Shown here: one piece after another, positions 1 to 64,000 of the stretch
How the letters are laid out: the number at the start of each line of letters is the position of its first letter
How positions within the stretch are numbered: the stretch's first letter is position 1
Assembly (NCBI GenBank): GCA_000991405.1
Contig: LBRL01000001.1
Span: 3,744 to 67,743 of the forward strand
Reading direction: 5' to 3'
DNA length: 64,000 nt
Origin: Candidatus Nomurabacteria bacterium GW2011_GWD2_36_14
Lineage (GTDB): Bacteria; Patescibacteriota; Minisyncoccia; Phycocordibacterales; UBA9973
Notes under the pieces: model-generated
What the model was told of the DNA's origin: nothing
The model's input: only the letters and a program-made list of their open reading frames with translations
The model's database searches: none
Translations under genes and position numbers: made by a program

Positions 1-2
1 CT

Positions 3-173
3 ACAGTAACAACAGAGAATACTTCTACATCAGATAGTAGCACTACTATAGGAGGCACAACAACTACTACACCGTCAGATGTTGTAGCTCCAGATTCAAT
101 TACCAGTGAAGTAGTAACTCCTGCTGTAGAAGCACCAGCTGAAAGTACCTCGGTTGTAAGTAGTACGTTATAA
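3..173 (+). CDS. C-terminal fragment of a Thr/Ser-rich (probably secreted) protein; the gene starts upstream of the window
   Basis: The open frame runs from the window edge to TAA at 171-173. Translation is ..TVTTENTSTSDSSTTIGGTTTTTPSDVVAPDSITSEVVTPAVEAPAESTSVVSSTL, with low-complexity T/S/V composition like the surface proteins downstream. Confidence 0.3.
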   Translation, partial: TVTTENTSTSDSSTTIGGTTTTTPSDVVAPDSITSEVVTPAVEAPAESTSVVSSTL

Positions 174-180
174 GATAAAA

Positions 181-1209
181 ATGATACATTCTTTTCATCA
201 GAAAAATAAAACGAAAAACAATAGATTACATTATTTTTTTTATGTAGCGATTTTTTTTGTTGTTGTATTCTTACCTATTTCGTATCTTTACGCGGCCCTT
301 TCTTGCTCGATTACTACTTCAGTGGCTTGTGGTTCTGATACGGTAATACTTCGAATGTCGGGAAGTACGAATGCTCATGCCGAGCTTCCAAGTCAGTCCA
401 CGGGGGCTTATGATAGTAACGTTGTTTGTTGTACTGGAGTGACAGGATTAGACAATTCTTGTGCCTCCAGCAACAAGGCAATTATTGCTCGACTCTCAGG
501 AGTGACCAATGCACATGTCGAGAAGAATACTGAAGCCAATGCCAACTACACACAGAATGCTTGTATGTCTAGTGCTTATGCTGGAGATGAAATAACTATT
601 GGATACCAAGCGACAAATTGTACAGGGTACGACACTACACTTTTTTCTATGGAGAAGACCCCAACCAATTCTATGGTTGGAAGTCCCGCTACTTATACCA
701 ACAAAGTTTGCGCCAAGGTTTATTCGCAATCAATTTCTTTTAATTTATCTTCATCCTCAGCTGGTTTTGGTAACTTAAATTCTTCTGGTTTACGCTATGC
801 GACTGCTGATGGGGTAGGAAGCTCGACAGAAGCTGAGTCTTATTCTTTGAGTGCCAGTACTAATGCTCCATCGGGTTATGTTCTTATGGTTAAAGGGTCC
901 GCTCCCTCCAAAGGGGCTATTGTTATTGATCCTATAGGTGGTACACCTACAACTCCCACACCAGGCTCGAAAGCTTTTGGTATTAGAGCTGTTGCGACGG
1001 GAGGGGCTGGTACTGTTGTTTCTCCTTATAACGGGTCAGGTTTTGCTTATGATGCCAGTGACACTAGCTTTACAACACTAGCTCAAGCTTCATCGGGGGA
1101 TGGGAATAGTACTTCTTATTCTGTCCGTTCAGTTGCCACTATAGATTCACTTTTAGATCCGGGTATTTATTCTACAAATTTGACATACATTGTTGTTGCC
1201 AACTTTTAA
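181..1209 (+). CDS. Secreted Cys-containing surface protein (paralog 1 of 3). Its C-terminal ~170 aa are homologous to the next two genes
   Basis: It has an N-terminal hydrophobic segment and internal repeats RMSGSTNAHAE / RLSGVTNAHVE. The C-terminal region shares the blocks FGNL.SSG, STNAP.GY, FGIRA.A.GG.G.V, YSVR..A.I and a ..NF end with ORFs 1309-2364 and 2382-3458. Confidence 0.55.
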   Translation: MIHSFHQKNKTKNNRLHYFFYVAIFFVVVFLPISYLYAALSCSITTSVACGSDTVILRMSGSTNAHAELPSQSTGAYDSNVVCCTGVTGLDNSCASSNKAIIARLSGVTNAHVEKNTEANANYTQNACMSSAYAGDEITIGYQATNCTGYDTTLFSMEKTPTNSMVGSPATYTNKVCAKVYSQSISFNLSSSSAGFGNLNSSGLRYATADGVGSSTEAESYSLSASTNAPSGYVLMVKGSAPSKGAIVIDPIGGTPTTPTPGSKAFGIRAVATGGAGTVVSPYNGSGFAYDASDTSFTTLAQASSGDGNSTSYSVRSVATIDSLLDPGIYSTNLTYIVVANF

Positions 1210-1308
1210 GCAAAACAGTGTATAACTTTTTGCTATATATGGTTATATTGTTGTATAATAGACATGTAACATAATTTATCTTTTATTATAACTGTCAATT
1301 ATTTTTTT

Positions 1309-2364
1309 ATGATTAAGAAACTCACGAGTTCCGTTTTAATTCTCGGGATTATAATAATAAATTTTAGTTTTATAACACCACCCATTGCGATGGCGGCCAG
1401 TTTAACCTCTCTATCAGACACCGTATCCAATTTGACAGCCAGCACTGTAGCCAACCACGTTATCAGATTCACTACTCCGACCGGTGTTCCTGCAAGTGGA
1501 ACGATTATTCTTACTTTCGATAATGGTACCAATACAGGATCTGTTGATTATACAGATGTGGACATTCAAGATGATGGTGTTGATGTTGCTGTTGCAGCAA
1601 CTCCTGTAACTACAACGTGGGGAGTAGCCAGGACATCATCCACTGTTATTACTCTTACCAATGGTTCTGCTGCTGTTGCAGGCGGAAGTGTCATTACTAT
1701 AGATATAGGTACCAATGCAACTTATGGAGTTACAGGTACCCATCAGATTACCAACGGTACTGCGGGTACGACAGTTCTTCGTGTTAGTGGAAGTTTCGGA
1801 GATACAGGGGCCATGTCTACTGCCATTGTTTCCAATGGTGTTGTTTCTTTGTCAGCTGAAGTTCTAGCTTCTCTTACTTTTACTGTTTCTGATAACACCA
1901 TTTACTTTGGTAACTTGAAATCATCTGGTAGTTCATGTTGGGCACAAGGTACTGATCCTGGATATGTCACTTGTCCTACTGTCGCTGAGGCTGAGGCCTT
2001 CAATATGACCGCTGCCACAAATGCACCAACTGGTTATACTATAAGTGTCCAAGGGCCTACTCTAACCTCAGGTTCCAACACTATTACAGCTCTAGCTTCA
2101 GCCACTGCTCCTTCTATTGGTAGTGAACAATTTGGTATACGAGCCAATGCATCAGGTGGAAGTGGAGCCGTAAATGCAACTTATGGCACAGCAGGACAAT
2201 ATGCTTTCACTGCCAATGCTACGACAGCAGTAGCTGTGGCGACAGCCTCAGCTCCTTCGGCTACGACTACATACTCCGTTCGTTATATCGCCAACATTTC
2301 TCCCACAACAGAAGCAGGTAGTTATACCGCGGCACATACTTACATTGCAACGGGTAACTTTTGA
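1309..2364 (+). CDS. Secreted surface protein (paralog 2 of 3), function unknown
   Basis: It has a Sec-type signal peptide (MIKKLTSSVLILGIIIINFSFITPPIAMAA). It is ~65% identical along its whole length to the next ORF and ends in the shared ..TGNF tail. It is T/S/G/A-rich. Confidence 0.6.
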   Translation: MIKKLTSSVLILGIIIINFSFITPPIAMAASLTSLSDTVSNLTASTVANHVIRFTTPTGVPASGTIILTFDNGTNTGSVDYTDVDIQDDGVDVAVAATPVTTTWGVARTSSTVITLTNGSAAVAGGSVITIDIGTNATYGVTGTHQITNGTAGTTVLRVSGSFGDTGAMSTAIVSNGVVSLSAEVLASLTFTVSDNTIYFGNLKSSGSSCWAQGTDPGYVTCPTVAEAEAFNMTAATNAPTGYTISVQGPTLTSGSNTITALASATAPSIGSEQFGIRANASGGSGAVNATYGTAGQYAFTANATTAVAVATASAPSATTTYSVRYIANISPTTEAGSYTAAHTYIATGNF

Positions 2365-2405
2365 TTATTATTAGTTAATTATTGTTATTATTAATTTTAT
2401 TTTTT

Positions 2406-3458
2406 ATGATTAAAAAAATTTTGAGTTTTGTGTTAACGGTCGGAATGGTTGTTATAAATTTTGGATTTATAACACCACAGGTGGTTTCTGCTGCTAATTT
2501 GACTTCTATGTCAGACGTAGTGTCAAATCTAACAGCAAGTGCAGTTGCCAACCATACCATAACCTTTACAACACCTACAGGTCTTGCTTCTGGGGCAACT
2601 CTTATCCTTACCTTTGATAACAGTACCAGTATTGATGCTGCATTAACTTATGCAGACGTTGACTTTAGATATGCTTCCACCGATGTTACTTTGGCGGCGG
2701 CTCCATCTGGAGCAACTATGGGAGTAGTTCGTACTTCAGCAACGGTTCTTACATTTACCAATGGAACTACTGTGATTGCTGGAGGTTCAGTAATAGTGAT
2801 TAAGATAGGTACCAATACAACTATAGGTGGTACTGGAACTCACCAAATAACCAACGGTACTGCTGGCACTACACTCCTTCGTGTTAGTGGCACATTTGGA
2901 GATACAGGAGCTATGTCAATGTCAATAATTTCAAATAGTATCGTAGCTGTCTCAGCTGAAGTTCTCTCCAGTCTTTCCTTTACTGTTTCCAGTAATGCTA
3001 TTTACTTTGGTAACTTAAGAACGGCTGGTGCTTGTTTTGCTCAAAATACAAATCCAGGCTATGTAACTTGTCCGACTACAACAGAAACTGAAGCTTTCAA
3101 TATGACAGCTGGAACAAATGCTACAGCTGGTTATACTATAAGTGTCCAAGGTGACACTCTGACCTCAGGAGCCAATACTATTACAGCCCTAGCTTCAAAC
3201 ACGGCTTCTTCTCCTGGTAGTGAACAATTTGGATTGAGAGCAACAGCTACAGGTGGAGGAGGTGCAGTTCAGGCTCCATATGCAGCCGCTGGTTATGCTT
3301 ATACAGGCACAACATCAACTCCAGCCACAGTGGCTACTGCTTCAGCTCCATCCGCTACGACTACATATTCCGTTCGTTATTTAGCCAACATTTCAGCTGT
3401 AACAGAAGCAGGAAGTTATTCTACCTCTCATACTTATGTAGCAACAGGTAACTTCTAA
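2406..3458 (+). CDS. Secreted surface protein (paralog 3 of 3), function unknown
   Basis: The start was moved to the Met of MIKKILSFVL at 2406, which matches the paralog 2 N-terminus. It is collinear with paralog 2: SNLTAS.VANH.I.FTTPTG, LRVSG.FGDTGAMS, YFGNL, GYVTCPT, GSEQFG(I/L)RA, TTTYSVRY.ANIS, ATGNF. Confidence 0.6.
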   Translation: MIKKILSFVLTVGMVVINFGFITPQVVSAANLTSMSDVVSNLTASAVANHTITFTTPTGLASGATLILTFDNSTSIDAALTYADVDFRYASTDVTLAAAPSGATMGVVRTSATVLTFTNGTTVIAGGSVIVIKIGTNTTIGGTGTHQITNGTAGTTLLRVSGTFGDTGAMSMSIISNSIVAVSAEVLSSLSFTVSSNAIYFGNLRTAGACFAQNTNPGYVTCPTTTETEAFNMTAGTNATAGYTISVQGDTLTSGANTITALASNTASSPGSEQFGLRATATGGGGAVQAPYAAAGYAYTGTTSTPATVATASAPSATTTYSVRYLANISAVTEAGSYSTSHTYVATGNF

Positions 3459-3483
3459 TTATTATATATTTCTTGGTAATTAA

Positions 3484-4509
3484 ATGAAAATTAAAAAAAC
3501 AAAATTCAGTTTAATATTTATCGCGGTAATCATCATATCTTTTGTTTATTGCAATAATAGTGCTCAAGCTTTGACTATTTCACCAGCACGTATAGAAGTG
3601 AGTGGAGACCCTGGGACAGTTATCAGTAAAGAGATCACTTTATTGAACGATAGTAAGGCAGGAGAAGAAACTTACTATGTTTCTTATTCCAACTTTGAAG
3701 CTCAAGGCGAGACAGGAAGTCCTTTATTTGTAGAACCTAAGGGCGATCTTGGTACATGGATGAACGCAGGTCAGTCAGTAACTCTTAGGGCCAATGAATC
3801 CAAAAAGATTCTCCTAACTATAACAATACCTCAGGATGCATATTCTGGTGGACACTTTGCTGTTGTTTTCTTTGGCAACAATCCCGACAACGGTGGACAA
3901 GTTTCAGTTGGGGCAAAGACGGGAACCCTCGTTCTTTTAACTGTCAACGGTGATGTTTTAGAAGCCGGAGGTCTTTCCTCTTTTAATACCAAGAATCATA
4001 AATTGTTTTACAATACCTTACCTGTTTCCTTGGAGTATCGATGGAAGAATGATGGAAACGATCGTGTAAAGCCGGATGGGAAAGTTACTATTAGAAATAT
4101 ATTCTATATTCCAGTAGCTCATATAGACGCGAATGCTGTCTCAGGTAATATCTTGCCTCATAGTACTCGTCTTTTTAATGTTGAATGGTTGAAATATAAA
4201 TCTCCTAAAGACGAAGTTGTCAGTCGTTCGTTTCTTGGTTCATTTTTTGAGCGCGTAGATTATCAATGGAAGAACTTTGCTGTCGGACCTTATCTTGCGC
4301 ATCTAGATCTTAATTATGGCAAAGACAATCTTCACAGTAGTAAAACCTTATTATTTTTTGTCTTTCCTTGGCAATTGTTGATTATTATTTTGGTGGTTCT
4401 AATTATTGTATTTTATATTGGAAGGAAACTATTGAAATCATACAATCAACGTATTATCGAGAAAGCTCGCTTGGATATCAATACTCCCAAGCAAGCTAAT
4501 CATGCTTAG
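3484..4509 (+). CDS. Secreted beta-sandwich-like protein with a C-terminal transmembrane anchor. It resembles DUF916-type cell-surface proteins from Firmicutes WxL/Csc surface loci
   Basis: It has a signal peptide. ISPARIEVSGDPG...TLLNDS...SGGHFAVVFFG matches the DUF916-like pattern (V.V.P...L.N.S ... GG..f). The C-terminal hydrophobic stretch LLFFVFPWQLLIIILVVLIIVFYIGRK is followed by basic residues. Confidence 0.4.
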   Translation: MKIKKTKFSLIFIAVIIISFVYCNNSAQALTISPARIEVSGDPGTVISKEITLLNDSKAGEETYYVSYSNFEAQGETGSPLFVEPKGDLGTWMNAGQSVTLRANESKKILLTITIPQDAYSGGHFAVVFFGNNPDNGGQVSVGAKTGTLVLLTVNGDVLEAGGLSSFNTKNHKLFYNTLPVSLEYRWKNDGNDRVKPDGKVTIRNIFYIPVAHIDANAVSGNILPHSTRLFNVEWLKYKSPKDEVVSRSFLGSFFERVDYQWKNFAVGPYLAHLDLNYGKDNLHSSKTLLFFVFPWQLLIIILVVLIIVFYIGRKLLKSYNQRIIEKARLDINTPKQANHA

Positions 4510-5302
4510 AATTCTATTAAAAAATATTCTCATATGTTTTTCATTATTTGTGTTTTTGATTCCACAAGTACTTTTTGCTGATGGGTCAGCAACTGTCACT
4601 ATCTCAGCTATGGTTGGAGTATCTGCTCCAGTATCTCCAGATGAAGGTGGTGGAAGCGGAAGTGGCGTGGGTGGCGTATTGGTAACCATACCAGATAGCC
4701 CAACGGTTATAAATTTTTCTGGTTTTGCGTACCTTTTCTCCAGTGTTTATATTTTAATAGATGGCCAAGCTATCATGGCAACAACCCCCGATAAAACGGC
4801 TCATTTTTCAGCATCAATTTCAGGACTACAAGCTGGGACTTACAATTTCTCCATTTATGGAGAGGATGATAATGGGAAGAAATCTTCTGTTTTATCATTT
4901 CCGATAATTGTGACCAAGTCTAATATTATCAATATTAGTAACATATTTTTATCTAGAACTCTTGATTTAGATAATAATGAAATTAAAACGGATACTAATC
5001 TAGTAGATATCCTTCCCAAGAATGATTCTCTAAAGACAAAACCTCCTCTGGAAGGGAAAACAACGGAAGACCAAGCCCTCGACCCTCTTTTAAATAGAGA
5101 CACAACTATACCTAACAATGGAGTTAATTATTACGTATCAAGGGTGGATTTCAATAGCGATAATCATATTGATTTAAAGGACTTCTCTGTGCTTGTTAGT
5201 TGGTATACGAAACCAAAACCTCCAAGGGGTATTGATCTAAATGATGACGGCAAGATTACCTTAGCAGACTTTAGTATTATGGCATCTCATTGGACTGATT
5301 AA
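4502..5302 (+). CDS. Secreted protein with a C-terminal dockerin domain (two Ca-binding repeats)
   Basis: It has a signal peptide. The C-terminus has two EF-hand-like dockerin repeats: DFNSDNHIDLKDFSVLVSWY and DLNDDGKITLADFSIMASHW. Both fit DxNxDGxxxxxD followed by an aromatic residue. Confidence 0.7.
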   Translation: MLRILLKNILICFSLFVFLIPQVLFADGSATVTISAMVGVSAPVSPDEGGGSGSGVGGVLVTIPDSPTVINFSGFAYLFSSVYILIDGQAIMATTPDKTAHFSASISGLQAGTYNFSIYGEDDNGKKSSVLSFPIIVTKSNIINISNIFLSRTLDLDNNEIKTDTNLVDILPKNDSLKTKPPLEGKTTEDQALDPLLNRDTTIPNNGVNYYVSRVDFNSDNHIDLKDFSVLVSWYTKPKPPRGIDLNDDGKITLADFSIMASHWTD

Positions 5303-5308
5303 ATATTT

Positions 5309-6199
5309 ATGAGAAAAATTATAATATTTACAATCTTTTTTATCTTAAATTTATTTATAACAAATAAGATATTTGCTGCCACTTTGACATTAGTTTCTTC
5401 AAAGGAATCTCTTGGTGTTGGTGAACAATTTTACATGGATCTCATGTTAGACCCAGAAGGAAAATCATTAAATGCCATAGAGGGAAATATTTCATTCTCG
5501 AGCGATTATGTTTCTTTCGTTCGAGCTGAGGAAGGTAAATCCATTGTCAGTCTGTGGGTAGAGAAACCAAAACTAAATAATATTAACGATAATTCTATTA
5601 ATTTCTCTGGGATTATACCCAATGGATTTAGTGGTGTTATTGATCCATTTAATCCTAAATATAAATTATCAGTCTTAGTACTTCGTTTTGTTTTTGAAGC
5701 TAAAAAGCCAGGAATAGCCAACTTTTCTTCCTTGCCTTTTTCTTTATATCTAAACGATGGATTAGGTACCGAGATAAAAGCGCTCCCCGTTAATATGTCA
5801 CTCAATATTGATAATTTTGTTTTTCATTACACATATGAGAATAAGAATGAAAGCATTCCAACCTTAGAAGCACATGTCGTACGTACTCCAAATATTTTTA
5901 ACAACAAGTATACTATCATTTTTGATGCTAGAGATAAGGAAGTAGGAATAAAAAGTGTATTTATAAAAGAAGGTAACAGCGAATGGAAAGAAATAGAAAG
6001 TCCATATAAACTTGAAGATCAATCTCGTCATAGTGACATCACCTTACAAGCTATCAACTTTTCTGAAGCTAGTATTATTATGAAGATTGATAAAGTACCA
6101 TATAGTATAAAGTTTTATATTCAAATAATTATTATTATTCTTATTGTTACTATTTCTTCTATTATTTTAATTCGAAAGAGATATCTTAAAGATAAATAA
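5309..6199 (+). CDS. Cohesin-like domain protein with a C-terminal transmembrane anchor (putative membrane-bound scaffoldin)
   Basis: It has a signal peptide. LTLVSSKESLGVGEQFYMDLMLDPEGKSLNAIEGNISFSSDYVSFV..GKSI fits the cohesin N-terminal strand pattern (V.V....V..G..F.V.V......gi.a..f.l.yd...L). The C-terminal segment FYIQIIIIILIVTISSIILIRKRY is a membrane anchor. Confidence 0.5.
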   Translation: MRKIIIFTIFFILNLFITNKIFAATLTLVSSKESLGVGEQFYMDLMLDPEGKSLNAIEGNISFSSDYVSFVRAEEGKSIVSLWVEKPKLNNINDNSINFSGIIPNGFSGVIDPFNPKYKLSVLVLRFVFEAKKPGIANFSSLPFSLYLNDGLGTEIKALPVNMSLNIDNFVFHYTYENKNESIPTLEAHVVRTPNIFNNKYTIIFDARDKEVGIKSVFIKEGNSEWKEIESPYKLEDQSRHSDITLQAINFSEASIIMKIDKVPYSIKFYIQIIIIILIVTISSIILIRKRYLKDK

Positions 6200-6314
6200 A
6201 GTCTTTGTTTATAAGGATAAAATCATCATTTTAGTACTAGCTTTTAAGGTGATTTTTTGCTATAATATACACGTAAGTTATCCATTTTAGTGGATATTTT
6301 AAATTTATATTTAC

Positions 6315-8444
6315 ATGAAAAAAGAAGAAAAAAAGGTTAAAAAAGAGGGAAGTTATGGAGCAGATCAGATATCGGTTTTGGAGGGTCTAGAGCCTGTCAG
6401 ACGCCGTCCGGGTATGTATATCGGATCTACTGGCGTAGATGGTCTTCATCATTTGGTATGGGAAATTTTCGACAACTCACGCGACGAAGCGATGGGAGGA
6501 TTTTGTGACCATATTGAAGTTACAATGCTTCCCGACAATTCTGTCCGAGTCGTGGACAACGGCCGAGGTATTCCAGTAGATATTCATTCCAAGACGAAAG
6601 TTTCAGCCTTAGAAACTGTTATGACGACTCTTCATGCCGGAGGCAAATTCGGAGGTGATGATAGTGGCTACAAAGTTTCAGGCGGTCTTCACGGAGTAGG
6701 TGCTTCTGTTGTGAACGCACTTTCTATTTACACTAAGGCCGAAGTTCACAAAGATGGAGGCAAATATGTCCAAGAATATTCGAAAGGGTTAAAGAAAGCT
6801 TCTGTCAAGAAAGTTGGAAGTACAAAGAATCATGGTACCATTATTGCTTTTCAACCAGATGAAGAAATTTTCAAACAAGTTAAGTTTGACTGGGATACAG
6901 TAGTTGCTCATCTACGTCAGCAAGCTTACTTGGTGAAGGGCTTACGTATAGATATTATAGATGCACGAGAGTGGGACCCTATAACAGGAGGCAAGGGTAA
7001 GAGTAACGACTACGAGAATGCTTTCTGGTTTAGAGAGTTAGAGCTCGAAGTCCCTTCCACCACTTTTTATTTTGAAGGAGGACTTGTGTCCCTTGTGAAG
7101 TTTTACAACAAAGTCGAGAAGCCAATTCACTCGACTGTATTTTATGTCGAGAAAGAAGCTGATGGTGTAGGAGTAGAAGTTGCATTGCAGTATGTAGATA
7201 ATTTTAGTTCAACCATTATCCCTTTTGCGAACAATATTCACAATCCTGAGGGAGGTACACATGTTACAGGATTCAAGACTGCCTTAACCCGCGTTATCAA
7301 TACCTATGGCAAGAAGAATAATCTTATCAAAGAAGCCGATGGTGGATTCACTGGGGACGATGTCTTAGAAGGTCTTATGGCTGTTGTATCTGTGAAGCTT
7401 CGAGAAATCCAATTCGAAGGTCAGACGAAAGCCAAGCTTGGCTCGACAGAGGCTCAAGGTGCTGTAGCTACAGTCTTTGGTGAAGCTTTTGCATCATTCT
7501 TAGAAGAGAACCCAGATGAAGCAAAATCTATGATTAGTAAGTCTTTGCTTGCTTTGCGTGCTCGTAAGGCCGCTAAAGCAGCCAAGGATTCAATATTGAG
7601 AAAGGGTGCTCTTGAAGGCATGACTCTTCCGGGCAAGCTAGCCGATTGTCAGGTCAAAGATGCTGAAAGTGGAGAACTCTTCATTGTGGAGGGAGATTCC
7701 GCTGGTGGTACAGCCAAGATGGGACGAGATAGAAAGACTCAAGCTATCCTTCCTCTAAGAGGTAAAATTTTAAATGTTGAACGTGCTCGATTGGATAGAA
7801 TGCTCGGAAGTGAACAGATTAAGAATCTAGTTATAGCTATGGGGACATCCATTGGGGATACTTTTGATTTAGAAAAAATGCGTTATCACAAGATAATCCT
7901 TGCAACCGATGCCGACGTGGACGGAGCTCACATTCGTACACTTATACTTACTCTCATGTATCGTTACTTCCGTCCAGTCTTAGATGCTGGGTATGTCTAT
8001 ATTGCTCAGCCACCACTATTCAAGATCAAGATTGGTAAAGAAATTTCATATGCATATACCGATGAAGAACGCGATAAGATTCTCGGCAAAGATGCTCCTT
8101 CTTTAGAAGATTTATTAACTGAATCAGCCAACGAAGAGGGAAGTGAAGAAGTTGAAGAAGAAGAGGAAGTCGCCTCGAGGGCGGCAGTCCGAGAAGGCGG
8201 GAAGGAAGACGTTAAAAAACAGTCTAGTAAGATTCACATTCAGCGATATAAAGGTCTCGGAGAAATGAATTCCGATGAACTCTGGGAAACGACCATGGAC
8301 CCTGCTCGTCGAATTCTCAAGCAAGTCTCTGTAGTAGATGCCGAAGATGCCAACAAGGTCTTCGATATGCTCATGGGCTCTGAAGTTCCTCCTCGCAAAT
8401 CCTTCATCACTTCCCACGCCAAAATGGCCAATCTAGACATATAA
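6315..8444 (+). CDS. gyrB: DNA gyrase subunit B
   Basis: Motifs present are the GHKL ATPase LHHLVWEIFDNSRDEAMGG, the Toprim block EL(F)IVEGDSAGG, and PLRGKILNVE. There is an acidic insertion EEGSEEVEEEEEV near the C-terminus. Confidence 0.95.
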   Translation: MKKEEKKVKKEGSYGADQISVLEGLEPVRRRPGMYIGSTGVDGLHHLVWEIFDNSRDEAMGGFCDHIEVTMLPDNSVRVVDNGRGIPVDIHSKTKVSALETVMTTLHAGGKFGGDDSGYKVSGGLHGVGASVVNALSIYTKAEVHKDGGKYVQEYSKGLKKASVKKVGSTKNHGTIIAFQPDEEIFKQVKFDWDTVVAHLRQQAYLVKGLRIDIIDAREWDPITGGKGKSNDYENAFWFRELELEVPSTTFYFEGGLVSLVKFYNKVEKPIHSTVFYVEKEADGVGVEVALQYVDNFSSTIIPFANNIHNPEGGTHVTGFKTALTRVINTYGKKNNLIKEADGGFTGDDVLEGLMAVVSVKLREIQFEGQTKAKLGSTEAQGAVATVFGEAFASFLEENPDEAKSMISKSLLALRARKAAKAAKDSILRKGALEGMTLPGKLADCQVKDAESGELFIVEGDSAGGTAKMGRDRKTQAILPLRGKILNVERARLDRMLGSEQIKNLVIAMGTSIGDTFDLEKMRYHKIILATDADVDGAHIRTLILTLMYRYFRPVLDAGYVYIAQPPLFKIKIGKEISYAYTDEERDKILGKDAPSLEDLLTESANEEGSEEVEEEEEVASRAAVREGGKEDVKKQSSKIHIQRYKGLGEMNSDELWETTMDPARRILKQVSVVDAEDANKVFDMLMGSEVPPRKSFITSHAKMANLDI

Positions 8445-8510
8445 AAAGTAGTAGAAAGTTGTAAAGTTGTAAAGTTTATAAAGTAGAAAATATAAATTTT
8501 AATTTATAAA

Positions 8511-8948
8511 ATGATTTATAATGAACAGCCAAATAATTTTATCCCAGACATAGAAGTCGTTGGTTGTTTAGTTGAGTGTGATGGCAAGATACTTTTACTT
8601 CATCGACATGAGTACAAGTCAGAAGGCGGTAAGTGGGGTATTCCAGCTGGCAAAATAGACAAAGAAGATACAAGCAAAGAATCTGCTTTAACAAGAGAAA
8701 TATTTGAAGAAACAGGATTAAGAATAAAAGAAGAAGATCTTAATTTTCACAGGACTTTCTTTGTAGAATATCCTAATAAAAAATATTTTTATCATTACCA
8801 TAAAACAACACTTAGAGGAGAGGCAGAAATTACTATTGAGAAGAATGAACATCAAGACTTTATTTGGGTCACCCCACAAGAAGCCTTAACCATGCCCCTT
8901 ATTACCCACGAAGACCACTGTTTAAAAGATTATTTTAGAATTAAGTAA
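8511..8948 (+). CDS. NUDIX hydrolase
   Basis: The Nudix box is GKWGIPAGKIDKEDTSKESALTREIFEETGL (Gx5Ex7REUxEExGU). Confidence 0.8.
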   Translation: MIYNEQPNNFIPDIEVVGCLVECDGKILLLHRHEYKSEGGKWGIPAGKIDKEDTSKESALTREIFEETGLRIKEEDLNFHRTFFVEYPNKKYFYHYHKTTLRGEAEITIEKNEHQDFIWVTPQEALTMPLITHEDHCLKDYFRIK

Positions 8949-8951
8949 AAA

Positions 8952-8985
8952 TTACAATTAAGAAACGGCCGTTTCTTAATTGTAA
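8952..8985. repeat. 34-bp perfect palindrome ttacaattaagaaacgg|ccgtttcttaattgtaa; member 1 of a two-copy family flanking the PaaX-like gene
   Basis: Read directly from the sequence. It has a 17-bp perfect stem and lies 4 nt after the NUDIX stop. Confidence 0.8.
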
Positions 8986-9014
8986 AATGATAATATTAGG
9001 GTTATAATATTATC

Positions 9015-9560
9015 ATGAAATATAAAGGTTATAGAGTAGGTTCAGTTGAAAGAGAATTATTGAAAGTAATTCTTAGTGTTAAAGATAGGGAATTATCTAA
9101 TAAATACGATGAATCTTTTTCTGATATTTTTAAAACTGCTCGTCAGAAATATCAATATTCTGAGACAGTAAATAGAATGGAGAAAAAAGGTCTAATTCAA
9201 TTTGTTAATAAATATGGTGAATTAAAGATCACCATAAGCCCAAAAGGGCACAAAATAATAAAAAGTCTTATGTTGTCTGATTATAAGCAGATTAAAAAGC
9301 CTGTAAAATGGGACGGTAAATGGAGGATGGTTATGTTTGATATTCCTGAAGATAAGACTAAGTTACGTAATATAATTAGATTTCATTTAAAAAAGATTGG
9401 TTTCCTTCAGGTTCAGGGGAGTGTTTGGGTATATCCTTATCCATGCGAAGAAATTGTAACGATTATAAAAACTAACTTCAATTTTGATGATGAAATTATT
9501 TATGTAACTATTAATTCATTTGATAAAGATTTAAAATTTAAAAAATTATTCAAATTATAG
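9015..9560 (+). CDS. PaaX-C / Cas2-fold domain protein (N-terminal wHTH-like region plus C-terminal Cas2/VapD-like domain); no CRISPR array nearby
   Basis: The C-terminal WRMVMFDIPEDKTKLRNIIRFHLKKIGFLQVQGSVWVYP matches the Cas2/PaaX_C pattern (hhhh.YDI....R..h.k.L...G...Q.SVa). Confidence 0.45.
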   Translation: MKYKGYRVGSVERELLKVILSVKDRELSNKYDESFSDIFKTARQKYQYSETVNRMEKKGLIQFVNKYGELKITISPKGHKIIKSLMLSDYKQIKKPVKWDGKWRMVMFDIPEDKTKLRNIIRFHLKKIGFLQVQGSVWVYPYPCEEIVTIIKTNFNFDDEIIYVTINSFDKDLKFKKLFKL

Positions 9561-9562
9561 TA

Positions 9563-9600
9563 TTTTACATTTAAGAAACGGCCGTTCGTTAAATGTAAAA
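9563..9600. repeat. 38-bp near-perfect palindrome ttttacatttaagaaacgg|ccgttcgttaaatgtaaaa; member 2 of the family
   Basis: It shares the core ttaagaaacggccgtt with 8952-8985. It has 19-bp arms with two mismatches and sits between the convergent PaaX-like and thrS genes. Confidence 0.75.
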
Positions 9601-9654
9601 TTTTAGATATTAAAAATCCAGAAGTTTTACTTCTGGATTTTTTTTACATCTCAT

Positions 9655-11409
9655 TTAATTTAATGTTCTCTCTTCGATTTCTTTCTGAAGGTTTTCTATA
9701 AATACTTCAGTTGTTATATTTTCGAGTTTTTCGGTTCTACCTTCAACTGTTATTACTTTTGCTTCTTTTTCTTTGTCACCTATGACTATTACATAAGGCA
9801 CTTTGCTCATTTTTGCGTTACGGATTCTTTTACCGAGTGATTCATTTGAGTCATCAAGCTCTACTCGGATATCTGCATCTTTCAATGCTTGGAATACAGA
9901 GTCCGCGTATTCCTTTTGATGTTCGGATATTGGCAAGACTATAACTTGAACAGGGGAAAGCCATACTGGGAAATTACCTGCCGTATGTTCTATTAATATA
10001 GACATGAATCTTTCTATTGAGCCCATGATGGCAGCGTGAAGCATTACAATTCTTTCCTTTTCTCCTTTTTCATTTGAGCAAGTTAGGTCAAATCTTTCTG
10101 GCATATTCATATCAAGCTGAATTGTTGCAACTTGCCATTGTCTTCCAAGTGAATCTTTTGCCATAAAATCAAGCTTAGGTCCATAAAAAGCTGCTTCTCC
10201 TACACCATCTAAAGCAACAACATTTTTTTCTTTTATTATTTCTCTAAGAACACTTTCTGCTTGTTTCCATTTTTCATCACCACCCAAATATTTTTCCATA
10301 TGTTCTGGATCGTGGGTTGACAATCTGACTTCTAGATTAAATCCAAAAGAAGGATAAAAACTATGAATTACATCCCAAATTTTTAAGAATTCTTCTTTAA
10401 CTTGATTCATTCTACAAAATACATGAGCATCGTCCTGAGCAAAAGAACGTACTCTCGAGAGTCCCGATAGTTCTCCTGATTGTTCATCTCTATAACATGC
10501 TGTTGTGTTGGCATATCTTTGTGGAAGCTCACGATAACTCCATGCTTTTCTTGCATAAATTTGTGTGTGGTGAGGGCAATTCATTGGCTTCATTGCAAAT
10601 TCATGACCTTCACGTGTTGTAATACGGAAAAGTTCATCTTTAAACTTATCCCAGTGTCCACTTGTCTCATATAAATCCTTTTTTGTTATATGTGGAATTT
10701 CAACCTTACTGTATCCAAAATTTTTTCTAAGCTCCCAGACATACTCATCAAGGAGATTTCTCATTAAAGTTCCCCTAGGTGTCCAAAGGGGTAGTCCAGA
10801 TCCAACTAATTCTGAAAAAGTAAATAAATCTAATTCTTTCCCTAATTTTTTATGATCCCTTTTCTTGGCTTCTTCTTGCATTAATATATATGCATCTAGT
10901 TCTTCTTTGGTATTGAAGGCTAGGCCGTATATACGAGTCAGCATTTTGTTCTTTTCATCCCCACGCCAGTAGGCTCCAGCTATACGATCAAGTTTCCATG
11001 AGCCTTCCTTAATATTTTTCATATTATCAATATGTCCACCACGACAAAGGTCTGCAAAATTTCCTGATTTGTATATTGTGATTTCTTCTCCTTTTTCCAC
11101 TATGCCATTTATAAGTTCTTCTTTGTATACATTACCTGCGAACATTTTCAAAGCTTCCTCTTTGGATAGAACCTTCTTTTCAAAAGTAGACCATGTTTTT
11201 AAGAGTTCTTTCATTTTAGCCTCAACTTTTTCTAAGTCAGTATCAGTAATTTTGCCTTTAATATCTACATCATAGTAGAAACCATTGTCTACGGCTGGGC
11301 CAAGAGTAATCTGTGATCCTGGGTAAAGTTCCATGATAGATGCCCCTAGTAAATGAGCCAGAGAGTGGCGCTTGTGTTCTAGTTCGTTTATATTTTCCAT
11401 ACCATACAT
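9655..11409 (-). CDS. thrS: Threonyl-tRNA synthetase (short form lacking the N-terminal TGS domain)
   Basis: Class II core CPHHTQIYARKAWSYRELPQRYANTTACYRDEQSGELSGLSRVRSFAQDDAHVFC, and a C-terminal anticodon-binding domain. Confidence 0.9.
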   Translation of the reverse strand: MYGMENINELEHKRHSLAHLLGASIMELYPGSQITLGPAVDNGFYYDVDIKGKITDTDLEKVEAKMKELLKTWSTFEKKVLSKEEALKMFAGNVYKEELINGIVEKGEEITIYKSGNFADLCRGGHIDNMKNIKEGSWKLDRIAGAYWRGDEKNKMLTRIYGLAFNTKEELDAYILMQEEAKKRDHKKLGKELDLFTFSELVGSGLPLWTPRGTLMRNLLDEYVWELRKNFGYSKVEIPHITKKDLYETSGHWDKFKDELFRITTREGHEFAMKPMNCPHHTQIYARKAWSYRELPQRYANTTACYRDEQSGELSGLSRVRSFAQDDAHVFCRMNQVKEEFLKIWDVIHSFYPSFGFNLEVRLSTHDPEHMEKYLGGDEKWKQAESVLREIIKEKNVVALDGVGEAAFYGPKLDFMAKDSLGRQWQVATIQLDMNMPERFDLTCSNEKGEKERIVMLHAAIMGSIERFMSILIEHTAGNFPVWLSPVQVIVLPISEHQKEYADSVFQALKDADIRVELDDSNESLGKRIRNAKMSKVPYVIVIGDKEKEAKVITVEGRTEKLENITTEVFIENLQKEIEERTLN

Positions 11410-11453
11410 AATAGCATATTTGCATTTTAAGTAAAAATCAGTATACTATTTAT

Positions 11454-11669
11454 ATGGTAATACGAATGCGACATACACGAGCCCATACAGGGAATCGTCG
11501 ATCACATCACGCTTTAAAAGCAAAGACTTTTGCTGTCTGTACTAATTGCGAACAGCCTAAGGAAACTCACATTGTTTGCAAGAACTGTGGCTTTTATCGT
11601 GGCCGTAAGGTAGTAGATGTGGTTAAGAAAATGGAGAAAAAACAAGCTAAGAAAAAGAGTAGTAAGTAG
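11454..11669 (+). CDS. rpmF: 50S ribosomal protein L32
   Basis: RHTRAHTGNRRSHHALK...CxxC...CKNCG is the bL32 zinc-ribbon pattern. The true start may be the Met at 11466. Confidence 0.7.
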   Translation: MVIRMRHTRAHTGNRRSHHALKAKTFAVCTNCEQPKETHIVCKNCGFYRGRKVVDVVKKMEKKQAKKKSSK

Positions 11670-11746
11670 TGAGCAGTAGGTAGTAAGGTCTGTGTATCTT
11701 GCTACTTGCTACATTCTACATACTTCGAAATTTATATTATATAAAT

Positions 11747-12652
11747 ATGGCAAACAGGCACCTTTCACGTTCAATTGTTCTTCAGACACTCTTCGAGTGG
11801 GATTTTGCTGTTGAGAAGGATACCACCCCCGAGGAGATGCTCGAGCGTAATATACAAGAATTTGGCCCAGGTCTTGATGACTCTCACTTTATGGGTGAGA
11901 TATTTCAGGGTATCATAAAGAAAAAGGTAATTATAGATGAGATTCTTGAGAAGGCTGCTCCTGACTGGCCTATCGACAAGATTTCTATCATAGATAGGAA
12001 TATTCTTCGCCTAGGTTTATATGAACTTCTTTTTGGTGATAGAGAGCAAGTGCCTCCCAAGGTTGCTATCAATGAAGCTATCGAGCTTGGAAAAAGTTTC
12101 GGTGGAGAGAATTCTAGTCGTTTTATAAATGGAGTTCTAGGTGGTGTTTATAAGGAACTCGGCGAACCTGGTAAGGATGATGTAGGTACCAAGAAGAAGC
12201 ACAAGCACTTTGAAACCGACCCTGCCAAGTTCCCTATAGAGAAGAAGGCCGGCGCTGTGGTATATGCTATTAAGGATGGCCACATTTATTTTGCTTTCGT
12301 TCACGATGTCTTTGGATATTGGACTTTATCTAAGTGTGGAGTTAAAGAAAATGAGAGTGAAGAAGATGCAGCAATAAGAGCGATTAAAGTAGAGATGGGA
12401 GTAGATATAAAAATCAAAGAACTTCTTGGAAGAAGTGAATATATTGCAACTCATCCTGAGCAAGGCAAGATTCGCAAGCAAGTCTCATTTTTCTTAGGAG
12501 AAGGAGAATATAAAGAGTTGGTACTAGAGAAAGAAAATGGTGGGCTCGATGGTACAGAGTGGTTCCCAATGGAAGAAGTTGCCAATTTGAAAATTTACGA
12601 CAACATGATTCCACTTCTGACAAAGGCTGTAGAAATATTAACAAAAGAATAA
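11747..12652 (+). CDS. nusB: Transcription antitermination factor NusB with a ~150-aa C-terminal Nudix-like extension
   Basis: The N-terminal LSRSIVLQTLFEWDF...ILRLGLYELLF...INEAIELGKSFGGENSSRFINGVLG is NusB. The C-terminal GVKENESEEDAAIRAIKVEMGV is a degenerate Nudix box. The start was moved to the ATG at 11747. Confidence 0.8.
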   Translation: MANRHLSRSIVLQTLFEWDFAVEKDTTPEEMLERNIQEFGPGLDDSHFMGEIFQGIIKKKVIIDEILEKAAPDWPIDKISIIDRNILRLGLYELLFGDREQVPPKVAINEAIELGKSFGGENSSRFINGVLGGVYKELGEPGKDDVGTKKKHKHFETDPAKFPIEKKAGAVVYAIKDGHIYFAFVHDVFGYWTLSKCGVKENESEEDAAIRAIKVEMGVDIKIKELLGRSEYIATHPEQGKIRKQVSFFLGEGEYKELVLEKENGGLDGTEWFPMEEVANLKIYDNMIPLLTKAVEILTKE

Positions 12653-12660
12653 TTAATTTT

Positions 12661-13356
12661 ATGATTGATTTTTCCCAATTTGAAAAAAAGACAAAAATAG
12701 TTTTTAAAGACAAAAAGCTTCTCGAGCAAGCGTTTATTCACCGTTCCTATATCAATGAGAATAGTGGAGGAAAACTTTGCCACAATGAACGTCTAGAATT
12801 CCTAGGTGATGCCGTCTTAGAGCTTATCGTAACTGACTATTTATACAATAAATATCCCGATAGGGATGAAGGCGAGCTGACTGCTTATCGCTCTGCTCTT
12901 GTAAATGCAATCATCATAGGTGAGATTGCATTATCTCTAGGTATGAATGATTACCTTCTTTTGTCGAAAGGTGAAGCCAAGGACATCGGCAAGGCTCGCA
13001 GTTATATACTAGCCAATACTTATGAAGCATACGTAGGAGCCGTATATCTGGATCAAGGATACGATATAGCTCGTGATTTTATTGCAAGTACTTTATTTGG
13101 TAAGATCGACGACATTGTTGCACAGAAGCTATGGCGTGATGCCAAGAGTCTTGTTCAAGAGAAAGCCCAAGAATATATCAACGTTACTCCCTCATATAAA
13201 GTTATAAATGAAGTTGGTCCTGATCATGACAAGCATTTCACTGTCGGTATTTTCTTTGGAGAGGATAAAATAGCAGAAGGTAAAGGTCACTCCAAGCAAG
13301 AAGCTGAGCAATCGTCTGCCAGAGCAGCATTAGAAGCTAAGAATTGGCTTGATTAA
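12661..13356 (+). CDS. rnc: Ribonuclease III
   Basis: The signature is ERLEFLGDAVLELIVTDYLY, followed by a C-terminal dsRBD. The start was set at the ATG at 12661, after the nusB stop. Confidence 0.9.
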   Translation: MIDFSQFEKKTKIVFKDKKLLEQAFIHRSYINENSGGKLCHNERLEFLGDAVLELIVTDYLYNKYPDRDEGELTAYRSALVNAIIIGEIALSLGMNDYLLLSKGEAKDIGKARSYILANTYEAYVGAVYLDQGYDIARDFIASTLFGKIDDIVAQKLWRDAKSLVQEKAQEYINVTPSYKVINEVGPDHDKHFTVGIFFGEDKIAEGKGHSKQEAEQSSARAALEAKNWLD

Positions 13357-15640
13357 AATGACACTAAAGTCTATCGAATTATTTGGTTTTAAATCATTCG
13401 GGAAGAAAAGTTCTCTGTCCTTTACGAATCCTATTACTTGCGTCGTCGGTCCCAATGGATCAGGTAAGTCCAACATCGTAGAAGCAATGCGTTTCGTATT
13501 AGGAGAGCAGTCTATGAAGTCTCTTCGTGGTAAAGGGGGCGTAGATCTTATATTCAAAGGTTCCAAAATGATTGCCTCTTCCAACAGAGCAGGAGTCAAT
13601 ATAACTTTTGATAATAGTCAGAAGATTTTTTCATTTACGAACAGTGGCATAGGAGTCTCGCTCGATTACGATGAAGTCACCATTGGCCGTGAAGTTTTCG
13701 CCGATGGTGCCAACAAATACAGCATCAATGGCACAGAAGTTAGACTCAAGGATGTTATTGACTTGCTTGCATCAGTCAATATTGGTTCATCAGGCCACCA
13801 CATCATTTCTCAAGGTGAAGCGGATAGAGTCCTCAATGCTTCGAACAAAGACCGCCGAAGTATGATCGAAGATGCTCTAGGATTAAAGATTTATCAATAC
13901 AGAATAAAAGAATCCGAGAGAAAGCTCGACAAGACCATTATAAACATGAAAGAAGTCACAGCACTTCGTCGCGAGATTGCTCCGCATTTAAATTTTCTAA
14001 AGAAGCAAGTTGAGAAAGTAGAGAAGGCCCGTGCCATGCGGGAGGACTTGCGTAGTCTGTACAAGGATTACTTTTCTTCCGAGTATACATATATTAGTAA
14101 CGAGGGAGCTCGTATATCAAGTAAGCGTCAGGAGCTAGACCAGAAAGCTTTAGTCTTAGATGAGAAGATAAGTGAACTCGAGAAGTTGAAGGAAGGCAAC
14201 GTTACTGAAAGTGAACTTTCTAAAATTATAAAAGAAAAGGAGTTCACTTTACATGAAGTAAGAAGCAAGAAGGACGAAATATCTCGTTCCTTAGGGCGTA
14301 TAGAGGGTATTATAGAAGGTATCGAGCATCAGTTTGCAAAGGTTCCCGAAGTCACAGAACGTATTATCAAAGAGTCTGAATGGAAGTCTTTGGTAGAAGA
14401 GCTCGAAGTGAAGATTGATGAAGCTATGCGTCTAGAAGATCTTCCTTTGGTTATAGACATCCTTCGCAACATAAAATCCAAGTTAGGAGAGTTCACACAT
14501 AGTGCCAGGGAAGCTAGCGCCGATATGCCAGCATTAGAAGATAGTGCTGAGTACAAGGAAATGCAAAAAGCCAAAGAAGAGATACTTGCCCAAGTTTCCA
14601 AGAGTAGGGAAGAAGAGTTAAGTATTATTAATGAGATAAATGATCTTAAAGAAAAAGAGCGGGAGTCAGAATCTTCCTTACGTGACAATGAACGTGCCCT
14701 TTATGATGTGCTTCGCGACAAGAACGAAGTTGTATCTGCTATTCATGGGCTCAGTTTTGAAGAAGAGCGACTTTCAGCTATCAAGAATGCTTTTGAAATG
14801 GAGCTCGCAGAAGGTGGAGTCCTTATCGGTAGAGAAGTTGTAGACTTCGCTAGGATAAAGGTAGAAGGGGAGATAATCCGTAGTACCCAAGAAGACATGC
14901 GTCGCAAGATAGAACGCATCAAGATCAAGCTCGAAGATTCTGGTAGTGGTAACGCCAGTGATATTATGAAAGAGTACGATGATACGGCCGAGCGGGATGT
15001 ATTCTTAGGTAGAGAATTAGAAGATTTGAATAAAAGTATAGATTCTCTTCGTGTTTTAATACAAGAATTAAAAGAGACTTTAGATAAAGAATTTAAGGGA
15101 GGTGTAGAGAAGATCAACAAGCAATTCCAAGACTTCTTTGCGCTTATGTTCGGAGGTGGTTCTGCGTTTCTGTCTATTACAATGGAACACAAGAAGGTAA
15201 GGAAGAGTGATGAGAAAGTTACAGAAGAAGATGAAGGCGACGAAGAAAGTGAAGACGAAGAAGATGGCAATGACTTAGGTTTTGAGCGGGGGATAGAGAT
15301 CAACGTAACTCTTCCTCAGAAGAAAGTGAAGGACTTGCATATGCTCTCCGGAGGAGAGAGATCACTGACTTCTATTGCACTTCTATTTGCAGTCTCACAA
15401 GTGAATCCTCCACCATTCTTGGTTCTCGATGAGACGGACGCAGCGCTAGATGAAGCGAACTCTCGCAAGTATGGAAATATGCTTGAGAACTTGTCCAAGT
15501 ATTCACAGCTCATAGTGGTAACTCATAATAGAGAGACTATGTCTCGAGCCCAAGTCCTCTACGGAGTGACCATGAGTGCCGAAGGCGCCTCCAAGCTCCT
15601 CTCCATCCGTCTCGAAGACGCCACAAGTTACGCAAAATAA
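13349..15640 (+). CDS. smc: SMC-family chromosome segregation ATPase (shortened, 763 aa)
   Basis: It has Walker A GPNGSGKSN, long coiled-coil regions, and the C-terminal signature LSGGERSLTSIALLFA with Walker B/D-loop LVLDETDAALD. Confidence 0.75.
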   Translation: MIKMTLKSIELFGFKSFGKKSSLSFTNPITCVVGPNGSGKSNIVEAMRFVLGEQSMKSLRGKGGVDLIFKGSKMIASSNRAGVNITFDNSQKIFSFTNSGIGVSLDYDEVTIGREVFADGANKYSINGTEVRLKDVIDLLASVNIGSSGHHIISQGEADRVLNASNKDRRSMIEDALGLKIYQYRIKESERKLDKTIINMKEVTALRREIAPHLNFLKKQVEKVEKARAMREDLRSLYKDYFSSEYTYISNEGARISSKRQELDQKALVLDEKISELEKLKEGNVTESELSKIIKEKEFTLHEVRSKKDEISRSLGRIEGIIEGIEHQFAKVPEVTERIIKESEWKSLVEELEVKIDEAMRLEDLPLVIDILRNIKSKLGEFTHSAREASADMPALEDSAEYKEMQKAKEEILAQVSKSREEELSIINEINDLKEKERESESSLRDNERALYDVLRDKNEVVSAIHGLSFEEERLSAIKNAFEMELAEGGVLIGREVVDFARIKVEGEIIRSTQEDMRRKIERIKIKLEDSGSGNASDIMKEYDDTAERDVFLGRELEDLNKSIDSLRVLIQELKETLDKEFKGGVEKINKQFQDFFALMFGGGSAFLSITMEHKKVRKSDEKVTEEDEGDEESEDEEDGNDLGFERGIEINVTLPQKKVKDLHMLSGGERSLTSIALLFAVSQVNPPPFLVLDETDAALDEANSRKYGNMLENLSKYSQLIVVTHNRETMSRAQVLYGVTMSAEGASKLLSIRLEDATSYAK

Positions 15641-15658
15641 ACCCTTGAAATAAGGGTT
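15638..15658 (+). terminator. Rho-independent terminator after smc
   Basis: The hairpin aaaccctt-gaaat-aagggttt is followed by a T-run. Confidence 0.6.
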
Positions 15659-15749
15659 TATTTTTATTGACTTTATCATATTTTCATGATATAATATACG
15701 AGAAAATTTGAAATAAATATAATAAAATATAAACCTAAAATTTTAGCTC

Positions 15750-16484
15750 ATGAAAAAATTTTTGTTACTTATCGTCATTTTTGTGCTTGCGGGCATAGCT
15801 TATTTTTTTGTTTATCTTGATGTAAACAAAAAAGAAATTAGAAAAGTTCCTCATGATCATTCTGCTGACCTAGCCAACGAGATGGGTCGTAAAAAAACAA
15901 ACATGGAAAGAGATATCTATGTAGAACTTGATCCTCCCTCTTACAAAATTAGCAATAAGGAGATCGCTAATTTTATTTATGCCGCATGGAAACTTAGTCC
16001 TTGGATTAAAAATCCAAATAGAATTTTTTACAACAAGGATTCTATAAAGTGGAATTATATCCTCTTTGGACTCGACACTAAAAATCCTACTTTTAAAGTG
16101 GCTTATGGTCACTCAATGTGGGTAACCGCGGAAGAAATTCTGAGATATAATAATTACTCGGGATATTCATCTGTGGCAACAGGAAAAATAGAAAAAAATA
16201 AAAAACCCATTTTTTTTAAGCCAAAACCAGACATGATAAGAGATCGTGGGCGAACTGATTCGAGTGGAAAATATAGACCATTTCGAACTAAAGACCAGAA
16301 GGATCAAGATTTGATTGTCTTAGCTGAACAACAAAGATTGGCAGATATACAAGCTAAAAACTTGTATGCCGATGAGTATAATAAAAAGGTACTCAAAGTA
16401 CTGATACCATTGATTTTTTTTGTTCCAATGTTGGCTGCTCTATTTTTTAAATTTCTATTTTTATGGTTTGGTAATAAAAAATAA
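15750..16484 (+). CDS. Hypothetical membrane protein with N- and C-terminal transmembrane segments
   Basis: It has hydrophobic N- and C-termini and no recognisable motif. Confidence 0.4.
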   Translation: MKKFLLLIVIFVLAGIAYFFVYLDVNKKEIRKVPHDHSADLANEMGRKKTNMERDIYVELDPPSYKISNKEIANFIYAAWKLSPWIKNPNRIFYNKDSIKWNYILFGLDTKNPTFKVAYGHSMWVTAEEILRYNNYSGYSSVATGKIEKNKKPIFFKPKPDMIRDRGRTDSSGKYRPFRTKDQKDQDLIVLAEQQRLADIQAKNLYADEYNKKVLKVLIPLIFFVPMLAALFFKFLFLWFGNKK

Positions 16485-16516
16485 TAAAAAAGAAATTTAG
16501 ATTTATAAAAAAGATT

Positions 16517-16548
16517 CAGACCGTTGCGATTTATTGCAACGGTCTTTT
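16517..16548 (+). terminator. Terminator hairpin agaccgttgc-gatttatt-gcaacggtct plus T-run
   Basis: Read directly. A related hairpin occurs at 16794-16826. Confidence 0.6.
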
Positions 16549-16586
16549 CTATTGACTATAATATACTTTCCTGATATAATACAATT

Positions 16587-16769
16587 ATGAAAAATTTTTT
16601 AATCATATTTGCAGTTGTTTTTGTTACTTTTTTTTCTAGTAGTATAGCTATGGGGAAAGAACAAGCTTCTACCAGTAGTATCAGTAATAAGTATTGTTTT
16701 GATATTTATGTGGATTTGGAGGGTAACCCTATTTTAGTTGAAATTCCTTGTCCTATCGGTAGTAGATGA
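16587..16769 (+). CDS. Small putative secreted peptide (60 aa, signal peptide, 3 Cys)
   Basis: It has a signal-like N-terminus MKNFLIIFAVVFVTFFSSSIAMG. It is bracketed by two terminator hairpins of the same sequence family. Confidence 0.25.
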   Translation: MKNFLIIFAVVFVTFFSSSIAMGKEQASTSSISNKYCFDIYVDLEGNPILVEIPCPIGSR

Positions 16770-16793
16770 TAGTTTTTAAATTGATTATAAAAA

Positions 16794-16826
16794 GGCCGTT
16801 GCGATTTGCAACGGTCATTTTATTCA
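16794..16826. terminator. Bidirectional terminator hairpin ggccgttgcgatttgcaacggtc with A-run upstream and T-run downstream
   Basis: It lies between the convergent small ORF and capA, and shares ccgttgcgattt..gcaacgg with 16517-16548. Confidence 0.55.
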
Positions 16827-16864
16827 ACTTTTTCTTTTTGAGTTAAATCCTCTTCTGCAAAGAT

Positions 16865-17872
16865 TCATTCGGGTTGGAATTTCTTATTTAAAGTTATTAT
16901 TTTACTTTCTGTATTTTTTAAAATTTTATCTTCATATTTTATTTCGAAAAGCATCCCACGCATTGTATTAGTTGAAAAATATTGATCGAAGATAAAGTTA
17001 CCAAGTGAGTAGACTATAGGCTTGCCTTTATATTCTCCTATATCTTGTATTACGTGAGGATGGTGTCCTATGACTATATCTGCGCCATTGTCTATTATTA
17101 TTTTCGCTAGACTTTCCTGTCTTCTATTATGTATGGTTTTATATTCATCACCCCAATGTATTGAAACGATAAGTATATCAGACTCTGACTTTGCATTTTT
17201 TATTATTTCAGGTAAATGAGGATTTGTTGCTAGTAGAATTCCAGCTTTATCATCTCCTGCTTCCATCCATGCCGGCCCAACATCTGATAATCCTAGGAAA
17301 CCAAACTTAATACCATTCTTTTCTATTATAGTTGGTGTTTGCACCTCGGTATTATTTATACCGGCACCAGTTTTCAGAATTTCATTATTATAAAGTCTTG
17401 CAAGTGTATCTTTAAATGCATTTACATTCCAATCTCCTACGTGATTATTGGCAAAAGACACAATATCAAATCCTGCATTTTTCATTGCAAGAAGTATCTC
17501 TGGATCCATACGGAATGAATATTTACTTCCGACATTATTTCCGACGTCTGATACTGGCCCCTCAAGATTTCCAAAAAGGATATCAGCATCCTTAAGCTCC
17601 TGTACATTTTCAAAAAGTTTATTATAGTCTCCGTCCCAGTTCTTCTTCACAGAGGCCCCGACTCCTCTAGTAAGCATCATGTCTCCAACGAAAAACAGGG
17701 TAGTTTCTTTAGGAATTATTTCGGGTACTTTTTCTTCCGCTGTAGCTATTACTTGTGCTTTTTGTCTGTCGGCTTTAATCTCCGATATTTTATCGCTAAT
17801 CACAAAACCACACCAGAATCCAATAATCGAGATCGTGAGTATTCCTAGCCCATATGATATTTTCTTAGTCAT
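16865..17872 (-). CDS. CapA/PgsA-family metallophosphoesterase (poly-gamma-glutamate capsule synthesis-like)
   Basis: Metallophosphatase motifs FFVGDMML, GNLEGP, ANNHVGDW, IVSIHWGDEY and VIGHHPHV. Confidence 0.8.
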   Translation of the reverse strand: MTKKISYGLGILTISIIGFWCGFVISDKISEIKADRQKAQVIATAEEKVPEIIPKETTLFFVGDMMLTRGVGASVKKNWDGDYNKLFENVQELKDADILFGNLEGPVSDVGNNVGSKYSFRMDPEILLAMKNAGFDIVSFANNHVGDWNVNAFKDTLARLYNNEILKTGAGINNTEVQTPTIIEKNGIKFGFLGLSDVGPAWMEAGDDKAGILLATNPHLPEIIKNAKSESDILIVSIHWGDEYKTIHNRRQESLAKIIIDNGADIVIGHHPHVIQDIGEYKGKPIVYSLGNFIFDQYFSTNTMRGMLFEIKYEDKILKNTESKIITLNKKFQPE

Positions 17873-17873
17873 T

Positions 17874-18686
17874 TTATTCTATTATATCCTTCGGGTCGAC
17901 GTAAGTATATCCTTTTGATTCTATATCAATCAGCAGTGCATCTAGGTTCGCTACGGACCAAGGATGCTCGTGGATGAGGATTATAGATCCATTGTGTATA
18001 TTCCTCATAACGTTCCCCACAAATACATCCTTCTCTATAGTAGACTTTTCCCAGTCGAGAGCTGTCCCTGACCAGTCCATGAATATCATTCCGGCATCTT
18101 TCACAAGCTTCCTTACATGAGGATTACTATCTCCATAAGGTGCACGGAAGAATCGAGGCTTACTACCTGTAAGTTTAGTTATCAGATCTGTGTTTTTATT
18201 TATTTCTTGTTCAATAATTTTTTCATCTGTTGCCTTTCTAAGGTTAAGATGATCCCAAGTGTGGTTACCGACGGCAAATCCTTCTTTGTAAGTATCTTCT
18301 ATAATACTCGGATAGTCCTTCGCATGCATACCATTTATAAAGAATATTGCTTTGGCATTGTGCTTATTTAGTATTTCTATCATTTCTTTTGTATGAGAGC
18401 TAGGTCCATCGTCTATGGTTAAGAGGATGGCTTTTGTTTTGTTTTTTATATCCTCTGGCACTACAACACTTCTGCTGACAATTTTATATTTTAATTCCGG
18501 AGAGAGACTAGGTGACCCAATTTTATTTTCTTCAAGAGCTGTGCTAATTACGTTCTTTACTTCCTCTACATTTTTTACTACAGGTGCCTCTATCTTTCTG
18601 AAAGGGAAAGCGTATACGACTATAGTTATCAATACAAAAGCCAGTATTATTATGTATAATTTTTTATTTTTATTAGTTGTTTTCAT
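17874..18686 (-). CDS. Polysaccharide deacetylase (NodB homology domain)
   Basis: Motifs LTIDDGPS and AVGNHTWDH, plus an N-terminal transmembrane segment. Confidence 0.8.
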   Translation of the reverse strand: MKTTNKNKKLYIIILAFVLITIVVYAFPFRKIEAPVVKNVEEVKNVISTALEENKIGSPSLSPELKYKIVSRSVVVPEDIKNKTKAILLTIDDGPSSHTKEMIEILNKHNAKAIFFINGMHAKDYPSIIEDTYKEGFAVGNHTWDHLNLRKATDEKIIEQEINKNTDLITKLTGSKPRFFRAPYGDSNPHVRKLVKDAGMIFMDWSGTALDWEKSTIEKDVFVGNVMRNIHNGSIILIHEHPWSVANLDALLIDIESKGYTYVDPKDIIE

Positions 18687-18694
18687 TTTCTTTT

Positions 18695-20671
18695 TTATAT
18701 CAACGTATAATCTATCGTCTTCTTATTCATATCTGCTCCCACAACTTTAAATTTTGCTTTATCACCCAAGGTATATTTCTTGTGAGTCTTCTGACCTCTG
18801 ATACTCATGAACTTTTTATCGAAAATATAATAATCATCTTTGAGATCTCTCATCCTTATCATACCTTCGCATTTAGTTTCTTTTTCTTCTACGTATAGAC
18901 CCCATTCTGTCACTCCAGTAATGATACCTTCGTAAGTCTGACCTACTCGCTTAGACATATACTCAACTTGTTTGTATTTGATCGATGAGCGTTCTGCTTC
19001 AGCTGCCTCCTTCTCTTGGCTTGAAGCCTCCTCGCTCATGTGTTCATACTCGTACCACTTCTCTTTGGGTATAGCCTTATTAGCTAGGAAGTCTTTTAGT
19101 AGTCGGTGCACTATCACATCAGGGTAGCGTCTAATAGGTGAAGTGAAGTGAGTATAGAATTTAAATCCGAGGCCATAGTGGCCAATATTTTTAGTGGAGT
19201 AGATAGCCTTGGCCATCGTACGGATTATAGCTGTGTGAACTGTATCGCGGAGAGGGTTATGTTCTAGTTTACCTATTAGTATATTTATTTCTTCCGAGGG
19301 AATTATGCCATCCTTAAGCTTCATGTGGTAGCCAAGCCTTTTTAGGAAGGTAGCCAGGTCACCCATTTTATCTTTGTTGGGTAAGTCGTGGATTCTATAA
19401 AGGAAGACGCTTTGTTTGCCAATTTTTTTGCCAGACATATACTCAGCTACACGACGATTAGCAAGAAGCATAAATTCTTCCACAAGCTTATTTGTATCTC
19501 CTCGTTCTTTTGTATAGACAGATATAGGTACACCATGCTCGTCCAATTTAAATTTAACTTCTTCTTGTTCTAGCATTATTGCTCCTTCGTCGAATCTTTT
19601 TTTATTAAGTTTTTTAGCAATCAGATTCAATATATTTAATTCATCGTAGAATTCACCTTTTTTGTTATCTAGAATTTTTTGAGCATTTTCATATGTAAAT
19701 CTTTTGTCAGAGTGAATAATTGTTTCTCCGAACCACTCACTGTATATTTTGCCATTCATATCAAGCTCAAATACAGCCGAGAAGGTGAGTCGGTCGACAT
19801 TTGGATTTAGACTACAGAGTCCATTTGAAAGCTCCTCAGGTAGCATAGGTATTGTCCGATCTACAAGGTAGACAGAAGTGCCTCTACTTTGAGCTTCATC
19901 ATCGAGAGCTGTGTTTAATTTTACATAATGAGTTACATCAGCAATATGAATACCAATTTCAAGATGTCCATTTAGGAGTCTTTCAAGAGAGATGGCGTCA
20001 TCGAAATCTTTTGCATCGACAGGGTCTATAGTGAATGTTGTCACAGAACGCATATCTCTACGATCTTTTAAATCTTTTTCTGTGATTCCACGTTTAGATA
20101 TTTCAATTGCCTCTTTTTTTACTACAGAAGGGAAGTCAGCCGAGAATCCTTTCTCCAGAGCAATCGCTTCCATTTCGGCATTATGCTCCATGGGCATTCC
20201 TAGGATTTTATTTACTTCTCCTATTGGGGCTTTTTTTGCATCTTTCCATTCTGTAATAATTACGAAAACTTTTTGTCCGATTTTAGCCCCGGCTAGTTTG
20301 TTCTCGGGGATTATAATGTCAGCATACATTCTAAGGTCACTAGGTATCAGGAAGTAGGTATCGTTTTCTTTTTCAAGTACCCCGGAATATCCCTTCTTAG
20401 AACGACGGAGAATTTCTACCACTTCGCCAGTCTGGGTTAATCCTGATCTTTTAGGATGAAGCAGAACTTTGACGGTATCGCCATGGCAAGCTGTATGTAG
20501 GAAGCTATGCTCTATTTCTATAGTGTCGTCTTTACCCTTTATTCGCACTACCCCCATACCTTTATGAGATATAGTGATTATCCCTTCTGCATGCCTATCT
20601 ATCTTTTGTTTTTGCCTCGAATCCATTTTATGTTGTTTTATCTTGTTTTTCACAATGTCAGTATAGCACAA
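18695..20671 (-). CDS. rnr: Ribonuclease R (RNB family 3'-5' exoribonuclease)
   Basis: The RNB motif is TIDPVDAKDFDDAIS, with a C-terminal S1 domain. The start may be the Met at 20626. Confidence 0.9.
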   Translation of the reverse strand: MCYTDIVKNKIKQHKMDSRQKQKIDRHAEGIITISHKGMGVVRIKGKDDTIEIEHSFLHTACHGDTVKVLLHPKRSGLTQTGEVVEILRRSKKGYSGVLEKENDTYFLIPSDLRMYADIIIPENKLAGAKIGQKVFVIITEWKDAKKAPIGEVNKILGMPMEHNAEMEAIALEKGFSADFPSVVKKEAIEISKRGITEKDLKDRRDMRSVTTFTIDPVDAKDFDDAISLERLLNGHLEIGIHIADVTHYVKLNTALDDEAQSRGTSVYLVDRTIPMLPEELSNGLCSLNPNVDRLTFSAVFELDMNGKIYSEWFGETIIHSDKRFTYENAQKILDNKKGEFYDELNILNLIAKKLNKKRFDEGAIMLEQEEVKFKLDEHGVPISVYTKERGDTNKLVEEFMLLANRRVAEYMSGKKIGKQSVFLYRIHDLPNKDKMGDLATFLKRLGYHMKLKDGIIPSEEINILIGKLEHNPLRDTVHTAIIRTMAKAIYSTKNIGHYGLGFKFYTHFTSPIRRYPDVIVHRLLKDFLANKAIPKEKWYEYEHMSEEASSQEKEAAEAERSSIKYKQVEYMSKRVGQTYEGIITGVTEWGLYVEEKETKCEGMIRMRDLKDDYYIFDKKFMSIRGQKTHKKYTLGDKAKFKVVGADMNKKTIDYTLI

Positions 20672-20735
20672 AAATGACAGTCTTTATTTGTTTATTCAAC
20701 CTAGATCTTAGAACTTAATGTGATATAATTTTATT

Positions 20736-21596
20736 ATGGAAGAACATAAAAAAATTCTAAAATTACTAGATATTTGGGAAAATGATATTAGTATTAAATC
20801 TATAGATGGAGGGATGACAAATAATAATTATTTTGTCAGTGATGGTAATAAAAAATATATTGCCCGTTTTGCTCCCCACAACACAAAAATCCTTGGTCTT
20901 AATCGTCAAAAAGAAATACAAAATACAAAAATTGCATCAGAAAACAACATAGGGCCAGATGTAAAAAAATATTACAAAAATTATGACTTACTTATTCTTG
21001 AATTTATAGAAGGAAATATTCTTTCTGTGGGTGTAGCACAACAAATTGATACCATTAAAAAAATAGCAGAATTGTTTTTGAAATTGCATTCCCTTGCTGG
21101 TTTTAGTGGAAATAGGTTACCTTTGCAAAGAGCAGAGAGCTACTTTAATGAAGTTAAGTCAAGAAATGGGTGGATACCAGATAATCTTGAAGAAAGTTTT
21201 ATTAAAACAAAAGAAATAATTTCGCAACTGAAACCTTGTGTTTCGTGTTCATGTCATCTTGATGTTATGTTAGAAAATGTGATTGTTTGTAGTGATGGTA
21301 ATTTAAAATTAATTGATTGGGAGTATTCTGAAAATGCAGACCCTAGATATGATTTGGCAATGTATATTATTAAAGCTAAATTAAACAGAGAACAAGAAGA
21401 ACATCTCTTTTTGTGTTATGGCATAAACAAAGAAGAAGATAAACAAGATATAAGAAAGATGAAAACCTTAGTTGCACTAGCTGAGGCAACTTATGGTGTT
21501 TTGCAGAATGTTATTTCTGACAGAATATCTGTAGGTTATAGGGAATATGCTGAATCTGAACTTAAGGAACTAGAAAGTCTTTTGACTGATGTTTAG
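20736..21596 (+). CDS. Phosphotransferase of the APH / choline-ethanolamine kinase family
   Basis: It has the catalytic loop HLDVMLENVIV (HxDxxxxN) and IDWEYS (the DFG-equivalent). Confidence 0.7.
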   Translation: MEEHKKILKLLDIWENDISIKSIDGGMTNNNYFVSDGNKKYIARFAPHNTKILGLNRQKEIQNTKIASENNIGPDVKKYYKNYDLLILEFIEGNILSVGVAQQIDTIKKIAELFLKLHSLAGFSGNRLPLQRAESYFNEVKSRNGWIPDNLEESFIKTKEIISQLKPCVSCSCHLDVMLENVIVCSDGNLKLIDWEYSENADPRYDLAMYIIKAKLNREQEEHLFLCYGINKEEDKQDIRKMKTLVALAEATYGVLQNVISDRISVGYREYAESELKELESLLTDV

Positions 21597-21656
21597 TTTT
21601 TACCATAATCTCTGTTTGGGGATACTTCCAAGTTCGGAACTAATAAAATACCATAC

Positions 21657-21683
21657 AAATACTTGCTCGTTTTGTGTCTTTAT
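21657..21683 (+). repeat. 26-bp direct repeat aatacttgctcgttttgtgtctttat (copy 1), upstream of fic
   Basis: It matches 23064-23090 exactly. Confidence 0.85.
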
Positions 21684-21833
21684 TTGTTATATAAAGATTT
21701 GTATTTTATTAACTAATACTCATAGAGTTAAATAGTCTTATTAATCCTTGTTAAATCTTAATAATATATATTATTGAAAAAAGTCTACAAATGAAGTATA
21801 ATTTGATGGTATTGTTAAATCATATAAATAATA

Positions 21834-23009
21834 TTGTTAAATCATATGGAAGAAAATAATCAAATAAATAAGGTACAAATTCCAACTTTCCCTTTTGAGA
21901 GTAAATTGGCTGATTTAATCATTAGTTTAGACCATTTGAGAAGTGGTCAAATACAAGGAACAACGCCAGTAAATATTTTTATGGACTTAAAAAAATTATT
22001 TCATTTATTGGAAAGTGTTCAGTCTACAAGAATAGAAGGGAATAGAACAACAATATTAGAAGCTATAGAAAAAAAGATTGAGAATGAAAAAATCAATAAT
22101 GATGAAGGGTGGAAGGAAATTGAAAATATAGAAAAAGCATTACAGTTTATTGAGACACATGTTGAGAACGGAAAAATTGATAGAATATTTATTTCTGAGT
22201 TACACAGAATAGTCGTATTTGATTTAGTCAGAGAAGGAAGCAAAAACCCTGGTAATTTTCGAATTGAACCTGTTAAAATAACCAACTCAAAACATATACC
22301 CCCCTCAGGAACTATCGTGGAAAGTTACATGAATGAATTATTAGATTTTATAAACGAAAAACATGGTAATAAATATGATTTAATAAAAGTTGCAGTAGCA
22401 CATCATAGATTTACATGGATACACCCATTTGATAATGGTAACGGAAGAATGTCTCGTCTTCTTACTTATGCGATGCTTATGAAATATGGTTTTAGAGTAC
22501 AAAATGCCAAAAGAGTTTTAAACCCTACTGGATTATTCTGTGTAGATAGAAACAAATATTATGATATGCTCCAAGAAGCAGATTTAAATGGTAATAATGG
22601 GCTAATTAAATGGTGTGAGTATGTTTTGGGTGGACTTGTTGGAGAAATAGAAAAGATAGATAAACTTACAGATTATGAATATCTTAAAAAAGAAATAATT
22701 TATCCTTCCATTACATATGCCAATAAAATGGGAACAATAACAAAGGAGGAGATGTTTATTTTATCCCTTGCTCTAGACAAAGAGGTTCTTGTTGCTGGTG
22801 ATATAAAAGAAGTATTTCCAGATTATTATTCAGTTAAAGTTTCAAGGATGATAAAAGAGTTAAGAGATAAAAATTACTTAAAGCCATTCCCTAATGAAAA
22901 TAGCAAAAGTTACGTTATTAATTTTTCAGATAATTTATTATTAAAATATTTAGCAAAAGAACTATACAATAAAGGTTTTATATTAAGTGATACGAAAGAA
23001 GATTTTTAA
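21834..23009 (+). CDS. fic: Fic-family AMP transferase (class II, with an N-terminal inhibitory helix motif)
   Basis: The Fic motif HPFDNGNGRMSRLL (HPFx[DE]GNGRxxR) and the inhibitory STRIEGN ([ST]xxxE[GN]) motif near the N-terminus. Confidence 0.85.
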   Translation: MLNHMEENNQINKVQIPTFPFESKLADLIISLDHLRSGQIQGTTPVNIFMDLKKLFHLLESVQSTRIEGNRTTILEAIEKKIENEKINNDEGWKEIENIEKALQFIETHVENGKIDRIFISELHRIVVFDLVREGSKNPGNFRIEPVKITNSKHIPPSGTIVESYMNELLDFINEKHGNKYDLIKVAVAHHRFTWIHPFDNGNGRMSRLLTYAMLMKYGFRVQNAKRVLNPTGLFCVDRNKYYDMLQEADLNGNNGLIKWCEYVLGGLVGEIEKIDKLTDYEYLKKEIIYPSITYANKMGTITKEEMFILSLALDKEVLVAGDIKEVFPDYYSVKVSRMIKELRDKNYLKPFPNENSKSYVINFSDNLLLKYLAKELYNKGFILSDTKEDF

Positions 23010-23063
23010 TATTTATTATTGTATAATCTCTTTTTGAATATCATATTAAGTTCTGATTCACAT

Positions 23064-23090
23064 TAATACTTGCTCGTTTTGTGTCTTTAT
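23064..23090 (+). repeat. 26-bp direct repeat aatacttgctcgttttgtgtctttat (copy 2), overlapping the rpsP promoter region
   Basis: It matches copy 1 exactly. It is followed by taggat (a -10-like hexamer) 10 nt before the rpsP ATG. Confidence 0.85.
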
Positions 23091-23108
23091 GGTAGGATAC
23101 TTTTACAT

Positions 23109-23414
23109 ATGTTAAAGATAAGATTACAAAGAATAGGGCGCAAGAATGATCCAGCTTTTAGAGTACTTTTGACAGATTCTAAGAACTCAGCTAAGAGTGG
23201 TAAATTTAAAGAAATCTTGGGTTCATACAATCTAAAGAAAGGCGAAGTTATATTCAAGGCAGACCGCATCAAGCATTGGATAAGTGTTGGAGCTCAGACT
23301 TCAGATACAGTTCACAATTTCCTAGTTAGCCAGAAATTAATAGAAGGCAAGAAGAGAAACGTACTTTCGAAAAAGTCTCCAACTAAAGCTAAAAAAGAAC
23401 TTAAAAAAGCATAA
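23109..23414 (+). CDS. rpsP: 30S ribosomal protein S16
   Basis: MLKIRLQRIGRKNDPAFRV... is the bS16 N-terminus. The start was set at the ATG at 23109. Confidence 0.9.
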   Translation: MLKIRLQRIGRKNDPAFRVLLTDSKNSAKSGKFKEILGSYNLKKGEVIFKADRIKHWISVGAQTSDTVHNFLVSQKLIEGKKRNVLSKKSPTKAKKELKKA

Positions 23415-23417
23415 TTA

Positions 23418-23447
23418 AAATCCCCCAAGCCTTGCTTGGGGGATTTT
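23418..23447 (+). terminator. Terminator hairpin aaaatcccccaagc-cttg-cttgggggatttt
   Basis: A perfect 13-bp stem plus a T-run immediately after the rpsP stop. Confidence 0.7.
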
Positions 23448-23541
23448 ATGTTGCATAAGAAAAGCTCTATATGGTATGATTATAGTCAGCAGGAGTAGTC
23501 GGTACACTGCAGAAATTATGAATAATTACTAAATACATTAT

Positions 23542-23916
23542 ATGATGGCAGATGATAAAGCATTTCTAGAATATATCGTTAAGGCTCTAGTTGATAATCC
23601 AAACGATGTGAAGATTGATCGAACCGTAGACGAAATGGGCGTTCTTATTACAATGACAGTAAATAGTGCTGATATGGGCAAGATTATTGGTCGCCAAGGC
23701 AATACAGCCAAGGCTATCCGCACACTATTGCGCGTTATCGGTATGAAGAACAATGCTCGTGTGAACTTGAAGATTAATGAACCAGAAGGAGGTAGAGTTG
23801 TGTCTGAACATGCGGAGCATACAGAGGCACCAACAGTTGCTCAAGCTCCTACAATGACAGCTAGCGAAGCTTCTAAGTCAGTTGATGCTGCTCTTGATGA
23901 TCTTAAGGGTATTTAA
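23542..23916 (+). CDS. KH-domain RNA-binding protein (UPF0109/KhpA-like, typical of the rpsP-rimM-trmD neighbourhood)
   Basis: The KH GxxG loop is MGKIIGRQGNTAKAIRTLL. There is a C-terminal low-complexity tail. Confidence 0.75.
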   Translation: MMADDKAFLEYIVKALVDNPNDVKIDRTVDEMGVLITMTVNSADMGKIIGRQGNTAKAIRTLLRVIGMKNNARVNLKINEPEGGRVVSEHAEHTEAPTVAQAPTMTASEASKSVDAALDDLKGI

Positions 23917-23944
23917 GATAAAATAAATAAAACGACCTCATTTG

Positions 23945-24020
23945 CTTTGTTGCAGGTTCCGGGTGCTCGGTCAATGTAGAATTACTACATATCCCTCGCA
24001 TCCTCACCTGCGCCTCGCAT
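23945..24020 (+). repeat. GC-rich ~75-nt element (copy A) between the KH gene and trmD; candidate structured RNA
   Basis: It matches the reverse complement of 58141-58214 at ~85% identity. The outer stem gcaggt...acctgc and the inner hairpin atgtag-aatta-ctacat are visible. It stands out by GC content in an AT-rich spacer. Confidence 0.5.
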
Positions 24021-24067
24021 CTGGGGTCGTTTTCTGTATTTTATTGAATTCGTGGTATATTGATTTT

Positions 24068-24805
24068 ATGCGATTCCATGTAGTAACACTTTTCCCTGAA
24101 ATGTTTGACTCTTATCTAGGAGGGTCTATTTTAGGGCGGGCAATAAAGGAGAAGAAGATTTCTGTTTCTTTTGTGAACCCTCGTAAATTTGTAACAGGCA
24201 AATATAGAAAAGTTTGGCCAGATGGCAATGTATCCCTCCAAGTAGACGAGCGTCCTTATGCCGGAGGTCCAGGGATGGTCATGATGGCAGAGCCGGTTAT
24301 CAAAGCGGTGGAATCAGTGTTGAAAAAAATTAAGAATTACGAATTAAGAATTAAGAATGGAAAAGTTAAAACTAAACAGCAAACACCAAAAAGCAAGGCA
24401 TTGATTATAAATTTTATTCCTTCCGCCGAGAAGTTTACGACAGCAGTTGCCAAAAGTATTTCCAAGAAATACACAGACGTTATTTTAATTTGTGGACGTT
24501 ATGAAGGTATTGATGCTCGAGTTGATAAAATTCTTAAAACTAAGAAGTATTCCATAGGGGACTATGTGCTGACAGGAGGCGAAATTCCCGCTATGGTTTT
24601 GATTGATTCTGTCTCCCGACAAATAGACGGAGTCTTAGGTAACTTTGATTCTCGCGAAGAGGAAAGAGTCTCTACCAGCGAGATATATACTCGTCCTGAA
24701 GTACTGATTTATAAAAACAAAAAGTATAAAGTTCCCAAGGTTTTATTATCTGGAAATCACAAAGACATAGAAGATTGGAAAAGTTTGACAAAAAGTGTTA
24801 AATAG
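24068..24805 (+). CDS. trmD: tRNA (guanine37-N1)-methyltransferase
   Basis: MRFHVVTLFPEMFDSYLGGSILGRA and LICGRYEGIDARV. The start was set at the ATG at 24068. It carries a lysine-rich internal insertion. Confidence 0.9.
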   Translation: MRFHVVTLFPEMFDSYLGGSILGRAIKEKKISVSFVNPRKFVTGKYRKVWPDGNVSLQVDERPYAGGPGMVMMAEPVIKAVESVLKKIKNYELRIKNGKVKTKQQTPKSKALIINFIPSAEKFTTAVAKSISKKYTDVILICGRYEGIDARVDKILKTKKYSIGDYVLTGGEIPAMVLIDSVSRQIDGVLGNFDSREEERVSTSEIYTRPEVLIYKNKKYKVPKVLLSGNHKDIEDWKSLTKSVK

Positions 24806-25106
24806 GATAGGATGAAATCCAGATTGAATAGATTGAGTTATGGCAAATCAATCCTCGTTTATTAAGGTTTTAGCATACAAAAGTGTTAAACAATATCATT
24901 GCCAGTAATTATAAATAAAAAATCTAAATAAGGTTTGGTCACCTTGTTGTTTTTTGCGTTTTAACTTTATTAATAGATTAAAACGAAGGCATATATTTAA
25001 AATTTATGAGTAGGTGTGGGCGCGCCGAAGCGTAACGAAGTGGAGCGGAGAGGGCTAAGCGAATAAATTTTAAATATACGCCGAAGTTGTAATCCAAATT
25101 ATTCAT

Positions 25107-28100
25107 ATGAAAAAAACAGCCGTAGTAAAGAAGTATTTTTCGCGTTACAAGAAACCCCTAGCCCCGTTTCCTAATCTTATTGAAGATCAATTAAATTCTT
25201 TTAATTGGTTAGTAGAAAAGGGAATCAAGGAAGTCTTCAAAGAATTCTCACCAATCAACGATTACTCAGACAAGAAGTTTCAGCTCGACTTTACTTCTTT
25301 TACTCTCGGAGAACCGAAATTTGATGAAGAGTATTCAAAAGTAAATAAATTAACTTACGAAGGACCACTCAAAGCTCGTGTTCGTCTTTTGAATAAAAGT
25401 ATTGGAACTTCAAAAGAACAAGAAATTTTCATGGCTGATGTACCCCTCATGACCAAGCATGGTACATTCATCATCAATGGCGTTGAACGTGTTATTGTGG
25501 CTCAGCTCACTCGATCCTTCGGAGTATTTTTCACTGAGTCAGAATCAAAAGGTAAACGATATTTTGGAGCTAAAATTATTCCTGCTCGCGGTGTTTGGAT
25601 TGAAGTTGAATCTGATTCTGATGGAGCTGTCTATGTTCGTATTGACAAGAAACGCAAATTCTCAGTCGCTTCGCTTCTTCGTGTTTTAGGATTAAATACA
25701 GATGAAGCAATACTTAAGGCTTTTGGAGATAATGAGGAAATTTTGAAAGTTATAAAAGTTTGTCTTGAAAAAGATCCAGCCAAAACTCTTTCTGAGTCTT
25801 ATATAGAGATATATAAGCGTCTTCGTGATGGAGATCTCGCTACTCCAGATAATGCTCGCGAATTTATGAGCATTCTTCTTTCAAACGAACGCTATGATAT
25901 ATCTCCTGTTGGACGTTTTCGATTTAATAAGCGTTTTGAGAAAAATATGGACGAAAAGGAAATGGAGCGTCGCACCATATCATCCGATGATGTGGTCACT
26001 ATTGTCAAGAATATTATTGATTTAAATAATGACATTCATGCAAAAGGAGACGATATCGATCACCTAGGTCAGCGCCGTGTTCGTTATGTTGGAGAAATGT
26101 TCCAACAAAAAATCCGTACTGGTATGGCTCAGATAAAGAGAAATGTTCAAGACCGTATGTCGACAATCGATGTAGGGACTACAATGCCTATACAGATAAT
26201 CAATCAGCGTCCCTTACAAGCACGTATCAAGGAATTCTTCACAGCTAACCAGCTTTCCCAATTCATGAACCAAGAAAATGTTATGGCTGAAGTCGAGCAC
26301 TTGCGCATTCTCTCAGCCTTAGGTCCAGGGGGATTAACTCGTGAACGTGCAGGTCTTGAAGTTCGTGATGTGCACACTTCTCACTATGGACGTGTCTGTC
26401 CTATCCATACTCCAGAAGGTCCAAACATTGGTCTTATATTACACTTATCTACTTATGCGAAGATAAACGAATTTGGTATTATTGAAACTCCATATGTCAA
26501 AGTCAAGAACGGCAAGATAACTTCTGAGGTTGTTTACTTAAATGCGCTTGAAGAAGAAAAGTACAATATTGCTCATGCAGGTATCGACTACGATGATAAA
26601 GGAAATATATTAGAAGACAAAGTAGAGGCTCGTCTTAAGACAAAGCCAGGTATGATTTCAAAAATGGAAATCGACTTTATCGACGTAGCTACCAACCAAG
26701 CTTTCTCTGTTGCTACGAGTATGATTCCATTCCTCGAACACGATAATGCTCACCGTACACTCATGGGAAGTAACATGCAGAAACAGGCTCTTCCTTGTAT
26801 TATTCCTGAGGTTCCTTTAGTTGCTACAGGTATCGAAGAGTTGGCAAGTCGTGATTCTGGACGTTTGGTAATTTCAGAAGTAACGGGTGTTATATCTTAT
26901 GTAGATGCCAAGAAAATAATAGTTAAAGATGATAAAGGTAAAGATCATGCTTACCCTTTGATTACTTTCTCACGTACAAACAATTTCTCAATATTCCATC
27001 AGCGCCCTTCTGTTTCTATGGGGGATAAGATAAAGAAAGGGGATGTTCTTGCTGATACAAGCACTACAGATCACGGACAGATTGCTATTGGACAGAATGC
27101 CCTTATCGCCTTTATGTCGTGGGGTGGAGCAAACTACGAAGATGCTATTATTCTTTCAGAAAGACTAGTTAAAGAAAGTAAGTTTACAAGTATTTATGTT
27201 ACAGAATTCGTTTGTAATGTTCGTGATACAAAGCTTGGACCTGAAATCACAACTCGTGATATTCCAAACGTTGGAGAAAATAAACTAAAAGATTTAGATG
27301 AAGACGGCATCATTGTCGTTGGGGCGGAAGTTGTTGAAAATGATATTCTTGTTGGTAAAATTACTCCAAAAGGGGAGACAGAACTTACTCCCGAAGAAAG
27401 ACTTCTACGTTCTATCTTCACCGAAAAAGCTCGCGATGTGAAAGATACATCACTACGTCTTGAACATGGCAAGAAAGGTAGAGTTACTGGAGTTAAGATA
27501 TTCTCACGCGACCAGGGTCACAATCTTGAATCAGGAATTATCAAGAGAATTGTTGTTGAAATTGCACAGATCAGAAACATTTCAGTTGGAGATAAACTTT
27601 CAGGACGTCATGGTAACAAAGGTGTTATTTCAGTTATATTACCTGAAGAAGAAATGCCATTCATGGCCGACGGTACACCTGTCGACGTTATTTTGACCCC
27701 ACTTGGAGTTCCATCTCGTATGAACTTAGGGCAGGTACTCGAAATGCATCTTGGTTATGCCGCTCATACACTTGGATACCAAGCTATAGTTCCTCCTTTC
27801 TCTTCAGCCACAGTTACAGAAATCAAGGAAGAACTTGTGAAGGCTGGAATGCCAGAGAGTGGAAGAGTTACTCTATATGATGGACGTACAGGAGATGCTT
27901 TCGAGCAAGATGTTGCTATTGGATATATGTATATGTTGAAGCTTCACCACATGGTTGAAGACAAACTTCATATGCGTTCTATCGGTCCTTACTCTCTCAT
28001 TACACAGCAACCTCTCGGTGGTAAGGCTCAAGGCGGAGGTCAGCGTTTCGGAGAAATGGAGGTCTGGGCTTTGGAAGGACACGGTGCTGCTTACTCCTTG

Positions 28101-28274
28101 CGAGAAATGCTTACAATCAAGTCTGATGATATTATGGGTCGCTCTCAGACATTCGACGCTATTATCAAGGGTCTACCTATCGGAGAACCAAATATTCCTG
28201 CCTCATTCAATGTTCTATTGAACTACCTACGCGGACTTTCTCTTGATGTAGAATTAAAAAAGTCGAACGAATAA
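25107..28274 (+). CDS. rpoB: DNA-directed RNA polymerase subunit beta
   Basis: Conserved RpoB blocks are present throughout, for example GRFRFNKRF, HYGRVCPIHTPEGPNIGL, NMQKQALP and GGQRFGEMEVWALE. Confidence 0.97.
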   Translation: MKKTAVVKKYFSRYKKPLAPFPNLIEDQLNSFNWLVEKGIKEVFKEFSPINDYSDKKFQLDFTSFTLGEPKFDEEYSKVNKLTYEGPLKARVRLLNKSIGTSKEQEIFMADVPLMTKHGTFIINGVERVIVAQLTRSFGVFFTESESKGKRYFGAKIIPARGVWIEVESDSDGAVYVRIDKKRKFSVASLLRVLGLNTDEAILKAFGDNEEILKVIKVCLEKDPAKTLSESYIEIYKRLRDGDLATPDNAREFMSILLSNERYDISPVGRFRFNKRFEKNMDEKEMERRTISSDDVVTIVKNIIDLNNDIHAKGDDIDHLGQRRVRYVGEMFQQKIRTGMAQIKRNVQDRMSTIDVGTTMPIQIINQRPLQARIKEFFTANQLSQFMNQENVMAEVEHLRILSALGPGGLTRERAGLEVRDVHTSHYGRVCPIHTPEGPNIGLILHLSTYAKINEFGIIETPYVKVKNGKITSEVVYLNALEEEKYNIAHAGIDYDDKGNILEDKVEARLKTKPGMISKMEIDFIDVATNQAFSVATSMIPFLEHDNAHRTLMGSNMQKQALPCIIPEVPLVATGIEELASRDSGRLVISEVTGVISYVDAKKIIVKDDKGKDHAYPLITFSRTNNFSIFHQRPSVSMGDKIKKGDVLADTSTTDHGQIAIGQNALIAFMSWGGANYEDAIILSERLVKESKFTSIYVTEFVCNVRDTKLGPEITTRDIPNVGENKLKDLDEDGIIVVGAEVVENDILVGKITPKGETELTPEERLLRSIFTEKARDVKDTSLRLEHGKKGRVTGVKIFSRDQGHNLESGIIKRIVVEIAQIRNISVGDKLSGRHGNKGVISVILPEEEMPFMADGTPVDVILTPLGVPSRMNLGQVLEMHLGYAAHTLGYQAIVPPFSSATVTEIKEELVKAGMPESGRVTLYDGRTGDAFEQDVAIGYMYMLKLHHMVEDKLHMRSIGPYSLITQQPLGGKAQGGGQRFGEMEVWALEGHGAAYSLREMLTIKSDDIMGRSQTFDAIIKGLPIGEPNIPASFNVLLNYLRGLSLDVELKKSNE

Positions 28275-28298
28275 TTAGTAACCATAATATTAAAATAT

Positions 28299-31200
28299 AT
28301 GAAAATAATTGATACAACAAATTTCGACTCTATTACTTTGAAACTTGCCTCACCCGAGAGGATCAAGGAGTGGTCTTATGGTGAAGTTACAAAACCAGAA
28401 ACTATAAATTACAGAACAGGCCGTTCAGAAAGAAGTGGCTTATTCGACGAGAGAATTTTCGGACCAGAGAAGGATTATGAATGTTACTGTGGTAAATACC
28501 GAAGAATTCGTTACAAGGATATTATTTGTGAGAAATGTGGAGTGGAAGTTACTCGCTCTATAGTTCGTCGTGATCGTATGGGTCACATTGAGCTTGCAAG
28601 TCCTGTCTCACACATCTGGTTCCTACGTGGCGTGCCTTCTCGTATGTCTACTTTGCTCAACATTACAGTCTCAGACCTTGAGAAAGTTATTTACTTTGCT
28701 GGATACATTGTTATCAAAGTTTCAGCTGAAGAAAAGGAAACTATTTCCAAGAACCTAGAAAGTGAATTCAAATCCAAGATTAAAAGTGCCAACAACGAAG
28801 AAGAGAAGGAGAAGCTAAAGGAGTTGCTCTTAAATACCAAACGTGAAATAGCCGAGATAGTCCCCGGTAAAGTTTTGAATGAAATAGCGTATCATCACTT
28901 CGGTCTCAAGTATGGAAGTTGTTTTGAAGCAAGTATTGGAGCTGAAGCTATCTTTACTATTTTCAAGAATCTTGATTTAGAGAAGCTTAAGGCTGAGACT
29001 CTAGCCATGATTCCAAAAGCTTCAAGTATCGACAAGGAGAAGCTTGAGAAGAGAATGTCTCTTATCCGTTCAATGCTTCACTCTGGTATTCGTCCTGAAT
29101 GGATGTTCTTGACAGTCATTCCAGTTATTCCTCCAGCACTTCGCCCTATGGTTGCTCTAGATGGTGGACGTCACGCAACTTCAGATCTAAACGACCTATA
29201 TCGTCGTGTTATAAATAGAAACAATCGTCTAAAGAAATTAAAGGAAATTGGTGCCCCAGATGTAATCCTCCGAAATGAAAAAAGAATTCTACAAGAAGCA
29301 GTAGATGCCCTTATCGACAATTCCATTGCCAAACAAAATGATTCTCAGGCTGTCTCTGCTTCACAGAAGCGTGCACTTAAATCTTTGTCCGACAATCTTA
29401 AATCAAAGCAAGGTTTGTTCCGTCAGAATTTGCTTGGTAAGCGTGTAGACTACTCAGGACGTTCTGTTATCGTTGTGGGTCCTGGACTCAAGCTTAATCA
29501 ATGTGGACTTCCTAAGCATATGGCTCTTGAACTTTTCAAACCATTTGTAATTTCCAAAATTCTTGAGACAGAACTTGCCTTCAATATTCGTGGGGCAAAC
29601 CGCTTAATAGAAGAAGGTATCCCTGAAGTTTGGGCAATACTTGAAGAAGTGATTCGTGGTAAGTACGTACTCCTAAACCGTGCGCCTACGCTTCACAGAC
29701 TAGGTATTCAAGCTTTCAACCCTATTCTTATTGAAGGCCATGCTATCCAAGTGCATCCACTCGTTTGTGCTGGATTCAACGCTGACTTCGACGGAGACCA
29801 GATGGCTGTCTATGTACCTCTTTCCGATATGGCTCAAATGGAAGCACGTGAATACATGGCTTCCAATAAAAACTTATTAAAGCCTCAAGATGGTTCTCCT
29901 ATTATCTTACCGAAGATGGATATCGTTCTTGGTTGTTACTGGATGACGAAAACAGTTGATGGAGAAAAGGGTGAAGGCATGTATTTTGCAAGCCCCAACC
30001 AAGCTATTACAGCTTTCGATCTTGGTATTATTACTTTCCGTGCGAAAATTAAAGTTCTAGGTACAGATACTGCTAGATACGATAAATTTGAAGGAAAAGT
30101 TTTCGAAACAACAGTTGGAAGATTATTCTTCAATAGTATTTTCCCAAATGATTTTCCTTATCTAAATGAAGAAATTACAATTAAGAGAATGTCATTACTA
30201 GTTGACGAACTTATTGTTCACTATGGTATTGATGCAACTCCAAAAGTTCTAGATAAAATTAAAGATTTTGGATATCATTATGCGACCTACTCAGGGGTCA
30301 CTTGGGGTATTGATTCGGTGACTGTTCCTCCAAGCAAAAAAGAAATTGTGGCTAAATTCCACAAAGAAGAAGAAATTGTTCGCGAACAATTTGCAGAAGG
30401 TCTCCTTTCTGAAGATGAACAATACCAAAAAGTTATTGAAATATGGGAACACGCTAAAAAAGAAATTGAAAAATTAATTCCAACTATGCTTGATCCTAAT
30501 GGTTCGACTTATGACCTGATCACTTCCGGAGCTCGAGGAAGTATGGGATCAATGGTGCAGATGTGTGGAATGGTAGGGTTGATTGTAAATACTTCAGGAG
30601 CAACTCTCGACTTCCCAATTATTCCATCATATATCGAGGGTCTTTCACCGCTTGAATACTTCATTACGACTCATGGTTCTCGTAAGGGTGCTGCCGACAC
30701 CGCTTTGAACACAGCCAAGGCTGGTTATCTTACACGTCGTCTAGTAGACGTCGCTCAGGACGTTGTGGTGACTGAGGAAGACTGTGGTACAAAGAATGGC
30801 AAGAAGATCGTAGCGATTGGCAATGACTTTGCCAAGTACATTCATGGACGCGTATTGCTTGCAGATATAAAGGGTGCTGACGGAGCTGTCATATTTAAGA
30901 AGGGAACTCTCATTATGAAAGAAGATGCAAGACTCTTAGAGAAGATGGGTATAAAGGAAGCTCTAGTTCGTACACCGCTTTCTTGTGAGACGACTCACGG
31001 CATCTGTCGTATTTGTTATGGTCTAGATCTAGGGCGTAACATCATGGTAGAGCTTGGACAAGCAGTAGGTATTATCGCCGCTCAAGCTATTGGTGAGCCT
31101 GGAACACAGCTTACTCTTCGTACTTTCCACGCTGGAGGAGTTGCGACTGTCGATATTACTACAGGTCTTCCTCGTGTTGAAGAAATTTTTGAAAGACGTA

Positions 31201-31922
31201 TTCCGAAGAATCCAGCAATTATTTCTCAGACAGATGGAGAAGTGCTAGAAATTACAGACAACGGTAAGGAGAAGACTATTAAAGTTCTATCAGATACCAA
31301 GGCCGATGGTAAAAAGAATGAAATGGAGTATACAGTTGCCTTCCGTCGTCAGCCGTTAGTCAAAGCAGGTGCTCACATCAAGAAAGGTGAGTTACTTACA
31401 GACGGATCTGCCGATATCAATGAAATAGTGAAGTATGGAGGCAAGGAAGTTGCCGAAGAGTACATCGTAGATGAGATAAACAAAGTTTATGATCTGCAGA
31501 GTGCTTCTATTTCCAGAAAGCATATTGAGATCATCATTCGCCAAATGTTCTCACGTAAGAAGATTAAAGATGCAGGTGATACTACCTTCTCACCAGGAGA
31601 GATAGTTGAAACTATTGAACTTATAGAAGAGAATAACCGTCTAGAAGAAGAGGGTGGAGGCACTCCAGCTACTGCCGGAACTATCGTTCTAGGTATTACT
31701 GAAGTTTCTCTTACTACCAAGAGTTGGCTCTCAGCTGCTTCATTCCAAAATACAAACAGAGTCCTTATCAACAATGCCATCCGTGGCGGAGTAGACAATC
31801 TACGTGGGCTTAAGGAGAACGTCATCATCGGTAATCTTATCCCAGCAGGTACAGGCTTCGGTGTAAAACGTGCAAGTAAAGCCGAAAAAGAAGAAGTGAA
31901 TGAAGAAGAAAGTGTTGCTTAA
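28299..31922 (+). CDS. rpoC: DNA-directed RNA polymerase subunit beta'
   Basis: The zinc motif CYCGKY..C..CGVE, the catalytic [11 protein letters not shown], and the trigger loop and bridge helix blocks. Confidence 0.97.
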
Positions 31923-31930
31923 TAAATAAT

Positions 31931-31959
31931 GCCAGTCCGAAGCTTCGCTTCGGACTGGC
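31931..31959 (+). terminator. Terminator hairpin gccagtccgaagc-ttcg-cttcggactggc
   Basis: A GC-rich perfect stem plus T-rich tail after rpoC. Confidence 0.65.
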
Positions 31960-31984
31960 TGGGCTCTAATTTTTACAAGCAAAT

Positions 31985-33745
31985 ATGTCATCATCTGTTG
32001 AGAAAATCAAAGAAAGGCTTTCCATTGTTGATGTTATTTCTTCGTACATGCAAGTAGAACAGTCTGGTAAGAATTTTAAAGCGAAGTGCCCATTTCACAA
32101 TGAGAAGACACCTTCCTTTTTCATATCTGCCGACAGGGGGACTTACTATTGTTTTGGTTGCGGAGAGAAGGGCGACATATTCTCTTTTGTTCAGAAGTTT
32201 GAAGGTACTGACTTTATGGGAGCGCTCAAGCTCTTGGCGGAACGTGCCGGAGTGACTCTTGAGGCAAGGCCTAAAGATTCTAATGACAAAGAGAAGAAAG
32301 AACTTTATTATGAAATTCTAGAAGAAGCTACCAAGTTCTTCGAAAGTAATTTTGATAAAGAGCCAAAAGCTCGTGCATATCTTGTAAGTAGAGGTCTGAC
32401 AGATAATAGTATTAAAGATTTCAGAATTGGATATGTGAAAGATGAATGGAGATCTCTTTCTGACTATTTAATAGTCAAGGGTTATAAAATACAAGATTTG
32501 GAAATTGTTGGCTTAGTGAAGAAGTCTGAGAAAGGCACATATGACAGATTTCGTTCACGCATAATGTTTCCTATAAGTGATTCAAGCGGTAGAGTTATAG
32601 CTTTCTCTGGAAGAATTTTTAATAAAGATGATAAGGAAGAGGCCAAGTATTTAAATAGTCCTGATACTCCACTTTTCAATAAATCCAATGTATTATTCGG
32701 TATAGATAAGGCCAAGCTAGCCATAAGGAAGAGGGGTTATAGTATCGTAGTTGAAGGGCAGATGGATCTAATACTTTCTCATCAAGCAGACTTTACCAAT
32801 ACTGTGGCTGTGTCAGGCACGGCCTTTACAGACAGCACTGTAGATCAAGAATCCAAGATAAATAATCTAGGACTCATTCGTAGACTCTCTCCCAATATTA
32901 TTTTTGCTTATGACGGGGACTCTGCTGGTATCAGGGCCGCTAGTCGTTCAGCTATGATAGCCCTATCACTCGATATGCAAGTAAAAATAGCCAAATTGCC
33001 AGAGGGCAAGGATCCAGCAGATATTATAAAAGAGAACCCCGATGAATGGAAAGAAATTATTAAGAATTCTACAGATATTATTACTTTCCATGTAGATAGA
33101 ATTTGCAAGAATACCAACGACATAAGGCAAAGAGGTAAGCTTATCCGAGATGTTATATTTCCATTTTTAGTTATAATTAAGAGCTCTATAGACAAGTCTT
33201 CTTATATTTCTATTATCAATTCCAAGACGGGGATTCCTATAGACGCAATCATGGATGATTTCAAGTCTTATGAGAAGAATCATATAGTAGAGAGTAATAC
33301 AAAATTAGAGAAGAATATGCCAACCGGTAAGGATGAGTTTATTCCAAGGAGAGATAGCTTAGAGAAAAGGTTGTTTGGAATTATTTTCCTTCAAGATAAG
33401 AATGATATCGGAGTAGATAAGGAAAAGACCTTTTTATTACTCAAGGAAAAGATTGGAGAAGAAGAATTTAATAAAATATATGAAGCTCATTTGCCATTTG
33501 GAGACCTTCTTGCACAAGATATCGAAAGGTTGTATGGTAGTAATATTGAAGATATGAGTCGTCATTTAGATGAGTTGATTCTCAATCTAGAAGGGGAAAT
33601 ACTAGGAGAACGTTTGTATTTATTAAGAGACAAGATTAATCAACAGTCAAGTTCAAATGAAGACTTTGACCCAGGGCCTATACTTAAGGATATTCAAAAG
33701 ATAGGTGAACGTTTAGAAATAATTAAAAGTAATAGATCACAATAA
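31985..33745 (+). CDS. dnaG: DNA primase
   Basis: The CHC2 zinc finger is [14 protein letters not shown]...[11 protein letters not shown]. The Toprim block is VVEGQMDLI...DGDSAG. Confidence 0.9.
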
Positions 33746-33749
33746 CATT

Positions 33750-35114
33750 ATGGCAAAAAAGATAAAACAGAAAAATAAAAAGATAGTTCCTAAAAAAAAG
33801 ATCCTAGCTAAAAAAGTCATAAAGAAAGCTCCTACTAAAAAGTCTTCCAAGACAAAGAAAGTTACAAAAAAAGTAGCAAAGAAAACAGCTAAAAAAACTG
33901 TTGTCAAAAAAGTCGTCAAGAAAGCCTCCTCTGCTAAAGCTAAGGCGAGCCGAAGTAAAAAGGCTATAAAAAAAGTTTCCAAGGGAAGTAAGCCTAAGGT
34001 AAAAGTTATTTCTGCTTCTAAGAAGGAGCAACTAGAAAACAAGCAAAAGGATCATGAAAAGAGGTCTTTAGAAATGATAGAGAAAGGCAAGAAGAGAGGC
34101 TTCGTCACTTACGATGAGATTATCAAGGAATTCCCCGATATAGAGACCGATATTCTTTTCTTAGATGAACTTTATGAGCGTTTTGCCGTAGCAGGGATTG
34201 ATGTACTTGAGGGAGGCAATTTACTTGATACAACGGGTGATGTAGAGAAGCTAGCTCTCAAGTATAGTAAAGATGCCAAGACTTACGACTCTATACAGAT
34301 GTATTTGAAAGAGATAGGCCAGTATCCTTTGATAGCAGCCAACGAAGAAAGAGAGCTTGCTAAAAGGATAGAGAAAGGGGACATAGAAGCCAAGAATCTA
34401 CTCGCTCGTGCGAACCTTCGTCTTGTTGTGTCTATTGCCAAGAAGTATGTGGGCAGAAGCTCTGACCTTACCTTGCTTGATTTGATTCAAGAGGGTAATC
34501 TTGGACTCTTTAAGGCTGTTGAGAAGTTTGACTGGACAAAGGGCTACAAATTCTCCACTTATGCTACATGGTGGATTCGTCAGTCTATTACTCGTGCACT
34601 TGCTGATCAGTCGCGTACTATCCGTATTCCGGTTCACATGGTAGAGACTATTTCGAAGTATAAGCAGGTTGTCAGACGCTTGTCTCAAGATCTTGGACGC
34701 GAGCCTTTAGTTGAAGAGATAGCAACCGAAATGAACTTAGAAGTAGAGAAGATTCATATTATAGAACAGATCAATCAAGAGACAGTTTCTTTAGAACAAC
34801 CAATAGGGGATGATGATGAGAAGTCCACACGTGGTGAGTTCATTCCAGACGACAAGATTCTTCGCCCCGACCAAGATTCTTCCAGAAGAATTCTCTCCGA
34901 TCAGATAAGAGAAGTACTTGAGACTTTGAGTCCCAAAGAGAGGAAGATCCTTGAACTTCGTTATGGCCTTATGGATGGGGTACAGCACACCCTAGAAGAA
35001 GTAGGCCAAGAGTTCGGTGTTACTCGTGAGCGTATTCGTCAGATTGAAGCCAAGGTCCACGAGAAGCTTCGCAACAATGAAAAGATTGCAAGACTAAAAA
35101 ATTATTTTGATTAA
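33750..35114 (+). CDS. rpoD: RNA polymerase sigma-70 factor RpoD with an N-terminal Lys/Ala-rich histone-H1-like tail
   Basis: Regions 2-4 are present ([24 protein letters not shown], and a C-terminal HTH). The first ~95 residues are KKxxKK repeats: [34 protein letters not shown]. Confidence 0.9.
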
Positions 35115-35120
35115 TTAAAA

Positions 35121-35156
35121 CAAAACAATCTCCCCTAGGCAAGGCCCAGGGGAGAT
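35121..35156. terminator. Bidirectional terminator acaatctcccct-aggcaaggccc-aggggagattgt
   Basis: A 12-bp perfect stem with an A-run before and a T-run after. It lies between the convergent rpoD and dsbA-like genes. Confidence 0.65.
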
Positions 35157-35193
35157 TGTTTTTGATGTATTAAATTCTTAATTCCTAACTGTC

Positions 35194-35937
35194 TTATAGA
35201 TTATCTGTTGCTGTTGTATCTTCTTCTGTCTTCATTAATCCAAATACAAGATCAACATATTTCCAGAAAGCATCATTGCCCTTAAGCTTAGCTACACATT
35301 CAGCAGCTCCGGCCTTTGGCAGTGCTCCAGGATGTACTACCCAGTGACGATAAACCCAAGCAATTTCTCCATTTGAGTTAGCCACAAGTTCTTTCATTGT
35401 TCCACTGAATCTTTTACAGTAAGGACATTCGAGATCTGAATATTCTACTATGACGATAGGAGCATCTGGGTTACCTATGATATGATCTTCTGCTGTTACA
35501 GGTGCTAGGTCTCCCGTATATGGTGTTGTTACTTTGCCAGCCTTAACCTCGTCTATTAATTTTTGAACATCGGCTATTGGGTAGGCTCCACGTATTTCAG
35601 CTTTTGATCCATTTTTCCCAACGATGACACTGTATGGAGTTCCTCTTTGATCTGCCGGAATTCCTTTCATAGAATTTTCTGCTACAGTATTTGTCGCTAG
35701 TCTCAATGCATTTAGATCTGTATCTTTCATACACTGTGTGAACTTTGCCTTGTTTACTCCTACTTGTTCTGATAAGGTTTTTTCTTTACTTGAACCGCCC
35801 AATTTACCCCCTCCATTAGTTATTAAAATTGCTATCATTATAAGTACTCCTGCAACTATAATCGCTGTAGGTGTATTAATTTGTCTCCCTTCGGAAGATT
35901 TTTCGGAAGGAATGTTTTTTGTTTCTTCATTTTCCAT
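35194..35937 (-). CDS. DsbA-family thiol:disulfide oxidoreductase (membrane-anchored thioredoxin fold)
   Basis: It has an N-terminal transmembrane helix and the CxxC active site in VIVEYSDLECPYCKRF. An alternative start is the Met at 35985. Confidence 0.75.
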   Translation of the reverse strand: MENEETKNIPSEKSSEGRQINTPTAIIVAGVLIMIAILITNGGGKLGGSSKEKTLSEQVGVNKAKFTQCMKDTDLNALRLATNTVAENSMKGIPADQRGTPYSVIVGKNGSKAEIRGAYPIADVQKLIDEVKAGKVTTPYTGDLAPVTAEDHIIGNPDAPIVIVEYSDLECPYCKRFSGTMKELVANSNGEIAWVYRHWVVHPGALPKAGAAECVAKLKGNDAFWKYVDLVFGLMKTEEDTTATDNL

Positions 35938-36024
35938 GTCATGATTATAGCATAAATTTATATAAAACAACTGAAATTTAGACATTGAAAAAGAGGTTGA
36001 ATTATGATATAATGCTCATTAGTT

Positions 36025-37296
36025 ATGGAGGGGATATATACTATCATTTTCTATGTTTTTTCATTCATTTCTGTATATGTACAGATCTTTTTTTTGGTAA
36101 CATTTTTAGACAAACGCCGTAATATAGCTTGGAGTCCTAAAAATATAGAACTATCTCATTATCCCACAGTAACTATCGCTGTACCTTGTTACAACGAGCA
36201 ATCCACAATTCATAAAACCATAGAATCACTTCTTGCCCTTGATTACCCAAAAGATAAATTAACTATATTGATAGTTGATGATGGCAGTAAAGATGACACT
36301 TGGAAAATTATTCAAGGTTTTGATAATGGAACTAGCGTTAGGGCTTTTCATAAAGAAAATGGTGGTAAGCACACAGCCGTTAATTTTGCCTTAGAAAAAA
36401 GTACAGGAGAATTCTTTGGATGTCTTGATGCAGATTCTTTTGTTCATAATCAGGCTCTGAAGAGAATAATGAGATATTTTGAAAATGATCCAAGAAATAT
36501 GGCAGTAATTCCTTCTGTTCTTAGTCACAATCCAAAGAACATAATTCAAAATGCTCAAAAGGTTGAATATGACATGGGTGTTTATATTAAAAAAATGTTA
36601 GGACTAATTGGAGGTATTCAGGTTACACCAGGACCTCTCTCAACTTTTAGAAAAAAAGTTTTTGATGAATTAGGTCCATATAGAAAAGCTCACAATACTG
36701 AAGATCAAGAGATCGCTTTAAGAATGCAGGAACATGGATATAAAATAGATTATTGTCCAGATGCCTATGTTTATACAAATACTCCTGATTCAGTAATGAA
36801 GCTTTATAGGCAACGTTTACGCTGGATTTACGGGTTCATAAAGAACCTAGTAGATTACCGTCATTTATTGTTTAGGAAGAAATATGGGACTGTTGCCTTG
36901 TTTACACTACCTACGGGTATGGTATCTGTTTTTGGAATTATCTTTGTTTTCTTTACTGTTGTTTATAACGTTATAAATCTAATTTATAATAAAATTGTAC
37001 AAATTCACGTTATAGGATTTCATAACTTTTTCCAGATAGGTTACAAGTTTGACTGGTTCTTTATTAATACAAAAGCCATGTTGTTTTTATCAATCTTTTT
37101 GTATATACTTGTCATTGTATCTGTATTGATAGGGAGAAAAATGTCCACGGGAAAGGCTAATTTTTCTGTTTCAATAATTTATTTTAGTATTATTTATAGC
37201 ATGATAGCGCCGTTTTGGATGTTGAGAGCAATCTATAACTCAATTTTCTCAAAGGAGTCAAGTTGGACATTTGAGCGTCGCGTCACAAACAATTAA
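36025..37296 (+). CDS. Family-2 glycosyltransferase, processive membrane beta-glycan synthase type
   Basis: Motifs VPCYNE, IVDDGSKDDT, DADS and QRLRW (QxxRW), with multiple C-terminal transmembrane helices. Confidence 0.8.
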   Translation: MEGIYTIIFYVFSFISVYVQIFFLVTFLDKRRNIAWSPKNIELSHYPTVTIAVPCYNEQSTIHKTIESLLALDYPKDKLTILIVDDGSKDDTWKIIQGFDNGTSVRAFHKENGGKHTAVNFALEKSTGEFFGCLDADSFVHNQALKRIMRYFENDPRNMAVIPSVLSHNPKNIIQNAQKVEYDMGVYIKKMLGLIGGIQVTPGPLSTFRKKVFDELGPYRKAHNTEDQEIALRMQEHGYKIDYCPDAYVYTNTPDSVMKLYRQRLRWIYGFIKNLVDYRHLLFRKKYGTVALFTLPTGMVSVFGIIFVFFTVVYNVINLIYNKIVQIHVIGFHNFFQIGYKFDWFFINTKAMLFLSIFLYILVIVSVLIGRKMSTGKANFSVSIIYFSIIYSMIAPFWMLRAIYNSIFSKESSWTFERRVTNN

Positions 37297-37298
37297 TT

Positions 37299-38048
37299 AT
37301 GCATCAACACGAACCAAATGATTGGAAGAAATATGTGATAGTTTTGTTTATAACAACAACTATATTTATCACAGGACTATGGCTTTCGAATTATTTTAAT
37401 AACAAAAAAATAGATCAGCTTAAAAGCATAGAAGATAAAATTTCTTTAGATTTAATGTCCTCTGAAACACAATTTTCTCTCCTTCAAGAATTGTCTTGCA
37501 AAGATGTTTCAACAACAGTCTTGTCTTCTGAATTAAATTCTTTAGCTGAAAAAATTTCTTATAGTGAAAGTAATATGGGGAGTACTGACGATAATGTTAT
37601 TTCTTTGAAAAAATATTACTCTCTACTTGAGATAAAAGATTATTTATTAATGAAGAAGATTACTGAACGTTGTGGTCAGAAATCAATATTTGTCTTATAT
37701 TTCTACAAAAATGAAAAGTGTGATGATTGTACCAAGCAGGGCTATGTACTAACTTCACTTCGTGAAAAATATCCAAATCTTCGTGTTTATTCATTTGACT
37801 ATAATTTGGATCTTTCGGCTATCAGAGCCATGACTTCTATTTATAAAGTTCCAGATGATTTACCAGCTGTCGTCATAAATGGTAAGGTATATAGTGGTTT
37901 TAAAACGGTGGAAGAGATAGAGAAAACTTTTCCAGAGCTTGAGAGTATCAAGAAGTCAGAGGAAGTGGTTAAGCCTAAAACCTCAACAAAAGCAAAGGTT
38001 ACTGCTCCTATAACAACTTCAACAGTTGAGACAGTTAAGACGAATTAG
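37299..38048 (+). CDS. Membrane-anchored protein with a C-terminal glutaredoxin/thioredoxin-like domain
   Basis: It has an N-terminal transmembrane segment. The CDDC (CxxC) motif and LPAVVINGKVYSGF resemble the glutaredoxin vP.vfi.G motif. Confidence 0.45.
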   Translation: MHQHEPNDWKKYVIVLFITTTIFITGLWLSNYFNNKKIDQLKSIEDKISLDLMSSETQFSLLQELSCKDVSTTVLSSELNSLAEKISYSESNMGSTDDNVISLKKYYSLLEIKDYLLMKKITERCGQKSIFVLYFYKNEKCDDCTKQGYVLTSLREKYPNLRVYSFDYNLDLSAIRAMTSIYKVPDDLPAVVINGKVYSGFKTVEEIEKTFPELESIKKSEEVVKPKTSTKAKVTAPITTSTVETVKTN

Positions 38049-38055
38049 TACTGAA

Positions 38056-38140
38056 CCGGCATACGAGGAATCGTCACACATAATTTCTTGCAAACATAAT
38101 AGGGCCGGCAGACGAGGAATCGTCAGGCATAATTTTCTGG
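38056..38140 (+). repeat. Two ~34-bp direct repeats (ccggcatacgaggaatcgtcacacataatttct / ccggcagacgaggaatcgtcaggcataattttct) resembling the 3' end of the adjacent tRNA-Thr
   Basis: Read directly, at 38056-38090 and 38105-38140. Compare the tRNA 3' end on the + strand, gccggcacgaggattcgaa. Confidence 0.55.
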
Positions 38141-38283
38141 TGAAAATTTGCACGACCCTCATTCAGTAGAATGACTTACGTGTGCCTCCCGCCTTGTCTC
38201 ACGACACGATTTACTAATCGGTGGTCCGGCTTTCGAATCCTCGTGCCTAATAAAAAAATACCCAAAAGGGTATTTTTTTCTAG

Positions 38284-38356
38284 AGCCGGCACGAGGATTC
38301 GAACCCCGGACATCCACTTTACAAAAGTGGCGCTCTACCAACTGAGCTATGCCGGC
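38284..38356 (-). tRNA. tRNA-Thr (anticodon UGU)
   Basis: The reverse complement GCCGGCATAGCTCAGTTGGTAGAGCGCCACTTTTGTAAAGTGGATGTCCGGGGTTCGAATCCTCGTGCCGGCT folds as a cloverleaf. The anticodon loop is TTTGTAA and the T-loop is TTCGAAT. Confidence 0.85.
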
Positions 38357-38403
38357 TAAACATTTTAATAAAAACAAATTTCTTACTCAACTATACTAGC
38401 ATA

Positions 38404-38868
38404 TTATAGGATTTTATCAACTTCATTTGTTTCTTCACTGACTGGGGTTTCTACTGGTGTTTCTATTTTGTCTTCATGCTCCTTTTTAATCTTATCCTTA
38501 ACTTTCTTTATTTTTATTTTTGATTCAATCACGGCTCTTTGTATAAAGGAAATTTTCCTAGAGTCGGTTCCGTTTGTTTCTTTCCTAAAGAAGTTGTGTA
38601 TTTTAGGAAGTTTATTCTGGAACCAGATTTTTGTTTTTGTAGCAATCAGGTACCATACTTTCACAATAAACAAGACTACAGACTGAATTACATGCTTAGC
38701 CAAGAATAGGAATATCTTTTCAAAATATTTAAAGGATAGTTGTGGTTTAAATATTTCTGTATTCTCGTCAATTACCACTCTCTTTGTTCGAAGTTTCCAA
38801 TCACGAACTAGTAGCATTCCAAATGCGCTAATTATTGCTATGAAGAAAATGATAATAGTTAAAATCAT
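38404..38868 (-). CDS. Hypothetical membrane protein (N-terminal transmembrane segment, Lys/Glu-rich C-terminus)
   Basis: It is co-oriented with and directly upstream of tsf, and has a hydrophobic N-terminus. Confidence 0.35.
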   Translation of the reverse strand: MILTIIIFFIAIISAFGMLLVRDWKLRTKRVVIDENTEIFKPQLSFKYFEKIFLFLAKHVIQSVVLFIVKVWYLIATKTKIWFQNKLPKIHNFFRKETNGTDSRKISFIQRAVIESKIKIKKVKDKIKKEHEDKIETPVETPVSEETNEVDKIL

Positions 38869-38870
38869 AA

Positions 38871-39653
38871 TTAACCAATAGATTCATGAATGAAGCTTAC
38901 GAAAGTCGCACCCTTCTCTTTGAGTAGGTTGTCGATAGTTAGGTCAGGATTTTTAATAAATGGTTGATCCATCAAAGTTTGTTCTTTGAAGTATGTAGAT
39001 ATTTTACCATCGAGCATTTTCTTTTTTATCTCTTCGGGTTTGTCTGATTCTGATACTTCTTTTTCGAAGACTTCTATAACCTTCGCTTTATCTTCTTCTG
39101 TTATGTCATCTGCTTTTACAAAGGCAGGCTTCATAGCTGCTATGTGCATAGCTATATCTTTTGCAAGTTCTGTTGTTCCTCCTGTAAGTGTTACTATGAC
39201 AGCTCTTTTACTTCCGTGTACGTAGCTACCTAGAGTAGAACCAGTTATTAGCTCTACCTTTCCAAGTTCAATCTTTTCTCCAACTTTCTGAACCACAGGA
39301 TTTATGATATCTAGAGATTTTGCTTGTATAGCTTCTACTCCATCCTTCCAAGCTAGTTGTGCCAATTCGTTGGCGAGAGCTATAAAGTCAGCATTTCTAG
39401 CCACAAAGTCAGTCTCAGAATGAAGAGTAAGAAGTAAAGCTTTTCCTGTACCTTCAACTACCACAATGATACCATCGTGGGCTGTGCGGTCAGACTTCTT
39501 CATAGCGATACTGCTTGATTTCTTTTTAAGGATAATCAAGGCTTTCTCCATATCTCCTTCTGCTTCTTCAAGTGCATTTTTACATTGCATGACAGAGACA
39601 CCAGTTGCATCTCTTAATTCTTTGACTAATTCTGCGGTTATTTTTATAGACAT
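38871..39653 (-). CDS. tsf: Elongation factor Ts
   Basis: The N-terminal UBA-like ITAELVKELRDATGVSVMQCKNALEEAEGDMEKAL. Confidence 0.9.
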   Translation of the reverse strand: MSIKITAELVKELRDATGVSVMQCKNALEEAEGDMEKALIILKKKSSSIAMKKSDRTAHDGIIVVVEGTGKALLLTLHSETDFVARNADFIALANELAQLAWKDGVEAIQAKSLDIINPVVQKVGEKIELGKVELITGSTLGSYVHGSKRAVIVTLTGGTTELAKDIAMHIAAMKPAFVKADDITEEDKAKVIEVFEKEVSESDKPEEIKKKMLDGKISTYFKEQTLMDQPFIKNPDLTIDNLLKEKGATFVSFIHESIG

Positions 39654-39702
39654 GATTTTATTATAGATTGGTTGTATGACCTTAACAAATAATTTTTTTT
39701 AA

Positions 39703-40401
39703 CTACTTCTTATCTCCAGATACTCCTTTATTGTAAGCATTTTTGATTTGAGTCAAGAAGAAACTGATACTAGATACAGAGGCATCGTTGGCGATAATAG
39801 GGAATTCGGATTGCTTTATATTACAGTCTGTATTCATAACGGAAATAACAGGTAGATTCATTTTGTGAGCTTCTGTTACCGCGATGTGTTCTTTCTTAGG
39901 GTCAATTACGAACATTGCATCTGGAGTTTTGGTTATACCTGTAAGACCTTGGAAGTTCTTTGTCATGTCATCCATTTCTCGGTCTATTAGTAGTCTTTCT
40001 TTCTTAGTATATTTATCAAGGCCACCTTTTTCTTTTTGATCACGTAGGTCTAGAAGTTTGGTAATACGTTTTTTAATTTCAGGGAAGTTTGTAAGAGCAC
40101 CTCCAACCCAACGCTCAGATACATAAGGCATGTTTAAAGATAAAGCAGTCTCTATTATTTGCTGGCGAGCTTCTGCCTTAGTTCCAACGAAAAGGATAGT
40201 CTTACCAGCTTGGGCAAGCTCTGTAACTTTTTCTATTGCTTTATTGAAGAGTTCATTAGTCTTCTCAATATTTATAATATCTACTCCGTTCTTCGTTGCG
40301 AAGATATAAGGGGTAGTAGATGGGTGGCGACGACTCTTGGAGTACCCGTAGTGAGTACCATTTGCAAACATTTCTTCTATAACACTATTTTGTGTAGTCA
40401 T
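39703..40401 (-). CDS. rpsB: 30S ribosomal protein S2
   Basis: MFANGTHYGYSKSRRHPSTTPYIF... and the usual rpsB-tsf order. Confidence 0.9.
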   Translation of the reverse strand: MTTQNSVIEEMFANGTHYGYSKSRRHPSTTPYIFATKNGVDIINIEKTNELFNKAIEKVTELAQAGKTILFVGTKAEARQQIIETALSLNMPYVSERWVGGALTNFPEIKKRITKLLDLRDQKEKGGLDKYTKKERLLIDREMDDMTKNFQGLTGITKTPDAMFVIDPKKEHIAVTEAHKMNLPVISVMNTDCNIKQSEFPIIANDASVSSISFFLTQIKNAYNKGVSGDKK

Positions 40402-40596
40402 ATTGTTTTTTGTCTAAGGCGAACCTATAGACTTTATGGTTAATTAATTATAATACTAACCGTTTTTAAGCATTCCAGCTCGCCCGACCATAGGTCTAGG
40501 GCTTATTTACAAAGGTCTTTTAAACAAAAAAGTCCTTCACGGAAAGTACCCACATAATACCAGAAAAAGCATTATTTTGCAAATAGAATTTTCACT

Positions 40597-40623
40597 AATT
40601 CTACTAGACAGGACCTAGTCGAT
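40597..40623 (+). repeat. Degenerate copy (22/27) of the REP-like hairpin ccgactagg-caaga-cctagtcgg
   Basis: tctactagacaggacctagtcgatttt, compared with the canonical copies at 42031 and 42737. Confidence 0.5.
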
Positions 40624-40661
40624 TTTTGGTTTTTTATATTTAAAAGTGCTAATATATTGGA

Positions 40662-42041
40662 ATGGAAGGATTAAATAAAAATACTCCAAAAGAAACAATC
40701 TCAGAAAATAACAGTAATCTTAAAAAGAAAGAAAAACAAATTTCAATTATTGAAATTGATGGTATTAAAATTGAGGCTCAAAAAGAATATTTTGAATATC
40801 CTGAATATATACAAAAAGAAAGTGGTGTTATTGGATATGATAGAACTATAATTGATGACAAATCATTATTTAATATTATAAACAATATATGTAAAAATAA
40901 GGGCATTGATCTTTTAAATGAGGGAGCTTTTGATTTCCATTCTTTGAAAGAAAAGATTATAAATCAATTTTCTACTTTTGTCTTAGACGAAGATCATCGT
41001 CTCAATGCAACTCCTGAATTGATTGAAATGTTTGGTGGAATGAAAAAAGAAGTACCTTCTATTTTTAGAAAAGTAGAAGAAATAATGAGAGAGTTACTCA
41101 AAGGTTTACTTTTAACATTTTCTAATGGAGAATATCCAAATAAGTGCTTTACTCACCAAATGGGTGCAGATTATAATAGAAATCGACGAGATGAATTTAA
41201 ACAAGATCTTGTGGAGAATAAATTTTTTGTTCATAAAATTTATGATATTGATTATGTAAAAGAACAAACCGACAAAAAAGGATTTGATCATACACTATTT
41301 AATGCTACTGGAGGTCTTGAATCATGGAATACTATAAAATCAGATTTGGTAATTTATGACAATACAGGGGAAGAAGTTGAGGCTGGAATGATTGCTAAGC
41401 TTGGTTCCCCTAAATATTTTGAAGGCATAAAAAATGGAAGTTTGTTTGCGTGTACTCCTAAATCAGGCTTTAATGTTGATACTGGAAAATTTTTCTATTC
41501 GCATGAAGGTGGGTTAACAGATCCAGTACCATCTTTTGGATTTTCAATGAAAAATAATATTTTTTTTCAAGAATATTTAAATAAATCATTAGATATATAC
41601 ACAAAAGAAATTAAAGGAATAGATTGGAAAGAATTAGAAGGTGGGGGTATTAACTCTATCGTTCAAGAATTAGTTTTGAGTGATTCTACGGTGCAAGAAA
41701 TAATTTATAAAAAACAAGGAGATAAAGAATATATTAAGGTTGAAAAATATGATGATTCTATTATAAGAGCAGTTAAAAACGTAGTAGAAAAAATAGAAGA
41801 AGATCACGGTATAAAATTGAATGATTACTTAATAAGTTCAGATGTTGTGGGGGATATAATTAGTTCCATGAATTCTAGAAGTGATCGTGAGAAACGCCTT
41901 CCTGTTTTTATAGGTAAAGATGATATTCCACAACTTTGTTGGGGGCACGCTTCTTTCTGTCATTTTATGAGTTCTAAAGGGTTCAATTTTATTAGATTCA
42001 AACATGCAGATCATTTGCCAAATAAAGATAAAACCGACTAG
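40662..42041 (+). CDS. Hypothetical protein (459 aa, no recognisable domain). Its stop codon lies inside a REP-like hairpin
   Basis: It is a long ORF with balanced composition. No motif is recognised. It ends with the TAG embedded in the hairpin at 42031-42060. Confidence 0.5.
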   Translation: MEGLNKNTPKETISENNSNLKKKEKQISIIEIDGIKIEAQKEYFEYPEYIQKESGVIGYDRTIIDDKSLFNIINNICKNKGIDLLNEGAFDFHSLKEKIINQFSTFVLDEDHRLNATPELIEMFGGMKKEVPSIFRKVEEIMRELLKGLLLTFSNGEYPNKCFTHQMGADYNRNRRDEFKQDLVENKFFVHKIYDIDYVKEQTDKKGFDHTLFNATGGLESWNTIKSDLVIYDNTGEEVEAGMIAKLGSPKYFEGIKNGSLFACTPKSGFNVDTGKFFYSHEGGLTDPVPSFGFSMKNNIFFQEYLNKSLDIYTKEIKGIDWKELEGGGINSIVQELVLSDSTVQEIIYKKQGDKEYIKVEKYDDSIIRAVKNVVEKIEEDHGIKLNDYLISSDVVGDIISSMNSRSDREKRLPVFIGKDDIPQLCWGHASFCHFMSSKGFNFIRFKHADHLPNKDKTD

Positions 42042-42060
42042 GCAAGACCTAGTCGGTTTT
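42031..42060. repeat. REP-like hairpin aaaaccgactagg-caaga-cctagtcggtttt (copy 1)
   Basis: A 9-bp perfect stem with a 5-nt loop, and A/T runs on both sides. It is identical to 42737-42768. Confidence 0.85.
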
Positions 42061-42061
42061 G

Positions 42062-42718
42062 TTATTTATTATAATTAAGCCATTCAAAAATTTCTTTTGT
42101 GAATGATTTTTTGTTTGGAAAATATTTTGGAAAGGTTTCTTTATTTAAAATATTGTTTTGAATTCTTTCTATCCCCAAATAATCAAGATAACTACTATAT
42201 TGGTAATTGTATAAATATTCTAAGGTTTCTTTTTTATTTTTAACCCCGACTTCTTTCCAATCTTTTTGTATAAGTTTTATTGGATTTAAGTGAATATATG
42301 AAAATAAGTATTTTAAATAACGCTCTTCACTTACATGCTCTGATTTAAATTTACCTTCAAAAAGTCCACCAGTATGTTTGTATTTTTTATTATAATACAT
42401 TACATATGCAGTAGTTAATTTTTGCATAAATTTGCTTATACTGCCATCTTCTATCTGTGTTATAAGAATATGAAAATGATTAGGCATAATACAAAAAGAT
42501 CCTATTGATACTAACTGCTTGCCCCTTTCAAAATCATATGGGCTTTCTTTTACACCAAGACCAAACATTCTGAAATTATTTTCAGAATTACAAGCAAACA
42601 TAAGACCCATAAAATGAAAACAATCCTCATTGTCATGAAAGATTTTTTGTTTACTATTACCACGATTAAATACATGATAATACTCATTATTAACTAGGTT
42701 TACCTTTCTAATAGACAT
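42062..42718 (-). CDS. IS200/IS605-family Y1 (HuH) transposase of the REP-associated tyrosine transposase (RAYT) type
   Basis: YHVFNRG, the HuH motif MPNHFHILI, and the catalytic Tyr region YLFSYIHLNPIK. The gene is bracketed by identical hairpins. Confidence 0.7.
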   Translation of the reverse strand: MSIRKVNLVNNEYYHVFNRGNSKQKIFHDNEDCFHFMGLMFACNSENNFRMFGLGVKESPYDFERGKQLVSIGSFCIMPNHFHILITQIEDGSISKFMQKLTTAYVMYYNKKYKHTGGLFEGKFKSEHVSEERYLKYLFSYIHLNPIKLIQKDWKEVGVKNKKETLEYLYNYQYSSYLDYLGIERIQNNILNKETFPKYFPNKKSFTKEIFEWLNYNK

Positions 42719-42736
42719 AATTATATTATATACTTA

Positions 42737-42768
42737 AAAACCGACTAGGCAAGACCTAGTCGGTTTTT
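42737..42768. repeat. REP-like hairpin aaaaccgactagg-caaga-cctagtcgg-tttttt (copy 2)
   Basis: It is identical to copy 1 and lies directly upstream of proS. Confidence 0.85.
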
Positions 42769-42801
42769 TGTTTTGACCCAAAGTGATTTTTAGGGTAGTA
42801 T

Positions 42802-44067
42802 GTGGGTATGAAGCAATCACAACTATTTACTAGAACAAAGAAGGAAAGTCCAGCGGATGAAGTATCTCTAAATGCTGAACTCCTTATAAGAGCAGGTTTT
42901 ATAAACAAAGAAATGGCAGGGGTATATTCTTATCTACCTCTTGGTCTTCGTGTTTTGAAGAAGATAGAAAGCATTATTAGAGAAGAAATGGACAATATTG
43001 GTGGTACAGAGATGAGGACAAGTGTCATTCAAAATAAAGAAGTTTGGGAGAAATCAAACAGATGGGATGATGAAGTGGTAGATAATTGGTTTAAAACAAA
43101 ATTAAAAAATGGAACAGAGGTTGGGTTATCTTTTACAAACGAAGAAGCTTATTCAAATATTTTGAAACATTACATAAATTCTTATAAAGATTTACCTATA
43201 TATCCTTATGATTTTAAAAATATCTTTAGAAACGAAGCTCGAAGTAAGTCTGGAATTCTAAGAGGAAGAGAGTTTTATTGGAAAGCGTTATATTCTTTCT
43301 CTAAGGATGAGAAGGAACACAATGAATTTTATGAGAAGGCTAAGGAAGCTTATAAGAACATCTTTAAAAGAGCAGGAATAGGTCATCTTACTTATCTTAC
43401 TTTTGCTTCTGGTGGAAGCTTCTCAAAATTCTCTCATGAATTCCAGACTATAACTTCTGCAGGTGAAGACACTATTTATGTCGATGAAAACAAGGGAATA
43501 GCTATCAATAAAGAAGTTTATAATGATGAGGTTCTTGAAAGTCTTGGTGTTAAAAAAGATGATTTAGTTGAAAATAAGGCTGTAGAAGTAGGAAATATAT
43601 TTTCACTTGGAACAAAATTTTCAGCACCTTTTGATTTGAAATACAAAGATGAAAATGGAGAGGAGAAGCTAGTCATAATGGGTAGTTATGGTATTGGATT
43701 GGGTAGACTAATGGGTACTGTAGTAGAAGTCCTATCTGACGACAAGGGTATCATCTGGCCAGAAAGCATTGCTCCTTTTAAGGTTCATTTATTGTTACTT
43801 GGTGGAGATGAAAATGTTAAGAATGAAGCAGGGGGTCTTTACAATAAACTCAAAGAAAAAAATATTGAAGTTCTATTTGACGATCGTAGCGATATAAGTG
43901 CTGGAGAGAAATTTGCTGATTCTGATCTTATTGGTATCCCTTATAGAATAGTTATTTCAAAACGAAGTCTAGCTGATGGAGGATACGAAGTTAAGAAGCG
44001 CACAGAGTCCAGTGGTAAAATAATAAATATTGATGAACTAATTAGTTTACTAGAAACTAAAAACTAG
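42802..44067 (+). CDS. proS: Prolyl-tRNA synthetase (short form without an editing domain)
   Basis: The N-terminal KQSQLFTRTKKESPADEVSLNAELLIRAGFI...GVYSYLPLGLRVLKKIESIIREEM matches the ProRS N-terminus, and the class II core follows. Confidence 0.7.
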   Translation: MGMKQSQLFTRTKKESPADEVSLNAELLIRAGFINKEMAGVYSYLPLGLRVLKKIESIIREEMDNIGGTEMRTSVIQNKEVWEKSNRWDDEVVDNWFKTKLKNGTEVGLSFTNEEAYSNILKHYINSYKDLPIYPYDFKNIFRNEARSKSGILRGREFYWKALYSFSKDEKEHNEFYEKAKEAYKNIFKRAGIGHLTYLTFASGGSFSKFSHEFQTITSAGEDTIYVDENKGIAINKEVYNDEVLESLGVKKDDLVENKAVEVGNIFSLGTKFSAPFDLKYKDENGEEKLVIMGSYGIGLGRLMGTVVEVLSDDKGIIWPESIAPFKVHLLLLGGDENVKNEAGGLYNKLKEKNIEVLFDDRSDISAGEKFADSDLIGIPYRIVISKRSLADGGYEVKKRTESSGKIINIDELISLLETKN

Positions 44068-44088
44068 TCACTAGAACCTAATTTATAT

Positions 44089-45135
44089 ATGTTTAAAAAA
44101 TTTTATCAAATGTTTTCTAATGATATCGGTATCGACCTAGGGACTGCCAACACCTTGGTGTATTTGAAGGGGCACGGTATCGTCATCAACGAACCTTCCG
44201 TGGTAGTTGTGAATCAGAAGACAGGTCAGATTGTAGCTGTCGGTGCCGAAGCCAAGCAGATGCTTGGACGTACCCCAGGACACGTGCGAGCTATTCGACC
44301 GATTATTGATGGAGTTATTTCCGACTTTGAAGTTACAGAAGAAATGCTTTCCTATCTTATAGGCAAGGCAGAAAAGATTTCCAAGAAGTTCATTCGTCCT
44401 CGCGTTGTTCTAGGTGTGCCAACTGGTATCACCAACGTAGAGATACGTGCCGTAGAGGACGCCGCTCTCTCAGCTGGTGCCCGCGAAGTTTATATTATCG
44501 AAGAGCCAATGTCTGCCGCTATAGGTATACGTCTACCAGTCAAGGAAGCCATGGGTTCGGTCATAGTTGATATCGGTGGAGGTACGACCGATGTGGCTGT
44601 CATATCTCTCTCGGGAGTTGTTCGCTCAAAGAATTTGAAAATTGCTGGAGATCTTCTCAATACCAATATTATAAATTACATGAAAGATGAATTTAAGTTA
44701 CTCATTGGAGAGAGAACTGCTGAAGGTGTGAAGATTGCCATAGGTTCCGCTATTGAAGGTGAACCCATGGAAGCTGAAGTTAGAGGCCGAGACCTAGTCA
44801 CTGGTCTACCTCGTCAAGTAATAGTTACAGACTCCGATATACGTGAAGCCATTCTACCTTCTATCATTAGCTTAGTAGATGGAGTGAAGGAAGTACTAGA
44901 GACTACTCCCCCAGAAATACTCTCCGACATAATGTACAGAGGTCTTGTTCTTTCGGGTGGTGGGGCTCTTATCAGAGGCTTGGATACTTTACTTCAGCAA
45001 ACCCTTAAGATTCCTATATATATAGCCGAAGATCCTCTCACCGCAGTAGCTCGTGGTACCGGTGTGGTACTTGATGACTTTGAAAATTACCAAGAAGTTT
45101 TATTAAACACAGATGATTCATCAGTTCCGAGATAA
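44089..45135 (+). CDS. mreB: Rod-shape determining actin homolog MreB
   Basis: DIGIDLGTANTLVY, VIVDIGGGTTDVAV, LSGGGALIRGLD. Confidence 0.95.
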   Translation: MFKKFYQMFSNDIGIDLGTANTLVYLKGHGIVINEPSVVVVNQKTGQIVAVGAEAKQMLGRTPGHVRAIRPIIDGVISDFEVTEEMLSYLIGKAEKISKKFIRPRVVLGVPTGITNVEIRAVEDAALSAGAREVYIIEEPMSAAIGIRLPVKEAMGSVIVDIGGGTTDVAVISLSGVVRSKNLKIAGDLLNTNIINYMKDEFKLLIGERTAEGVKIAIGSAIEGEPMEAEVRGRDLVTGLPRQVIVTDSDIREAILPSIISLVDGVKEVLETTPPEILSDIMYRGLVLSGGGALIRGLDTLLQQTLKIPIYIAEDPLTAVARGTGVVLDDFENYQEVLLNTDDSSVPR

Positions 45136-45910
45136 AAAGCAAATAGCGAAAAAGAGAAAGTTAGTCAAGAATATTATCTTCTTGATAGGCTTTTTATTAT
45201 TATCAGTTGGAGGAGTTTTTGCTTATACAAGCGGAGCTTTGCACTTTATTGGTAGACCTATCTGGAAAGCTAAGACTGCTGTTGTGGACAACATAGAGAG
45301 CAAGGGTTACATTTTCCGTTCAAAGGCTTCCGTATACAAGGACAATGCAAATCTTTTGAATGAAAATGCTCAACTCAAAATTTCCATGATTGATTACAAT
45401 ATTTTGAAAGATGAGAATCTGAAGCTCAAGGAATTATTTGGTCGCACAACTCCCACCAAGGATCTTGTCCTTTCCAGTATTTTAACGAAGCCAAACTTTT
45501 CACCTTATGATACGATCATTATCGATATCGGAACCAACTTGGGTGTAGCAGTAGGGGATAAGGTTTACTCTGACGTCGTTACTCCCTTAGGAGAAGTAAG
45601 TGCCGTCTACTCTGATACATCCTTAGTAACTCTTTATTCCAATCCAGGCCAAGTCACCGAGGCTATGATGGATGGTACCAATACTAGCGTAGAGTTAGTT
45701 GGTCGTGGAGGTGGCAACTTTGAAATGACGATTCCCATAGACTTACCTTATACCAATGGCACCTTCGTTTATCTTCCAAATTTTAAACCGGAGGTAGTAG
45801 CTACGATAGAAGAAGTAATATCCTCTCCCAACGACCCAGTGAAGAAGGTTCTCTTGCGATCTCCCGTCAATGTCCAGAGTCTCAAATGGGTTTTCGTCAG
45901 TCGAGAATAA
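45113..45910 (+). CDS. mreC: Rod-shape determining protein MreC
   Basis: It directly follows mreB. It has an N-terminal transmembrane segment and a coiled coil, then a beta-rich domain. Confidence 0.6.
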   Translation: MIHQFRDKKQIAKKRKLVKNIIFLIGFLLLSVGGVFAYTSGALHFIGRPIWKAKTAVVDNIESKGYIFRSKASVYKDNANLLNENAQLKISMIDYNILKDENLKLKELFGRTTPTKDLVLSSILTKPNFSPYDTIIIDIGTNLGVAVGDKVYSDVVTPLGEVSAVYSDTSLVTLYSNPGQVTEAMMDGTNTSVELVGRGGGNFEMTIPIDLPYTNGTFVYLPNFKPEVVATIEEVISSPNDPVKKVLLRSPVNVQSLKWVFVSRE

Positions 45911-45917
45911 AGCCTGT

Positions 45918-47216
45918 ATGAAGAAAGCTATTGATTTTAAAATTGAAAAAAGGTTAGAGGGATTTCTAGGTAGAGCAGGGACTCTGACTACACCGCATGG
46001 AGTTATTGAGACTCCGTCTTTTGTCGTTGTAGGTACAAAAGGTACAGTCAAGGCCATGACTCCCGAACAACTCAAGGAGATAGGTGTGCAAGTTACACTT
46101 GCCAATACTTATCATCTTTATCTACAACCAGGAAATGAGCTTATACGTGAGGCAGGAGGTTTGCACAAGTTCATGAATTGGCAGGGGCCCATGATGACAG
46201 ACTCTGGTGGATTCCAAGTATTTTCTCTTGGTGTGGCTTACGGCAAAGAGCTTTCCAAAGTTGTTTCTGTAACTGATCCTAGCTTGCTTATTCCGGAAAG
46301 GTCCACGGCAGAAGATGGAGTACCAAGACTTGCAACCATAGGGAACGATGGAGTTTCTTTCCGATCACACTTAGATGGATCGCTTCATTATATAACTCCA
46401 GAAAAGTCTATCGAGATTCAGCACAACTTAGGAGCCGATATTATATTTGCTTTTGATGAATGTACTTCTCCGACTGAGACTGCTCGATACCAAGAAGAAG
46501 CTCTTTCTCGTACTCACTCTTGGGCCAAGAGGAGTTTGGAGGAGCATAAGAAACGGGAGGAAGCAAAGCAAGAATATGCGAATTCTTCACGCTTTACCCT
46601 AAAGGGCTCCGACGCGACTCAGAATTCTCATATTCTTGCTTCACTTCCTCAGGCTCTCTTTGGTATTGTTCAAGGTGGACGTAGTGAAGAACTTAGGAAG
46701 AAGTCTGCTAAAGTTATAGGAGAAATGGACTTCGATGGTTTTGGTATTGGTGGTTCTTTTGCAAAAGAGGATATGTCTACTGCTGTAAAGTGGGTCAATG
46801 AAGTGCTCCCAGAAGACAAGCCTCGCCATTTACTAGGTATCGGTGAACCGGAAGACTTATTTTCTGGAGTAGAAAACGGAGTAGATCTCTTTGACTGCGT
46901 CGGCCCTACTCGCATTGCTCGCAACGGGACAATGTTTACAAAGAACGGCAAGATAAATATTCTCAATGCAAAGTTTGTAAAAGATTTTGGTTCAGTAGAT
47001 GAAGGGTGCGGTTGTAATACTTGCCAGAATTATACTCGAGCTTATCTTTCACATTTATTCCGTGCCAAGGAAATGCTAGGAGCAACCCTTGCTTCTATTC
47101 ATAATGTCTACTTCATCACAAATCTTGTAAAGCAAATGCGCAATGCTATACTAAATGATACATTCCATGAATTTAAAAATGAATTTTTAAAAAATTATGC
47201 CAAACAAAGTATTTAA
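45918..47216 (+). CDS. tgt: Queuine tRNA-ribosyltransferase, carrying an in-frame ~24-aa insertion
   Basis: TPHGVIETPSFV..., LGIGEPEDL and the zinc site CGCNTCQNYTRAYLSHL. The start is the ATG at 45918. The insertion QEYANSSRFTLKGSDATQNSHILA lies between WAKRS and ALFGIVQGG. Confidence 0.9.
   Translation: MKKAIDFKIEKRLEGFLGRAGTLTTPHGVIETPSFVVVGTKGTVKAMTPEQLKEIGVQVTLANTYHLYLQPGNELIREAGGLHKFMNWQGPMMTDSGGFQVFSLGVAYGKELSKVVSVTDPSLLIPERSTAEDGVPRLATIGNDGVSFRSHLDGSLHYITPEKSIEIQHNLGADIIFAFDECTSPTETARYQEEALSRTHSWAKRSLEEHKKREEAKQEYANSSRFTLKGSDATQNSHILASLPQALFGIVQGGRSEELRKKSAKVIGEMDFDGFGIGGSFAKEDMSTAVKWVNEVLPEDKPRHLLGIGEPEDLFSGVENGVDLFDCVGPTRIARNGTMFTKNGKINILNAKFVKDFGSVDEGCGCNTCQNYTRAYLSHLFRAKEMLGATLASIHNVYFITNLVKQMRNAILNDTFHEFKNEFLKNYAKQSI
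46569..46638 (+). repeat. In-frame palindromic miniature element (copy in tgt)
   Basis: caagaatatgcgaattct-tcacgctttaccctaaagggctccgacgcgactc-agaattctcatattcttg. It has 18-bp inverted arms and a conserved 30-bp core that is nearly identical in uvrA and uvrC. Confidence 0.85.
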
Positions 47217-49356
47217 ATTAAAGAGTGAATATAAACCCGATGGTGATCAGCCCAAGGCTATAAAAGATCTTCTAGAGGGTCTTAAGAAGGGTTTCCGTAA
47301 GCAAACACTTCTGGGTGCTACTGGTACAGGCAAGACTTTTACTATAGCCAATGTTATCGAAGAATGGGGGAAGCCGACCTTAGTCATAGCTCACAATAAA
47401 ACTCTCGCAGCTCAACTTGCTCAAGAATTTAGGGAGTTTTTCCCTGATGCCGCTGTTCACTATTTCGTGTCTTATTATGACTATTATCAGCCAGAAGCTT
47501 ATATGCCAGTGACTGATACTTATATAGAGAAGGACGCTCAGATAAACAAAGAGATAGACAGGCTTCGTCATGCTACGACGCAGTCTCTACTTACTCGTCC
47601 AGACGTCATTATTGTAGCTTCGGTCTCTTGTATTTATGGTCTAGGAAGTCCAGAAGAATATGAGAAGGTAAATTTAAAACTTGAAATTGGTTCTAAAATT
47701 AGCCGAACCGATATTATGAGAAAATTACTTGGAGTTCATTTTGAAAGAACGAATTCAGACCTTACTCCAGGAACTTTCCGTTCTATTGGAGATAGAGTAG
47801 AAGTCATGCCTATATCGGAGACTTTTATTTATCAGATAGAATTTGCAGGAGGTGCTATTTCTAAAATTTTAAAAGTAGACCCTGTGTCTGCTCATGTTTT
47901 GAAAGAAGAGCAAGGAATATTCCTTTTCCCTGCCAAGCATTTTATTACCGAGACAGAGAAAGTAAAAGTGGCGCTTAAGAATATTAAATTAGAATTGACA
48001 CAGCAATTAAAAAAGTTTGAGAAGGAAGGCAAGCTTCTTGAGGCAGAGAGAATTAAAAGACGAACCAATTATGATTTAGCTATGATAAAGGAAGTTGGCT
48101 ATTGTAGTGGTATCGAGAATTACAGTAGACAGCTTTCTGGAAAGAAGGAAGGGGAAGCCCCAGATACACTCCTCTCATATTTCAAGAGTGATTTCTTAAC
48201 TATTATCGATGAGTCTCATGTGACCCTGCCTCAGCTAGGTGGTATGTACGCTGGTGATGCCTCTCGCAAGAAGACTCTTGTAGACTTCGGCTTCCGTCTG
48301 CCTTCTGCCAAGGACAATAGGCCTCTTAAATACAATGAATTTGAAGAAAGAATTGGAGATGTCATATACGTATCAGCTACTCCAAGTGAGACAGAAAGGA
48401 CTACAAGTGCTCAGGTAGTCGAACAGATTATTCGCCCTACAGGGCTTATAGATCCAGAAATATTGGTAAGGCCAGTCTCTGTAATGGGTTCCCTTAGGTC
48501 GGACCTAGGGGCAAATAGTAAAGAATTAAAGACCCTAGGTCCGACCTATGGTCCATACCCTGGACAAATAGAAGACTTTGTACAAGAAGCCGATAGAGTT
48601 ATCAAGAAAGGTTTTCGTGCTATTGCTACGACTCTTACTAAGAAGATGGCAGAGGATCTAACTTTGTTCTTAAAAGAAAAGGGATTCAAAGCAGAGTACT
48701 TACATAGTGATATTAAAACCATAGAGAGAATTCAAATACTTTCTTCTTTTAGAAGAGGGGACTTCGACATTCTTATCGGAGTCAATTTGCTTCGCGAAGG
48801 ATTAGACTTGCCAGAGTTAGCCCTCATAGGAATCTTGGATGCAGACAAAGAAGGCTTCCTTCGCTCAGAAACTTCGCTTATTCAGATTATAGGGCGTGCT
48901 GCTCGTAACGTAGAAGGTAGAGTAGTACTATATGCTGATCATATGACCAAGGCGCTAGAGAGTGCCATAGGCGAGACGAACAGACGAAGAGATATACAGA
49001 TAGCTTACAACAAGAAGCACGGTATCACCCCCAAGACTATTATAAAAAATATTAAAGACATTACAGAAGAGCTCGAGAACAAACACGAGAAGGCTGTGAA
49101 TGTAGAGCTAGACTTGGATGTAGAATTGTTCAAGAAGACTTTTGTAACTAGCAAGAGCAATAAGGGTAAGGGAGAAAGAGAGTCTATCAAGAATTTGCTT
49201 CTTTCAGATGAAGACAGGAATAAAAGTATTTACGAGAAGATAATAAAGATAAAAGAGAAGGAGATGAATAAGGCAGTGAAAGAATTAGACTTCGAAACAG
49301 CTGCAATACTTCGAGATGAGATAATTGTTTTGAATGATAAATTTTTAGGCAAATAA
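47197..49356 (+). CDS. uvrB: Excinuclease ABC subunit B
   Basis: Walker A GATGTGKT, the helicase motifs, and the C-terminal UVR domain ETAAILRDEI. Confidence 0.95.
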   Translation: MPNKVFKLKSEYKPDGDQPKAIKDLLEGLKKGFRKQTLLGATGTGKTFTIANVIEEWGKPTLVIAHNKTLAAQLAQEFREFFPDAAVHYFVSYYDYYQPEAYMPVTDTYIEKDAQINKEIDRLRHATTQSLLTRPDVIIVASVSCIYGLGSPEEYEKVNLKLEIGSKISRTDIMRKLLGVHFERTNSDLTPGTFRSIGDRVEVMPISETFIYQIEFAGGAISKILKVDPVSAHVLKEEQGIFLFPAKHFITETEKVKVALKNIKLELTQQLKKFEKEGKLLEAERIKRRTNYDLAMIKEVGYCSGIENYSRQLSGKKEGEAPDTLLSYFKSDFLTIIDESHVTLPQLGGMYAGDASRKKTLVDFGFRLPSAKDNRPLKYNEFEERIGDVIYVSATPSETERTTSAQVVEQIIRPTGLIDPEILVRPVSVMGSLRSDLGANSKELKTLGPTYGPYPGQIEDFVQEADRVIKKGFRAIATTLTKKMAEDLTLFLKEKGFKAEYLHSDIKTIERIQILSSFRRGDFDILIGVNLLREGLDLPELALIGILDADKEGFLRSETSLIQIIGRAARNVEGRVVLYADHMTKALESAIGETNRRRDIQIAYNKKHGITPKTIIKNIKDITEELENKHEKAVNVELDLDVELFKKTFVTSKSNKGKGERESIKNLLLSDEDRNKSIYEKIIKIKEKEMNKAVKELDFETAAILRDEIIVLNDKFLGK

Positions 49357-49460
49357 AAAGGCTGTCGAGAGTATGAATTCCGACAGCCAGTTTGTGTTGA
49401 GGGGAATGGCTTAAACCCTCAACGATATATAAAATTAGAGAAAAAATGAACAAAATTAAG

Positions 49461-49534
49461 TCGGGGTAGCCAGACTCGAACTGACGACCCCCTGGGCCCA
49501 AACCAAGTGCGCTACCAAGCTGCGCTATACCCCG
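49461..49534 (-). tRNA. tRNA-Pro (anticodon UGG)
   Basis: The reverse complement CGGGGTATAGCGCAGCTTGGTAGCGCACTTGGTTTGGGCCCAGGGGGTCGTCAGTTCGAGTCTGGCTACCCCGA folds as a cloverleaf. The anticodon loop is TTTGGGC. Confidence 0.8.
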
Positions 49535-49549
49535 AACTTTAAAGAAACG

Positions 49550-49623
49550 GGCCCTTACTCGGATTCGAACCGAGGACCCTCAGATTACAGATCTGATGCT
49601 CTGGCCAACTGAGCTATAAGGGC
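49550..49623 (-). tRNA. tRNA, anticodon read as UGU (Thr) with an atypical C at position 33; identity uncertain
   Basis: The reverse complement GCCCTTATAGCTCAGTTGGCCAGAGCATCAGATCTGTAATCTGAGGGTCCTCGGTTCGAATCCGAGTAAGGGCC folds as a cloverleaf. The anticodon stem is TCAGA/TCTGA and the loop is TCTGTAA. Confidence 0.6.
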
Positions 49624-49724
49624 AATGATTTAATTTCATTCTTATATTACTTATTTCAAAATCTTTGTCAAGCTTATGGTTTTGTGTTATTATGTGACTA
49701 GTTAAATATTGATTCACCCCCACA

Positions 49725-49784
49725 CCCATATTTTTATTGCAGGTAATCCTGCGTTGAAAACTATAAAAATATAGGTGTGGGGGT
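49725..49784. promoter_or_regulatory. GC-rich inverted repeat cacccccacacccatatttttat ... ataaaaatataggtgtgggggt, with G5/C5 tracts, upstream of uvrA
   Basis: It has 21-bp arms with one mismatch and a ~15-nt spacer containing the mini-hairpin gcagg-taatc-ctgc. A further tract gggggtatacaccccc follows. Confidence 0.4.
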
Positions 49785-49922
49785 ATACACCCCCTATGAC
49801 AAATAGGAGGAATGTTTAAGTTTATAAATATATGAAAGAAATGAAGAAGCAACCCCGAATGAATTTTCTAAATATAATTTAATGTTTAACGAGGCTTAAT
49901 AGTATAAATAATTTTAAAATAT

Positions 49923-52598
49923 ATGATAAAAAAAAGTGAAAATTCTGACGGGGCAAGAATAATAATAAAAGGAGCTCGTACTCACAATCTGAAGAATATT
50001 AGTGTTGAGATGCCTAGGAATAAAATGATAGTTATTACTGGTATGTCAGGCTCTGGGAAGTCTTCTTTGGCGTTTGATACTATCTTTGCTGAAGGTCAGC
50101 GTCGCTATGTGGAGAGTCTTTCGGCTTATGCCCGCCAATTCTTGAATCAAATGCCGAAGCCCGATGTCGATGAGATTACTGGTCTTTCTCCTGCTATTTC
50201 TATAGACCAGAAGTCTCGGTCGAACAATCCTCGTTCGACAGTTGCGACCATCACTGAAATATATGACTATCTTCGTGTTCTTTATGCACGTATCGGGCAC
50301 CCTCATTGTCCAGAATGTGGCAATGAGATCAAGAAGCTTTCAAATGATGAAATACTTCACTTTGCCATAGATAAGATAAAGAATTTTCAAAAGGATAACA
50401 AGAAAAAGAAAGTAATGGGTGTCGAATGGAACGAAGCACCTATCTCCATTCTTGCTCCTGTTGTTCGAGGTAGGAAAGGTGAGTATTATCAACTTCTTTA
50501 TGATTTACTCAATAAAGGATTTGCCGAGGTTCGTCTCGATGGACAGATCAAGAAACTAAGAGAGAGAATCGATATTACGAAGACAAAGAAACACGACATA
50601 GAAGTTATCGTAGATACTTTCGCTATTCATGAATTTAAAGACAATGAGAAGGATTCTTACTCAAGATTAGCTGAGAGTGTTGAGAGGGCTCTATTAGAGT
50701 CAGACGGACTTGTAATTATTAAAATAGATGAAGATGAATACCTTATGTCTTCCAAGTTCTCTTGTGCTATTGACGGCTTCGCTTTTCCTGAAATAGAGCC
50801 TAGGCTCTTCTCTTTCAATTCTCCGTACGGAGCCTGTCCTACTTGTAATGGGCTTGGTACCAAGTATTTTGGTGGCACAGAGCCCTGCGATGATTGTAAG
50901 GGCTTGCGATTACGACCTGAAGCACTTCATGTATATTTAGGCCAATCCGCTTCGCAGAAACATAAAAATTCTTCCCGCTTTACCCTAAAGGGCTCCGACG
51001 CGGATAAGAATTTTCATGTTTCTGCTTCGCTTAACATTGTAGATGTTACGAAGTTATCAATCGCTGATGTTGCTGACTTTTTTATTGAACTACAGTTGAA
51101 TGATCAAGAAAAGGAAATTTCGAAGGTTGTCATAAAAGAGATTGAAGCTCGAATACAATTCTTACTGAACGTAGGGCTTGATTATTTATCACTCGATAGA
51201 AAAGCCAATACTCTCTCAGGAGGAGAAGCACAGAGGATACGCTTGGCTTCACAGTTAGGTTCACGACTTGTCGGAGCTTTGTATGTACTCGATGAACCGA
51301 CGATAGGTTTACACCAGAGAGATAATGATAAACTCATCAAGACACTAGAAAATCTTCGTGACCTAGGGAATACTATCATAGTAGTTGAACACGACGAAGA
51401 TACTATATATGCATCGGATTATATTGTAGATATAGGCCCGAAAGCTGGAGTACATGGAGGGCAAGTTATCGTGTCGGATTATTTACAAGATTTACTAGAT
51501 GCACCAAAGAACGTTTCTAATTCTAGAACTTTGGCATATCTTAGAAATGAAGTCAGAATAGAAATTCCAGAGAAAAGAAGGAATAGTGATAAGGGTGCTA
51601 TTAAAATAATTGGAGGTAAAATTTTCAATATTGAAAATTTAAATGCGGAAGTTCCACTAGGAAAGCTTGTAACTATTACTGGAGTATCAGGAAGTGGGAA
51701 GAGTTCCTTTGTGTATGAGATTATTCACAAGAATCTTCAGGCCAGATACGAAAGGAAGTTTAGAACAGCAAAGATTTTCAACTGTGCATCTTTCACTGGG
51801 ACGGAATATGCTTCTCGCGTCGTTCTTATCGATCAGTCTCCGATAGGCCGTACTCCTCGCTCCAACTTGGCTACTTATACAGGCGCCTTTACTCATATCC
51901 GTGACATGTTTGCCTTAAGTGAAGAAGCAAGGCTCAAAGGTTGGAAGGCCAATAGATTCTCTTTCAATGTGAAAGGTGGGCGTTGTGAAGCTTGTGAAGG
52001 TAATGGCGAGGTAGCGGTAGAGATGCACTTCCTTCCTACTGTGTATGTCACTTGTGACGTATGTAATGGCAAGAGATTCGATAAGGAGACCCTGACTGTG
52101 AAGTACAAGAAGAAGAATATTTATGAAGTTCTTCAAATGACAGTTGAAGAAGCGATTGTGTTTTGGGAAGATATTCCGGCTGTTTATGATCGTATGAAGA
52201 CTCTTATGGAAGTCGGTCTTGGCTATGTGAAACTTGGTCAGTCTGCTACAACTCTCTCAGGAGGAGAAGCACAACGTGTGAAAATTTCTTCAGAACTTTT
52301 TAGACCATATGAAGAGAAAACAATATATCTATTAGACGAGCCAACAGTTGGACTTCATTACGATGATGTAGCTAAGTTGCTTGAAGTTTTGAATAGACTT
52401 GTAAATAAAGGCAATAGTGTAGTGGTAATAGAGCACAATATGGATATTATAAAGTCTTCAGACCATATCATAGATATTGGTCCTGAAGGAGGGTTAGGTG
52501 GTGGCAAGATTGTAGCTAAGGGAACTCCTGAAGAAGTTGCTAATACAATAGGAAGTCATACGGGTAAATATCTTAAAAAAGTTTTGAAGAGGAAATAA
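49923..52598 (+). CDS. uvrA: Excinuclease ABC subunit A (short, 891 aa), carrying an in-frame insertion
   Basis: It has two ABC modules (GMSGSGKSSL, GVSGSGKSS, LSGGEAQR twice) and zinc fingers. The insertion QKHKNSSRFTLKGSDADKNFHVSA follows PEALHVYLG. Confidence 0.95.
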   Translation: MIKKSENSDGARIIIKGARTHNLKNISVEMPRNKMIVITGMSGSGKSSLAFDTIFAEGQRRYVESLSAYARQFLNQMPKPDVDEITGLSPAISIDQKSRSNNPRSTVATITEIYDYLRVLYARIGHPHCPECGNEIKKLSNDEILHFAIDKIKNFQKDNKKKKVMGVEWNEAPISILAPVVRGRKGEYYQLLYDLLNKGFAEVRLDGQIKKLRERIDITKTKKHDIEVIVDTFAIHEFKDNEKDSYSRLAESVERALLESDGLVIIKIDEDEYLMSSKFSCAIDGFAFPEIEPRLFSFNSPYGACPTCNGLGTKYFGGTEPCDDCKGLRLRPEALHVYLGQSASQKHKNSSRFTLKGSDADKNFHVSASLNIVDVTKLSIADVADFFIELQLNDQEKEISKVVIKEIEARIQFLLNVGLDYLSLDRKANTLSGGEAQRIRLASQLGSRLVGALYVLDEPTIGLHQRDNDKLIKTLENLRDLGNTIIVVEHDEDTIYASDYIVDIGPKAGVHGGQVIVSDYLQDLLDAPKNVSNSRTLAYLRNEVRIEIPEKRRNSDKGAIKIIGGKIFNIENLNAEVPLGKLVTITGVSGSGKSSFVYEIIHKNLQARYERKFRTAKIFNCASFTGTEYASRVVLIDQSPIGRTPRSNLATYTGAFTHIRDMFALSEEARLKGWKANRFSFNVKGGRCEACEGNGEVAVEMHFLPTVYVTCDVCNGKRFDKETLTVKYKKKNIYEVLQMTVEEAIVFWEDIPAVYDRMKTLMEVGLGYVKLGQSATTLSGGEAQRVKISSELFRPYEEKTIYLLDEPTVGLHYDDVAKLLEVLNRLVNKGNSVVVIEHNMDIIKSSDHIIDIGPEGGLGGGKIVAKGTPEEVANTIGSHTGKYLKKVLKRK
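50955..51024 (+). repeat. In-frame palindromic miniature element (copy in uvrA)
   Basis: cagaaacataaaaattctt-cccgctttaccctaaagggctccgacgcggat-aagaattttcatgtttctg. The arms are complementary to each other but differ from those of the tgt and uvrC copies. Confidence 0.85.
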
Positions 52599-52601
52599 AA
52601 A

Positions 52602-52628
52602 AAGAAGCGCGTATTATTGGCGCTTCTT
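52602..52628. terminator. Bidirectional terminator aagaagcgc-gtattattg-gcgcttctt
   Basis: A 9-bp stem between convergent genes. Confidence 0.55.
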
Positions 52629-52647
52629 GAGTAAATATACAGAGAAT

Positions 52648-52941
52648 CTAATTTAATAAAGTAACTTCACATTCTCTATACACAACAGTCTTAACAATAT
52701 ATTTACCTTCTTCTTTTGAAGGTTCTATTGATCGTACTGTGTTGGTGACACCAAAACCTACTCCTGAGTCATCAGAAAATTCTTTTATGGAACTTCCTGG
52801 TGTGATCGGTTCAGCTAATTTTATATTTCCATGATCACGGAAAATTTCTCTTTTTGGATTGGTGTTGAATACTACTAAATTTATCACTGAACCACGTTTC
52901 CCAATTTCTTGAATTTTGTCTGGCATGATTTTCTCCTCCAT
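52648..52941 (-). CDS. Hypothetical small protein (97 aa)
   Basis: Supported by the ORF only; no motif recognised. Confidence 0.3.
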   Translation of the reverse strand: MEEKIMPDKIQEIGKRGSVINLVVFNTNPKREIFRDHGNIKLAEPITPGSSIKEFSDDSGVGFGVTNTVRSIEPSKEEGKYIVKTVVYRECEVTLLN

Positions 52942-52992
52942 TTTTTAGTTTAACATTTGTACAATATCTATTTTTAATCTAATATAATCTAT

Positions 52993-54258
52993 ATGAATAG
53001 TCAACAGGTCAAAAAAATAGGTTTGCCAGATAAATCAGGGGTTTATTTTTTCAAGGTGGGGGATAAGATTCTCTATATAGGCAAGGCCACTTCTTTGCGG
53101 GATAGGGTAAAGAGCTATTTTTCTAAGGATATCATCGTTACCAGAGGGTCACATATCTTAGATATGACGGTAAAAGCGGATAGGGTAGAATGGCAGGAAA
53201 CTGGTAGTGTGCTGGAAGCCTTAATACTTGAGGCGAACTTAATAAAGAAATATAAGCCGAAATACAATACCAAAGAGAAAGACAATAAGAGTTTCAACTA
53301 TGTCTGCATTACCAAAGATAAATTACCCAAGGTTTTAATTGTTCGTGGTAGAGGAATGGATAAAAAGTTGTATAGCAAAGTTTATGGTCCATTCCCCAAT
53401 GGTCAGCAATTAAAAGAAGCGATGAAAATCATTCGTAGAATTTTCCCGTATTTTGATAATGATTCGTTAAAGAAAAATAATAGAGAATTTTACAAACAAA
53501 TAGGATTAGTACCTATAGTTGAATATAAAAACAATATAAAGAATCTTAAATTATTTTTCGAAGGGAAAAAGAAAAGCATAATAATAAATTTGAAGAAGGA
53601 AATGCTAGCTTTTGCAAAAAAGAAAGAATTCGAGAAAGCTGGTGAAGTTAAGAATAGAATTTTTGCTTTGAATCATATAAATGATGTTGCTCTTATAAAA
53701 GAAGATTTAATTGCTCCACAGAAAAACGCTTCACAGGAATATGCGAATTTTTCGCGCTTTACCCTAAAGGGCTCCGACGCGACTCAAAATTCGCATATTC
53801 CTGTTTCGCTTTTTCGTATCGAAGCTTATGATGTGGCTCACATGGGAGGCAAGGATATGGTGGGAGTTATGACTGTCGTTGAGAATGGTGAAGTCAATAA
53901 AAGTGAATACAAGAAGTTCATTATCAGAACTCAAAGTGATGCGAATGACACAGGAGCACTCGAGGAAGTACTTTCTCGTAGATTGCGTCATACAGAGTGG
54001 GGACTACCTAGTTTGGTTGTTGTCGACGGTAGTACCGCTCAAGTAAATGTGGCCAAGAGAATTCTTGCCAGATATCAGTTTAAGGTACCTATAGTCGGAG
54101 TTGTGAAAGATGACAAACATAGACCGAAAGCACTTATAGGGAGTGAAGAAATAATTAAAATATACAAAAAGCAGATCCTACTTGCCAATAGTGAGTCGCA
54201 TAGGTTTGCAATTACTTTCCATAAACAAAAGAGAAATAAAAGTTTCTTAAATAAGTAA
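52993..54258 (+). CDS. uvrC: UvrC-like excinuclease (GIY-YIG N-terminus; short, lacks the C-terminal HhH/RNaseH-like region), carrying an in-frame insertion
   Basis: The GIY-YIG motif is GVYFFKVGDKILYIGKATSLRDRVKSYF. A UvrBC-interaction-like region is present. The insertion is QEYANFSRFTLKGSDATQNSHIPV. Confidence 0.75.
   Translation: MNSQQVKKIGLPDKSGVYFFKVGDKILYIGKATSLRDRVKSYFSKDIIVTRGSHILDMTVKADRVEWQETGSVLEALILEANLIKKYKPKYNTKEKDNKSFNYVCITKDKLPKVLIVRGRGMDKKLYSKVYGPFPNGQQLKEAMKIIRRIFPYFDNDSLKKNNREFYKQIGLVPIVEYKNNIKNLKLFFEGKKKSIIINLKKEMLAFAKKKEFEKAGEVKNRIFALNHINDVALIKEDLIAPQKNASQEYANFSRFTLKGSDATQNSHIPVSLFRIEAYDVAHMGGKDMVGVMTVVENGEVNKSEYKKFIIRTQSDANDTGALEEVLSRRLRHTEWGLPSLVVVDGSTAQVNVAKRILARYQFKVPIVGVVKDDKHRPKALIGSEEIIKIYKKQILLANSESHRFAITFHKQKRNKSFLNK
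53734..53803 (+). repeat. In-frame palindromic miniature element (copy in uvrC)
   Basis: caggaatatgcgaatttt-tcgcgctttaccctaaagggctccgacgcgactc-aaaattcgcatattcctg. It has perfect 18-bp arms. Confidence 0.85.
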
Positions 54259-54277
54259 TTCTTGATATAATACTTCT

Positions 54278-55276
54278 ATGATAAAAGTTGGGGTTATACG
54301 TGGGGGTATAAGTGGTGAGTACGAAGTATCTCTTAAGACGGGAAGTAATGTCCTTTCTCATTTGAGAGGAGATAAGTTAAATCAAACATATAAAGCCATC
54401 GACATTCTTATCGACAAGGAAGGTGTTTGGCATATAAATGGCAAGCCTGTATCGACAGCAGATGTATTCCATTCTGTGGATGTTGTTTTCAATGCCCTAC
54501 ATGGTGACTTTGGCGAAGATGGCAAGGTTCAGCAAATGCTAGACCAATGGAAGATTCCTTATACTGGTTCAGGAGCCTTCGCTTCTGCTTTAGGATATAA
54601 CAAAGTTTTAGCCAAAGAACAATTTAGTAGACTTGGAGTGAAGACCCCAAATCATTTTGTGGTGCCTCGGTATCACGAAGAAGATGGTGATTTTGAAACT
54701 TATGCTGTTAATGTTGCAAAGCAAATTCACGACAAGTTAGTACCTCCTTGGATAGTGAAGCCTCTCTCTGGTGGTTCTTCTGTGGGCATGAAGATGTGTA
54801 GGACTTATCCAGAATTAATATCTGCTTTTATGGAAGGTGTAAACATGGAGACCGATGTTCTAGTAGAAGAACTTATAGAAGGCAAGGAAGCGACAGTCGG
54901 CGTTGTTAATAATTTTCGTAATAAGGCTGTTTATGTGCTTCCTCCTATTGAGATACGAATTCCTACTAGTAAAACATTTTTTGACTATGAAGCCAAGTAC
55001 ACTGGAGTGTCGGAAGAAGTTTGCCCCGGCAATTTCTCCAATAGTGAAAAGGAGGAACTCCTAAGGCTGGCCGAGGTTATTCACACAGGGCTTAATCTGG
55101 ACCATTATTCACGAAGTGATTTTATCATACATCCGAAGAAGGGTATTTATGCGCTTGAAGTGAATACTTTACCAGGACTTACCGATGAATCATTGGTTCC
55201 TAAAATGCTTAATGCAGTGGGGGCAACAGCCCCTGAGTTTATAGACCACATTATTAAACTTGCTTTAAAGAGATAA
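54278..55276 (+). CDS. ddl: D-alanine--D-alanine ligase
   Basis: KVGVIRGGISGEYEVSLKTG and ALHGDFGEDGKVQQMLD..IPYTGSG, with an ATP-grasp fold. Confidence 0.85.
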   Translation: MIKVGVIRGGISGEYEVSLKTGSNVLSHLRGDKLNQTYKAIDILIDKEGVWHINGKPVSTADVFHSVDVVFNALHGDFGEDGKVQQMLDQWKIPYTGSGAFASALGYNKVLAKEQFSRLGVKTPNHFVVPRYHEEDGDFETYAVNVAKQIHDKLVPPWIVKPLSGGSSVGMKMCRTYPELISAFMEGVNMETDVLVEELIEGKEATVGVVNNFRNKAVYVLPPIEIRIPTSKTFFDYEAKYTGVSEEVCPGNFSNSEKEELLRLAEVIHTGLNLDHYSRSDFIIHPKKGIYALEVNTLPGLTDESLVPKMLNAVGATAPEFIDHIIKLALKR

Positions 55277-55287
55277 TATACTTGTGT

Positions 55288-56115
55288 ATGAAAATTTCTA
55301 TTTTAGGTTATGGAACTTTTGGTCAAGCTATTGCAACTCGTTTGATAATAAACGGGCATGAAATTTTAATAAATGAAGTAAAAGGGAGCGACATGATACT
55401 TGTCGCAACTCCTTCATACAGGGTGAAAGAGGCTCTCTTAGAGCACAAGGAGTTTATTATAAATCAGAAAATAATAATTTGTTCTAAAGGTTTTAATGAA
55501 GATGGGGATCTTATATCAACTGTATTAGGAAAGGAATTCCCTCATAATTCAATTTATTTCTTATACGGTCCAACTTTAGCCGAAGGATTAATAAATGGAG
55601 ATCTTTCAGCTATGGTTTTAGCTGGTGGATCTAGTAAAGAAGAAGTAAAGAAACAGATTGAATCACAGAATTTAAAAATTGAGCTAAGTGACGATGTAGT
55701 TGGAGTTCAGATAGGTGCTGCTATGAAGAATGTAGTAACTATTTTTGTGGGTATTGCCGAAGGAGCATCGTATGGTCAGAATACTCAAGCTTATATTTTT
55801 ACTAAAGGATTACAAGAAATACAGAAGCTAGGGGTTTCCTTAGGGGCAGAACCCAATACTTTTATAGGGTTAACATGTTCAGGTGATTTATCTTTACGTT
55901 CTAGGAATCGTCTACTTGGAATTGAGATTGGCAAAGGTAGAAAGATAGAGAATATTGTTGCTAAGAAAAAATACATGTTAGAAGGATTGGCAACAATTAA
56001 AAATCACAAAAACATCAGTAGTAAACTCGGAGTCGAGTTACCATTTGTTGATATTTTGTTTTCTATAATTTTTGAAGGATATTCAGTCGAAGAAGGAATA
56101 AGGAGAATTGTATAA
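55288..56115 (+). CDS. gpsA: NAD(P)H-dependent glycerol-3-phosphate dehydrogenase-like (short)
   Basis: The N-terminal Rossmann motif ISILGYGTFGQAIA, and GLTCSGDLSLRSRNRLLGIEIGKG, which matches the GpsA substrate-binding block. Confidence 0.6.
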   Translation: MKISILGYGTFGQAIATRLIINGHEILINEVKGSDMILVATPSYRVKEALLEHKEFIINQKIIICSKGFNEDGDLISTVLGKEFPHNSIYFLYGPTLAEGLINGDLSAMVLAGGSSKEEVKKQIESQNLKIELSDDVVGVQIGAAMKNVVTIFVGIAEGASYGQNTQAYIFTKGLQEIQKLGVSLGAEPNTFIGLTCSGDLSLRSRNRLLGIEIGKGRKIENIVAKKKYMLEGLATIKNHKNISSKLGVELPFVDILFSIIFEGYSVEEGIRRIV

Positions 56116-56127
56116 TTTTTATATTGA

Positions 56128-56754
56128 TTAATTTTTTCTGAATAAATCTATAATAAAGAACGTTACCTTAATACCATTACCAGAAAGGTTGAAGAGTATT
56201 GCTACGGTGAAGAGCGATAGTGCCAAGCTGTTACTAAAGAAGGACACAGCTATAGCCATAATCGCCGAACCGACAGGGAAGAGGATATGCATGTTGGCAT
56301 GTTCGTTTTCTTTTTTAGTGAAAGGAACGTTTTCTATTGTTCCAGACTTTATCACATAGTTACGCATTTTAAATAAAGTTGTACCTATAAGGATAATGTT
56401 TAATGCGAAGAATATTATTGCCGTTTCAGAATTAGCATATTGTCCTAAGAAACGAGAAGAGAATGGTACAAGAGCCACAAAGAACAGGAAGATCCCATTT
56501 AAGTTAGAGAATTTTGTATCAATATTTTTAGCAAGAACTGATGCTATGAGGTGGTGGCTTCTCCAATAAGTGAAAAGTAAAGAAAAACTAAGTAAATAGC
56601 TTAAGAAGAGGGGTGCCATTTCTACAAGTGTATTTAAGAGATGTTGTTCTGTGACTAATCCTGTAAAATTAGGAACACGTAATTCAAACACTAATATTGT
56701 CATAACGATAGCAAATATGCCATCGGAAAGCTGGTCTAATCTTGATTGTTTCAT
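56128..56754 (-). CDS. DUF1211/TMEM175-like membrane protein (putative K+ channel family)
   Basis: The N-terminal RLDQLSDGIFAIVMTILVFEL signature and multiple transmembrane helices. Confidence 0.6.
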   Translation of the reverse strand: MKQSRLDQLSDGIFAIVMTILVFELRVPNFTGLVTEQHLLNTLVEMAPLFLSYLLSFSLLFTYWRSHHLIASVLAKNIDTKFSNLNGIFLFFVALVPFSSRFLGQYANSETAIIFFALNIILIGTTLFKMRNYVIKSGTIENVPFTKKENEHANMHILFPVGSAIMAIAVSFFSNSLALSLFTVAILFNLSGNGIKVTFFIIDLFRKN

Positions 56755-56782
56755 ATACTTTTATTATACCATATGAATAATT

Positions 56783-57349
56783 TTATTTAAATATCTCATC
56801 TACAAGAGTTAGAACCCCTTTTCTTGTTTTATTCGAGAAGGGGATGATAGGGTGGTCGCCAACCACTTTTTTGATTTCAGCCATTTTCTTATGATAGTCG
56901 GATTGCTTTAGTTTATCTGTTTTGTTTGCAACTATTATAAAGTCTTTATGATGATTTCTAAGCTCGTTTAGCATGAGTATATCTTTGTCTGTCATGCCGA
57001 CACCAGCATCTATAATCATTACAACTTTCTTTTGAGTATAAATAGAATTGAAGAGGTAAGAGTCTATAAGTTCGCCTATCTTCTCGCGTCCTAGTCCCGA
57101 TGCTCGAGCGAAGCCGTATCCAGGCAAGTCTACCAAGTAGAAGGCATTATTTATCAGGAATATATTTATCTCTTGAGTTCTTCCTGGGAAGGAACTAGTA
57201 CGGGAAGCCTTACTGTTGGTTATAACATTTATAAGGCTTGATTTACCAACGTTCGAGCGCCCTATAAAGGCTATCTGGGGTATACCATCAGCCAAGATCT
57301 CATCATCTCCGACGATACCCTTCATGAATTTTGTAGTTGTTATTAACAT
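56783..57349 (-). CDS. engB: Ribosome biogenesis GTPase EngB/YihA
   Basis: G1 is IAFIGRSNVGKSSLIN, with G3 and G4 (NKTDK) present. Confidence 0.85.
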   Translation of the reverse strand: MLITTTKFMKGIVGDDEILADGIPQIAFIGRSNVGKSSLINVITNSKASRTSSFPGRTQEINIFLINNAFYLVDLPGYGFARASGLGREKIGELIDSYLFNSIYTQKKVVMIIDAGVGMTDKDILMLNELRNHHKDFIIVANKTDKLKQSDYHKKMAEIKKVVGDHPIIPFSNKTRKGVLTLVDEIFK

Positions 57350-57963
57350 ATTTATATCTTAGCAGAAAAAGGACTTTGAAGCGAAGGTAAATAAAAAAAC
57401 GAATAAATCTGATATTAACAAAATTTAATCGTTTTAGTTAAAAGGGAACCCCCTAAATATTATGAAGTATGGTTGGTCATAACATACTTCAGAATTTTCA
57501 TAAGGCTTTTCGTTTAGCATAACAGTAGGATAATTATCCCACGATTCCAAATAAAATGTTTCTTTTTTCATGGAATAAATATTATTTATCATTTATATAC
57601 TTTTTTAACACCCAACTTGTTAGTCTGAGCATTAAAATAAAATATATAATAAGAAAAAATAAGGTAAAATATGCCCAAAAATAATTTTGCCCCATAATAT
57701 ATTATTTTTTAATTTTACAAATATAACTGTCAATATAATGATACAGGGGATTAAACATGTATGCAAATAATTTTGTGTATCACAAGTTACTACATGACCG
57801 CGAGTACGCTTCTCGACTCTTACAGAGTCAGTACACCTTTTCCATTCGTGAGTACACTCATATGGAAAAGGTTTTCTCGTCCTGTACGGAAAGCATACAA
57901 ATGCTTTCCTAGGGTCCACCCAAGAAAAAAGGCACGCTTTCGCGTGTCTCTTTTTTCTACGGG

Positions 57964-58037
57964 TGGACCCTACAGGACTCGAACCTGCCACCTCCTCATT
58001 GCAAATGAGGCGCTCTAGCCAGATGAGCTAAGGGCCC
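57964..58037 (-). tRNA. tRNA-Ala (anticodon UGC)
   Basis: The reverse complement GGGCCCTTAGCTCATCTGGCTAGAGCGCCTCATTTGCAATGAGGAGGTGGCAGGTTCGAGTCCTGTAGGGTCCA has the G3:U70 identity pair and the anticodon loop TTTGCAA. Confidence 0.85.
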
Positions 58038-58140
58038 TTAAATAATTAATAATTAAGAATTAATAATTAAGATACACATATATTACCTTATTTTATAATT
58101 TTTGCAAGACTTTTTATAAAACAACAGAAAAGTATTAGGT

Positions 58141-58214
58141 ACGAGGCGCAGGCGAGGATTGCGACCAAGATGTAGTAATTCTACATTGCGGGAGCAACCG
58201 GAGCCTGCAACAAA
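58141..58214 (-). repeat. GC-rich ~75-nt element (copy B, reverse orientation) between mntH and tRNA-Ala; candidate structured RNA
   Basis: Its reverse complement aligns with 23945-24020. It shares the identical inner hairpin atgtag-aatta-ctacat. The outer stem is gcaggc...gcctgc, compared with gcaggt...acctgc in copy A. Confidence 0.5.
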
Positions 58215-58242
58215 GTAGATGATATTTTTATGTTGTTTTATT

Positions 58243-59565
58243 CTAGAACAGTGATATTATCGCCGCTATAGCCGTAACACTCATAAGTATAGTTGCTATC
58301 CATCCCAGTGCTTTTGTGATTGGCTTGTTGTGGAATTCTCCCATTATTTTTTTACTACTACTTATTTTCACTATGAATACTAGCATCACAGGAGCGACTA
58401 TTCCGTTGGCAATAGCAGAGTAGAGTAAGGCCTTGATAGGATCAATACCAATAAAGTTTAGAAGTATCCCTACGATGATAGACACAGCGATAACTCCATA
58501 GAAAGCATGAGCAGTTTTCCATTTACGATAAAGTCCTTCCTTCCATCCAAAGCTTTCTGTTATAGCGTAAGCAGTTGAGCCAGCTAGTACTGGTATAGCT
58601 AGAAGTCCCGTCCCTATAATTCCAATTGCAAAGAGTAGATATGCTAGAGATCCAGCGAGAGGACGTAGTGCCAAGGCTGCATCCGAGGCAGTATTTATAT
58701 TTGTGATTCCGTTTATAAAGAGTGTATTGGCACATACAGCAATTATGAAGAACATCACAATATTAGAAAGGAACATCCCAACCCAGATATCTAGTCGCAT
58801 TTCTTTGACTTCCTTGTGAGTCGTACCTTTACGTGATGCGACTGTCTTCTTGCCATCTCTTATTTCTTCTTCAATTTCTTCAGATGTTTGCCAGAAGAAT
58901 AAGTAAGGAGAGATTGTTGTTCCCAAGATACCTGTTATCAGAAGAATTTGAGATTTCGAGAAGGTTATGTGTGGTATAAGTCCATCGCGAAGTAAAACTG
59001 ACCAGTCCATATGGATTATAAGCCCTGTCACAATATATGCGAACACAGCTATGACAAGCCACTTTAGATACTTTGTATAAATTCGATAAGGGACGATTAT
59101 TTCTAAGAGTAGCCCAGAGATACCAGTGAATATGACTAGAAATACGAACGACATCTTTGGGGCTAGTAGTTGCACTGCCTTGGCCATAGCTCCCAAGTCT
59201 GCTCCGATATTTAATGTATTAGCAAAGAAAAGTAAAATAGTACAAATATAAAGAATTTTCTTTGGGAAATTTCTTTTGATATTTGAAGCAAGTCCTCGTC
59301 CTGTGACCATGGCTATGCGGGCACACATTTCTTGGATAGTGGAAACGAGTGGATAAACCCATAGAGCTAGCCACACCAAGCTTGTCCCAAATTGAGCCCC
59401 AGCTTGAGAATAAGTAGCAATACCAGAAGGATCGTCGTCTGCTGCTCCGGTAATAATTCCAGGGCCAATTTTCTTCATGTATTCCTCACTCTCTTCTAGG
59501 ATTGTTTCCTTTTTTTCTATTAGAATTACTTCTTCATCTTTTGGTGCTTCTTTTTCATTCTTCAT
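58243..59565 (-). CDS. mntH: NRAMP-family divalent metal (Mn2+/Fe2+) transporter
   Basis: GPGIITGAADDDPSGIATYSQAGAQFG and ~11 transmembrane helices. Confidence 0.85.
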   Translation of the reverse strand: MKNEKEAPKDEEVILIEKKETILEESEEYMKKIGPGIITGAADDDPSGIATYSQAGAQFGTSLVWLALWVYPLVSTIQEMCARIAMVTGRGLASNIKRNFPKKILYICTILLFFANTLNIGADLGAMAKAVQLLAPKMSFVFLVIFTGISGLLLEIIVPYRIYTKYLKWLVIAVFAYIVTGLIIHMDWSVLLRDGLIPHITFSKSQILLITGILGTTISPYLFFWQTSEEIEEEIRDGKKTVASRKGTTHKEVKEMRLDIWVGMFLSNIVMFFIIAVCANTLFINGITNINTASDAALALRPLAGSLAYLLFAIGIIGTGLLAIPVLAGSTAYAITESFGWKEGLYRKWKTAHAFYGVIAVSIIVGILLNFIGIDPIKALLYSAIANGIVAPVMLVFIVKISSSKKIMGEFHNKPITKALGWIATILMSVTAIAAIISLF

Positions 59566-59621
59566 ATATTACATAATATACTATTTTAAAAGAATTTGGT
59601 ACAATATAGTCACTACTCAAT

Positions 59622-61121
59622 ATGGCGCTAAACAAACCAAACAAAATCCAGATTATCAAGTATGCTCCACCACCTCCAGATCTACCAACTTTAGGCAGAG
59701 TTGATCCCAGTGATGTTGTATTTATCGGTCGTACCAACTACGTAGCTTCTTTAGAAGAAAAGAAGTTTGTTTTTGGCTTCAAGCGAATTGATCGCCGTCG
59801 CCATTTGTATATTATAGGGAAGTCTGGTGTCGGTAAGTCCAAGCTCCAAGAGCTAATGATTCGTCAGGACATAGCTTATGGTCATGGTGTTTGTATTATC
59901 GATCCACACGGAGAACTTATTGAGGATATTCTGAACTTTGTTCCCGAGGAAAGAATCGAAGATGTCTGTATTATTGATCCAGGCGACATAGACTATCCTT
60001 CATCTTTCAATCCACTTTCCAACATCGATCCAACTTTCAAGCATCAACTTACCCAAGGCTTGATTGAAGTTTTGCGTAAGCAGTTCGGTGCTAACTGGAC
60101 GCCTCGTCTCGAGCACGTTTTTCGCTTTACCGTTCTGGCTTTGCTCGACTATCCTTATGCGACAATGCGTGGCATGATTAGTATGCTGACCGATCGTAAT
60201 TACCGTCAGAAAGTTGTGGAGTATATCGAAGACGACATGGTCAAACGCTTCTGGGCTATTGAATTCGCCGACTGGTCTGAGAAGTTCGATACAGACGCCA
60301 TCATTCCTTTGGTCAACAAGTTAGGGCAATTCCTTTCCGATCCAATGCTTCGCAATATTTTCGGACAAAAGGAGAACAAAATAGACCTCGAGCAAATCAT
60401 GAACGAACAGAAGATTCTCTTAATCAATCTTTCCAAAGGTAAGATTGGAGAGGAGAACTCTTCATTCTTCGGATCAATGTTCCTCACGAAGATCAAGCAG
60501 GCTGGTATGGCTCGTGCCAAGCTTGAGCCGAAGGATCGTGCCGACTTTTATGTATACGTCGACGAGTTCCAGAACATTGTGACGGATACTTTCGAGAACA
60601 TTCTTTCAGAGGCTCGTAAGTATGGGCTGAATCTCATCGTCGCTCACCAGTATGTTGCTCAGCTTCTACCGAAGGTTCAGCAAGCTGTCCTAGGTAACGT
60701 TGGATCCATTATTACTTTCCGTGTGGGAGGGGATGATGCTACCAAGTTGAAGCCCGAGTTCGCTCCAATCTTTGATGTGAAGGACATGATCAACTTAGGA
60801 GTTGGAGAATTCTATATCAAAATGACTATTGACGGAGAGAGTTACGACCCATTCTCAGGGGAAACGTTGCAAGTATTACCAGCCACTCATCCATCTTATA
60901 GACAAAGAATTATAGAAGCATCTCGTCGCAAGTATTCTATCCCAGCTGGCGATGCTCAGCGTCTAATCGCTGAAGAGGAAGCCACTATCATCCGTAGCGC
61001 CCAAGAGAAAGCCGCAATTACAGGGAAAAAGGAAGAGAAAGAGGAAACCACCGAAAACGTCAATGACAATAAAAAAGAAGAAGTAAAAAAGGAAGAGAAA
61101 GGTGGTGAACCGTTAATTTAA
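59622..61121 (+). CDS. P-loop ATPase of the VirD4/TraG/TraD (DUF87-like) type IV-secretion coupling-protein superfamily
   Basis: Walker A is HLYIIGKSGVGKSKL, followed by IIDPHGEL. Walker B is FYVYVDEFQN. The C-terminus is acidic/lysine-rich. Confidence 0.55.
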   Translation: MALNKPNKIQIIKYAPPPPDLPTLGRVDPSDVVFIGRTNYVASLEEKKFVFGFKRIDRRRHLYIIGKSGVGKSKLQELMIRQDIAYGHGVCIIDPHGELIEDILNFVPEERIEDVCIIDPGDIDYPSSFNPLSNIDPTFKHQLTQGLIEVLRKQFGANWTPRLEHVFRFTVLALLDYPYATMRGMISMLTDRNYRQKVVEYIEDDMVKRFWAIEFADWSEKFDTDAIIPLVNKLGQFLSDPMLRNIFGQKENKIDLEQIMNEQKILLINLSKGKIGEENSSFFGSMFLTKIKQAGMARAKLEPKDRADFYVYVDEFQNIVTDTFENILSEARKYGLNLIVAHQYVAQLLPKVQQAVLGNVGSIITFRVGGDDATKLKPEFAPIFDVKDMINLGVGEFYIKMTIDGESYDPFSGETLQVLPATHPSYRQRIIEASRRKYSIPAGDAQRLIAEEEATIIRSAQEKAAITGKKEEKEETTENVNDNKKEEVKKEEKGGEPLI

Positions 61122-61137
61122 TTAAGAATTAAGAATT

Positions 61138-62781
61138 ATGAAAAAGATTTGCGAACATTGCGGTAAAGAATTCATAATAACAGAGACAGAACAATCTCTC
61201 AGTGAAAAGATTGGCTTAGAATTATCTACTGTATGTTCAAGGTGTTTACTGAAACAACATTTGTCTTTTTGGATGTTTGGTAAATTTAGAAAAGGGAAGT
61301 CTGATTTATCGGGAGAGAGTATGATTACAGTATTACCAGAAAGTCGCTACCCACTTTATTTACTAAAAGAATGGCATAGTGACGCTTGGGATGCTATGGA
61401 TTATGGTGTGGATTATAATCCAAGTGAATCATTTTTCAAACAATTACAGTCTTTACAAGAGAAAGTTCCTCATCCTCATCAAAATGGCTCAAACAATACA
61501 GGGTGTGATTATTGTGATGATGTCTGGAATTCAAAAAATTGTTATTTAGCTCGCTCTATGGAATTTTGTGAAGATTTGCTTTATTCATACAGAAATTTAA
61601 AAGTAAAGAATTCTATGGATACAGTTATTTGTTATGCATCAGAAAGATTGTTCTCATCTCTCAATTGTATAAATTGTTATAAGCTTTTTTATTCTAGAAA
61701 TTCAAAAGATTGCATAGATTCATCTTTTCTTTTTGATTGTCGCAATTGTCAGGATTGTTTTATGTGTTGGAATCTAAGAGGAAAAAGTTATTGTATAGAA
61801 AATATTCAATATACGAGAGAAGAATATAAAGAAAAGCTACAATCTTTTAATTTAGGTTCTTATTCTGCTATTGAATCTTTTAAAGAACACTTTGAAGATA
61901 TTCTTAAAAATGAAGCAATTCACAAGCTGAATTTTAATATTAAGGCATATAATTCTACTGGTGATAATCTTTTGAATGTAAATAATTGTCAAAATTGTAA
62001 TACAATATCTGATTCAGAAGATGCTGTGAATGCAATAAGAGGAATGAAACACAGTAATACCTTAAATGCCAATGGTTGTTGGTATATAGAACTATCTGGT
62101 AATTGTGGCGAGTGCCTTAATTCTTATGGGCTTAAATATTCTACTTGGTCTTCGTCAAGATTTTCAGAATATTTAGATTTATGCACAGAATGTGAATATT
62201 GTTTTGGTTGTGTGGGGCTTAAGAAGAAAAAGTATTGCATTTTGAACAAACAATATACCAAAGAAGAATATGAAAAATTAAAAGATGAAATTATAAATAA
62301 AATGAAAGAAGATGGAGAATATGGGAAATTCTTGCCATATTCTATGAGTGCTGGGCCATTTAATTTTTCTACTAGCTATTTATACTTTCCAAAGACAACT
62401 AAAGAAGAAATTTTAGGGCTGGGTGGTTATTGGCAAGATATAGATGAAAGTAATATAGAGGGAATGCCTACAAGTGAATTACCAGATTCTATAAATGATG
62501 TAGATGAAAGTATTTGTACTCAAGCCTTAATATGTCCAGAAACTGGATGGAGGTTCAATATTTCAAACAATGAACTAGAATTTTATAAACAATACAATAT
62601 TCCACTTCCTCGCAAGCATTTTGATGTAAGAATAAAAGATTTAGTAAAGTATTCCATGGTATTAGATACTTCAACTTATAATTGTTTTTATTGTAAACAA
62701 AAAATACAAGCTTTTTATCCCAAAGAATGGGGTTACCAGAATATTGCTTGTGAGAATTGCTATCAGCAGAATTTAAACTAG
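61138..62781 (+). CDS. Cysteine-rich repeat protein (547 aa), function unknown
   Basis: It has dozens of Cys in recurring ~20-aa units (NC..C....S..S, for example NCINCYKLFYSRNSKDC, CRNCQDCFMC, NCGECLNSYG, CTECEYCFGC). It has no signal peptide. Confidence 0.5.
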   Translation: MKKICEHCGKEFIITETEQSLSEKIGLELSTVCSRCLLKQHLSFWMFGKFRKGKSDLSGESMITVLPESRYPLYLLKEWHSDAWDAMDYGVDYNPSESFFKQLQSLQEKVPHPHQNGSNNTGCDYCDDVWNSKNCYLARSMEFCEDLLYSYRNLKVKNSMDTVICYASERLFSSLNCINCYKLFYSRNSKDCIDSSFLFDCRNCQDCFMCWNLRGKSYCIENIQYTREEYKEKLQSFNLGSYSAIESFKEHFEDILKNEAIHKLNFNIKAYNSTGDNLLNVNNCQNCNTISDSEDAVNAIRGMKHSNTLNANGCWYIELSGNCGECLNSYGLKYSTWSSSRFSEYLDLCTECEYCFGCVGLKKKKYCILNKQYTKEEYEKLKDEIINKMKEDGEYGKFLPYSMSAGPFNFSTSYLYFPKTTKEEILGLGGYWQDIDESNIEGMPTSELPDSINDVDESICTQALICPETGWRFNISNNELEFYKQYNIPLPRKHFDVRIKDLVKYSMVLDTSTYNCFYCKQKIQAFYPKEWGYQNIACENCYQQNLN

Positions 62782-62853
62782 TTTGTTTACAAATCTGGGG
62801 AGAGTGTTACAATTATATTGTAAAGGTCGTGCAGTTAATCGTCTATATATTTT

Positions 62854-63159
62854 ATGGTATTTATATATACAACATGCGAAAATATGGATGAGGCAAAGAA
62901 GCTCGGAAGCTTAATTATAGACAAGAAGATCGCAGCTTGTGTGGATTTCTGGTCTATATCATCCTGTTATAACTGGGAGGGGGAGTCAAAGTGCGTAGAG
63001 CACGCCATGCTCCTTATTACTACTTTTGAAGCCAAGCTAGATGCTGTGACTCAGATTATTTCTGAGAATCATACCTATAGTGTTCCTCTTATAGCTGGAG
63101 TGGATGTCAGACGTATAAATCACCCATACAAAGAATGGATGATGAAGGAGATAGTATAA
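62854..63159 (+). CDS. cutA: Divalent-cation tolerance protein CutA
   Basis: IAACV...YNWEGE...E..LLITT...HTYSVPLIAGV...Y..WM matches the CutA1 signature. Confidence 0.75.
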   Translation: MVFIYTTCENMDEAKKLGSLIIDKKIAACVDFWSISSCYNWEGESKCVEHAMLLITTFEAKLDAVTQIISENHTYSVPLIAGVDVRRINHPYKEWMMKEIV

Positions 63160-63161
63160 TA

Positions 63162-63590
63162 ATGCCTCAAATTATAAACTCCAAGAAAATATTAATATTT
63201 GGCGTTTTCGATGGTGTCCACGATGGGCATCTTTCTTTTATAAATGAAGCCAAAGAGCAAGGAGGTCATCTTATAGCGATTGTCGCACGCGACAGTATGG
63301 TAGAAAAGTTGAAAGGCAAGAAGCCTATGAATAATGAAGTAGAAAGGATTAGAAATCTTTTAGAAATTCACGAAGTCGACAGAGTGCTCTTGGGTGACTT
63401 AGATATAGGCACATATAATATTCTCAAAGAAGTTGCTCCTGACGTCGTATTCTTAGGTTATGATCAGGAAGCTTTATATGAGAATTTAAATGAATTTATA
63501 AAAAGGGGAACTTTGGGCGATATTAAAATATTAAAAGGTAAACCCCACAAACCCGACACCCACCACTCGTCGATTTTGAATAAAAAGTAG
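63162..63590 (+). CDS. Cytidylyltransferase-superfamily nucleotidyltransferase (HxGH; RibL/TagD-like)
   Basis: ILIFGVFDGVHDGHLSFINEA contains the (T/H)xGH motif. The start was set at the Met at 63162. Confidence 0.55.
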   Translation: MPQIINSKKILIFGVFDGVHDGHLSFINEAKEQGGHLIAIVARDSMVEKLKGKKPMNNEVERIRNLLEIHEVDRVLLGDLDIGTYNILKEVAPDVVFLGYDQEALYENLNEFIKRGTLGDIKILKGKPHKPDTHHSSILNKK

Positions 63591-63664
63591 AAGACCGGAG
63601 ACAACAAATGTTGTTCCGGTCTTTTCCTCAATAATAATTAACCTTTTCTCAAAACCACAAATAA

Positions 63665-63985
63665 TTAAACCACCGGAATAAGTGATTCAGCACCAGGATA
63701 AGATAAAGCCATAATCATCGATACGTCGTTTACATTGTTAGATGAATTAAAACTTATCTGAAAGAAACCTACATCGCTTGGCAACATTTTTCCGATCATA
63801 GTTCCATTTGTAACGGCAACTGATTCTGTAGTAGAAGTAAATGATGTAATTTGCCCAATGTCGGTAGCAGCCATCAAATCACCTTCACTTTTAACCTTTG
63901 TAGTATTTGCAACTTCACTTTCAGTAGATTTAGATACACTTGCTAACTTTACATCCTGGCCGGTATCATTCATCATCTTTTGCAT
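63665..63985 (-). CDS. Hypothetical T/S-rich protein, partial (the ORF probably continues beyond the window end)
   Basis: The open frame reaches the window edge. It has low-complexity S/T/V composition. Confidence 0.3.
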   Translation of the reverse strand: MQKMMNDTGQDVKLASVSKSTESEVANTTKVKSEGDLMAATDIGQITSFTSTTESVAVTNGTMIGKMLPSDVGFFQISFNSSNNVNDVSMIMALSYPGAESLIPVV

Positions 63986-64000
63986 CCAAGTAGCAGTCGA

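Follow-up and report, generated by a model that had tools for sequence, protein, structure and literature searches.

At the start of the window, by which we mean the whole stretch of 64,000 nucleotides of Candidatus Nomurabacteria DNA that was analysed, lies a conserved cluster of six genes: three tandem ORFs that encode paralogous secreted proteins, a DUF916/WxLIP homolog, a dockerin protein, and a cohesin-like protein (Table 1). The same gene order is found in two other Paceibacteria-type genomes, and in public records all genes of the cluster are listed as "hypothetical protein". The gene upstream, of which the window holds the 3' end, encodes a tail-fibre-like protein with a Peptidase_S74 intramolecular chaperone domain at residues 1915-1984 (Pfam PF13884, 50 bits); the C-terminal domain common to the paralogs is absent from this protein. 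For paralog 3, the start is ATG 2406 in public gene calls, with TTG 2382 as an alternative.

Table 1. Features of the gene cluster, in nucleotide positions of the window and residues of the encoded proteins.
Feature	Position (nt)	Strand	Residues (aa)	Remarks
Upstream gene, 3' end	1..173	+		Cut by window start; 2162-aa tail-fibre-like surface protein, full gene on the same contig at L001:2377-8865
Paralog 1	181..1209	+	342 aa	Putative Pam-family subunit with distinct Cys-rich N-terminal domain; NF058581 60.2 bits
Paralog 1, signal peptide			1-38	
Paralog 1, N-terminal domain			39-172	Seven of eight Cys; two SG(S/V)TNAH(A/V)E repeats
Paralog 1, SG(S/V)TNAH(A/V)E repeats	355-384, 493-522		60-68, 106-114	
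Paralog 1, linker NKVCAKVYSQ	700-729		174-183	Holds the eighth Cys, invariant Cys177
Paralog 1, C-terminal domain	739-1206		187-342	
Paralog 2	1309..2364	+	351 aa	Putative two-domain Pam-type shaft pilin; NF058581 86.2 bits
Paralog 2, signal peptide			1-29	
Paralog 2, N-terminal domain			30-176	Beta-sandwich
Paralog 2, linker VVSLSAEVLAS	1840-1872		178-188	Putative donor strand
Paralog 2, C-terminal domain	1879-2361		191-351	Cys210-Cys222 pair
Paralog 3	2406..3458	+	350 aa	Putative second shaft pilin; NF058581 86.3 bits
Paralog 3, linker IVAVSAEVLSS	2940-2972		179-189	
Paralog 3, C-terminal domain	2973-3455		190-350	
Putative Pam chaperone	3484..4509	+	341 aa	DUF916/WxLIP superfamily; signal peptide
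Chaperone candidate, Ig-like domains			30-131, 146-293	
Chaperone candidate, complementing strand (candidate) NNPDNGGQVSVGAKTGTLVLLTV	3877-3945		132-154	Conserved; first part low-confidence in model
Chaperone candidate, C-terminal transmembrane helix	4354-4422		291-313	
Dockerin protein	4502..5302	+	266 aa	Secreted
Dockerin protein, mature N-terminus ATVTISAMVGV	4589-4621		30-40	Carries pilin linker motif
Dockerin protein, Gly-rich linker			49-58	Followed by Ig-like domain
Dockerin protein, C-terminal type I dockerin	5141-5293		214-264	Two Ca-binding repeats
Cohesin-like protein	5309..6199	+	296 aa	Membrane-anchored; signal peptide
Cohesin-like protein, cohesin-like domain	5417-5809		37-167	Followed by second domain
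Cohesin-like protein, C-terminal transmembrane helix	6113-6172		269-288	From hydropathy

The first-pass annotation had placed three true paralogs with a common C-terminal domain in tandem on the forward strand, and both this statement and the coordinates hold. The domain comprises about 160 residues in each protein; its sharing stands, while the earlier extent of ~170 residues should be corrected to about 155–165, to which a conserved linker some 12 residues long is added. In paralog 1, the similarity to paralog 2 is confined to the part between residue 184 and the C-terminus (35% identity over 165 residues, E 4e-19 in composition-adjusted BLASTP). In Smith–Waterman comparisons of paralog 1 with paralogs 2 and 3, the C-terminal domains score 24–28 standard deviations above shuffles (n = 500), whereas the N-terminal halves give z < 1, that of paralog 1 being unrelated to the others. 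The highlighted motifs FGNL, TNAP.GY, FGIRA, YSVR, and the terminal NF represent invariant or conserved columns. The domain matches 1053 representative clusters at E ≤ 1e-3. In all 150 best matches listed, the domain ends the protein (at the last residue in 148 and one residue short in 2) and is fused to N-terminal regions in proteins of 146–3243 residues. Within the window only three copies are present, each joined to an N-terminal domain.

The designation "unknown family" is outdated since NCBIfam now has a curated model and Pam pili have been described in a cryo-EM preprint. These surface filaments, found on ultrasmall CPR bacteria, were reported for the first time in 2026 and solved by cryo-EM in Ca. 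Mycosynbacter amalyticus (Troman et al., bioRxiv 10.64898/2026.03.03.709456). Their pilins consist of two domains and polymerise as the strand linking these enters the C-terminal domain, an incomplete Ig-like fold, of the next subunit; the homologues belong mostly to Saccharimonadia and Microgenomatia, and the pam operon has ATP synthase genes and the gene for a tail-fibre-like protein as conserved neighbours (Troman et al. 2026).

All three paralogs exceed the cut-off of 55 bits for NF058581, "Pam pilus system pilin subunit" (CPR_Pam_pilin_C), and the PamT model covers only their common C-terminal domain (E about 3e-11). Among the sampled relatives, 73/73 match NF058581 and 69/73 match PamT. 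As in Pam pilins, the conserved columns of the family alignment fall in the linker and the C-terminal domain. Near its N-terminus, each paralog has a single hydrophobic stretch with a site of the A-x-A type behind it, which represents a putative Sec signal peptide; there is no lipobox. The motif scan agreed with the earlier statement that no LPXTG, W-x-L, or prepilin motif occurs in any of the three; lacking both the prepilin G/F..E signal and a C-terminal LPXTG, they do not match type IV or sortase-assembled pilins. PamA and PamB, the sequences of which are absent from the preprint text, were returned neither by sequence searches nor by the PDB fold search, and the link to Pam runs via the family models. 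A Foldseek search of PDB with the paralog 2 model gave only generic tandem-Ig adhesins (TM about 0.2). We consider it probable that the products of the three ORFs are building blocks of a CPR-specific filament, the Pam-type pilus. The find is genuine, yet the family already has its name, the Pam pilin domain. The suggestion that these proteins are structural subunits is upheld as regards their secreted, pilin-like character, and donor-strand assembly is the mechanism known for the family to which they belong (NF058581 matches; Troman et al. 2026).

Paralogs 2 and 3 do align collinearly from end to end (66% identity, BLASTP E 2e-147). However, their duplication, previously called recent, is not so, because nucleotide identity is 70% and the same codon is used at only 55% of the identical residues. 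The structural check was favourable: the AlphaFold2 model of paralog 2 (pLDDT 89.6) has two beta domains, with strands at 33-174 (about 10 in the N-terminal domain) and 189-349 and with a confidence dip at 177-183, inside the conserved linker. The conserved residues of this linker are V179, A183, and V185, and its motif lies exactly 21 residues before FGxL in 27/73 and 39/68 family members. We infer that paralogs 2 and 3 are the shaft pilins. The C-terminal ..GNF end, once proposed as a donor strand, should be viewed differently, as the solved Pam members donate the inter-domain linker (VVSLSAEVLAS in paralog 2) and the C-terminal strand is a part of the acceptor domain. Since this conserved strand is always at the protein end in the 150 best matches listed, it may matter for chaperone binding.

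The description of paralog 1 as having a different, Cys-rich N-terminal half with a duplicated SG(S/V)TNAH(A/V)E motif was confirmed. All 8 Cys residues are invariant in 3 orthologs, in which both repeats are kept too, and orthologs occupy the same position in the syntenic loci L079 and L080. The variable Cys-rich N-terminal domain together with the invariant linker Cys suggests that paralog 1 may be a tip or distal subunit of the adhesin type.

The 3484-4509 product, in which Arg36 of the first strand is invariant, gave an AlphaFold2 model with pLDDT 85. In PDB, its closest folds according to Foldseek are the E. faecium WxLIP entries 9i1y and 9i25 (E about 1e-10, TM 0.41–0.54), one of which shows WxLIP in complex with a long WxL protein; next come RbmA and two chaperones of chaperone-usher systems, CfaA and CsuC. 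Pfam WxLIP_PGBD (PF06030) is matched by 46/65 members of the family at E ≤ 0.01, while the product itself reaches 17 bits, under the cut-off of 27.3. Profile comparison with Firmicute WxLIP by hhalign indicates homology (probability 94.7%, E 5.6e-8); the conserved WxLIP motif NQIDKxxxYFDLK is absent from the product. This protein is likely the Pam chaperone, and an assembly chaperone is a more likely role for it than a display scaffold. The earlier view that the subunits may be displayed by the DUF916-like, dockerin, and cohesin proteins is retained as far as membership in the same conserved cluster is concerned and revised with respect to the DUF916-like protein as a scaffold.

The dockerin domain scores 20.8 bits with Dockerin_1, just under the Pfam cut-off of 22.9, while two orthologs are above it (27.7 and 23.9 bits). 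The linker motif V-x-[VLI]-[ST]-A-x-V occurs only 3 times in the 32,881 translated residues of the window, namely in two pilin linkers and in the dockerin protein, both orthologs of which keep it; one chance copy of this 7-residue motif per window is not rare (0.4, a rough estimate from approximate residue frequencies). The 5309-6199 product has no direct Pfam match, and its residues 37-167 are 29% identical (E 1.4e-11) to a region of the syntenic L080 paralog where Pfam Cohesin scores 42.4 bits; its orthologs have the same position in L079 and L080. We suppose that the dockerin protein may serve as pilus terminator and anchor adaptor and the cohesin-like protein as its membrane receptor, these roles, like that of paralog 1, being suggested by motifs and domain logic. 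Such a terminator and anchor, made of a linker-motif dockerin and a cohesin, would go beyond the preprint of Troman et al.

The following scheme of assembly can be proposed. Unassembled subunits would be held at the membrane by the 3484-4509 product through strand complementation. Paralogs 2 and 3 would form the filament shaft, in which the linker strand of one subunit would enter the incomplete Ig-like C-terminal domain of its neighbour (donor-strand exchange), building an extended filament that needs neither usher nor ATPase; the strand exchange and the filament built by it are taken from the solved Pam members. Paralog 1 would occupy the distal end as the adhesin-type subunit. The dockerin protein would cap the last pilin via its N-terminal copy of the linker motif and would then bind the membrane cohesin protein, tethering the filament, so that these two proteins would stand in for PamR, the single anchor of M. 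amalyticus.

An unlikely, though the best surviving, alternative is that the cluster works as proposed for the WxL proteins of Enterococcus and Lactobacillus, where the DUF916/WxLIP-like membrane protein would hold the subunits singly at the cell surface by strand complementation, with no polymerisation. The fold and profile matches of the 3484-4509 product to WxLIP are consistent with it, as is the layout of the cluster, with several subunits sharing a C-terminal domain and one WxLIP with a transmembrane helix. When the Pam C-terminal domain is compared with small WxL domains by hhalign, a weak collinear match over 134 columns is obtained in which FG, G[WY]x[LI], and LT[WY] align (P 0.008), but the probability is 4.8% (0.7% versus large WxL domains), and bridging to WxL via actinobacterial WxL-like proteins failed. 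Moreover, Pfam WxL (PF13731) is matched by 0/73 family members, and the three paralogs have no W-x-L motif. The match to the curated model, the founders of which form filaments in cryo-EM, argues for pilins, and strand donation between subunits explains both why the linker between the domains is conserved and why the dockerin protein carries a copy of it.

It is very improbable that the paralogs are unrelated surface or S-layer-type adhesins, in which the C-terminal domain is a module for anchoring in the cell envelope rather than for polymerisation. Anchoring modules often sit at the protein end, fused to varied N-terminal regions, which resembles the arrangement in the 150 best matches listed, and Thr, Ser, Ala, and Gly are abundant in the paralogs, as in many surface proteins. 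However, no known anchoring domain (SLH, LPXTG, WxL, or LysM) was detected, because the Pfam searches gave no significant match for the paralogs and motif scans found neither LPXTG nor W-x-L; besides, the curated family is that of pilins with solved structures, and a chaperone-like partner is encoded next door. The last explanation, that low-complexity composition alone produces the similarity of the C-terminal domains (Thr, Ser, Gly, and Ala make up 45–54% of the three paralogs), was raised by the first-pass annotation and is refuted by the composition-adjusted BLASTP E value, by the shuffle scores, which are high for the C-terminal domains and negligible for the equally biased N-terminal halves, and by the invariant position-specific columns kept across 73 diverse relatives.

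Regarded as Pam-type pilins, the paralogs share with the known Pam proteins (PamA, PamB, PamE, PamT; NF058581, NF058579) a C-terminal pilin domain that passes the curated cut-off, a Sec signal peptide, paired Cys residues, and a CPR host. The architecture of paralogs 2 and 3 is also the same: a beta-sandwich N-terminal domain (about nine strands in Pam), a conserved linker, and a beta-rich C-terminal domain, encoded in an operon with a PapD/FimC-like, membrane-anchored two-Ig chaperone-like protein and a tail-fibre-like neighbour. The differences concern the host, which belongs to Nomurabacteria (Parcubacteria group), the chaperone candidates (one here, two in Pam), and the gene content: the window has no single-domain PamT-like tip subunit, and no ATP synthase genes were seen in its annotated stretches (up to 12 kb and 34-55 kb). 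PamR, an RbmA-like anchor with an N-terminal donor strand, has no clear counterpart in the cluster; at the expected anchor place stand the dockerin protein, with a donor-like strand, and the cohesin-like protein, with a transmembrane helix.

The chaperone-usher pili (Pap, Fim, CFA/I, and Csu) are similar in that an incomplete Ig-like pilin domain is filled by donor-strand exchange, which has been established for Pam too. Further points in common are a chaperone with two Ig domains (Foldseek ranks CfaA and CsuC near the top) and the two-domain logic of the tip adhesin. No sequence-level match to PapD or pilin families was found. In contrast to them, the cluster encodes no usher-like or other large membrane protein, there is no outer membrane, and the putative chaperone has a membrane anchor; the donor strand would be the linker between the domains of two-domain subunits and not an N-terminal extension on single-domain pilins, and the filament, judging from the Pam structure, would be extended and not coiled.

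With cellulosome-type systems, the cluster shares a putative type I dockerin and a cohesin-like domain on adjoining gene products (4502-5302 and 5309-6199). However, enzymes and a scaffoldin are lacking here, the pair is located within a pilus cluster, and the dockerin protein starts with a strand similar to the pilin linker. To our knowledge, there is no precedent for a cohesin–dockerin pairing that would plug a filament capped by a linker mimic into the membrane.

The Firmicute WxL clusters, where WxLIP consists of DUF916, DUF3324, and a transmembrane helix, offer a further parallel. The 3484-4509 product is homologous to WxLIP domain 1, and in both systems several secreted subunits with a common C-terminal domain are combined with one membrane-anchored two-Ig protein; WxLIP is predicted to complete the subunit beta-sandwich with a strand (Hassan et al. 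2023, PMC10599100). The subunit domain here differs by the lack of W-x-L motifs and of a Pfam WxL match, and the profile comparison is not significant; furthermore, WxL proteins are described as peptidoglycan-bound and not filamentous, unlike Pam pilins. Tentatively, and with more doubt than confidence, one can suggest that Pam and the WxL clusters of Firmicutes and Actinobacteria are branches of an ancient single-membrane system, the Nomurabacteria filament being dockerin-capped and cohesin-plugged. If this is true, subunits would be passed on, through strand complementation, by a membrane-anchored chaperone of the DUF916 type; the Pam C-terminal domain would represent a WxL domain in which W is replaced by Y, and strand exchange may also underlie the assembly of WxL proteins.

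Two ideas are absent from the preprint: the placing of the Pam chaperone in the DUF916/WxLIP superfamily, which would connect Pam with the WxL surface clusters that Gram-positive bacteria have and that are still poorly understood, and the possibility that a cohesin–dockerin pair terminates and anchors the filament. Pam pili are the first CPR-specific pilus class and are thought to make the first host contact in the one cultured example. Their recognition here puts the Pam system in the Parcubacteria group and offers a compact six-gene cluster for testing its assembly.

The three tandem secreted proteins at the start of the window (paralogs 1, 2 and 3) belong to a very recently described family, the Pam pilins, which now explains a feature assigned to an "unknown family" in the first-pass annotation. 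Pfam gave no significant match for any of the three, and all of them are assigned to NF058581, "Pam pilus system pilin subunit" (NCBIfam release 20), with scores of 60.2, 86.2 and 86.3 bits, where the curated cut-off is 55. The model of the tip pilin PamT is also matched, in its C-terminal half, by paralogs 2 and 3, the putative shaft pilins. In the Candidatus Nomurabacteria genomes that the window matches, all six cluster proteins (6/6; locus tags UR97_C0009G0003-0008) are annotated as hypothetical.

Positions of the pilin cluster ORFs in the window
Feature	Position	Strand	Remark
Paralog 1	181-1209	+	342 aa ORF
Paralog 2	1309-2364	+	351 aa ORF
Paralog 3	2382/2406-3458	+	350 aa from ATG 2406 (public gene calls)
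Chaperone candidate	3484-4509
Dockerin protein	4502-5302
Cohesin-like protein	5309-6199

The definition of the family comes from Troman et al. (bioRxiv 10.64898/2026.03.03.709456), where PamA and PamB were identified by cryo-EM of Ca. Mycosynbacter amalyticus filaments; their models are listed there as 25PZ and 25QA. In each of them, a beta-sandwich N-terminal domain of nine strands is joined by a single linker strand to an Ig-like C-terminal domain, which is truncated and takes up the linker of the adjacent subunit. According to the same preprint, the pam operon includes PamC and PamD (PapD/FimC-like chaperones with a C-terminal transmembrane helix), the single-domain tip pilin PamT and the membrane-anchored RbmA-like terminator PamR, while its conserved neighbours are a tail-fibre-like protein and ATP synthase genes. 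Our assignment was made via the NCBIfam models, and the likeness to PamA/PamB follows the description in the preprint, in which their sequences are not printed.

The feature itself is real, and only one word of its first description fails. Only from residue 184 on does paralog 1 align with paralog 2 (35% identical over 165 aa; E 4e-19 after composition adjustment), and when its C-terminal part is locally aligned with those of paralogs 2 and 3, the scores are 24-28 sd higher than for 500 shuffles. It follows that the similarity is position-specific, and T/S/G/A composition is excluded as its cause. The C-terminal motifs quoted earlier are conserved columns of the family. Paralogs 2 and 3 are indeed collinear, aligning end to end with 66% identity, and the N-terminal half of paralog 1, described as different, is indistinguishable from shuffles when compared with them. 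The duplicated SG(S/V)TNAH(A/V)E motif of paralog 1 is kept in three orthologs, as are all of its cysteines (8/8), and a motif scan of the three paralogs agreed that LPXTG, W-x-L and prepilin motifs are absent. What does not hold is that the duplication of paralogs 2 and 3 was "recent", as their nucleotide identity is 70% and the same codon is used in only 55% of identical residues. The longest ORF of paralog 3 begins at TTG 2382; ATG 2406 is the start used in public gene calls and the one better supported when paralog 3 is aligned with paralog 2.

The search with a profile of the C-terminal domain, which had been proposed as a check, covered 1.84 billion proteins and returned 1053 representative clusters (E<=1e-3). 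Among the best 150 hits listed, the match ends on the last residue in 148 and one residue earlier in two, in proteins of 146 to 3243 aa, and NF058581 is matched by 73/73 sampled family members. In the PDB, nothing relevant was found by the sequence search with paralog 2 or by the profile search with the C-terminal domain, and Foldseek with the paralog 2 model retrieved only generic tandem-Ig adhesins (TM about 0.2); tblastn of the domain against plasmids gave no match. The Pam C-terminal domain also terminates proteins of up to 3243 aa (P0249-P0388) that are almost devoid of Pfam domains, one G8 domain being found among five of them searched; these may represent giant cargo or adhesins mounted on pili.

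Structure prediction, the other proposed check, gave for paralog 2 a beta-rich domain at residues 30-175 and a second one reaching the C-terminus (AlphaFold2 model built from 68 homologs, mean pLDDT 89.6). Confidence dips at residues 177-183, coinciding with the conserved V179, A183 and V185, as is expected of a linker strand that is paired only within the polymer. The motif V-x-[VLI]-[ST]-A-x-V stands exactly 21 residues upstream of FGxL in diverse relatives. Since a 12-column linker profile (HMMER) is too short and misses even true linkers, we used a regular-expression count instead. The motif occurs three times among the 32,881 residues of six-frame ORFs in the window, where about 0.4 would be expected by chance (a rough estimate from approximate residue frequencies), and the three sites are those of the two shaft pilins and the dockerin protein only.

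In the dockerin protein, the motif lies at the mature N-terminus (ATVTISAMVGV, aa 30-40, window 4589-4621) and is followed by a Gly-rich linker. It is kept in both dockerin orthologs from other genomes (L079:13170-14084 and L080:12116-13033), whose overall identity is 36-44%. The C-terminus of this protein is a type I dockerin, for which the window copy narrowly misses the Pfam cut-off that both orthologs exceed. The next product bears a signal peptide and, towards the C-terminus, a transmembrane helix; over residues 37-167 it matches the part of a syntenic paralog that is classified as Cohesin by Pfam (42.4 bits). We suppose that the last pilin receives the N-terminal strand of the dockerin protein and that, as this protein has no new groove to offer, filament growth would end there; its dockerin would then bind the membrane cohesin, so tethering the filament.

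The chaperone candidate is made up of a signal peptide, a pair of Ig-like domains and, towards the C-terminus, a transmembrane helix. In structure it is most like E. faecium WxLIP (entries 9i1y and 9i25, the latter being WxLIP bound to a long WxL protein); next come RbmA of V. cholerae and two chaperones of chaperone-usher systems, CfaA and CsuC. Its profile found nothing relevant in the PDB. Pfam WxLIP_PGBD (DUF916) is matched by 46/65 members of its family, and comparison with a profile of Firmicute WxLIP proteins collected in this analysis gave a probability of 94.7% (E 5.6e-8) versus 2.8% for the reversed-sequence control. In tblastn, a bona fide DUF916 protein of Clavibacter was matched at E 2e-6. 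The most conserved stretch of the candidate is residues 140-164, the start of which is modelled with low confidence in the monomer; for WxLIP, it is predicted that a loop left disordered in the monomer model turns into a strand completing the WxL sandwich (Hassan et al. 2023, PMC10599100). On the fold matches, the DUF916 homology and this conserved low-confidence stretch, comparable to the WxLIP loop, we read the product as a putative Pam chaperone of the DUF916/WxLIP superfamily. The Pam preprint makes no mention of WxL or DUF916.

On the chaperone side, the Pam and WxL systems are homologous; on the subunit side, homology is a hypothesis. Pfam WxL was found in 0/73 family members. The hhalign comparison of the Pam C-terminal domain with small WxL domains is weak (probability 4.8%, P 0.008), with a same-order alignment of 134 columns that pairs FG, G[WY]x[LI] and LT[WY]. 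The comparison with large WxL domains was negative, that with actinobacterial WxL-like proteins aligned only 16 columns and provided no bridge, and reciprocal HMM ranking showed slight enrichment only.

Relatives of these components were also seen on plasmids. Plasmid pCP of Clavibacter phaseoli encodes, beside a DUF916 gene, a hypothetical protein of 208 aa (L007:4954-5577) that matches the profile of Firmicute WxL; GW.V is retained in it, its second motif is degenerate (TITLSL) and lies at the very C-terminus, and some of its UniRef relatives are named WxL domain proteins. The Streptomyces neighbours of DUF916, RTX-repeat proteins, were uninformative. On a Deinococcus sp. plasmid (L078:4854-10539), a hypothetical protein resembling the chaperone candidate (E 3e-4) is surrounded by hypothetical proteins and a 1090-aa carboxypeptidase-regulatory-like protein, and this locus may be another distant relative of such systems.

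The 99-nt gap between paralogs 1 and 2 contains a promoter-like site (1230-1259, + strand: TTGCTA, 18 nt spacer, TATAAT), which could allow separate expression of the shaft pilins; promoter-like sites in the scan were no commoner than in shuffled sequence, and the terminator-like sites it returned were rejected, lying inside ORFs. Farther away, a 218-aa ORF (42062-42718, - strand), which in the matching genome is a Y1_Tnp (IS200/IS605-type) transposase, is surrounded by the housekeeping genes tsf, rpsB, mreB, mreC and uvrABC.

The cluster order (giant surface protein, paralog-1-like protein, one or two shaft pilins, chaperone-like, dockerin and cohesin-like proteins) recurs in two further genomes, in one of them also between pheT and gyrB. 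Just before paralog 1 ends a protein of 2162 aa (L001:2377-8865; window 1-173) that bears a Peptidase_S74 (tail-fibre chaperone) domain and from which the Pam C-terminal domain is absent. The annotated stretches of the window show no ATP synthase genes. The Peptidase_S74 protein matches the tail-fibre-like neighbour of the pam operons described in the preprint; the link to DUF916 and the possible cohesin-dockerin anchor are local twists beyond the known Pam family, and both are worth testing.

Follow-up and report, generated by a model that had tools for sequence, protein, structure and literature searches.

Judged from its sequence, the segment at positions 181 to 6199 of the window (the whole stretch of DNA that was analysed, 64 kb from an ultra-small bacterium of Candidatus Nomurabacteria, in the Parcubacteria/CPR) is a Pam-type pilus operon of six genes with Sec-dependent export, the last two of which encode a dockerin protein and a cohesin protein. 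The most likely role of this pair is to attach the pilus at its base to the cell membrane. We place it among the donor-strand pilus operons because its three secreted paralogs are Pam-type pilins by the NCBIfam model NF058581. The six genes are tightly packed on one strand, preceded by a tail-fibre-like gene that is listed for context only:

1–173, + strand: 3' end of the tail-fibre-like gene, which encodes a 2162-aa protein with a Peptidase_S74 domain
181–1209, + strand: pil1, Pam-type pilin, of the class whose gene comes first in every such operon (NF058581 CPR_Pam_pilin_C, 60.2 bits)
1309–2364, + strand: pil2, Pam-type shaft pilin (NF058581, 86.2 bits)
2382–3458, + strand: pil3, Pam-type shaft pilin and pil2 paralog (NF058581, 86.3 bits)
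3484–4509, + strand: p4, WxLIP/DUF916-like protein carrying two Ig-like domains between a signal peptide and a C-terminal TM helix
4502–5302, + strand: p5, dockerin protein of 266 aa (Dockerin_1, family profile, AF2 model)
5309–6199, + strand: p6, membrane-anchored cohesin of 296 aa

The initial annotation had called the last two ORFs at these positions on the plus strand and had taken the six genes for one unit, and both calls stand: the genes share a strand, with an 8-nt overlap between p4 and p5 and a gap of 6 nt between p5 and p6. At the upstream end, frame 3 of window positions 3–173 is open until its stop, and in an identical locus of a public contig (L081, 1–4865) the Peptidase_S74 gene stops 8 nt before pil1; Troman et al. 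(bioRxiv 10.64898/2026.03.03.709456) report that pam operons are conservedly flanked by a tail-fibre-like gene. Neither promoter-like sites (18 observed versus 21.9 ± 4.7 in shuffle controls) nor terminator-like sites (8 versus 4.3 ± 2.4) showed a clear excess. The p5 and p6 genes lie in a common reading frame. Three ORFs on the minus strand within the region (4438–4689, 4855–5118 and 5506–5805) are probably spurious, since the plus-strand genes that they overlap are conserved and have confident folds. All six operon proteins are annotated 'hypothetical', and the sole informative name seen among relatives was 'cohesin domain-containing protein', on one p6 relative (P0026), so that the gain in annotation is large.

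Pilins and a candidate chaperone

The three paralogous secreted proteins pointed out in the initial annotation proved real, and NF058581 marks them as Pam-type pilins, all three exceeding the model's cut-off of 55 bits. Pil1, the counterpart of the first pilin gene in related operons, opens with a signal peptide, after which come an N-terminal domain rich in Cys (8 Cys) and the Pam C-terminal domain; it carries KVCAKV at the linker position in place of the shaft motif and may be a tip or adhesin subunit. The linker between N-terminal and C-terminal domains (NTD-CTD) holds the motif VSLSAEV in pil2 (encoded at 1843–1863) and VAVSAEV in pil3 (2943–2963), and in the shaft pilins of related loci the pattern V.[VIL][ST]A.V occupies a fixed site, about 165–185 aa from the C-terminus and ahead of the C-terminal domain. 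Public gene calls place the start of pil2 at window position 1390. The donor-strand position in pil2 and pil3 is taken from the description of PamA/B and not from structures of these pilins. Searches of the PDB with pil2, and then with a profile of 42 pilin C-terminal halves, returned no relative, and the PamA/B models (25PZ, 25QA) were absent from the results of both. For PamT, a tip pilin with a single domain, the equivalog model NF058579 reached at best 43 bits, on the shaft pilins, against its cut-off of 240.

The anchored protein encoded upstream of the dockerin gene had been described as DUF916-like, and the p4 family bears this description out. The Pfam matches of p4 itself are weak (fn3_5, and WxLIP_PGBD at 17 bits against a cut-off of 27.3), and WxLIP_PGBD is matched by 17 of 41 family members (E < 0.01; best 3.9e-6). 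Similarly, the p4 family profile gave a weak match to EfmWxLIP1 (9i25/9i1y), with an E-value of 0.4 over 200 residues. The TM segment of p4 lies within residues 287–318. An NCBIfam search at E ≤ 10 retrieved no Pam-related model for p4, p5 or p6, and a profile search of a set of 5.8 billion proteins yielded 843 relatives of p4, of which the 120 among the matches listed are all unnamed or 'hypothetical' and provide no link to PamC/D. On its sequence features, we regard p4 as a candidate membrane-anchored pilin chaperone that may be the functional counterpart of PamC/PamD, the membrane-anchored chaperones of PapD/FimC type.

Dockerin and cohesin modules of p5 and p6

The two proteins at the end of the operon are each composed of several parts:

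4502–4579, + strand: p5 signal peptide
4595–4633, + strand: p5 pilin-linker-like strand VTISAMVGVSAPV, the N-terminal motif
4703–4948, + strand: p5 Ig-like domain, with a Gly-rich linker before it and a disordered linker after it
5138–5299, + strand: p5 dockerin
5309–5377, + strand: p6 signal peptide
5378–5824, + strand: p6 cohesin
5861–6088, + strand: p6 FN3/Ig-like domain
6107–6172, + strand: p6 TM helix (residues 267–288), followed by the basic cytoplasmic tail RKRYLKDK

Dockerin_1, family-profile and fold evidence together upheld the initial view that a dockerin gene and a cohesin gene lie side by side here. Dockerins are built on a duplicated Ca-binding loop-helix (F-hand) motif with about 22 residues per repeat and about 60 in total, and the p5 module shows this duplicated arrangement. 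Repeat 1 (D216-F-N-S-D-N-H-I-D-L-K-D227) and repeat 2 (D245-L-N-D-D-G-K-I-T-L-A-D256) are 12-residue loops, both with EF-hand-type ligands (D/N) at positions 1, 3, 5 and 12. The Pfam model Dockerin_1 matched p5 residues 216–261 with an E-value of 4.5e-4, its 20.8 bits lying 2 bits below the gathering score of 22.9, and at E ≤ 0.001 it matched 25 of 28 p5 family members (best 5.9e-10). A profile of the family's C-terminal module retrieved the solved dockerins 2y3n_B (E 6.7e-11), 5nrm_B (2.5e-5) and 1daq (1.5e-3). In the AF2 model the Ig domain and the dockerin are confident, the latter with helices at residues 225–233 and 254–264 and a pLDDT of about 90, and residues 26–62 are unpacked and of low confidence; this fits a modelled N-terminal region that may serve as a strand in need of a partner. 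When the p5 model was compared with the PDB by Foldseek, its middle domain drew generic Ig, FN3 and CBM20-type matches only, and the result was uninformative for the dockerin. No enzyme or catalytic domain emerged in p5 from family matches, the AF2 model or Foldseek, the protein having one Ig-like domain only.

Cohesins are nine-stranded beta-sandwich (jelly-roll) modules of about 140–150 residues, a description that the p6 module fits, and its top fold matches include the OlpA and OlpC cohesins (4dh2, 3ul4). It is tethered by the TM helix, with no SLH or sortase signal in p6, as the initial annotation had held. By contrast, the further proposal of a cellulosome-like or S-layer-like scaffold with many clients is not borne out: the secreted paralogs are Pam pilins, p5 has no enzyme, only one dockerin and one cohesin occur in the whole 64-kb window (of a genome of about 0.8 Mb), and related genomes show the two genes in synteny with pilin genes. 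Within the window, no multi-cohesin scaffoldin accompanied by dockerin-bearing enzymes was found.

Gene order and strand motif in related loci

We compared the operon with 80 loci from GTDB species representatives. In 67 of the 68 loci whose DNA extends far enough, the first cohesin gene is immediately preceded by a dockerin gene; a p4-like gene precedes the dockerin gene in 44/60, and class-1 Pam pilins are found further upstream, before the p4-like gene, in 23 of 44. In about 20 loci the dockerin-cohesin pair comes with other N-terminal modules, and class-1 pilins went undetected there; the pair is therefore not tied to pili alone. Most related loci hold two or three cohesin(-TM) genes, and up to five, versus the single gene here; these paralogs differ from each other within an operon, and some have long cytoplasmic tails.

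The mature N-terminus of p5, VTISAMV, repeats the linker motif of the shaft pilins. Among dockerin proteins from pilin-bearing loci, 27 of 32 have this motif no more than about 35 residues past the signal peptide, versus 1 of 20 where at least 3.5 kb of upstream DNA is free of these pilins; by chance 0.012 would be expected per protein, for a motif that was defined after inspection of the data, and the counts are not independent events because the loci are phylogenetically related. When a PSSM of the pilin linker was built with one locus left out at a time, its best match to the dockerin protein fell within mature residues 1–30 in 15/20 cases (chance about 0.11 each). A second class of loci has different pilins, and there the dockerin protein and the local pilin have similar N-termini, for example EIATTTVRV versus DIATTSVTV (L068) and DTSSVSVTV versus DTATTSVTV (L045). 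A blind comparison of best 9-mers by BLOSUM gave the dockerin-protein N-termini no significant preference for cognate over non-cognate pilins (23.1 versus 22.1, p 0.14) and a p of 0.05 against shuffled sequence. Dockerin-protein N-termini and pilins are all rich in T, S and V.

A proposed pilus anchor, its alternatives and known systems

We favour, with a probability of roughly 0.55, a Pam-type pilus operon in which p5 caps the fibre with its strand and plugs its dockerin into the membrane cohesin p6. P4 would hold the C-terminal domains of the pilins at the membrane, as has been proposed for PamC/D and WxLIP, pil1 would start the fibre, and pil2 and pil3 would extend it, each using its NTD-CTD linker strand (V-x-h-S/T-A-x-V) to fill the groove of the subunit before it. 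P5, which has a pilin-type strand at its mature N-terminus and no acceptor domain, would give this strand to the last pilin, so that polymerisation would end. The Ca-loaded dockerin of p5 would then dock onto the p6 cohesin, a pairing that we infer, as the initial annotation did, and the FN3-like stalk and TM helix of p6 would hold the fibre at the cytoplasmic membrane, making p5 and p6 a split, non-covalent counterpart of the single-chain PamR anchor. More broadly, we put forward at slightly less than even odds that in CPR of the Parcubacteria/Paceibacteria type a dockerin protein and one or more TM cohesins form the standard non-covalent anchor of donor-strand fibres (Pam-type and related), the dockerin protein starting with a copy of the polymerisation strand or module of the local pilins.

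The pairs found without detectable class-1 pilins could instead point to a general surface-display cassette, close to the scaffold idea, in which p6 would be an all-purpose hook in the membrane, open to any surface protein of this organism with a dockerin tag, and its position beside the pilus genes would reflect co-regulation of envelope genes with no physical link to a pilus. The dockerin proteins of those loci carry FN3 arrays and Cys-rich modules as other N-terminal parts (a dockerin-bearing ORF in L066 runs off the end of the locus at no fewer than 1858 aa, and the L078 protein has 963 aa), and the multiple cohesin-TM genes of most loci also accord with such hooks. However, p5 bears no cargo beyond its one Ig domain and, with its cohesin, stands single in 64 kb; it is translationally coupled to the chaperone-like p4 gene, its N-terminus copies the pilin linker motif, and the alternative N-terminal modules of other loci recur on local pilin-like proteins, all of which makes display unlikely as the role of this pair. 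Pam systems have no usher or trans-envelope machine, and a p5-p6 complex might act in pilus biogenesis and be absent from the finished fibre, for instance by standing in for an usher, as a platform in the membrane or as a primer, in the recruitment of chaperone-pilin complexes; the several cohesin-TM paralogs of related operons, of which some have long cytoplasmic tails, would suit a platform. We consider this improbable, as neither p5 nor p6 has any likeness to an usher or enzyme, and a donor-type strand with no acceptor domain is more simply understood as a terminal subunit.

The partners might also be other than the neighbours, with the p5 dockerin binding a cohesin encoded elsewhere or a structure of the host cell, and p6 binding other dockerins. 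Cohesin-dockerin specificity cannot be read from sequence, and the scan covered 64 kb of a genome of about 0.8 Mb. Yet the adjacency in 67/68 species-level loci extends over very divergent CPR lineages, with cohesin identity down to about 25%, and is therefore hard to explain without a direct functional link, so that non-cognate neighbours strike us as very improbable. We give the least credence to the view that the folds are present without their classical function, the 'dockerin' being a Ca-binding stabiliser and the 'cohesin' a generic beta-sandwich spacer or glycan binder.

Attachment to other cells is the way of life of CPR bacteria, and surface fibres are central to it. Recognition of the Pam pilus dates only from 2026, and how it is held on a cell without an outer membrane or usher is still a model, to which the locus suggests a modular answer in the form of a cohesin-dockerin joint between fibre base and membrane, encoded by a gene pair that is kept in at least 67 species-level genomes. 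If the broader reading, of a standard anchor across such CPR, is right, it would be a new mode of pilus anchoring that uses no usher, sortase or platform ATPase, and it would give the widespread non-cellulosomal cohesin-dockerin pairs of CPR a first concrete cellular role, a testable function for modules whose roles outside cellulosomes are largely unknown. Such a joint could also serve as a small orthogonal protein-protein connector. Pam-type pili are remarked to be easily shed (bioRxiv 10.64898/2026.03.03.709456); a non-covalent, Ca-dependent joint could explain this.

The closest known system is the pam operon of Candidatus Mycosynbacter amalyticus, which encodes a CPR donor-strand pilus and in which PamR (an N-terminal strand, two FnIII domains and a TM helix) is the proposed terminator and anchor; the preprint makes no mention of dockerin or cohesin (Troman et al., bioRxiv 10.64898/2026.03.03.709456). 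Both operons have several Sec-exported pilins that share the truncated-Ig domain at the Pam C-terminus, a chaperone-like protein (here the candidate p4) in which two beta-domains are followed by a TM helix at the C-terminus, an adjoining tail-fibre-like gene, no usher, and a proposed terminator/anchor that combines a donor-type strand at its N-terminus with a membrane helix. In its sequence p4 is like WxLIP/DUF916, and its equivalence to PamC/D would be one of function. Unlike the published homologues, which are mainly from Saccharimonadia and Microgenomatia, the present operon belongs to the Parcubacteria/Nomurabacteria; it has neither a PamT equivalog nor the PamR architecture in one chain, and the anchor role would be divided between a strand-Ig-dockerin protein and a cohesin-FN3-like-TM protein.

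Among cohesin-dockerin systems, the anchoring scaffoldins of cellulosomes (OlpA, OlpC and SdbA of C. thermocellum, ScaE of R. flavefaciens) likewise present a cell-bound cohesin to a dockerin-bearing protein, as p6 would do. Those scaffoldins are SLH- or sortase-anchored and carry or recruit multi-cohesin scaffoldins and enzymes, whereas p6 has a TM helix, one cohesin and no enzymes. Non-cellulosomal pairs occur in Clostridium perfringens glycoside hydrolases (2w1n, Coh-FN3 of GH84C; 2vo8) and in Archaeoglobus fulgidus (cohesin 2xdh). Their modules sit on secreted enzymes or soluble proteins; p6, by contrast, is free of enzyme domains and terminates in a TM helix, and the gene paired with it, within a pilus operon, encodes a small protein with an Ig domain.

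The WxL/Csc clusters of Firmicutes encode WxLIP (DUF916-DUF3324-TM) and, unlike the p5/p6 operon, no cohesin or dockerin, and their WxL domains are described as peptidoglycan-binding and not as filament subunits (PMC10599100). With these clusters the operon shares the WxLIP architecture and a weak sequence match in p4, that is, a TM-anchored two-Ig protein beside secreted proteins with a conserved C-terminal domain, into which strand insertion is predicted.

Finally, PapH, the terminator of chaperone-usher pili, is a pilin-fold subunit held in the outer-membrane usher. In PapH and in the proposed role of p5, the last subunit gives a donor strand and cannot accept one, so that growth ends and the subunit comes to lie at the base. 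Unlike PapH, p5 lacks a pilin acceptor domain, and what would hold it is the contact of its dockerin with a cohesin at the cytoplasmic membrane.

Operon layout, pilins and candidate chaperone

Six tightly packed ORFs, all on the + strand, lie within positions 181-6199 of the window:

3-173, +, last codons (3' end) of the gene for a 2162-aa Peptidase_S74 protein (positions 1-4865 of L081, a public contig with the identical locus)
181-1209, +, pil1, first pilin gene
1309-2364, +, pil2, pilin gene
2382-3458, +, pil3, pilin gene
3484-4509, +, p4, candidate chaperone gene
4502-5302, +, p5, dockerin protein gene
5309-6199, +, p6, cohesin protein gene
from 6315, gyrB, directly after p6

The p4 and p5 genes overlap by 8 nt (ATGCTTAG), and within the six-gene block neither promoter-like sites (18 versus 21.9 ± 4.7 in shuffled sequence) nor terminator-like sites (8 versus 4.3 ± 2.4) were in clear excess. 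A signal-peptide-like hydrophobic N-terminal segment is present on all six proteins, and a second, C-terminal hydrophobic segment on p4 and p6 only. On L081, the Peptidase_S74 gene (phage tail-fibre/endosialidase chaperone) stops 8 nt upstream of pil1; a conserved tail-fibre-like gene also adjoins the published pam operons (bioRxiv 10.64898/2026.03.03.709456).

The initial annotation had placed the three upstream paralogs, as secreted proteins, in a surface-structure operon. They are Pam-type pilins: NF058581 (NCBIfam, 'Pam pilus system pilin subunit, C-terminal domain') scores 60, 86 and 86 bits for pil1, pil2 and pil3, above the cut-off of 55. The Pam pilus was described in 2026 in Ca. Mycosynbacter amalyticus: its two-domain pilins donate an inter-domain strand into the neighbour's truncated Ig-like C-terminal domain, PamC/D are PapD-like membrane-anchored chaperones with a C-terminal TM helix, PamT is the tip pilin, and PamR, which has two FnIII domains, a TM helix and a strand at its N-terminus, was suggested to end growth and tether the fibre by placing that strand in the final pilin (bioRxiv 10.64898/2026.03.03.709456).

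Shaft-type pilins, encoded just upstream of p4, carry the motif V-x-[VIL]-[ST]-A-x-V (VSLSAEV in pil2, VAVSAEV in pil3) 165-185 residues from the C-terminus, at a fixed position abutting the start of the C-terminal domain; the assignment of this segment as donor strand is taken from the published Pam description, not from structures of these pilins. The first pilin in every operon departs from the shaft motif at this linker position, where pil1 has KVCAKV (its Cys being C177). The N-terminal domain of pil1 (residues ~40-180) holds 8 Cys and an internal repeat (ILRMSGSTNAHAE / IARLSGVTNAHVE); it may serve as a tip or adhesin domain locked by disulfides.

The Ig-like domains of p4 lie between a signal peptide and a TM helix at the C-terminus, and the protein weakly matches WxLIP_PGBD (DUF916) and fn3_5 in Pfam; WxLIP_PGBD reaches E < 0.01 in 17/41 relatives, and across 200 residues the family profile aligns weakly (E 0.4) with the solved EfmWxLIP1. 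Proteins of the WxLIP type have two Ig domains and a TM anchor, and are predicted to place a strand of a hairpin in the WxL domain (PMC10599100); a membrane-bound pilin chaperone follows the same logic, and p4 is a candidate for that role. Its family comprises at least 843 protein clusters, unnamed among the matches listed; because it is distantly WxLIP/DUF916-like, it suggests an ancestry or mechanism common to CPR Pam-type operons and Firmicutes WxL/Csc surface clusters.

Dockerin and cohesin modules of p5 and p6

Two loops of 12 residues, D216-FNSDNHIDLK-D227 and D245-LNDDGKITLA-D256, lie within the last 54 residues of p5; in each, EF-hand positions 1, 3, 5 and 12 are occupied by acidic or amide residues, and DFS[VI] and then a helix come after the loop. 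Residues 216-261 match Pfam Dockerin_1 with E 4.5e-4 and 20.8 bits, 2 bits short of the gathering score (22.9), and 25 of the 28 detectable relatives match it at E ≤ 0.001. A profile of the C-terminal module from related loci matches solved dockerins across both repeats (2y3n_B, E 6.7e-11; 5nrm_B, 2.5e-5; CelS dockerin, 1.5e-3). In the AF2 model (mean pLDDT 72), a signal helix (2-19) and an unpacked low-confidence stretch (26-62) precede a confident Ig-like sandwich (68-149), a disordered region (160-212) and a confident two-helix module (213-266). The whole model matched only generic Ig/FN3/CBM20-like domains in Foldseek, and no catalytic domain was found by Pfam, the AF2 model or Foldseek.

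A Big_6 Ig domain is matched by 19/28 p5 relatives, and in most p5 relatives a second one separates the first from the dockerin. The corresponding stretch in p5 (residues ~150-212, window 4950-5137) is shorter and poorly conserved, with predicted disorder (pLDDT 35-38), and looks like a decayed Ig domain turned linker. The dockerin repeats of the family (window 5138-5299) are near-symmetrical (consensus DLNxDxxVNLIDFSIxAYWY / DLNxDGKVxLxDFSIMAYYW); such symmetry is associated with a dual binding mode in cellulosomal dockerins.

A Candidatus Nomurabacteria MAG encodes a 'hypothetical protein' with exactly the p6 sequence, so the window belongs to a CPR/Patescibacteria bacterium; p6 itself has no significant match in Pfam or NCBIfam. 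Among its 91 relatives, one bears the NCBI name 'cohesin domain-containing protein' and two distant ones match Pfam Cohesin; the family profile aligns with one relative, P0091 (hhalign probability 99%, E 4.6e-18), over the region in which P0091 exceeds the Pfam Cohesin cut-off (30.1 versus 24.1 bits). The AF2 model (44-sequence alignment, pLDDT 93) comprises a signal helix, beta-domains at 25-171 and 185-260, and a helix at 267-295. Its top Foldseek match in the PDB is 2w1n, a cohesin+FN3 construct of C. perfringens GH84C (E 4e-11); the majority of the 50 matches listed are cohesins, of all types, with target TM-scores of ~0.5-0.77 for single-module ones. Because a cohesin fold is predicted for the very segment singled out by the initial annotation and the repeats pass dockerin profiles at family level, both module assignments hold. 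Another distant relative, P0090 (252 aa), carries Pfam Cohesin (67-187) and Dockerin_1 (200-245) in a single short chain and could self-associate or form chains.

Conservation of the pair and a pilin-like strand in the dockerin protein

Scanning one genome per GTDB species located p6 relatives on 98 stretches, and the best 80 of these 98 loci, nearly all labelled CPR, were analysed with dockerin, p4, pilin and cohesin HMMs iterated on the loci themselves. The adjacency noted initially, with 6 nt between the two genes here, recurs widely: the first cohesin gene is directly preceded by a dockerin gene in 67/68 loci that have 1 kb or more of DNA upstream. Before the dockerin gene comes a p4-like gene in 44/60 loci, and before that come two to four Pam-type pilin genes in 23/44 loci. 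Most loci have one to four extra TM-anchored cohesin genes downstream (for example L002 10824-13138, L004 10776-13033, L018 10794-12830, L050 9887-15550), some with long charged cytoplasmic tails and two fused in L018; the window has a single cohesin gene, directly followed by gyrB. Eight loci (L028, L031, L046, L049, L060, L071, L076, L077) come from MAGs titled Gammaproteobacteria, Pseudomonadales, Nitrospira or Promethearchaeota and are probably mis-binned CPR contigs rather than cases of horizontal transfer.

The shaft-pilin motif is present again in p5, whose mature N-terminus (DGSATVTISAMVGVSAPV) leads into a Gly-rich linker. The strict motif, defined post hoc after data inspection, occurs within ~35 residues past the signal peptide in 27/32 dockerin proteins from pilin-bearing operons and in 1/20 from loci without such pilins despite enough upstream DNA (background expectation 0.012 per protein). 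When a pilin-linker PSSM was run leave-one-locus-out against the dockerin proteins, the best match fell among the first 30 residues of the mature protein in 15/20 cases (chance rate ~0.11 per case; binomial probability ~4e-11 by our own arithmetic); motif and PSSM counts alike come from loci related by descent and are not independent events. A blind best-9-mer BLOSUM comparison of cognate versus non-cognate dockerin-protein/pilin pairs was not significant. In a second locus class, where both the pilins and p4 are divergent, dockerin proteins begin much like the mature form of their local pilin (EIATTTVRV versus DIATTSVTV; DTSSVSVTV versus DTATTSVTV).

The divergent pilin-like proteins of this second class, with ...GTYTGT... 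C-termini (L026, L040, L042, L045, L063, L065, L068, L072, L077) are encoded at the usual pilin position upstream of a p4-like gene and were not detected by the Pam HMMs. Dockerin proteins of a third class (L024, L028, L043, L050, L052, L054, L056, L057, L061, L062, L064, L067, L069, L074, L080) begin with a ~60 aa module, F-[ST]-S-x-N-F...D-P-V...S-x-S-F, at loci that have neither p4-like nor pilin genes; at L024 and L064, the two inspected, the dockerin gene adjoins genes for three ~130 aa TM proteins and one giant protein (>2000 aa). The same module is found on pilin-like proteins of L065 (4719-5783) and L058 (5544-7046).

Proposed anchoring and relation to known systems

We consider it highly probable (about 0.85) that p5 and p6 are a cognate dockerin/cohesin gene pair and that this pair belongs, as a conserved and integral component, to a Pam-type pilus operon. 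Less likely readings are a general display cassette or an assembly platform, to be weighed against the pilin-like strand of p5; non-cognate neighbours, whose recurrent adjacency would need another explanation; and folds that lack the classical binding function. A cellulosome-like system, as proposed initially, is not what the window encodes, since neither p5 nor p6 carries an enzyme domain and the whole 64 kb holds exactly one cohesin and one dockerin.

All components are taken to be exported by Sec, as the signal peptides in their sequences indicate. Beyond this, a largely inferred scheme, which we favour by a modest margin over its being wrong, would have p4 retained in the membrane and shielding pilin C-terminal domains, pil1, which bears the Cys-rich N-terminal domain, starting the fibre, and pil2 and pil3 extending it through linker-strand donation. 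The proximal end would be capped by p5, because p5 has the linker-like strand and lacks an acceptor domain; its dockerin would bind the p6 cohesin, whose FN3-like stalk and TM helix would keep the fibre at the membrane.

Full-text literature searches found no description of pilus operons of this kind that end, as a conserved feature, in genes for a dockerin protein and TM-anchored cohesins; the Pam preprint mentions neither dockerin nor cohesin (bioRxiv 10.64898/2026.03.03.709456), and the nearest mention is of an essential dockerin-domain protein of a Saccharibacterium. We therefore place the novelty in the combination of terminal dockerin and TM-anchored cohesin genes, the dockerin protein bearing a strand like that of the pilins. 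The pilus type has been known since 2026, with NCBIfam models, and the p5 dockerin and p6 cohesin are ordinary superfamily members, the latter nearest in structure to the C. perfringens and A. fulgidus cohesins, which are non-cellulosomal. As a unit, p5 and p6 would constitute a two-piece counterpart of PamR, joined non-covalently.

Follow-up and report, generated by a model that had tools for sequence, protein, structure and literature searches.

A duplicated rpsP promoter as a scar of gene acquisition between rnr and rpsP in a Candidatus Nomurabacteria bacterium

How did a gene for a Fic protein come to lie between two perfect copies of part of a ribosomal protein gene promoter in an ultra-small genome of the CPR bacteria? 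The locus lies between rnr and rpsP in a 64,000-nucleotide stretch of Candidatus Nomurabacteria bacterium GW2011_GWD2_36_14, referred to here as 'the window'. A first-pass annotation had described perfect 26-bp direct repeats around fic, and the exact pair is indeed present: the 26-mer AATACTTGCTCGTTTTGTGTCTTTAT occurs twice on the plus strand, at 21658–21683 and 23065–23090, each copy starting one base higher than first recorded (21657 and 23064). No third copy with up to three mismatches occurs in the 64 kb, where the expectation from 100 shuffles is zero. Among exact, non-hairpin direct repeats of at least 18 nt in the window, this pair alone flanks a gene. The same arrangement is found in nine contigs from NCBI, ENA and JGI records; in the seven that can be compared base for base the region is identical, and the other two are offset by indels elsewhere. 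An assembly artefact is unlikely, because these contigs come from different samples.

The right copy, judged by its sequence and its setting, is the native promoter of rpsP. This gene (23109–23414, plus strand) encodes ribosomal protein S16 (101 aa; Pfam Ribosomal_S16, 51.9 bits). The right 26-mer (23065–23090, plus strand) supplies the -35 hexamer TTGCTC (23070–23075) and the first 15 nt of a 17-nt spacer, and an extended -10 follows (TGg-TAGGAT; hexamer 23093–23098), with 10 nt from the hexamer to the ATG, all within 23090–23108 (plus strand). The original reading, in which this copy supplies the -35 and spacer for rpsP, agrees with the coordinates, and also with the relatives. Three insertion-free relatives have an orthologue of the right-copy sequence: 23069–23108 matches the rpsP upstream regions of L104 and L109 at 90–92.5% over 40 nt, and the counterpart in L011 is gcTTGCTCcttttacatctttatggTAGGAT. 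Of 66 distinct sequences upstream of rpsP in relatives, 62 show the pattern TTGNNN-16..18-TANNNT at 4–12 nt from the start codon, and 59 show a TG at -15/-14. The shortness of the 10-nt stretch from -10 to ATG implies that the rpsP mRNA would be leaderless or nearly so. The core genes rnr and rpsP are divergent, their core promoters normally stand almost back to back, and both mRNAs are predicted to be leaderless.

Could the 26-mer be a regulatory or promoter element used generally in this genome, present on both sides of fic only incidentally? The architecture TTGNNN-17-TGnTANNAT is common in the clade, as this would require, but orthologues of the 26-mer sequence in relatives are confined to rpsP, and the window has just the two copies, even with 3 mismatches allowed. 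A search of IMG/VR with the 26-mer returned no match. The single match of its 21-nt core in metagenome contigs (L099) is in coding sequence on a 1.2-kb phage-like contig (PHROG matches) and does not extend, and we set it aside as probable chance. On the 64 kb and the relatives' loci, a generic element is, in our judgment, highly improbable.

The left copy (21658–21683, plus strand) exactly duplicates the rpsP -35 and spacer, and is followed by TTGTTATATAAAG where the right copy has GGTAGGAT. One proposal was that fic had received a copy of the promoter fragment on its upstream side, which would drive or co-regulate it. The fragment is oriented toward fic with its -35 and spacer intact, and 26 nt of exact identity beside poorly conserved flanks could mean selection. 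The native -10 has been replaced, however; only poor hexamers lie at 17–19 nt, and a promoter scan gave no promoter-like site with correct spacing. The fic ATG lies 163 nt downstream of the left 26-mer, and the gene has a promoter of its own, TTGAAA-17-TATAAT, the -35 of which is about 111 nt downstream of the -35-like hexamer in the repeat. This promoter, with its putative operator region (21748–21845, plus strand; -35 at 21774–21779, -10 at 21797–21802), is near consensus, scoring 11/12 in the promoter scan. Three TTGTTAAAT boxes, of the form TTGTTAAATC[TA]T and starting at 21748, 21812 and 21834, flank the -35 and come after the -10; they are the only three in the window, where 0.13 are expected.

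The same three-box layout occurs in fic homologues in unrelated contexts (L090-93, 73–74% identical; L112, 71%; L110, 60%), where promoter and boxes are kept, in four other contexts in all, and the 26-mer is absent. DNA homology to other fic loci covers exactly 21748–23009, and against L090-93 it starts at 21748; the boxes travel with the gene. No direct repeats of 10 nt or more surround fic in L112. That the rpsP promoter was copied to serve fic is therefore very unlikely. From its sequence fic is expressed from its own promoter, not from the left 26-mer, which is an orphan by-product lacking a usable -10. The 64 nt that separate the conserved fic module from the left repeat (21684–21747, plus strand) have no homologue in relatives or at other fic loci, and a 7-bp hairpin (TCTTTAT/ATAAAGA) is predicted across the left-repeat junction at 21677–21697. 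On the other side, the 55 nt from the fic stop to the right 26-mer (23010–23064, plus strand) include ATAATCTCTTTTTG (23023–23036), which resembles 21605–21618; no terminator was found in these 55 nt and their fold is not significant.

The fic gene (21846–23009, plus strand) encodes 387 aa. Its Fic domain (PF02661; residues 115–211, scoring 59.2 bits where 24 is the cut-off) places the protein in the Fic/Fido family. The protein carries HPFDNGNGRMSR (His193), and in its core, H193-P-F-D-N197-G-N-G-R-M-S-R204, the His, Phe, GNGR and final Arg are kept; the fifth position is Asn, in place of the Asp/Glu of the canonical HxFx(D/E)GNGRxxR. Class II Fic proteins have an inhibitory motif, (S/T)xxxE(G/N), on the same chain and N-terminal to the core. 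Here it is STRIEGN at residues 60–66 (S60, E64, N66), about 130 residues before His193, and the class II assignment in the first-pass annotation is upheld; with 25.8 bits, the match to the Fic_N profile narrowly misses the cut-off of 26.7. A full-length match to CccR (PDB 7XUX; E 2.8e-94, residues 16–379 against 15–377 of the chain) takes in the C-terminal DNA-binding domain, and the PADLOC SoFic model PDLC03963 matches residues 48–357 (E 2.7e-47). By these matches, the protein is a class II Fic of the CccR/SoFic type. No phage record matched this Fic protein, and among plasmids there were three distant matches.

CccR, from Yersinia pseudotuberculosis, is an experimentally shown autorepressor that binds AGATAATCAT boxes near its own -35 and -10. 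It has Asn at the same position of the Fic core (HPFGNGNGRTVR) and is reported to AMPylate FtsZ, at a Thr8 whose conservation is reported only in Enterobacteriaceae; secretion by a T6SS and FhuA-dependent uptake have also been described (PMC9755527). The present protein resembles CccR over its full length, but its host is a CPR bacterium, and where CccR has one inverted pair of boxes the fic gene here has three direct repeats of TTGTTAAATC. By homology with CccR, the fic promoter is probably auto-repressed by the C-terminal HTH of Fic acting on the three boxes. The likeness to the SoFic anti-phage defence (PADLOC PDLC03963; PMC12249575) consists of the profile match, of a single gene in a variable slot, and of a homologue, 60% identical, within a type I restriction-modification operon. 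It has limits: the score against the NCBIfam SoFic equivalog, 41 bits, is far below the cut-off of 550, and the 99-nt gap before rpsP is too small for an AS1-like downstream antitoxin gene. We predict that this fic is a self-regulated toxin or defence gene.

The fic unit belongs to a larger block (20680–23068, plus strand), comprising also a kinase unit and intergenic DNA, which is missing from all relatives. An empty site with a single promoter copy had been named as the sign of insertion, and such sites exist: rnr and rpsP are adjacent, with one copy, in the sister lineages L100-104 and L109, whose RNase R is 90–92% identical. Adjacency is found in 28 of 49 GTDB relatives, with gaps of at most 217 bp, and none of the 49 has fic or the kinase gene at the site. 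Because the sisters' sites are empty and neither gene stands there in the 49, we regard 20680–23068 as a lineage-specific insertion. The flanking genes are core genes, syntenic in relatives. Composition agrees: GC is 0.287 in fic and 0.300 in the kinase gene, against a window gene mean of 0.366, which puts both within the lowest six of 47 window genes, and GC3 is low too. The acquisition of fic in a core-gene neighbourhood is thereby supported. Whether it is also 'recent', as had been said, depends on the scale. On sequence evidence the insertion is younger than the divergence from lineages whose RNase R is about 90% identical, yet all sampled contigs of this groundwater species carry the block in a fixed, clonal state that leaves no population polymorphism for dating; 'recent' holds only in a relative sense. 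The same slot holds a different gene in the L105 lineage and other genes in 21 further relatives. The case of L057 is another matter, a paralogue duplicated in tandem.

The kinase gene (20736–21596, plus strand) encodes a small-molecule kinase of the choline/APH family (286 aa; Pfam Choline_kinase and APH); its NCBIfam matches, of which GntI and thiamine kinase are the best, are all below cut-off. The suggestion that it travelled with fic finds no support. Its homologues occur in unrelated contexts without a fic neighbour, and with homology limited to the ORF. An extended -10 of its own, TGaTATAAT, lies at 20721–20729 with the ATG 6 nt on, which would make its mRNA leaderless, and a 13-nt repeat of its own, overlapping the 26-mer, brackets it. 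These features mark the kinase gene as independent cargo, separate from fic.

Might the 26-mer instead be the target-site duplication of a classical transposon or IS? A foreign segment directly bracketed by perfect direct repeats invites that reading, and the first-pass annotation offered it. Target duplications made by transposons are usually 2–14 bp, however, and 26 bp is far above them. The block contains only two ORFs, and no transposase, integrase, terminal inverted repeat or hairpin; nor do fic homologues elsewhere have such flanking repeats. One inverted repeat spans the block (20710–20726 and 23038–23054, 16/17), but it is weak and not terminal (blastn E 0.04–0.07 within the window), and we rejected it as a pair of transposon ends, taking it to be near what chance would give. 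Insertion by a transposon can be discounted almost entirely.

At the left edge of the block, the native rnr start region (20651–20679, minus strand; GTG start at 20653) has a predicted -10, TATACT, the reverse complement of 20660–20665, with a TG and then the native spacer. The sequence ttcacaatgtcagtatagca is kept in L011, L100, L104, L105 and L109, and L011 shares gcaca[g/a]aaatga[t/c]a as far as 20679. A third, partial copy of the repeat begins at the very base where the native sequence on the rnr side ceases to be homologous: GTCTTTATTTGTT, at 20680–20692 (plus strand), identical to 21676–21688, a stretch that spans the 3' end of the left 26-mer. A match this long turned up in 11 of 3000 shuffles and in none of 392 real low-GC segments. 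The block has three junctions, a-GTCTTTAT-TTGTT, O'-GTCTTTAT-TTGTT and O'-GTCTTTAT-GGTAGGAT, and this pattern is as expected if two single-gene units with related ends had been joined in tandem by recombination within the promoter.

The 2.4-kb block, two gene units each with its own promoter, is inserted exactly between the divergent rnr and rpsP core promoters, and the left 26-mer arose when the fic unit was joined to the kinase unit. We think it probable, though well short of assured, that general recombination set the units there; the third copy, improbable by chance, counts for this explanation. The host cell's general recombination would have worked stepwise with DNA that came from related strains; rpsP or rnr would have provided the homologous anchor, and a short identity, GTCTTTAT or the 26-mer, the other joint. 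Three routes would fit: homology-facilitated illegitimate recombination, unequal crossover and Campbell-type integration. We do not favour a dedicated transposase or integrase. This would explain why the duplicated piece is a promoter: only products that place a -35 and spacer beside TAGGAT keep the essential rpsP expressed. Homologous exchange is, by sequence, active at this locus: the window is 100% identical to the sister species L100 over 23083–23368, where neighbouring genes are about 80–85% identical.

Two points bear on how far this proposal reaches. The stretches that precede the two 26-mers resemble each other only weakly, in ATAATCTCT[G/T]TTTG (13/14; equalled in 30 of 5000 shuffles), so homeologous flanks are not proven. 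An extended duplication of 81–87 bp, suggested by MAFFT and repeat tools, was downgraded to weak when local alignment left one 13/14 block. And the mechanism is not demonstrably general, since the other inserts at the site, in 21 relatives, show no promoter duplication around them.

The same junctions can be read in another way. In tRNA-targeting islands and in CIME accretion, att direct repeats flank the insert and rebuild the target gene. The two units could likewise be integrase-less CIME- or integron-like cassettes for which the rpsP promoter contains an attachment site, used by a site-specific recombinase that works in trans, with GTCTTTAT as core, aaatgaca-core-TTGTT as attL, O'-core-GGTAGGAT as attR, an attP-like site reconstituted between the cassettes, and the promoter rebuilt by the cassette's own -35 arm. 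The three junctions fit attL, the attP-like site and attR exactly; homology to L100 breaks precisely at the first base of GTCTTTAT; TTGTT starts both units, and related blocks with an identical 18-nt O' end both. As in att-flanked islands and CIMEs, the direct repeats are tens of bp long and flank the insert, a single copy remains at the relatives' empty sites, one copy lies within a functional host element left intact, and the reconstituted site separates tandem units.

But the units here are single genes of 1.0–1.4 kb, the repeat is a promoter and not the 3' end of a gene, and neither the block nor the adjacent genes, which are syntenic core genes, encode an integrase or recombinase. The locus has no attC palindrome and no IntI with attI nearby; there is neither attC-like nor other significant structure (z -0.3 to -0.6), the two 3' regions give no significant fold on either strand (z -0.6 to +0.8), and Rfam gave no matches near the locus. 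Because the native promoters of L104, L109 and L011, which have no insert, contain an orthologue of the O' arm, that arm is not cassette-specific; the implied attB would be without the -35 present in 62 of 66 relatives, the 26-mer is missing from IMG/VR, and the unit ends have no other copies in 1.4 Mb of relatives' loci. We consider such cassettes unlikely. Distinctly unlikely is the wider claim that the rpsP promoter of these CPR bacteria contains a true attachment site (core GTCTTTAT) at which a family of recombinase-less single-gene cassettes accretes in tandem, each with a promoter to itself and with a 3' arm restoring the host -35, so that genes are captured in integron-like fashion, without attC hairpins and by a recombinase in trans.

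For general recombination, a parallel is found in the orphan immunity arrays of the Vibrio cholerae T6SS and the Rhs orphan arrays, which are built by homology-facilitated illegitimate recombination (PMC5361080, which refers to de Vries & Wackernagel 2002 and Prudhomme 2002). There too, unrelated cargo genes join one after another beside an anchor gene that is conserved, earlier cargo is pushed aside without being lost, no recombinase is encoded, and short duplicated remnants of the anchor side stay behind. The differences are that the anchor here would be a ribosomal-protein gene with its promoter, in a CPR genome, that we infer the mechanism, and that intermediates of the locus were not found: neither a haplotype with a single cargo (rnr-kinase-rpsP or rnr-fic-rpsP) nor a donor with fic beside an rpsP promoter. 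The closest homologues of fic (74%) and of the kinase (69%) are in other contexts. The fic-less junction CATACA-26mer-GGTAGGAT is absent from metagenome contigs, in a search of low power that did not return the source population either.

The duplicated promoter at rnr-rpsP is, then, a real and fairly ordinary scar of gene acquisition, within which promoter activity, leaderless starts and autoregulation are predictions from the DNA. Current views are not overturned by this locus; were the repeat junctions truly an attachment site, they would represent a new cassette system. Its value is as a clean, base-resolved case of accessory-gene gain by an ultra-small CPR genome, in which the one gap that is tolerated, where promoters of essential genes stand back to back, has taken in a kinase gene and a gene for a toxin or for defence, and the duplication preserves the promoter. 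A CccR/SoFic-type Fic with a conserved three-box promoter layout in Patescibacteria makes autoregulation directly testable. And at rpsP itself, a very recent homologous exchange between two co-resident species of Nomurabacteria bears on the extent of recombination in CPR populations.

The 64-kb window holds two exact copies of the 26-nt sequence AATACTTGCTCGTTTTGTGTCTTTAT, at 21658–21683 and 23065–23090; no further match was found there with up to three mismatches allowed, and none is expected by chance. The direct repeat around fic described in the first-pass annotation is thus confirmed, with its start coordinates, which had been set one base too low, corrected. Between the copies lies the gene for a 387-aa Fic protein (21846–23009). 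A choline/APH-family kinase gene (20736–21596) lies upstream of the left copy, and rpsP (23109–23414), followed by KH, trmD and rpoB, downstream of the right. Beyond the other side of this block, on the minus strand, are rnr and genes for a polysaccharide deacetylase and a PGA_cap protein. The two inserted genes have GC contents of 0.287 and 0.300, against a window mean of 0.366, and their GC and GC3 are among the lowest in the window. Nine contigs (NCBI, ENA and JGI records from different samples) share the arrangement; seven can be aligned base by base, with zero differences in the region, and the other two are offset by indels elsewhere. An assembly artefact is therefore unlikely. The source is a Candidatus Nomurabacteria bacterium (Paceibacterota, CPR) of the Rifle aquifer. 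The window also carries other repeats: a 78-nt palindromic family, 81–90% identical, with the core CGCTTTACCCTAAAGGGCTCCGACGCG (46569–46646, 50955–51032 and 53734–53811), which could be either a shared terminator or an element of the REP or MITE type, and whose core has a similar counterpart 3′ of rpsP in the sister-species contig L100; two GC-rich hairpin families, AAAACCGACTAGGCAAGACCTAGTCGGTTTT (40596/42030/42737) and TTACAATTAAGAAACGGCCGTTTCTTAATTGTAA (8952/9565), that are probably terminators; and paralogous genes arranged in tandem at 1303–3465, each about 1.1 kb long (DNA identity 72–76%).

The right copy, with the sequence just downstream, forms the promoter of rpsP: TTGCTC-17 nt-TAGGAT, with TG at −15/−14 and the ATG 10 nt further on. 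Sequences of the form TTGNNN-16 to 18 nt-TANNNT, 4–12 nt before the start codon, occur in 62 of 66 distinct rpsP upstream regions of relatives, and TG in 59. From these regions we infer that an extended −10 promoter drives rpsP across the clade and yields a transcript with little or no leader. Promoters of the same type precede rpsP in three relatives that lack the insertion (cgCTTGCTCcTTTTGTaTCTTTATgtTAGtAT in L104, gggCTTGCTCcTTTTGTaTCTTTATGGTAGGAT in L109, and a similar sequence in L011), and a 40-nt alignment of window 23069–23108 gives 92.5% identity to L109 and 90% to L104. These alignments show that 22 of the 26 bases in the repeat belong to the native −35 and spacer of rpsP, and the earlier reading of this copy as the rpsP promoter stands. 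Extended −10 elements (TGnTAnnnT) 6–10 nt before the start, without a Shine–Dalgarno sequence, are seen at rnr (20651–20668, minus strand), the kinase gene (20721–20738, plus strand) and rpsP (23090–23111, plus strand; for rpsP, 62 of 66 relatives agree), which suggests that leaderless transcription is widespread in the clade.

The conserved ttcacaatgtcagtatagca, which reads TGcTATACT-6 nt-GTG on the minus strand, is the putative leaderless promoter of rnr. In L104, only 11 nt separate the rnr −10 from the rpsP −35; the insertion therefore occupies the sole tolerated gap between two back-to-back promoters, and this accounts both for the variability of the site among relatives and for the sharp edges of the insertion. 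The locus was found in 80 GTDB species representatives via TrmD, and the window proteins were then mapped onto them. Divergent rnr and rpsP are present in 49: in 28 they are directly adjacent (gap of at most 217 bp), and in 21 the 0.4–3.4 kb between them encodes other things, such as hypothetical proteins, a collagen-like protein and a TPR/PMT glycosyltransferase pair. In none of the 49 does the site hold kinase or fic. The decisive empty sites come from closer lineages, collected through RNase R: rnr and rpsP are adjacent in genomes of the sister species, of GW2011_GWF2_35_66 type (L100–L103; 92% RNase R identity), in L104 (91%) and in L109 (90%). In an 89% lineage (L105–L108) the same slot holds a different gene, of 186 aa, with a terminator, and no promoter duplication surrounds it. 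The comparison with empty sites that had been proposed thus upholds fic as an acquisition. Native homology on the left reaches window 20679 (gcacagaaatgata in L011) and on the right restarts at 23069, so block 20680–23068 is lineage-specific. Different lineages carry different small elements in this slot. Between the divergent promoters of L100–L103 (reverse complement) lies a perfect palindrome with 22-nt arms (CCCCCACACCTATATTTTTATT...AATAAAAATATAGGTGTGGGGG). In another relative (L057, 7885–8982) a whole small-gene unit is tandemly duplicated (promoter region 80%, terminator 92% identical), showing that unit duplication also happens here.

The nearest fic homologues (71–74% amino acid identity in L090–L093 and L112, 60% in L110) all lie in unrelated contexts, one of them near rplS and adjoining a T5orf172 gene. 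Nucleotide homology to L090–L093 spans 21748–23009, ending at the fic stop codon. This span takes in a near-consensus promoter belonging to fic itself, identified by a promoter scan (TTGAAA-17-TATAAT, 11/12), and three copies of a box, TTGTTAAATC[TA]T. One copy precedes the −35; the other two follow the −10, ahead of the ATG. The box occurs nowhere else in the window, and the layout of promoter and boxes is identical in all homologous fic loci; fic is a self-contained module. The fic gene has a conserved promoter of its own, so the left 26-mer is not a copy made for its expression, which had been offered as one possibility; that copy is followed by TTGTTATATAAAG, with only poor hexamers at 17–19 nt, and the scan found no promoter site there. 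The stretch immediately 3′ of fic in L093 (1271–1345) is similar to the last part of an AviRa methyltransferase gene together with the motif downstream of that gene (L090 5690–5770), and that motif lies upstream of fic in sister contigs; on this short contig, it may be a second flank duplication around a fic module.

The closest solved structure to the window Fic, over its full length, is CccR of Yersinia pseudotuberculosis (PDB 7XUX; E 2.8e-94). CccR comprises FIC and a C-terminal HTH, represses its own promoter by way of AGATAATCAT boxes of 10 bp that lie close to the −35 and −10, and AMPylates FtsZ (PMC9755527). Both proteins have an HPFxNGNGR motif, in which Asn replaces the usual acidic residue, and an SxRIEGN motif. 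The PADLOC model for SoFic, a single-gene anti-phage defence Fic, also matches (E 2.7e-47), with the protein far under the NCBIfam SoFic equivalog cut-off. These matches and motifs identify a class II-type, CccR/SoFic-like Fic with putative autoregulation and a putative toxin or defence role. The 60%-identical Fic of Candidatus Uhrbacteria (L110, 281–6934) is part of an operon for type I restriction-modification (hsdS–DUF3644–Fic–hsdR), a setting that fits a role of the family in defence.

Only six homologues of the kinase occur in a 5.8-billion-protein collection. Those whose context was examined (69%, 68% and 45% identical) have unrelated surroundings without fic, and homology is limited to the ORF. 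The gene has its own extended −10 (TGaTATAAT, 6 nt ahead of the ATG). The kinase gene is cargo separate from fic, and the suggestion that the two had travelled together is wrong.

The joints of the block lie in three intergenic regions. Between rnr and the kinase gene, the sequence runs gcacaa aaatgaca GTCTTTAT TTGTT tattc; between kinase and fic, AATACTTGCTCGTTTTGT GTCTTTAT TTGTT atata; and between fic and rpsP, AATACTTGCTCGTTTTGT GTCTTTAT GGTAGGAT. A 13-mer common to the first two runs across the 3′ boundary of the left 26-mer, such that a 13-nt repeat brackets the kinase unit, a 26-nt repeat brackets the fic unit, and the two overlap in GTCTTTAT. Matches as long as the 13-mer arose in 11 of 3000 shuffles and in 0 of 392 real segments. 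The 3′ regions of the two units also show weak upstream similarity (13/14, a score that 30 of 5000 shuffles also attained). The block yielded no transposase, integrase, terminal inverted repeat or significant hairpin, and we judge the transposition-type duplication proposed in the first-pass annotation to be wrong. Elsewhere in the databases, the 21-nt promoter core matched only a phage-like contig with PHROG hits (JXWU01035588.1, 621–672). The match falls within the last part of a 74-aa ORF, and the ATTTTGTTGATTC after it looks like window GTCTTTAT-TTGTTTATTC at 20680–20697; the match is probably due to chance.

This left-part, whole, right-part pattern is what would arise if two units were joined in tandem through recombination inside a short sequence that they share. 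We favor general recombination (homology-facilitated illegitimate recombination, unequal crossover or Campbell-type integration) with DNA from related strains; the anchor would be conserved rpsP or rnr, and the other joint would be identity in GTCTTTAT or the 26-mer. Selection would account for the duplicated piece being a promoter, because rpsP must retain a −35 and spacer beside its −10. A parallel is the stepwise build-up of arrays that has been proposed for T6SS immunity genes of V. cholerae and for Rhs loci (PMC5361080). Site-specific accretion of cassettes at a core of GTCTTTAT would fit the junctions equally well, but no recombinase gene lies in or next to the block, the ancestral promoter it implies would lack a −35, and the 18-nt arm preceding GTCTTTAT is native in L104, L109 and L011. 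General recombination draws support, too, from exchange at rpsP. The window and L100 are 100% identical over 23083–23368, starting at the first base of GTCTTTAT, with three mismatches thereafter up to the rpsP stop (window 23083–23414, including the −10 region; L100 around 5596–5927, reverse complement). Near-100% identity returns in the 5′ part of the KH gene, from 23488 to at least 23617, whereas neighbouring genes are only about 75–87% identical, and other relatives reach 79–94% in rpsP. This indicates that very recent homologous exchange took place between two co-resident Rifle Nomurabacteria species, and that such exchange is active at the locus. Single-cargo haplotypes, donors, circle junctions and empty-site junctions were not found, a weak negative given that the collections searched did not yield the source population either. 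The locus is a SoFic/CccR-type Fic islet together with a recombination scar at a hotspot, both of known kinds, in an unusual host.

Follow-up and report, generated by a model that had tools for sequence, protein, structure and literature searches.

A low-copy, covarying hairpin element nested in terminator-like inverted repeats of Nomurabacteria-type (CPR) bacteria

Two intergenic sites of the window, by which we mean the complete 64,000-nucleotide stretch of a Candidatus Nomurabacteria genome analyzed here, carry a hairpin element that belongs to a previously undescribed low-copy family of Nomurabacteria-type (CPR) bacteria. The element has a covarying fold, reads in the direction of its neighboring genes with one strand as the functional one, is nested in terminator-like inverted repeats, and is patchily distributed among relatives and vertically inherited. 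As to its nature we lean, with a confidence that stays a little short of even, towards a transcribed palindromic element similar to ERIC, SPRITE and bcr1 that constitutes the structured interior of intrinsic terminators or other 3'-end hairpins and whose loops are probably recognized by a factor. Roles of the element in termination, in the protection or processing of 3' ends and in protein recognition are suggested by sequence patterns. CPR bacteria (Patescibacteria) have tiny genomes and almost no described non-coding RNA biology. In the genomes studied here conserved GC-rich modules nest in terminator hairpins, and these slots have been filled, emptied and refilled over evolution. Should a factor bind the loops, the element might bring to light a coupling between ribosomal-protein and RNA-polymerase operons or a way of shaping mRNA 3' ends.

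Two copies at gene ends and their terminator-like surroundings

Copy A lies on the forward strand with its conserved core, an imperfect hairpin of ~92 nt, at 23938..24028, between a KhpA-like KH gene on the 5' side (stop codon 23914-23916) and trmD on the 3' side (ATG at 24068). The core of copy B occupies 58131..58222 on the minus strand, 3' of an Nramp transporter gene (stop codon 58243-58245) and 5' of the promoter of a tRNA-Ala. Covariance model R1 scored the two cores at 104 bits (E 5e-28) and 104.6 bits (E 4e-28), respectively, and when it was run with filters off across the 64-kb window these were the only matches, with no third copy found. Over ~95 aligned nt the copies are 86% identical, close to the ~85% given by a sequence-only reading of this DNA, which had proposed the two-locus repeat at these positions and had correctly placed A in the direction of the KH gene and trmD and B in that of Nramp and tRNA-Ala. 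They share the 19-mer CAATGTAGAATTACTACAT, which occurs exactly twice in the window, as does each of two arm motifs; the chance expectation for the 19-mer and the arm motifs is 0.02-0.45 in the window. The fold of either copy, a long imperfect hairpin, has a z of about -5 against dinucleotide shuffles (MFE -37.8 kcal/mol and z -5.3 for A, z -5.0 for B). Three of the differences between them are compensatory. The first, a T-A to C-G change (U-A to C-G in RNA) within GCAGGY/RCCTGC, is the enclosing-stem pair to which the sequence-only reading had drawn attention; the others are an exchange of GG..CC for CC..GG beside the apical hairpin and a G-C to A-U change in the basal UGC/GCA stem. Chance similarity, or the coincidence of two ordinary unrelated terminators, has a negligible probability: the presence of T-runs is the one feature in its favor, against 0.02 occurrences expected versus two found, model scores above 100 bits and dozens of covarying homologues.

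The element is longer than had been proposed. Instead of ~75 nt, the core measures ~92 nt and the whole structure is longer still, extending over ~23918-24044 for A and ~58111-58242 for B. A distance of 28-29 nt from the preceding stop codon holds for the shorter element as it was originally delimited, whereas the outer stem begins immediately past this codon and the conserved core 21-22 nt beyond it. In copy A the 5' arm of this outer inverted repeat, which is A-rich and has a CGACC clamp (23918..23937, forward strand), can form Watson-Crick pairs at 18 of 20 positions with 24025-24044; there, at 24025..24044 on the forward strand, the 3' arm and its T-rich tract GGTCGTTTTCTGTATTTTAT make up a terminator-like tail. 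In copy B the 5' arm AATAAAACAACATAAAAATA (58223..58242, minus strand) abuts the Nramp stop and pairs at 17 of 20 positions with 58115-58134, and the 3' arm with the T-rich tract TACTTTTCTGTTGTTTTATAAAAA (58111..58134, minus strand) is missing in the related loci L055, L057 and L058. The outer stem reads CGACC.../...GGTCG followed by TTTTCTGTATTTT in A, and TAC followed by TTTTCTGTTGTTTT in B.

The sequence-only reading had noted the lack of a T-run and had seen in the element something other than a plain terminator. Both points need revision: the two copies are flanked by arms, A-rich on the 5' side and T-rich on the 3' side, with GGTCGTTTTCTGTATTTT after A and TACTTTTCTGTTGTTTT after B, and each of them occupies the inside of an A-tract/GC-stem/T-tract hairpin. 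With the outer stem included, the structure has the G+C stem and subsequent U run of an intrinsic terminator, which the core alone lacks; in place of a short loop of 3-8 nt it has the structured 92-nt core. A terminator-like site was also called at copy A (24012-24027 and CGTTTTCTGT). The small terminator hairpin GCCUCG/UGGGGU can pair in a subset of copies only and was treated as incidental. In most copies of the family the outer 20 nt form 16-19 Watson-Crick pairs that are locus-specific; an A-tract precedes and a T-tract follows them. G·U and A·C oppositions are about equally frequent in these outer stems (41 vs 45), which are thus strand-symmetric, unlike the core, and in copy B the antisense strand pairs better. 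By its make-up, the outer A-tract/GC-clamp/T-tract repeat is of the bidirectional-type intrinsic terminator kind of these AT-rich genomes, with the core in the position of the loop. The base of the structure likewise offers the ~20 bp of nearly continuous double-stranded RNA expected of an RNase III stalk, with 16-19 of 20 outer pairs in most copies and 16-17 bp in a longer variant described below. The window also contains rnc, the gene for RNase III, at 12559-13356.

Relatives without the element allow a comparison at the same sites. The KH/trmD junction was sampled via TrmD homologues and hence free of pattern bias. The element is present there in L052 and L060, whereas L050 (RAAC4_OD1_1), L054 and L061 lack the core and carry a plain A-tract/T-tract terminator hairpin with a 4-nt loop, which identifies the element as the interior of a terminator-type hairpin. 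At the Nramp/tRNA-Ala site of the element-free relatives no terminator was found, so a terminator is not required at that site.

Both copies are followed by conserved promoter-like motifs. The extended -10-like motif TGGTATATT (24053..24061, forward strand), which was read from the sequence and missed by the consensus promoter scan, lies 6 nt before the trmD ATG, and TGGTATAKT is conserved before trmD in orthologous loci. It could serve as a separate trmD promoter, and the trmD mRNA would then be leaderless or have a short leader. In front of tRNA-Ala, TTGCAA-16 nt-TAATAT (58080..58107, minus strand) is conserved in the window, L055, L057 and L058, and the motif takes the form TTGCAA-16/17-TAAKAT across relatives. 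We infer from these downstream motifs that A and B sit at transcript 3' ends; copy B would close the Nramp transcription unit and lie outside the tRNA unit. For the element itself the consensus scan yielded no convincing promoter, the TAAAAT-like motifs of the A-rich arm being indistinguishable from composition.

Fold, covariation and strand of the family

About 35 distinct relatives of the element were found in Nomurabacteria/Paceibacteria (CPR) genomes and metagenomes, which bears out the earlier suggestion of a repeat family. A scan of species genomes with the apical 19-mer gave true copies in seven MAGs (one or two apiece), and 32 true loci came from metagenomes scanned with a pattern degenerate in the loops; further copies, which do not match the pattern exactly, were then added by a model search. 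Because the apical stem was invariable in the search patterns, the sampled family is biased towards close sequence relatives. The element is common to lineages whose RpoB is only 65% identical. In the genomes sampled (MAGs and contigs) we found one to three copies per genome, with a maximum of three on linked contigs.

The fold of the core is a single long, imperfect hairpin in which small internal loops, all of them of pyrimidines, set four helices apart. Across 34 distinct sequences, pairing is kept in 92.1% of 952 cells, and both partners have changed at 18 of the 28 pairs. The covariation score of 0.372 compares with 0.133 in shuffles, none of which (0 of 500) reached the observed value, and with 0.07-0.08 in slid controls, where 24-47% of cells are paired. 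These alignments consist of pattern-selected and model-fitted sequences (alignment A4) and hence lean toward structure; a hand alignment gives the same picture as A4. Together, these controls and the hand alignment, which is independent, argue against an artefact as the source of the covariation. The apical stem covaries too: in the second copy of L044, AAUGUAG/CUACAUU is replaced by the compensated AACGUAC/GUACGUU. The family thus combines significant covariation with stems that are more variable than loops, as expected of a structured RNA, and the selection on structure that had been proposed from two copies extends to the whole set. The covariance-model search and the folding of both copies had been suggested as checks, with random orientation and a lack of covariation in further homologues as grounds for rejection; the homologues found covary and always read in the sense of the genes.

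In a distant subgroup (L039, L040, two copies in L044, and L047) the element takes a longer form of ~125 nt, in which an additional covarying basal stem of ~16-17 bp joins the 5' and 3' ends. This form has 43 pairs, 13 of them with compensatory changes among five sequences, and the T-run is absent from these copies.

Outside the search pattern, unpaired columns (0.49 bits) are more conserved than paired ones (0.78 bits). The internal loops consist entirely of pyrimidines whose identities are conserved (UUU/CUC, UCC/UC, UC/UC and a bulged U). Such conservation points to a specific recognition of the loops that would go beyond mere stability of the hairpin. Within the core pairs, G·U/U·G oppositions (62) outnumber A·C/C·A oppositions (26), and one U·G wobble is kept in 29 of 34 sequences; the wobble and the excess of G·U identify the gene-co-oriented strand as the functional one. 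In all ~11 distinct gene contexts the element is co-oriented with the genes. GC skew is positive over the entire window, yet A lies on the plus and B on the minus strand, each matching its local genes, and orientation therefore tracks transcription rather than the replication strand. An orientation linked to transcription favors a constraint at the level of RNA over one on single-stranded DNA.

Several of these features would also suit a stable small RNA or RNP, an explanation that we consider unlikely. Here the core, with or without the basal stem, would be excised from the operon transcript and act in trans by binding protein or by base pairing; an RNase III cut in the ~20-bp outer stem is a possible route, and the terminator context would serve expression only. 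Loop nucleotides that are more conserved than stems, the U·G wobble together with the bulged U, and conservation across lineages as distant as those mentioned above speak for it, as do the covarying 17-bp basal stem of the long variant, which resembles a processing stalk and has no T-run, the RNase III gene in the window, and the position of some copies away from gene 3' ends. It is opposed by the patchy distribution, with close relatives lacking the element at the three orthologous sites examined and in their 20-kb flanks, and this patchiness argues against an indispensable RNA. Copies of the same genome have diverged (A and B to 86%) rather than being kept identical, the consensus scan identified no promoter of its own, and no RNA family known to Rfam resembles the element.

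In Rfam 15 nothing in the window matched at gathering thresholds, and a search with the element and four homologous loci at E values up to 1-10 gave no relevant match. SRP RNA, 6S RNA, Y RNA, known ribozymes and ribosomal-protein leaders were dismissed for want of an Rfam match and of their signature motifs. Literature searches aimed at RNA motifs or palindromic intergenic elements of CPR/Patescibacteria turned up no account of the element. A viral origin was also dismissed, the apical 19-mer having a single chance match in IMG/VR with flanks that show no similarity. An integron attC site does not fit either: GTTGCAG departs from GTTRRRY, there is no RYYYAAC partner, and an integron context is absent.

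Genomic contexts, inheritance and the question of mobility

Most copies lead into trmD-rpoBC or rpoB. At ~25 loci the order is rpsP-KH-element-trmD-rpoBC. In L017, L041, L030 and L040 the element lies 27-53 nt before the rpoB ATG, past a conserved leader and its terminator-like hairpin. Other copies are found between nusG and rplK (L038), tmk and dut (L039), ftsW and folD (L037), or Nramp and tRNA-Ala (copy B of the window), behind rpsO (L047) or a sigma gene (L044), and among hypothetical neighbors (L019, L025). Such a distribution could reflect an attenuator or regulatory leader of the RNA-polymerase operon that controls read-through into trmD-rpoB-rpoC (or into rpoB or rplK) like the E. coli rplL-rpoB attenuator/RNase III site, with copy B and the scattered copies being secondary. 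In addition to the position directly before trmD-rpoBC, the four pre-rpoB loci, which include the distant lineage L040, and the nusG/rplK locus agree with this proposal, and 4-5 of ~12 independent contexts support it in a genome estimated at ~800 genes. We nevertheless regard it as very unlikely. trmD apparently has its own putative promoter past the element, in many relatives this operon comes with a plain terminator or lacks the element, the neighbors elsewhere are unrelated (Nramp, tmk/dut, ftsW/folD, rpsO), and rpoB already has a separate conserved leader of ~150 nt.

At the KH/trmD junction the divergence of the core correlates with that of TrmD (rho 0.42-0.46), and nucleotide identity is 0.84 for the core against 0.72 for trmD DNA. 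The correlation and the slower evolution of the core indicate vertical inheritance under constraint. At the same time, presence and absence are polymorphic at three orthologous sites, as would be expected of a MITE. KH/trmD is occupied by the element in more than 20 related loci and is empty in L050, L054 and L061. The Nramp/tRNA-Ala site is filled in the window only, the corresponding ~110 nt being missing from four relatives whose Nramp is 74-88% identical. The site between leader and rpoB is filled in L017, L030, L040 and L041 and is empty or otherwise filled elsewhere. Before rpoB, an AT-rich inverted-repeat slot thus holds the element in these four loci, an unrelated GC-rich insert in the window (24985-25080), short fillers in L059 and L061, and nothing in L060. 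As a candidate homologue the GC-rich insert was rejected, since it has only short matches to the element; it was treated as a separate family.

Some of the empty sites retain possible traces. The Nramp site of L055 has a 5' outer arm identical to that of copy B but neither the core nor the 3' arm; that of L057 retains CATCTAC...CGTATAG, as if the interior of the element had been deleted and its base left, and L061 has a similar possible remnant before rpoB. For the Nramp site these possible remnants would favor, short of proof, ancestral presence followed by loss over a gain. Unlike in a typical MITE, no target-site duplication was found when filled window copy B was compared with the empty junctions of L055, and the short ATC(T) repeats found at either end of the core show independent variation. 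The history of the family is one of vertical persistence with sporadic deletion or replacement by a plain terminator and only rare spread to new hairpin sites.

A gene for a RAYT-like Y1 transposase is located at 42062-42718 of the window (Pfam Y1_Tnp at 39 bits, above the cutoff; best NCBIfam match REP_Tyr_transpos, below the cutoff), with homologues in L017, L041, L050 and L061. The window gene and these homologues are flanked by CTAGGTCTTGCCTAG hairpins, which, too, lie inside locus-specific stems that have A/T tracts. These genes show that the genomes possess a machinery for acting on hairpin DNA. As the cognate transposase of the element the RAYT-like protein was rejected, because its flanking palindrome CTAGGTCTTGCCTAG differs from the element, in contrast to what a REP/RAYT pair would show. 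Instead of the tens to hundreds of copies per genome of REP/REPIN elements, we count two in 64 kb.

If the element were selfish hairpin DNA of the MITE or REPIN type, a Y1 (HUH) transposase, for example the RAYT-like protein, would move it in single-stranded form; the structure would then be preserved for the sake of transposition, with the RNA fold as a side effect. The polymorphism at three sites and the presence in at least 11 different contexts would agree with this hypothesis, and so would the RAYT-like genes, whose own REP hairpins occupy the same kind of locus-specific A/T-tract stems, and the second, unrelated GC-rich insert family in the same type of AT-rich inverted-repeat slot. We consider the hypothesis quite unlikely all the same. 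Besides the differing palindrome, the low copy number and the missing target-site duplication, the orientation tracks transcription and not the replication strand, and orthologous copies co-diverge with the host gene while remaining conserved. Moreover, the mismatches are systematically pyrimidine-pyrimidine and conserved in identity, unlike those of decaying inverted duplicates. Strand asymmetry, the orientation with transcription and the conserved loops argue against purely selfish DNA.

A possible role at transcript ends and relation to known elements

According to the reading we favor, a transcribed element in the interior of 3'-end hairpins, the mRNA of the upstream genes, rpsP-KH for copy A and Nramp for copy B, would include the element as its 3' end. 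The core would fold first and draw the two outer arms together, and the whole structure of ~135 nt would end transcription at the T-tract. The resulting long, rod-like 3' hairpin would insulate the next promoter-driven unit (trmD-rpoBC, rpoB, tRNA-Ala or rplK) and probably protect or process the 3' end of the transcript, and the conserved pyrimidine loops would imply recognition by a specific factor in addition to stability. However, the loop sequences are more conserved than a terminator or stabilizer needs, which counts against this reading. So do the better antisense pairing of the outer stem of copy B and the lack of a terminator at the Nramp/tRNA-Ala site of element-free relatives. The copies in L017, L041, L030 and L040 that follow a separate terminator-like hairpin, and the long-variant copies without a T-run, are not simply terminators.

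A modest chance, well below even, goes to the possibility that the core represents a new class of protein-recognized structured RNA of CPR bacteria, a four-helix rod with U/C loops whose role extends beyond termination. It could be either a stable small RNA derived from mRNA 3' ends or a factor-controlled attenuator that gates read-through from ribosomal-protein genes into trmD-rpoBC or rpoB. The small-RNA, selfish-DNA and attenuator explanations do not exclude one another, and the three options originally put forward for this DNA, a 3'-UTR stability or processing element, a small RNA gene and a repeat family, are all still live.

By analogy, the closest known kinds are small transcribed intergenic palindromic repeats (SPRITE, ERIC, bcr1, REP/REPIN), to none of which the element belongs by its sequence. 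SPRITE is a dispersed intergenic repeat with a terminator-like motif in its fold and a bias to gene ends that suggests a role at the RNA level (PMC3184786). In similar size, dispersed intergenic location, terminator-like character and proximity to gene ends our element resembles it; SPRITE, however, is a Firmicute family without sequence relation to the element. The T-tract and outer stem of the element are locus-specific and outside the repeat, whereas its core and loops are conserved over many species. SPRITE copy number is high, whereas we found only one to three copies of the element per genome sampled.

ERIC/IRU (~127 bp) and bcr1 of the Bacillus cereus group are imperfect palindromes of ~100-155 bp that are intergenic and co-transcribed with the upstream gene, have a reported influence on mRNA stability and are not conserved in distribution between relatives; in bcr1, compensatory base changes keep the RNA structure (PMC3184786). 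ERIC-type elements have terminal inverted repeats, target duplications and flanking TA, and bcr1 has 5-bp direct repeats (PMC3184786). With these families the element shares its similar size as an imperfect palindrome, the compensatory changes and the patchiness among relatives. It differs in the lack of a duplication, its strict sense orientation, far fewer copies and its nesting in terminator hairpins.

Extragenic hairpins that persist vertically also recall the REP/REPIN-RAYT system, all the more as these genomes contain a RAYT-like gene with REP hairpins nested in A-tract/T-tract stems. REP and REPIN elements form hairpins outside genes and persist by vertical descent alongside a Y1 transposase that is present in a single copy. 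The present element is not a doublet of the CTAGGTCTTGCCTAG REP next to the RAYT-like gene, its copy number is tiny, and its arms differ systematically, with pyrimidine loops on both, which amounts to a constraint on a single strand. A further parallel is offered by the RNase III signals of phage T7 and the attenuator/RNase III site of E. coli rplL-rpoB. These are irregular, conserved intercistronic hairpins with internal loops in sense orientation that create defined, stable 3' ends, one of them just before rpoB. The element is an irregular, conserved sense hairpin as well, with rnc in the window. It shows no sequence similarity to them, and in most cases a T-tract and a separate putative promoter come after it. 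Low copy number, sense orientation, nesting in terminators, deep conservation with a bias to the loops and the concentration at trmD-rpoBC/rpoB set the element apart from the palindromic repeat families.

A 287-aa ORF with a TTG start (23942-24805) runs through copy A. This read-through ORF is an artefact and copy A is not coding sequence, as orthologues differ by indels. The covariance model can be used to annotate such sites and thereby avoid false ORFs of this kind.

The spacer upstream of rpoB

In the window, rpoB is preceded by a conserved ~150-nt leader (24812-24965, + strand). The leader starts at its 5' side with CAGATTGAATAGATTGAGTTATGGCAAATCAATC and its 3' end is formed by a hairpin and a T-run (AAGGTTTGGTCACCTT GTTGTTTTTT). 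Sequence comparison recovered the same leader 5' of rpoB at over 25 related loci, with identities of 70-91%, and in three related loci (L017, L030 and L059) strong TTGACA/TATAAT-type promoters are found immediately 5' of it. The leader had no match in Rfam and may represent an undescribed rpoB leader/attenuator or a small RNA.

Directly before the rpoB ATG, the window carries a purine-rich GC insert of ~55 nt within an AT-rich inverted repeat (24985-25080, + strand). The repeat enclosing this second GC insert is near-perfect over 20 bp (GGCATATATTTAAAATTTAT...ATAAATTTTAAATATACGCC). The insert is unrelated to the ~92-nt imperfect-hairpin element studied here, which occupies the same slot before rpoB in the related loci L017, L030, L040 and L041. 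Among the fetched loci, homologues of the insert were detected only in L046 and L049 (84% identity), where they sit not before rpoB but in the S16|KH spacer.

The start of trmD

The longest mechanical ORF for trmD (23942-24805, + strand) uses a TTG start within copy A of the element, located between the KH gene and trmD, and runs through this copy. The true start of trmD is the ATG at 24068 and not this TTG. An extended -10-like motif, TGGTATAKT (24053-24061), ends 6 nt 5' of the ATG and is conserved at orthologous positions before trmD in related loci; no Shine-Dalgarno sequence is present between the motif and the ATG. In the relatives, neighbouring genes have similar TGnTA..T motifs directly adjoining their start codons. 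Judged from sequence, such start-adjacent -10-like motifs suggest mRNAs that would be leaderless or have very short leaders.

The surroundings of tRNA-Ala

Directly 3' of tRNA-Ala (57964-58037), a string of GC-rich hairpins extends over ~57775-57962 (- strand), examples being GGAAAGCAUUUGUAUGCUUUCC and GACUCUGUAAGAGUC. A mechanical ORF (57632-57991) runs across it. Of the relatives compared at this site, L056 and L058 share the string, which is conserved there with compensatory changes, and L055 and L057 have no GC-rich hairpin string at this position. A comparison of the string with Rfam returned no match, and it is possibly a further structured RNA that has escaped annotation. On the other side of the tRNA gene, the Nramp|tRNA-Ala spacer of L056 (11326-12816) contains three opposite-strand genes, one of them encoding an HTH/SocA_Panacea protein, and the site therefore appears to be an insertion hotspot.

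Other gene and hairpin arrangements

A NusB-NUDIX fusion gene lies immediately upstream of the RNase III gene and overlaps it (11699-13356, + strand); L050 and L054 have the same gene pair. In L044, a locus from a more distant lineage, two copies of the ~125-nt long variant of the element (809-900, - strand, and 1603-1693, + strand) are inverted relative to each other, with an ECF-type sigma-70 gene (918-1535) between them; in the second copy the apical stem is altered compensatorily.

The window also encodes a RAYT-like Y1 (IS200-like) transposase (42062-42718, - strand), flanked by identical hairpins ACCGACTAGGTCTTGCCTAGTCGGT with A- and T-tracts (42036-42054 and 42743-42761); a degenerate copy of this hairpin is located at 40602-40620. 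RAYT-like homologues in L017, L041, L050 and L061 have the same CTAGGTCTTGCCTAG core, nested within different outer stems.
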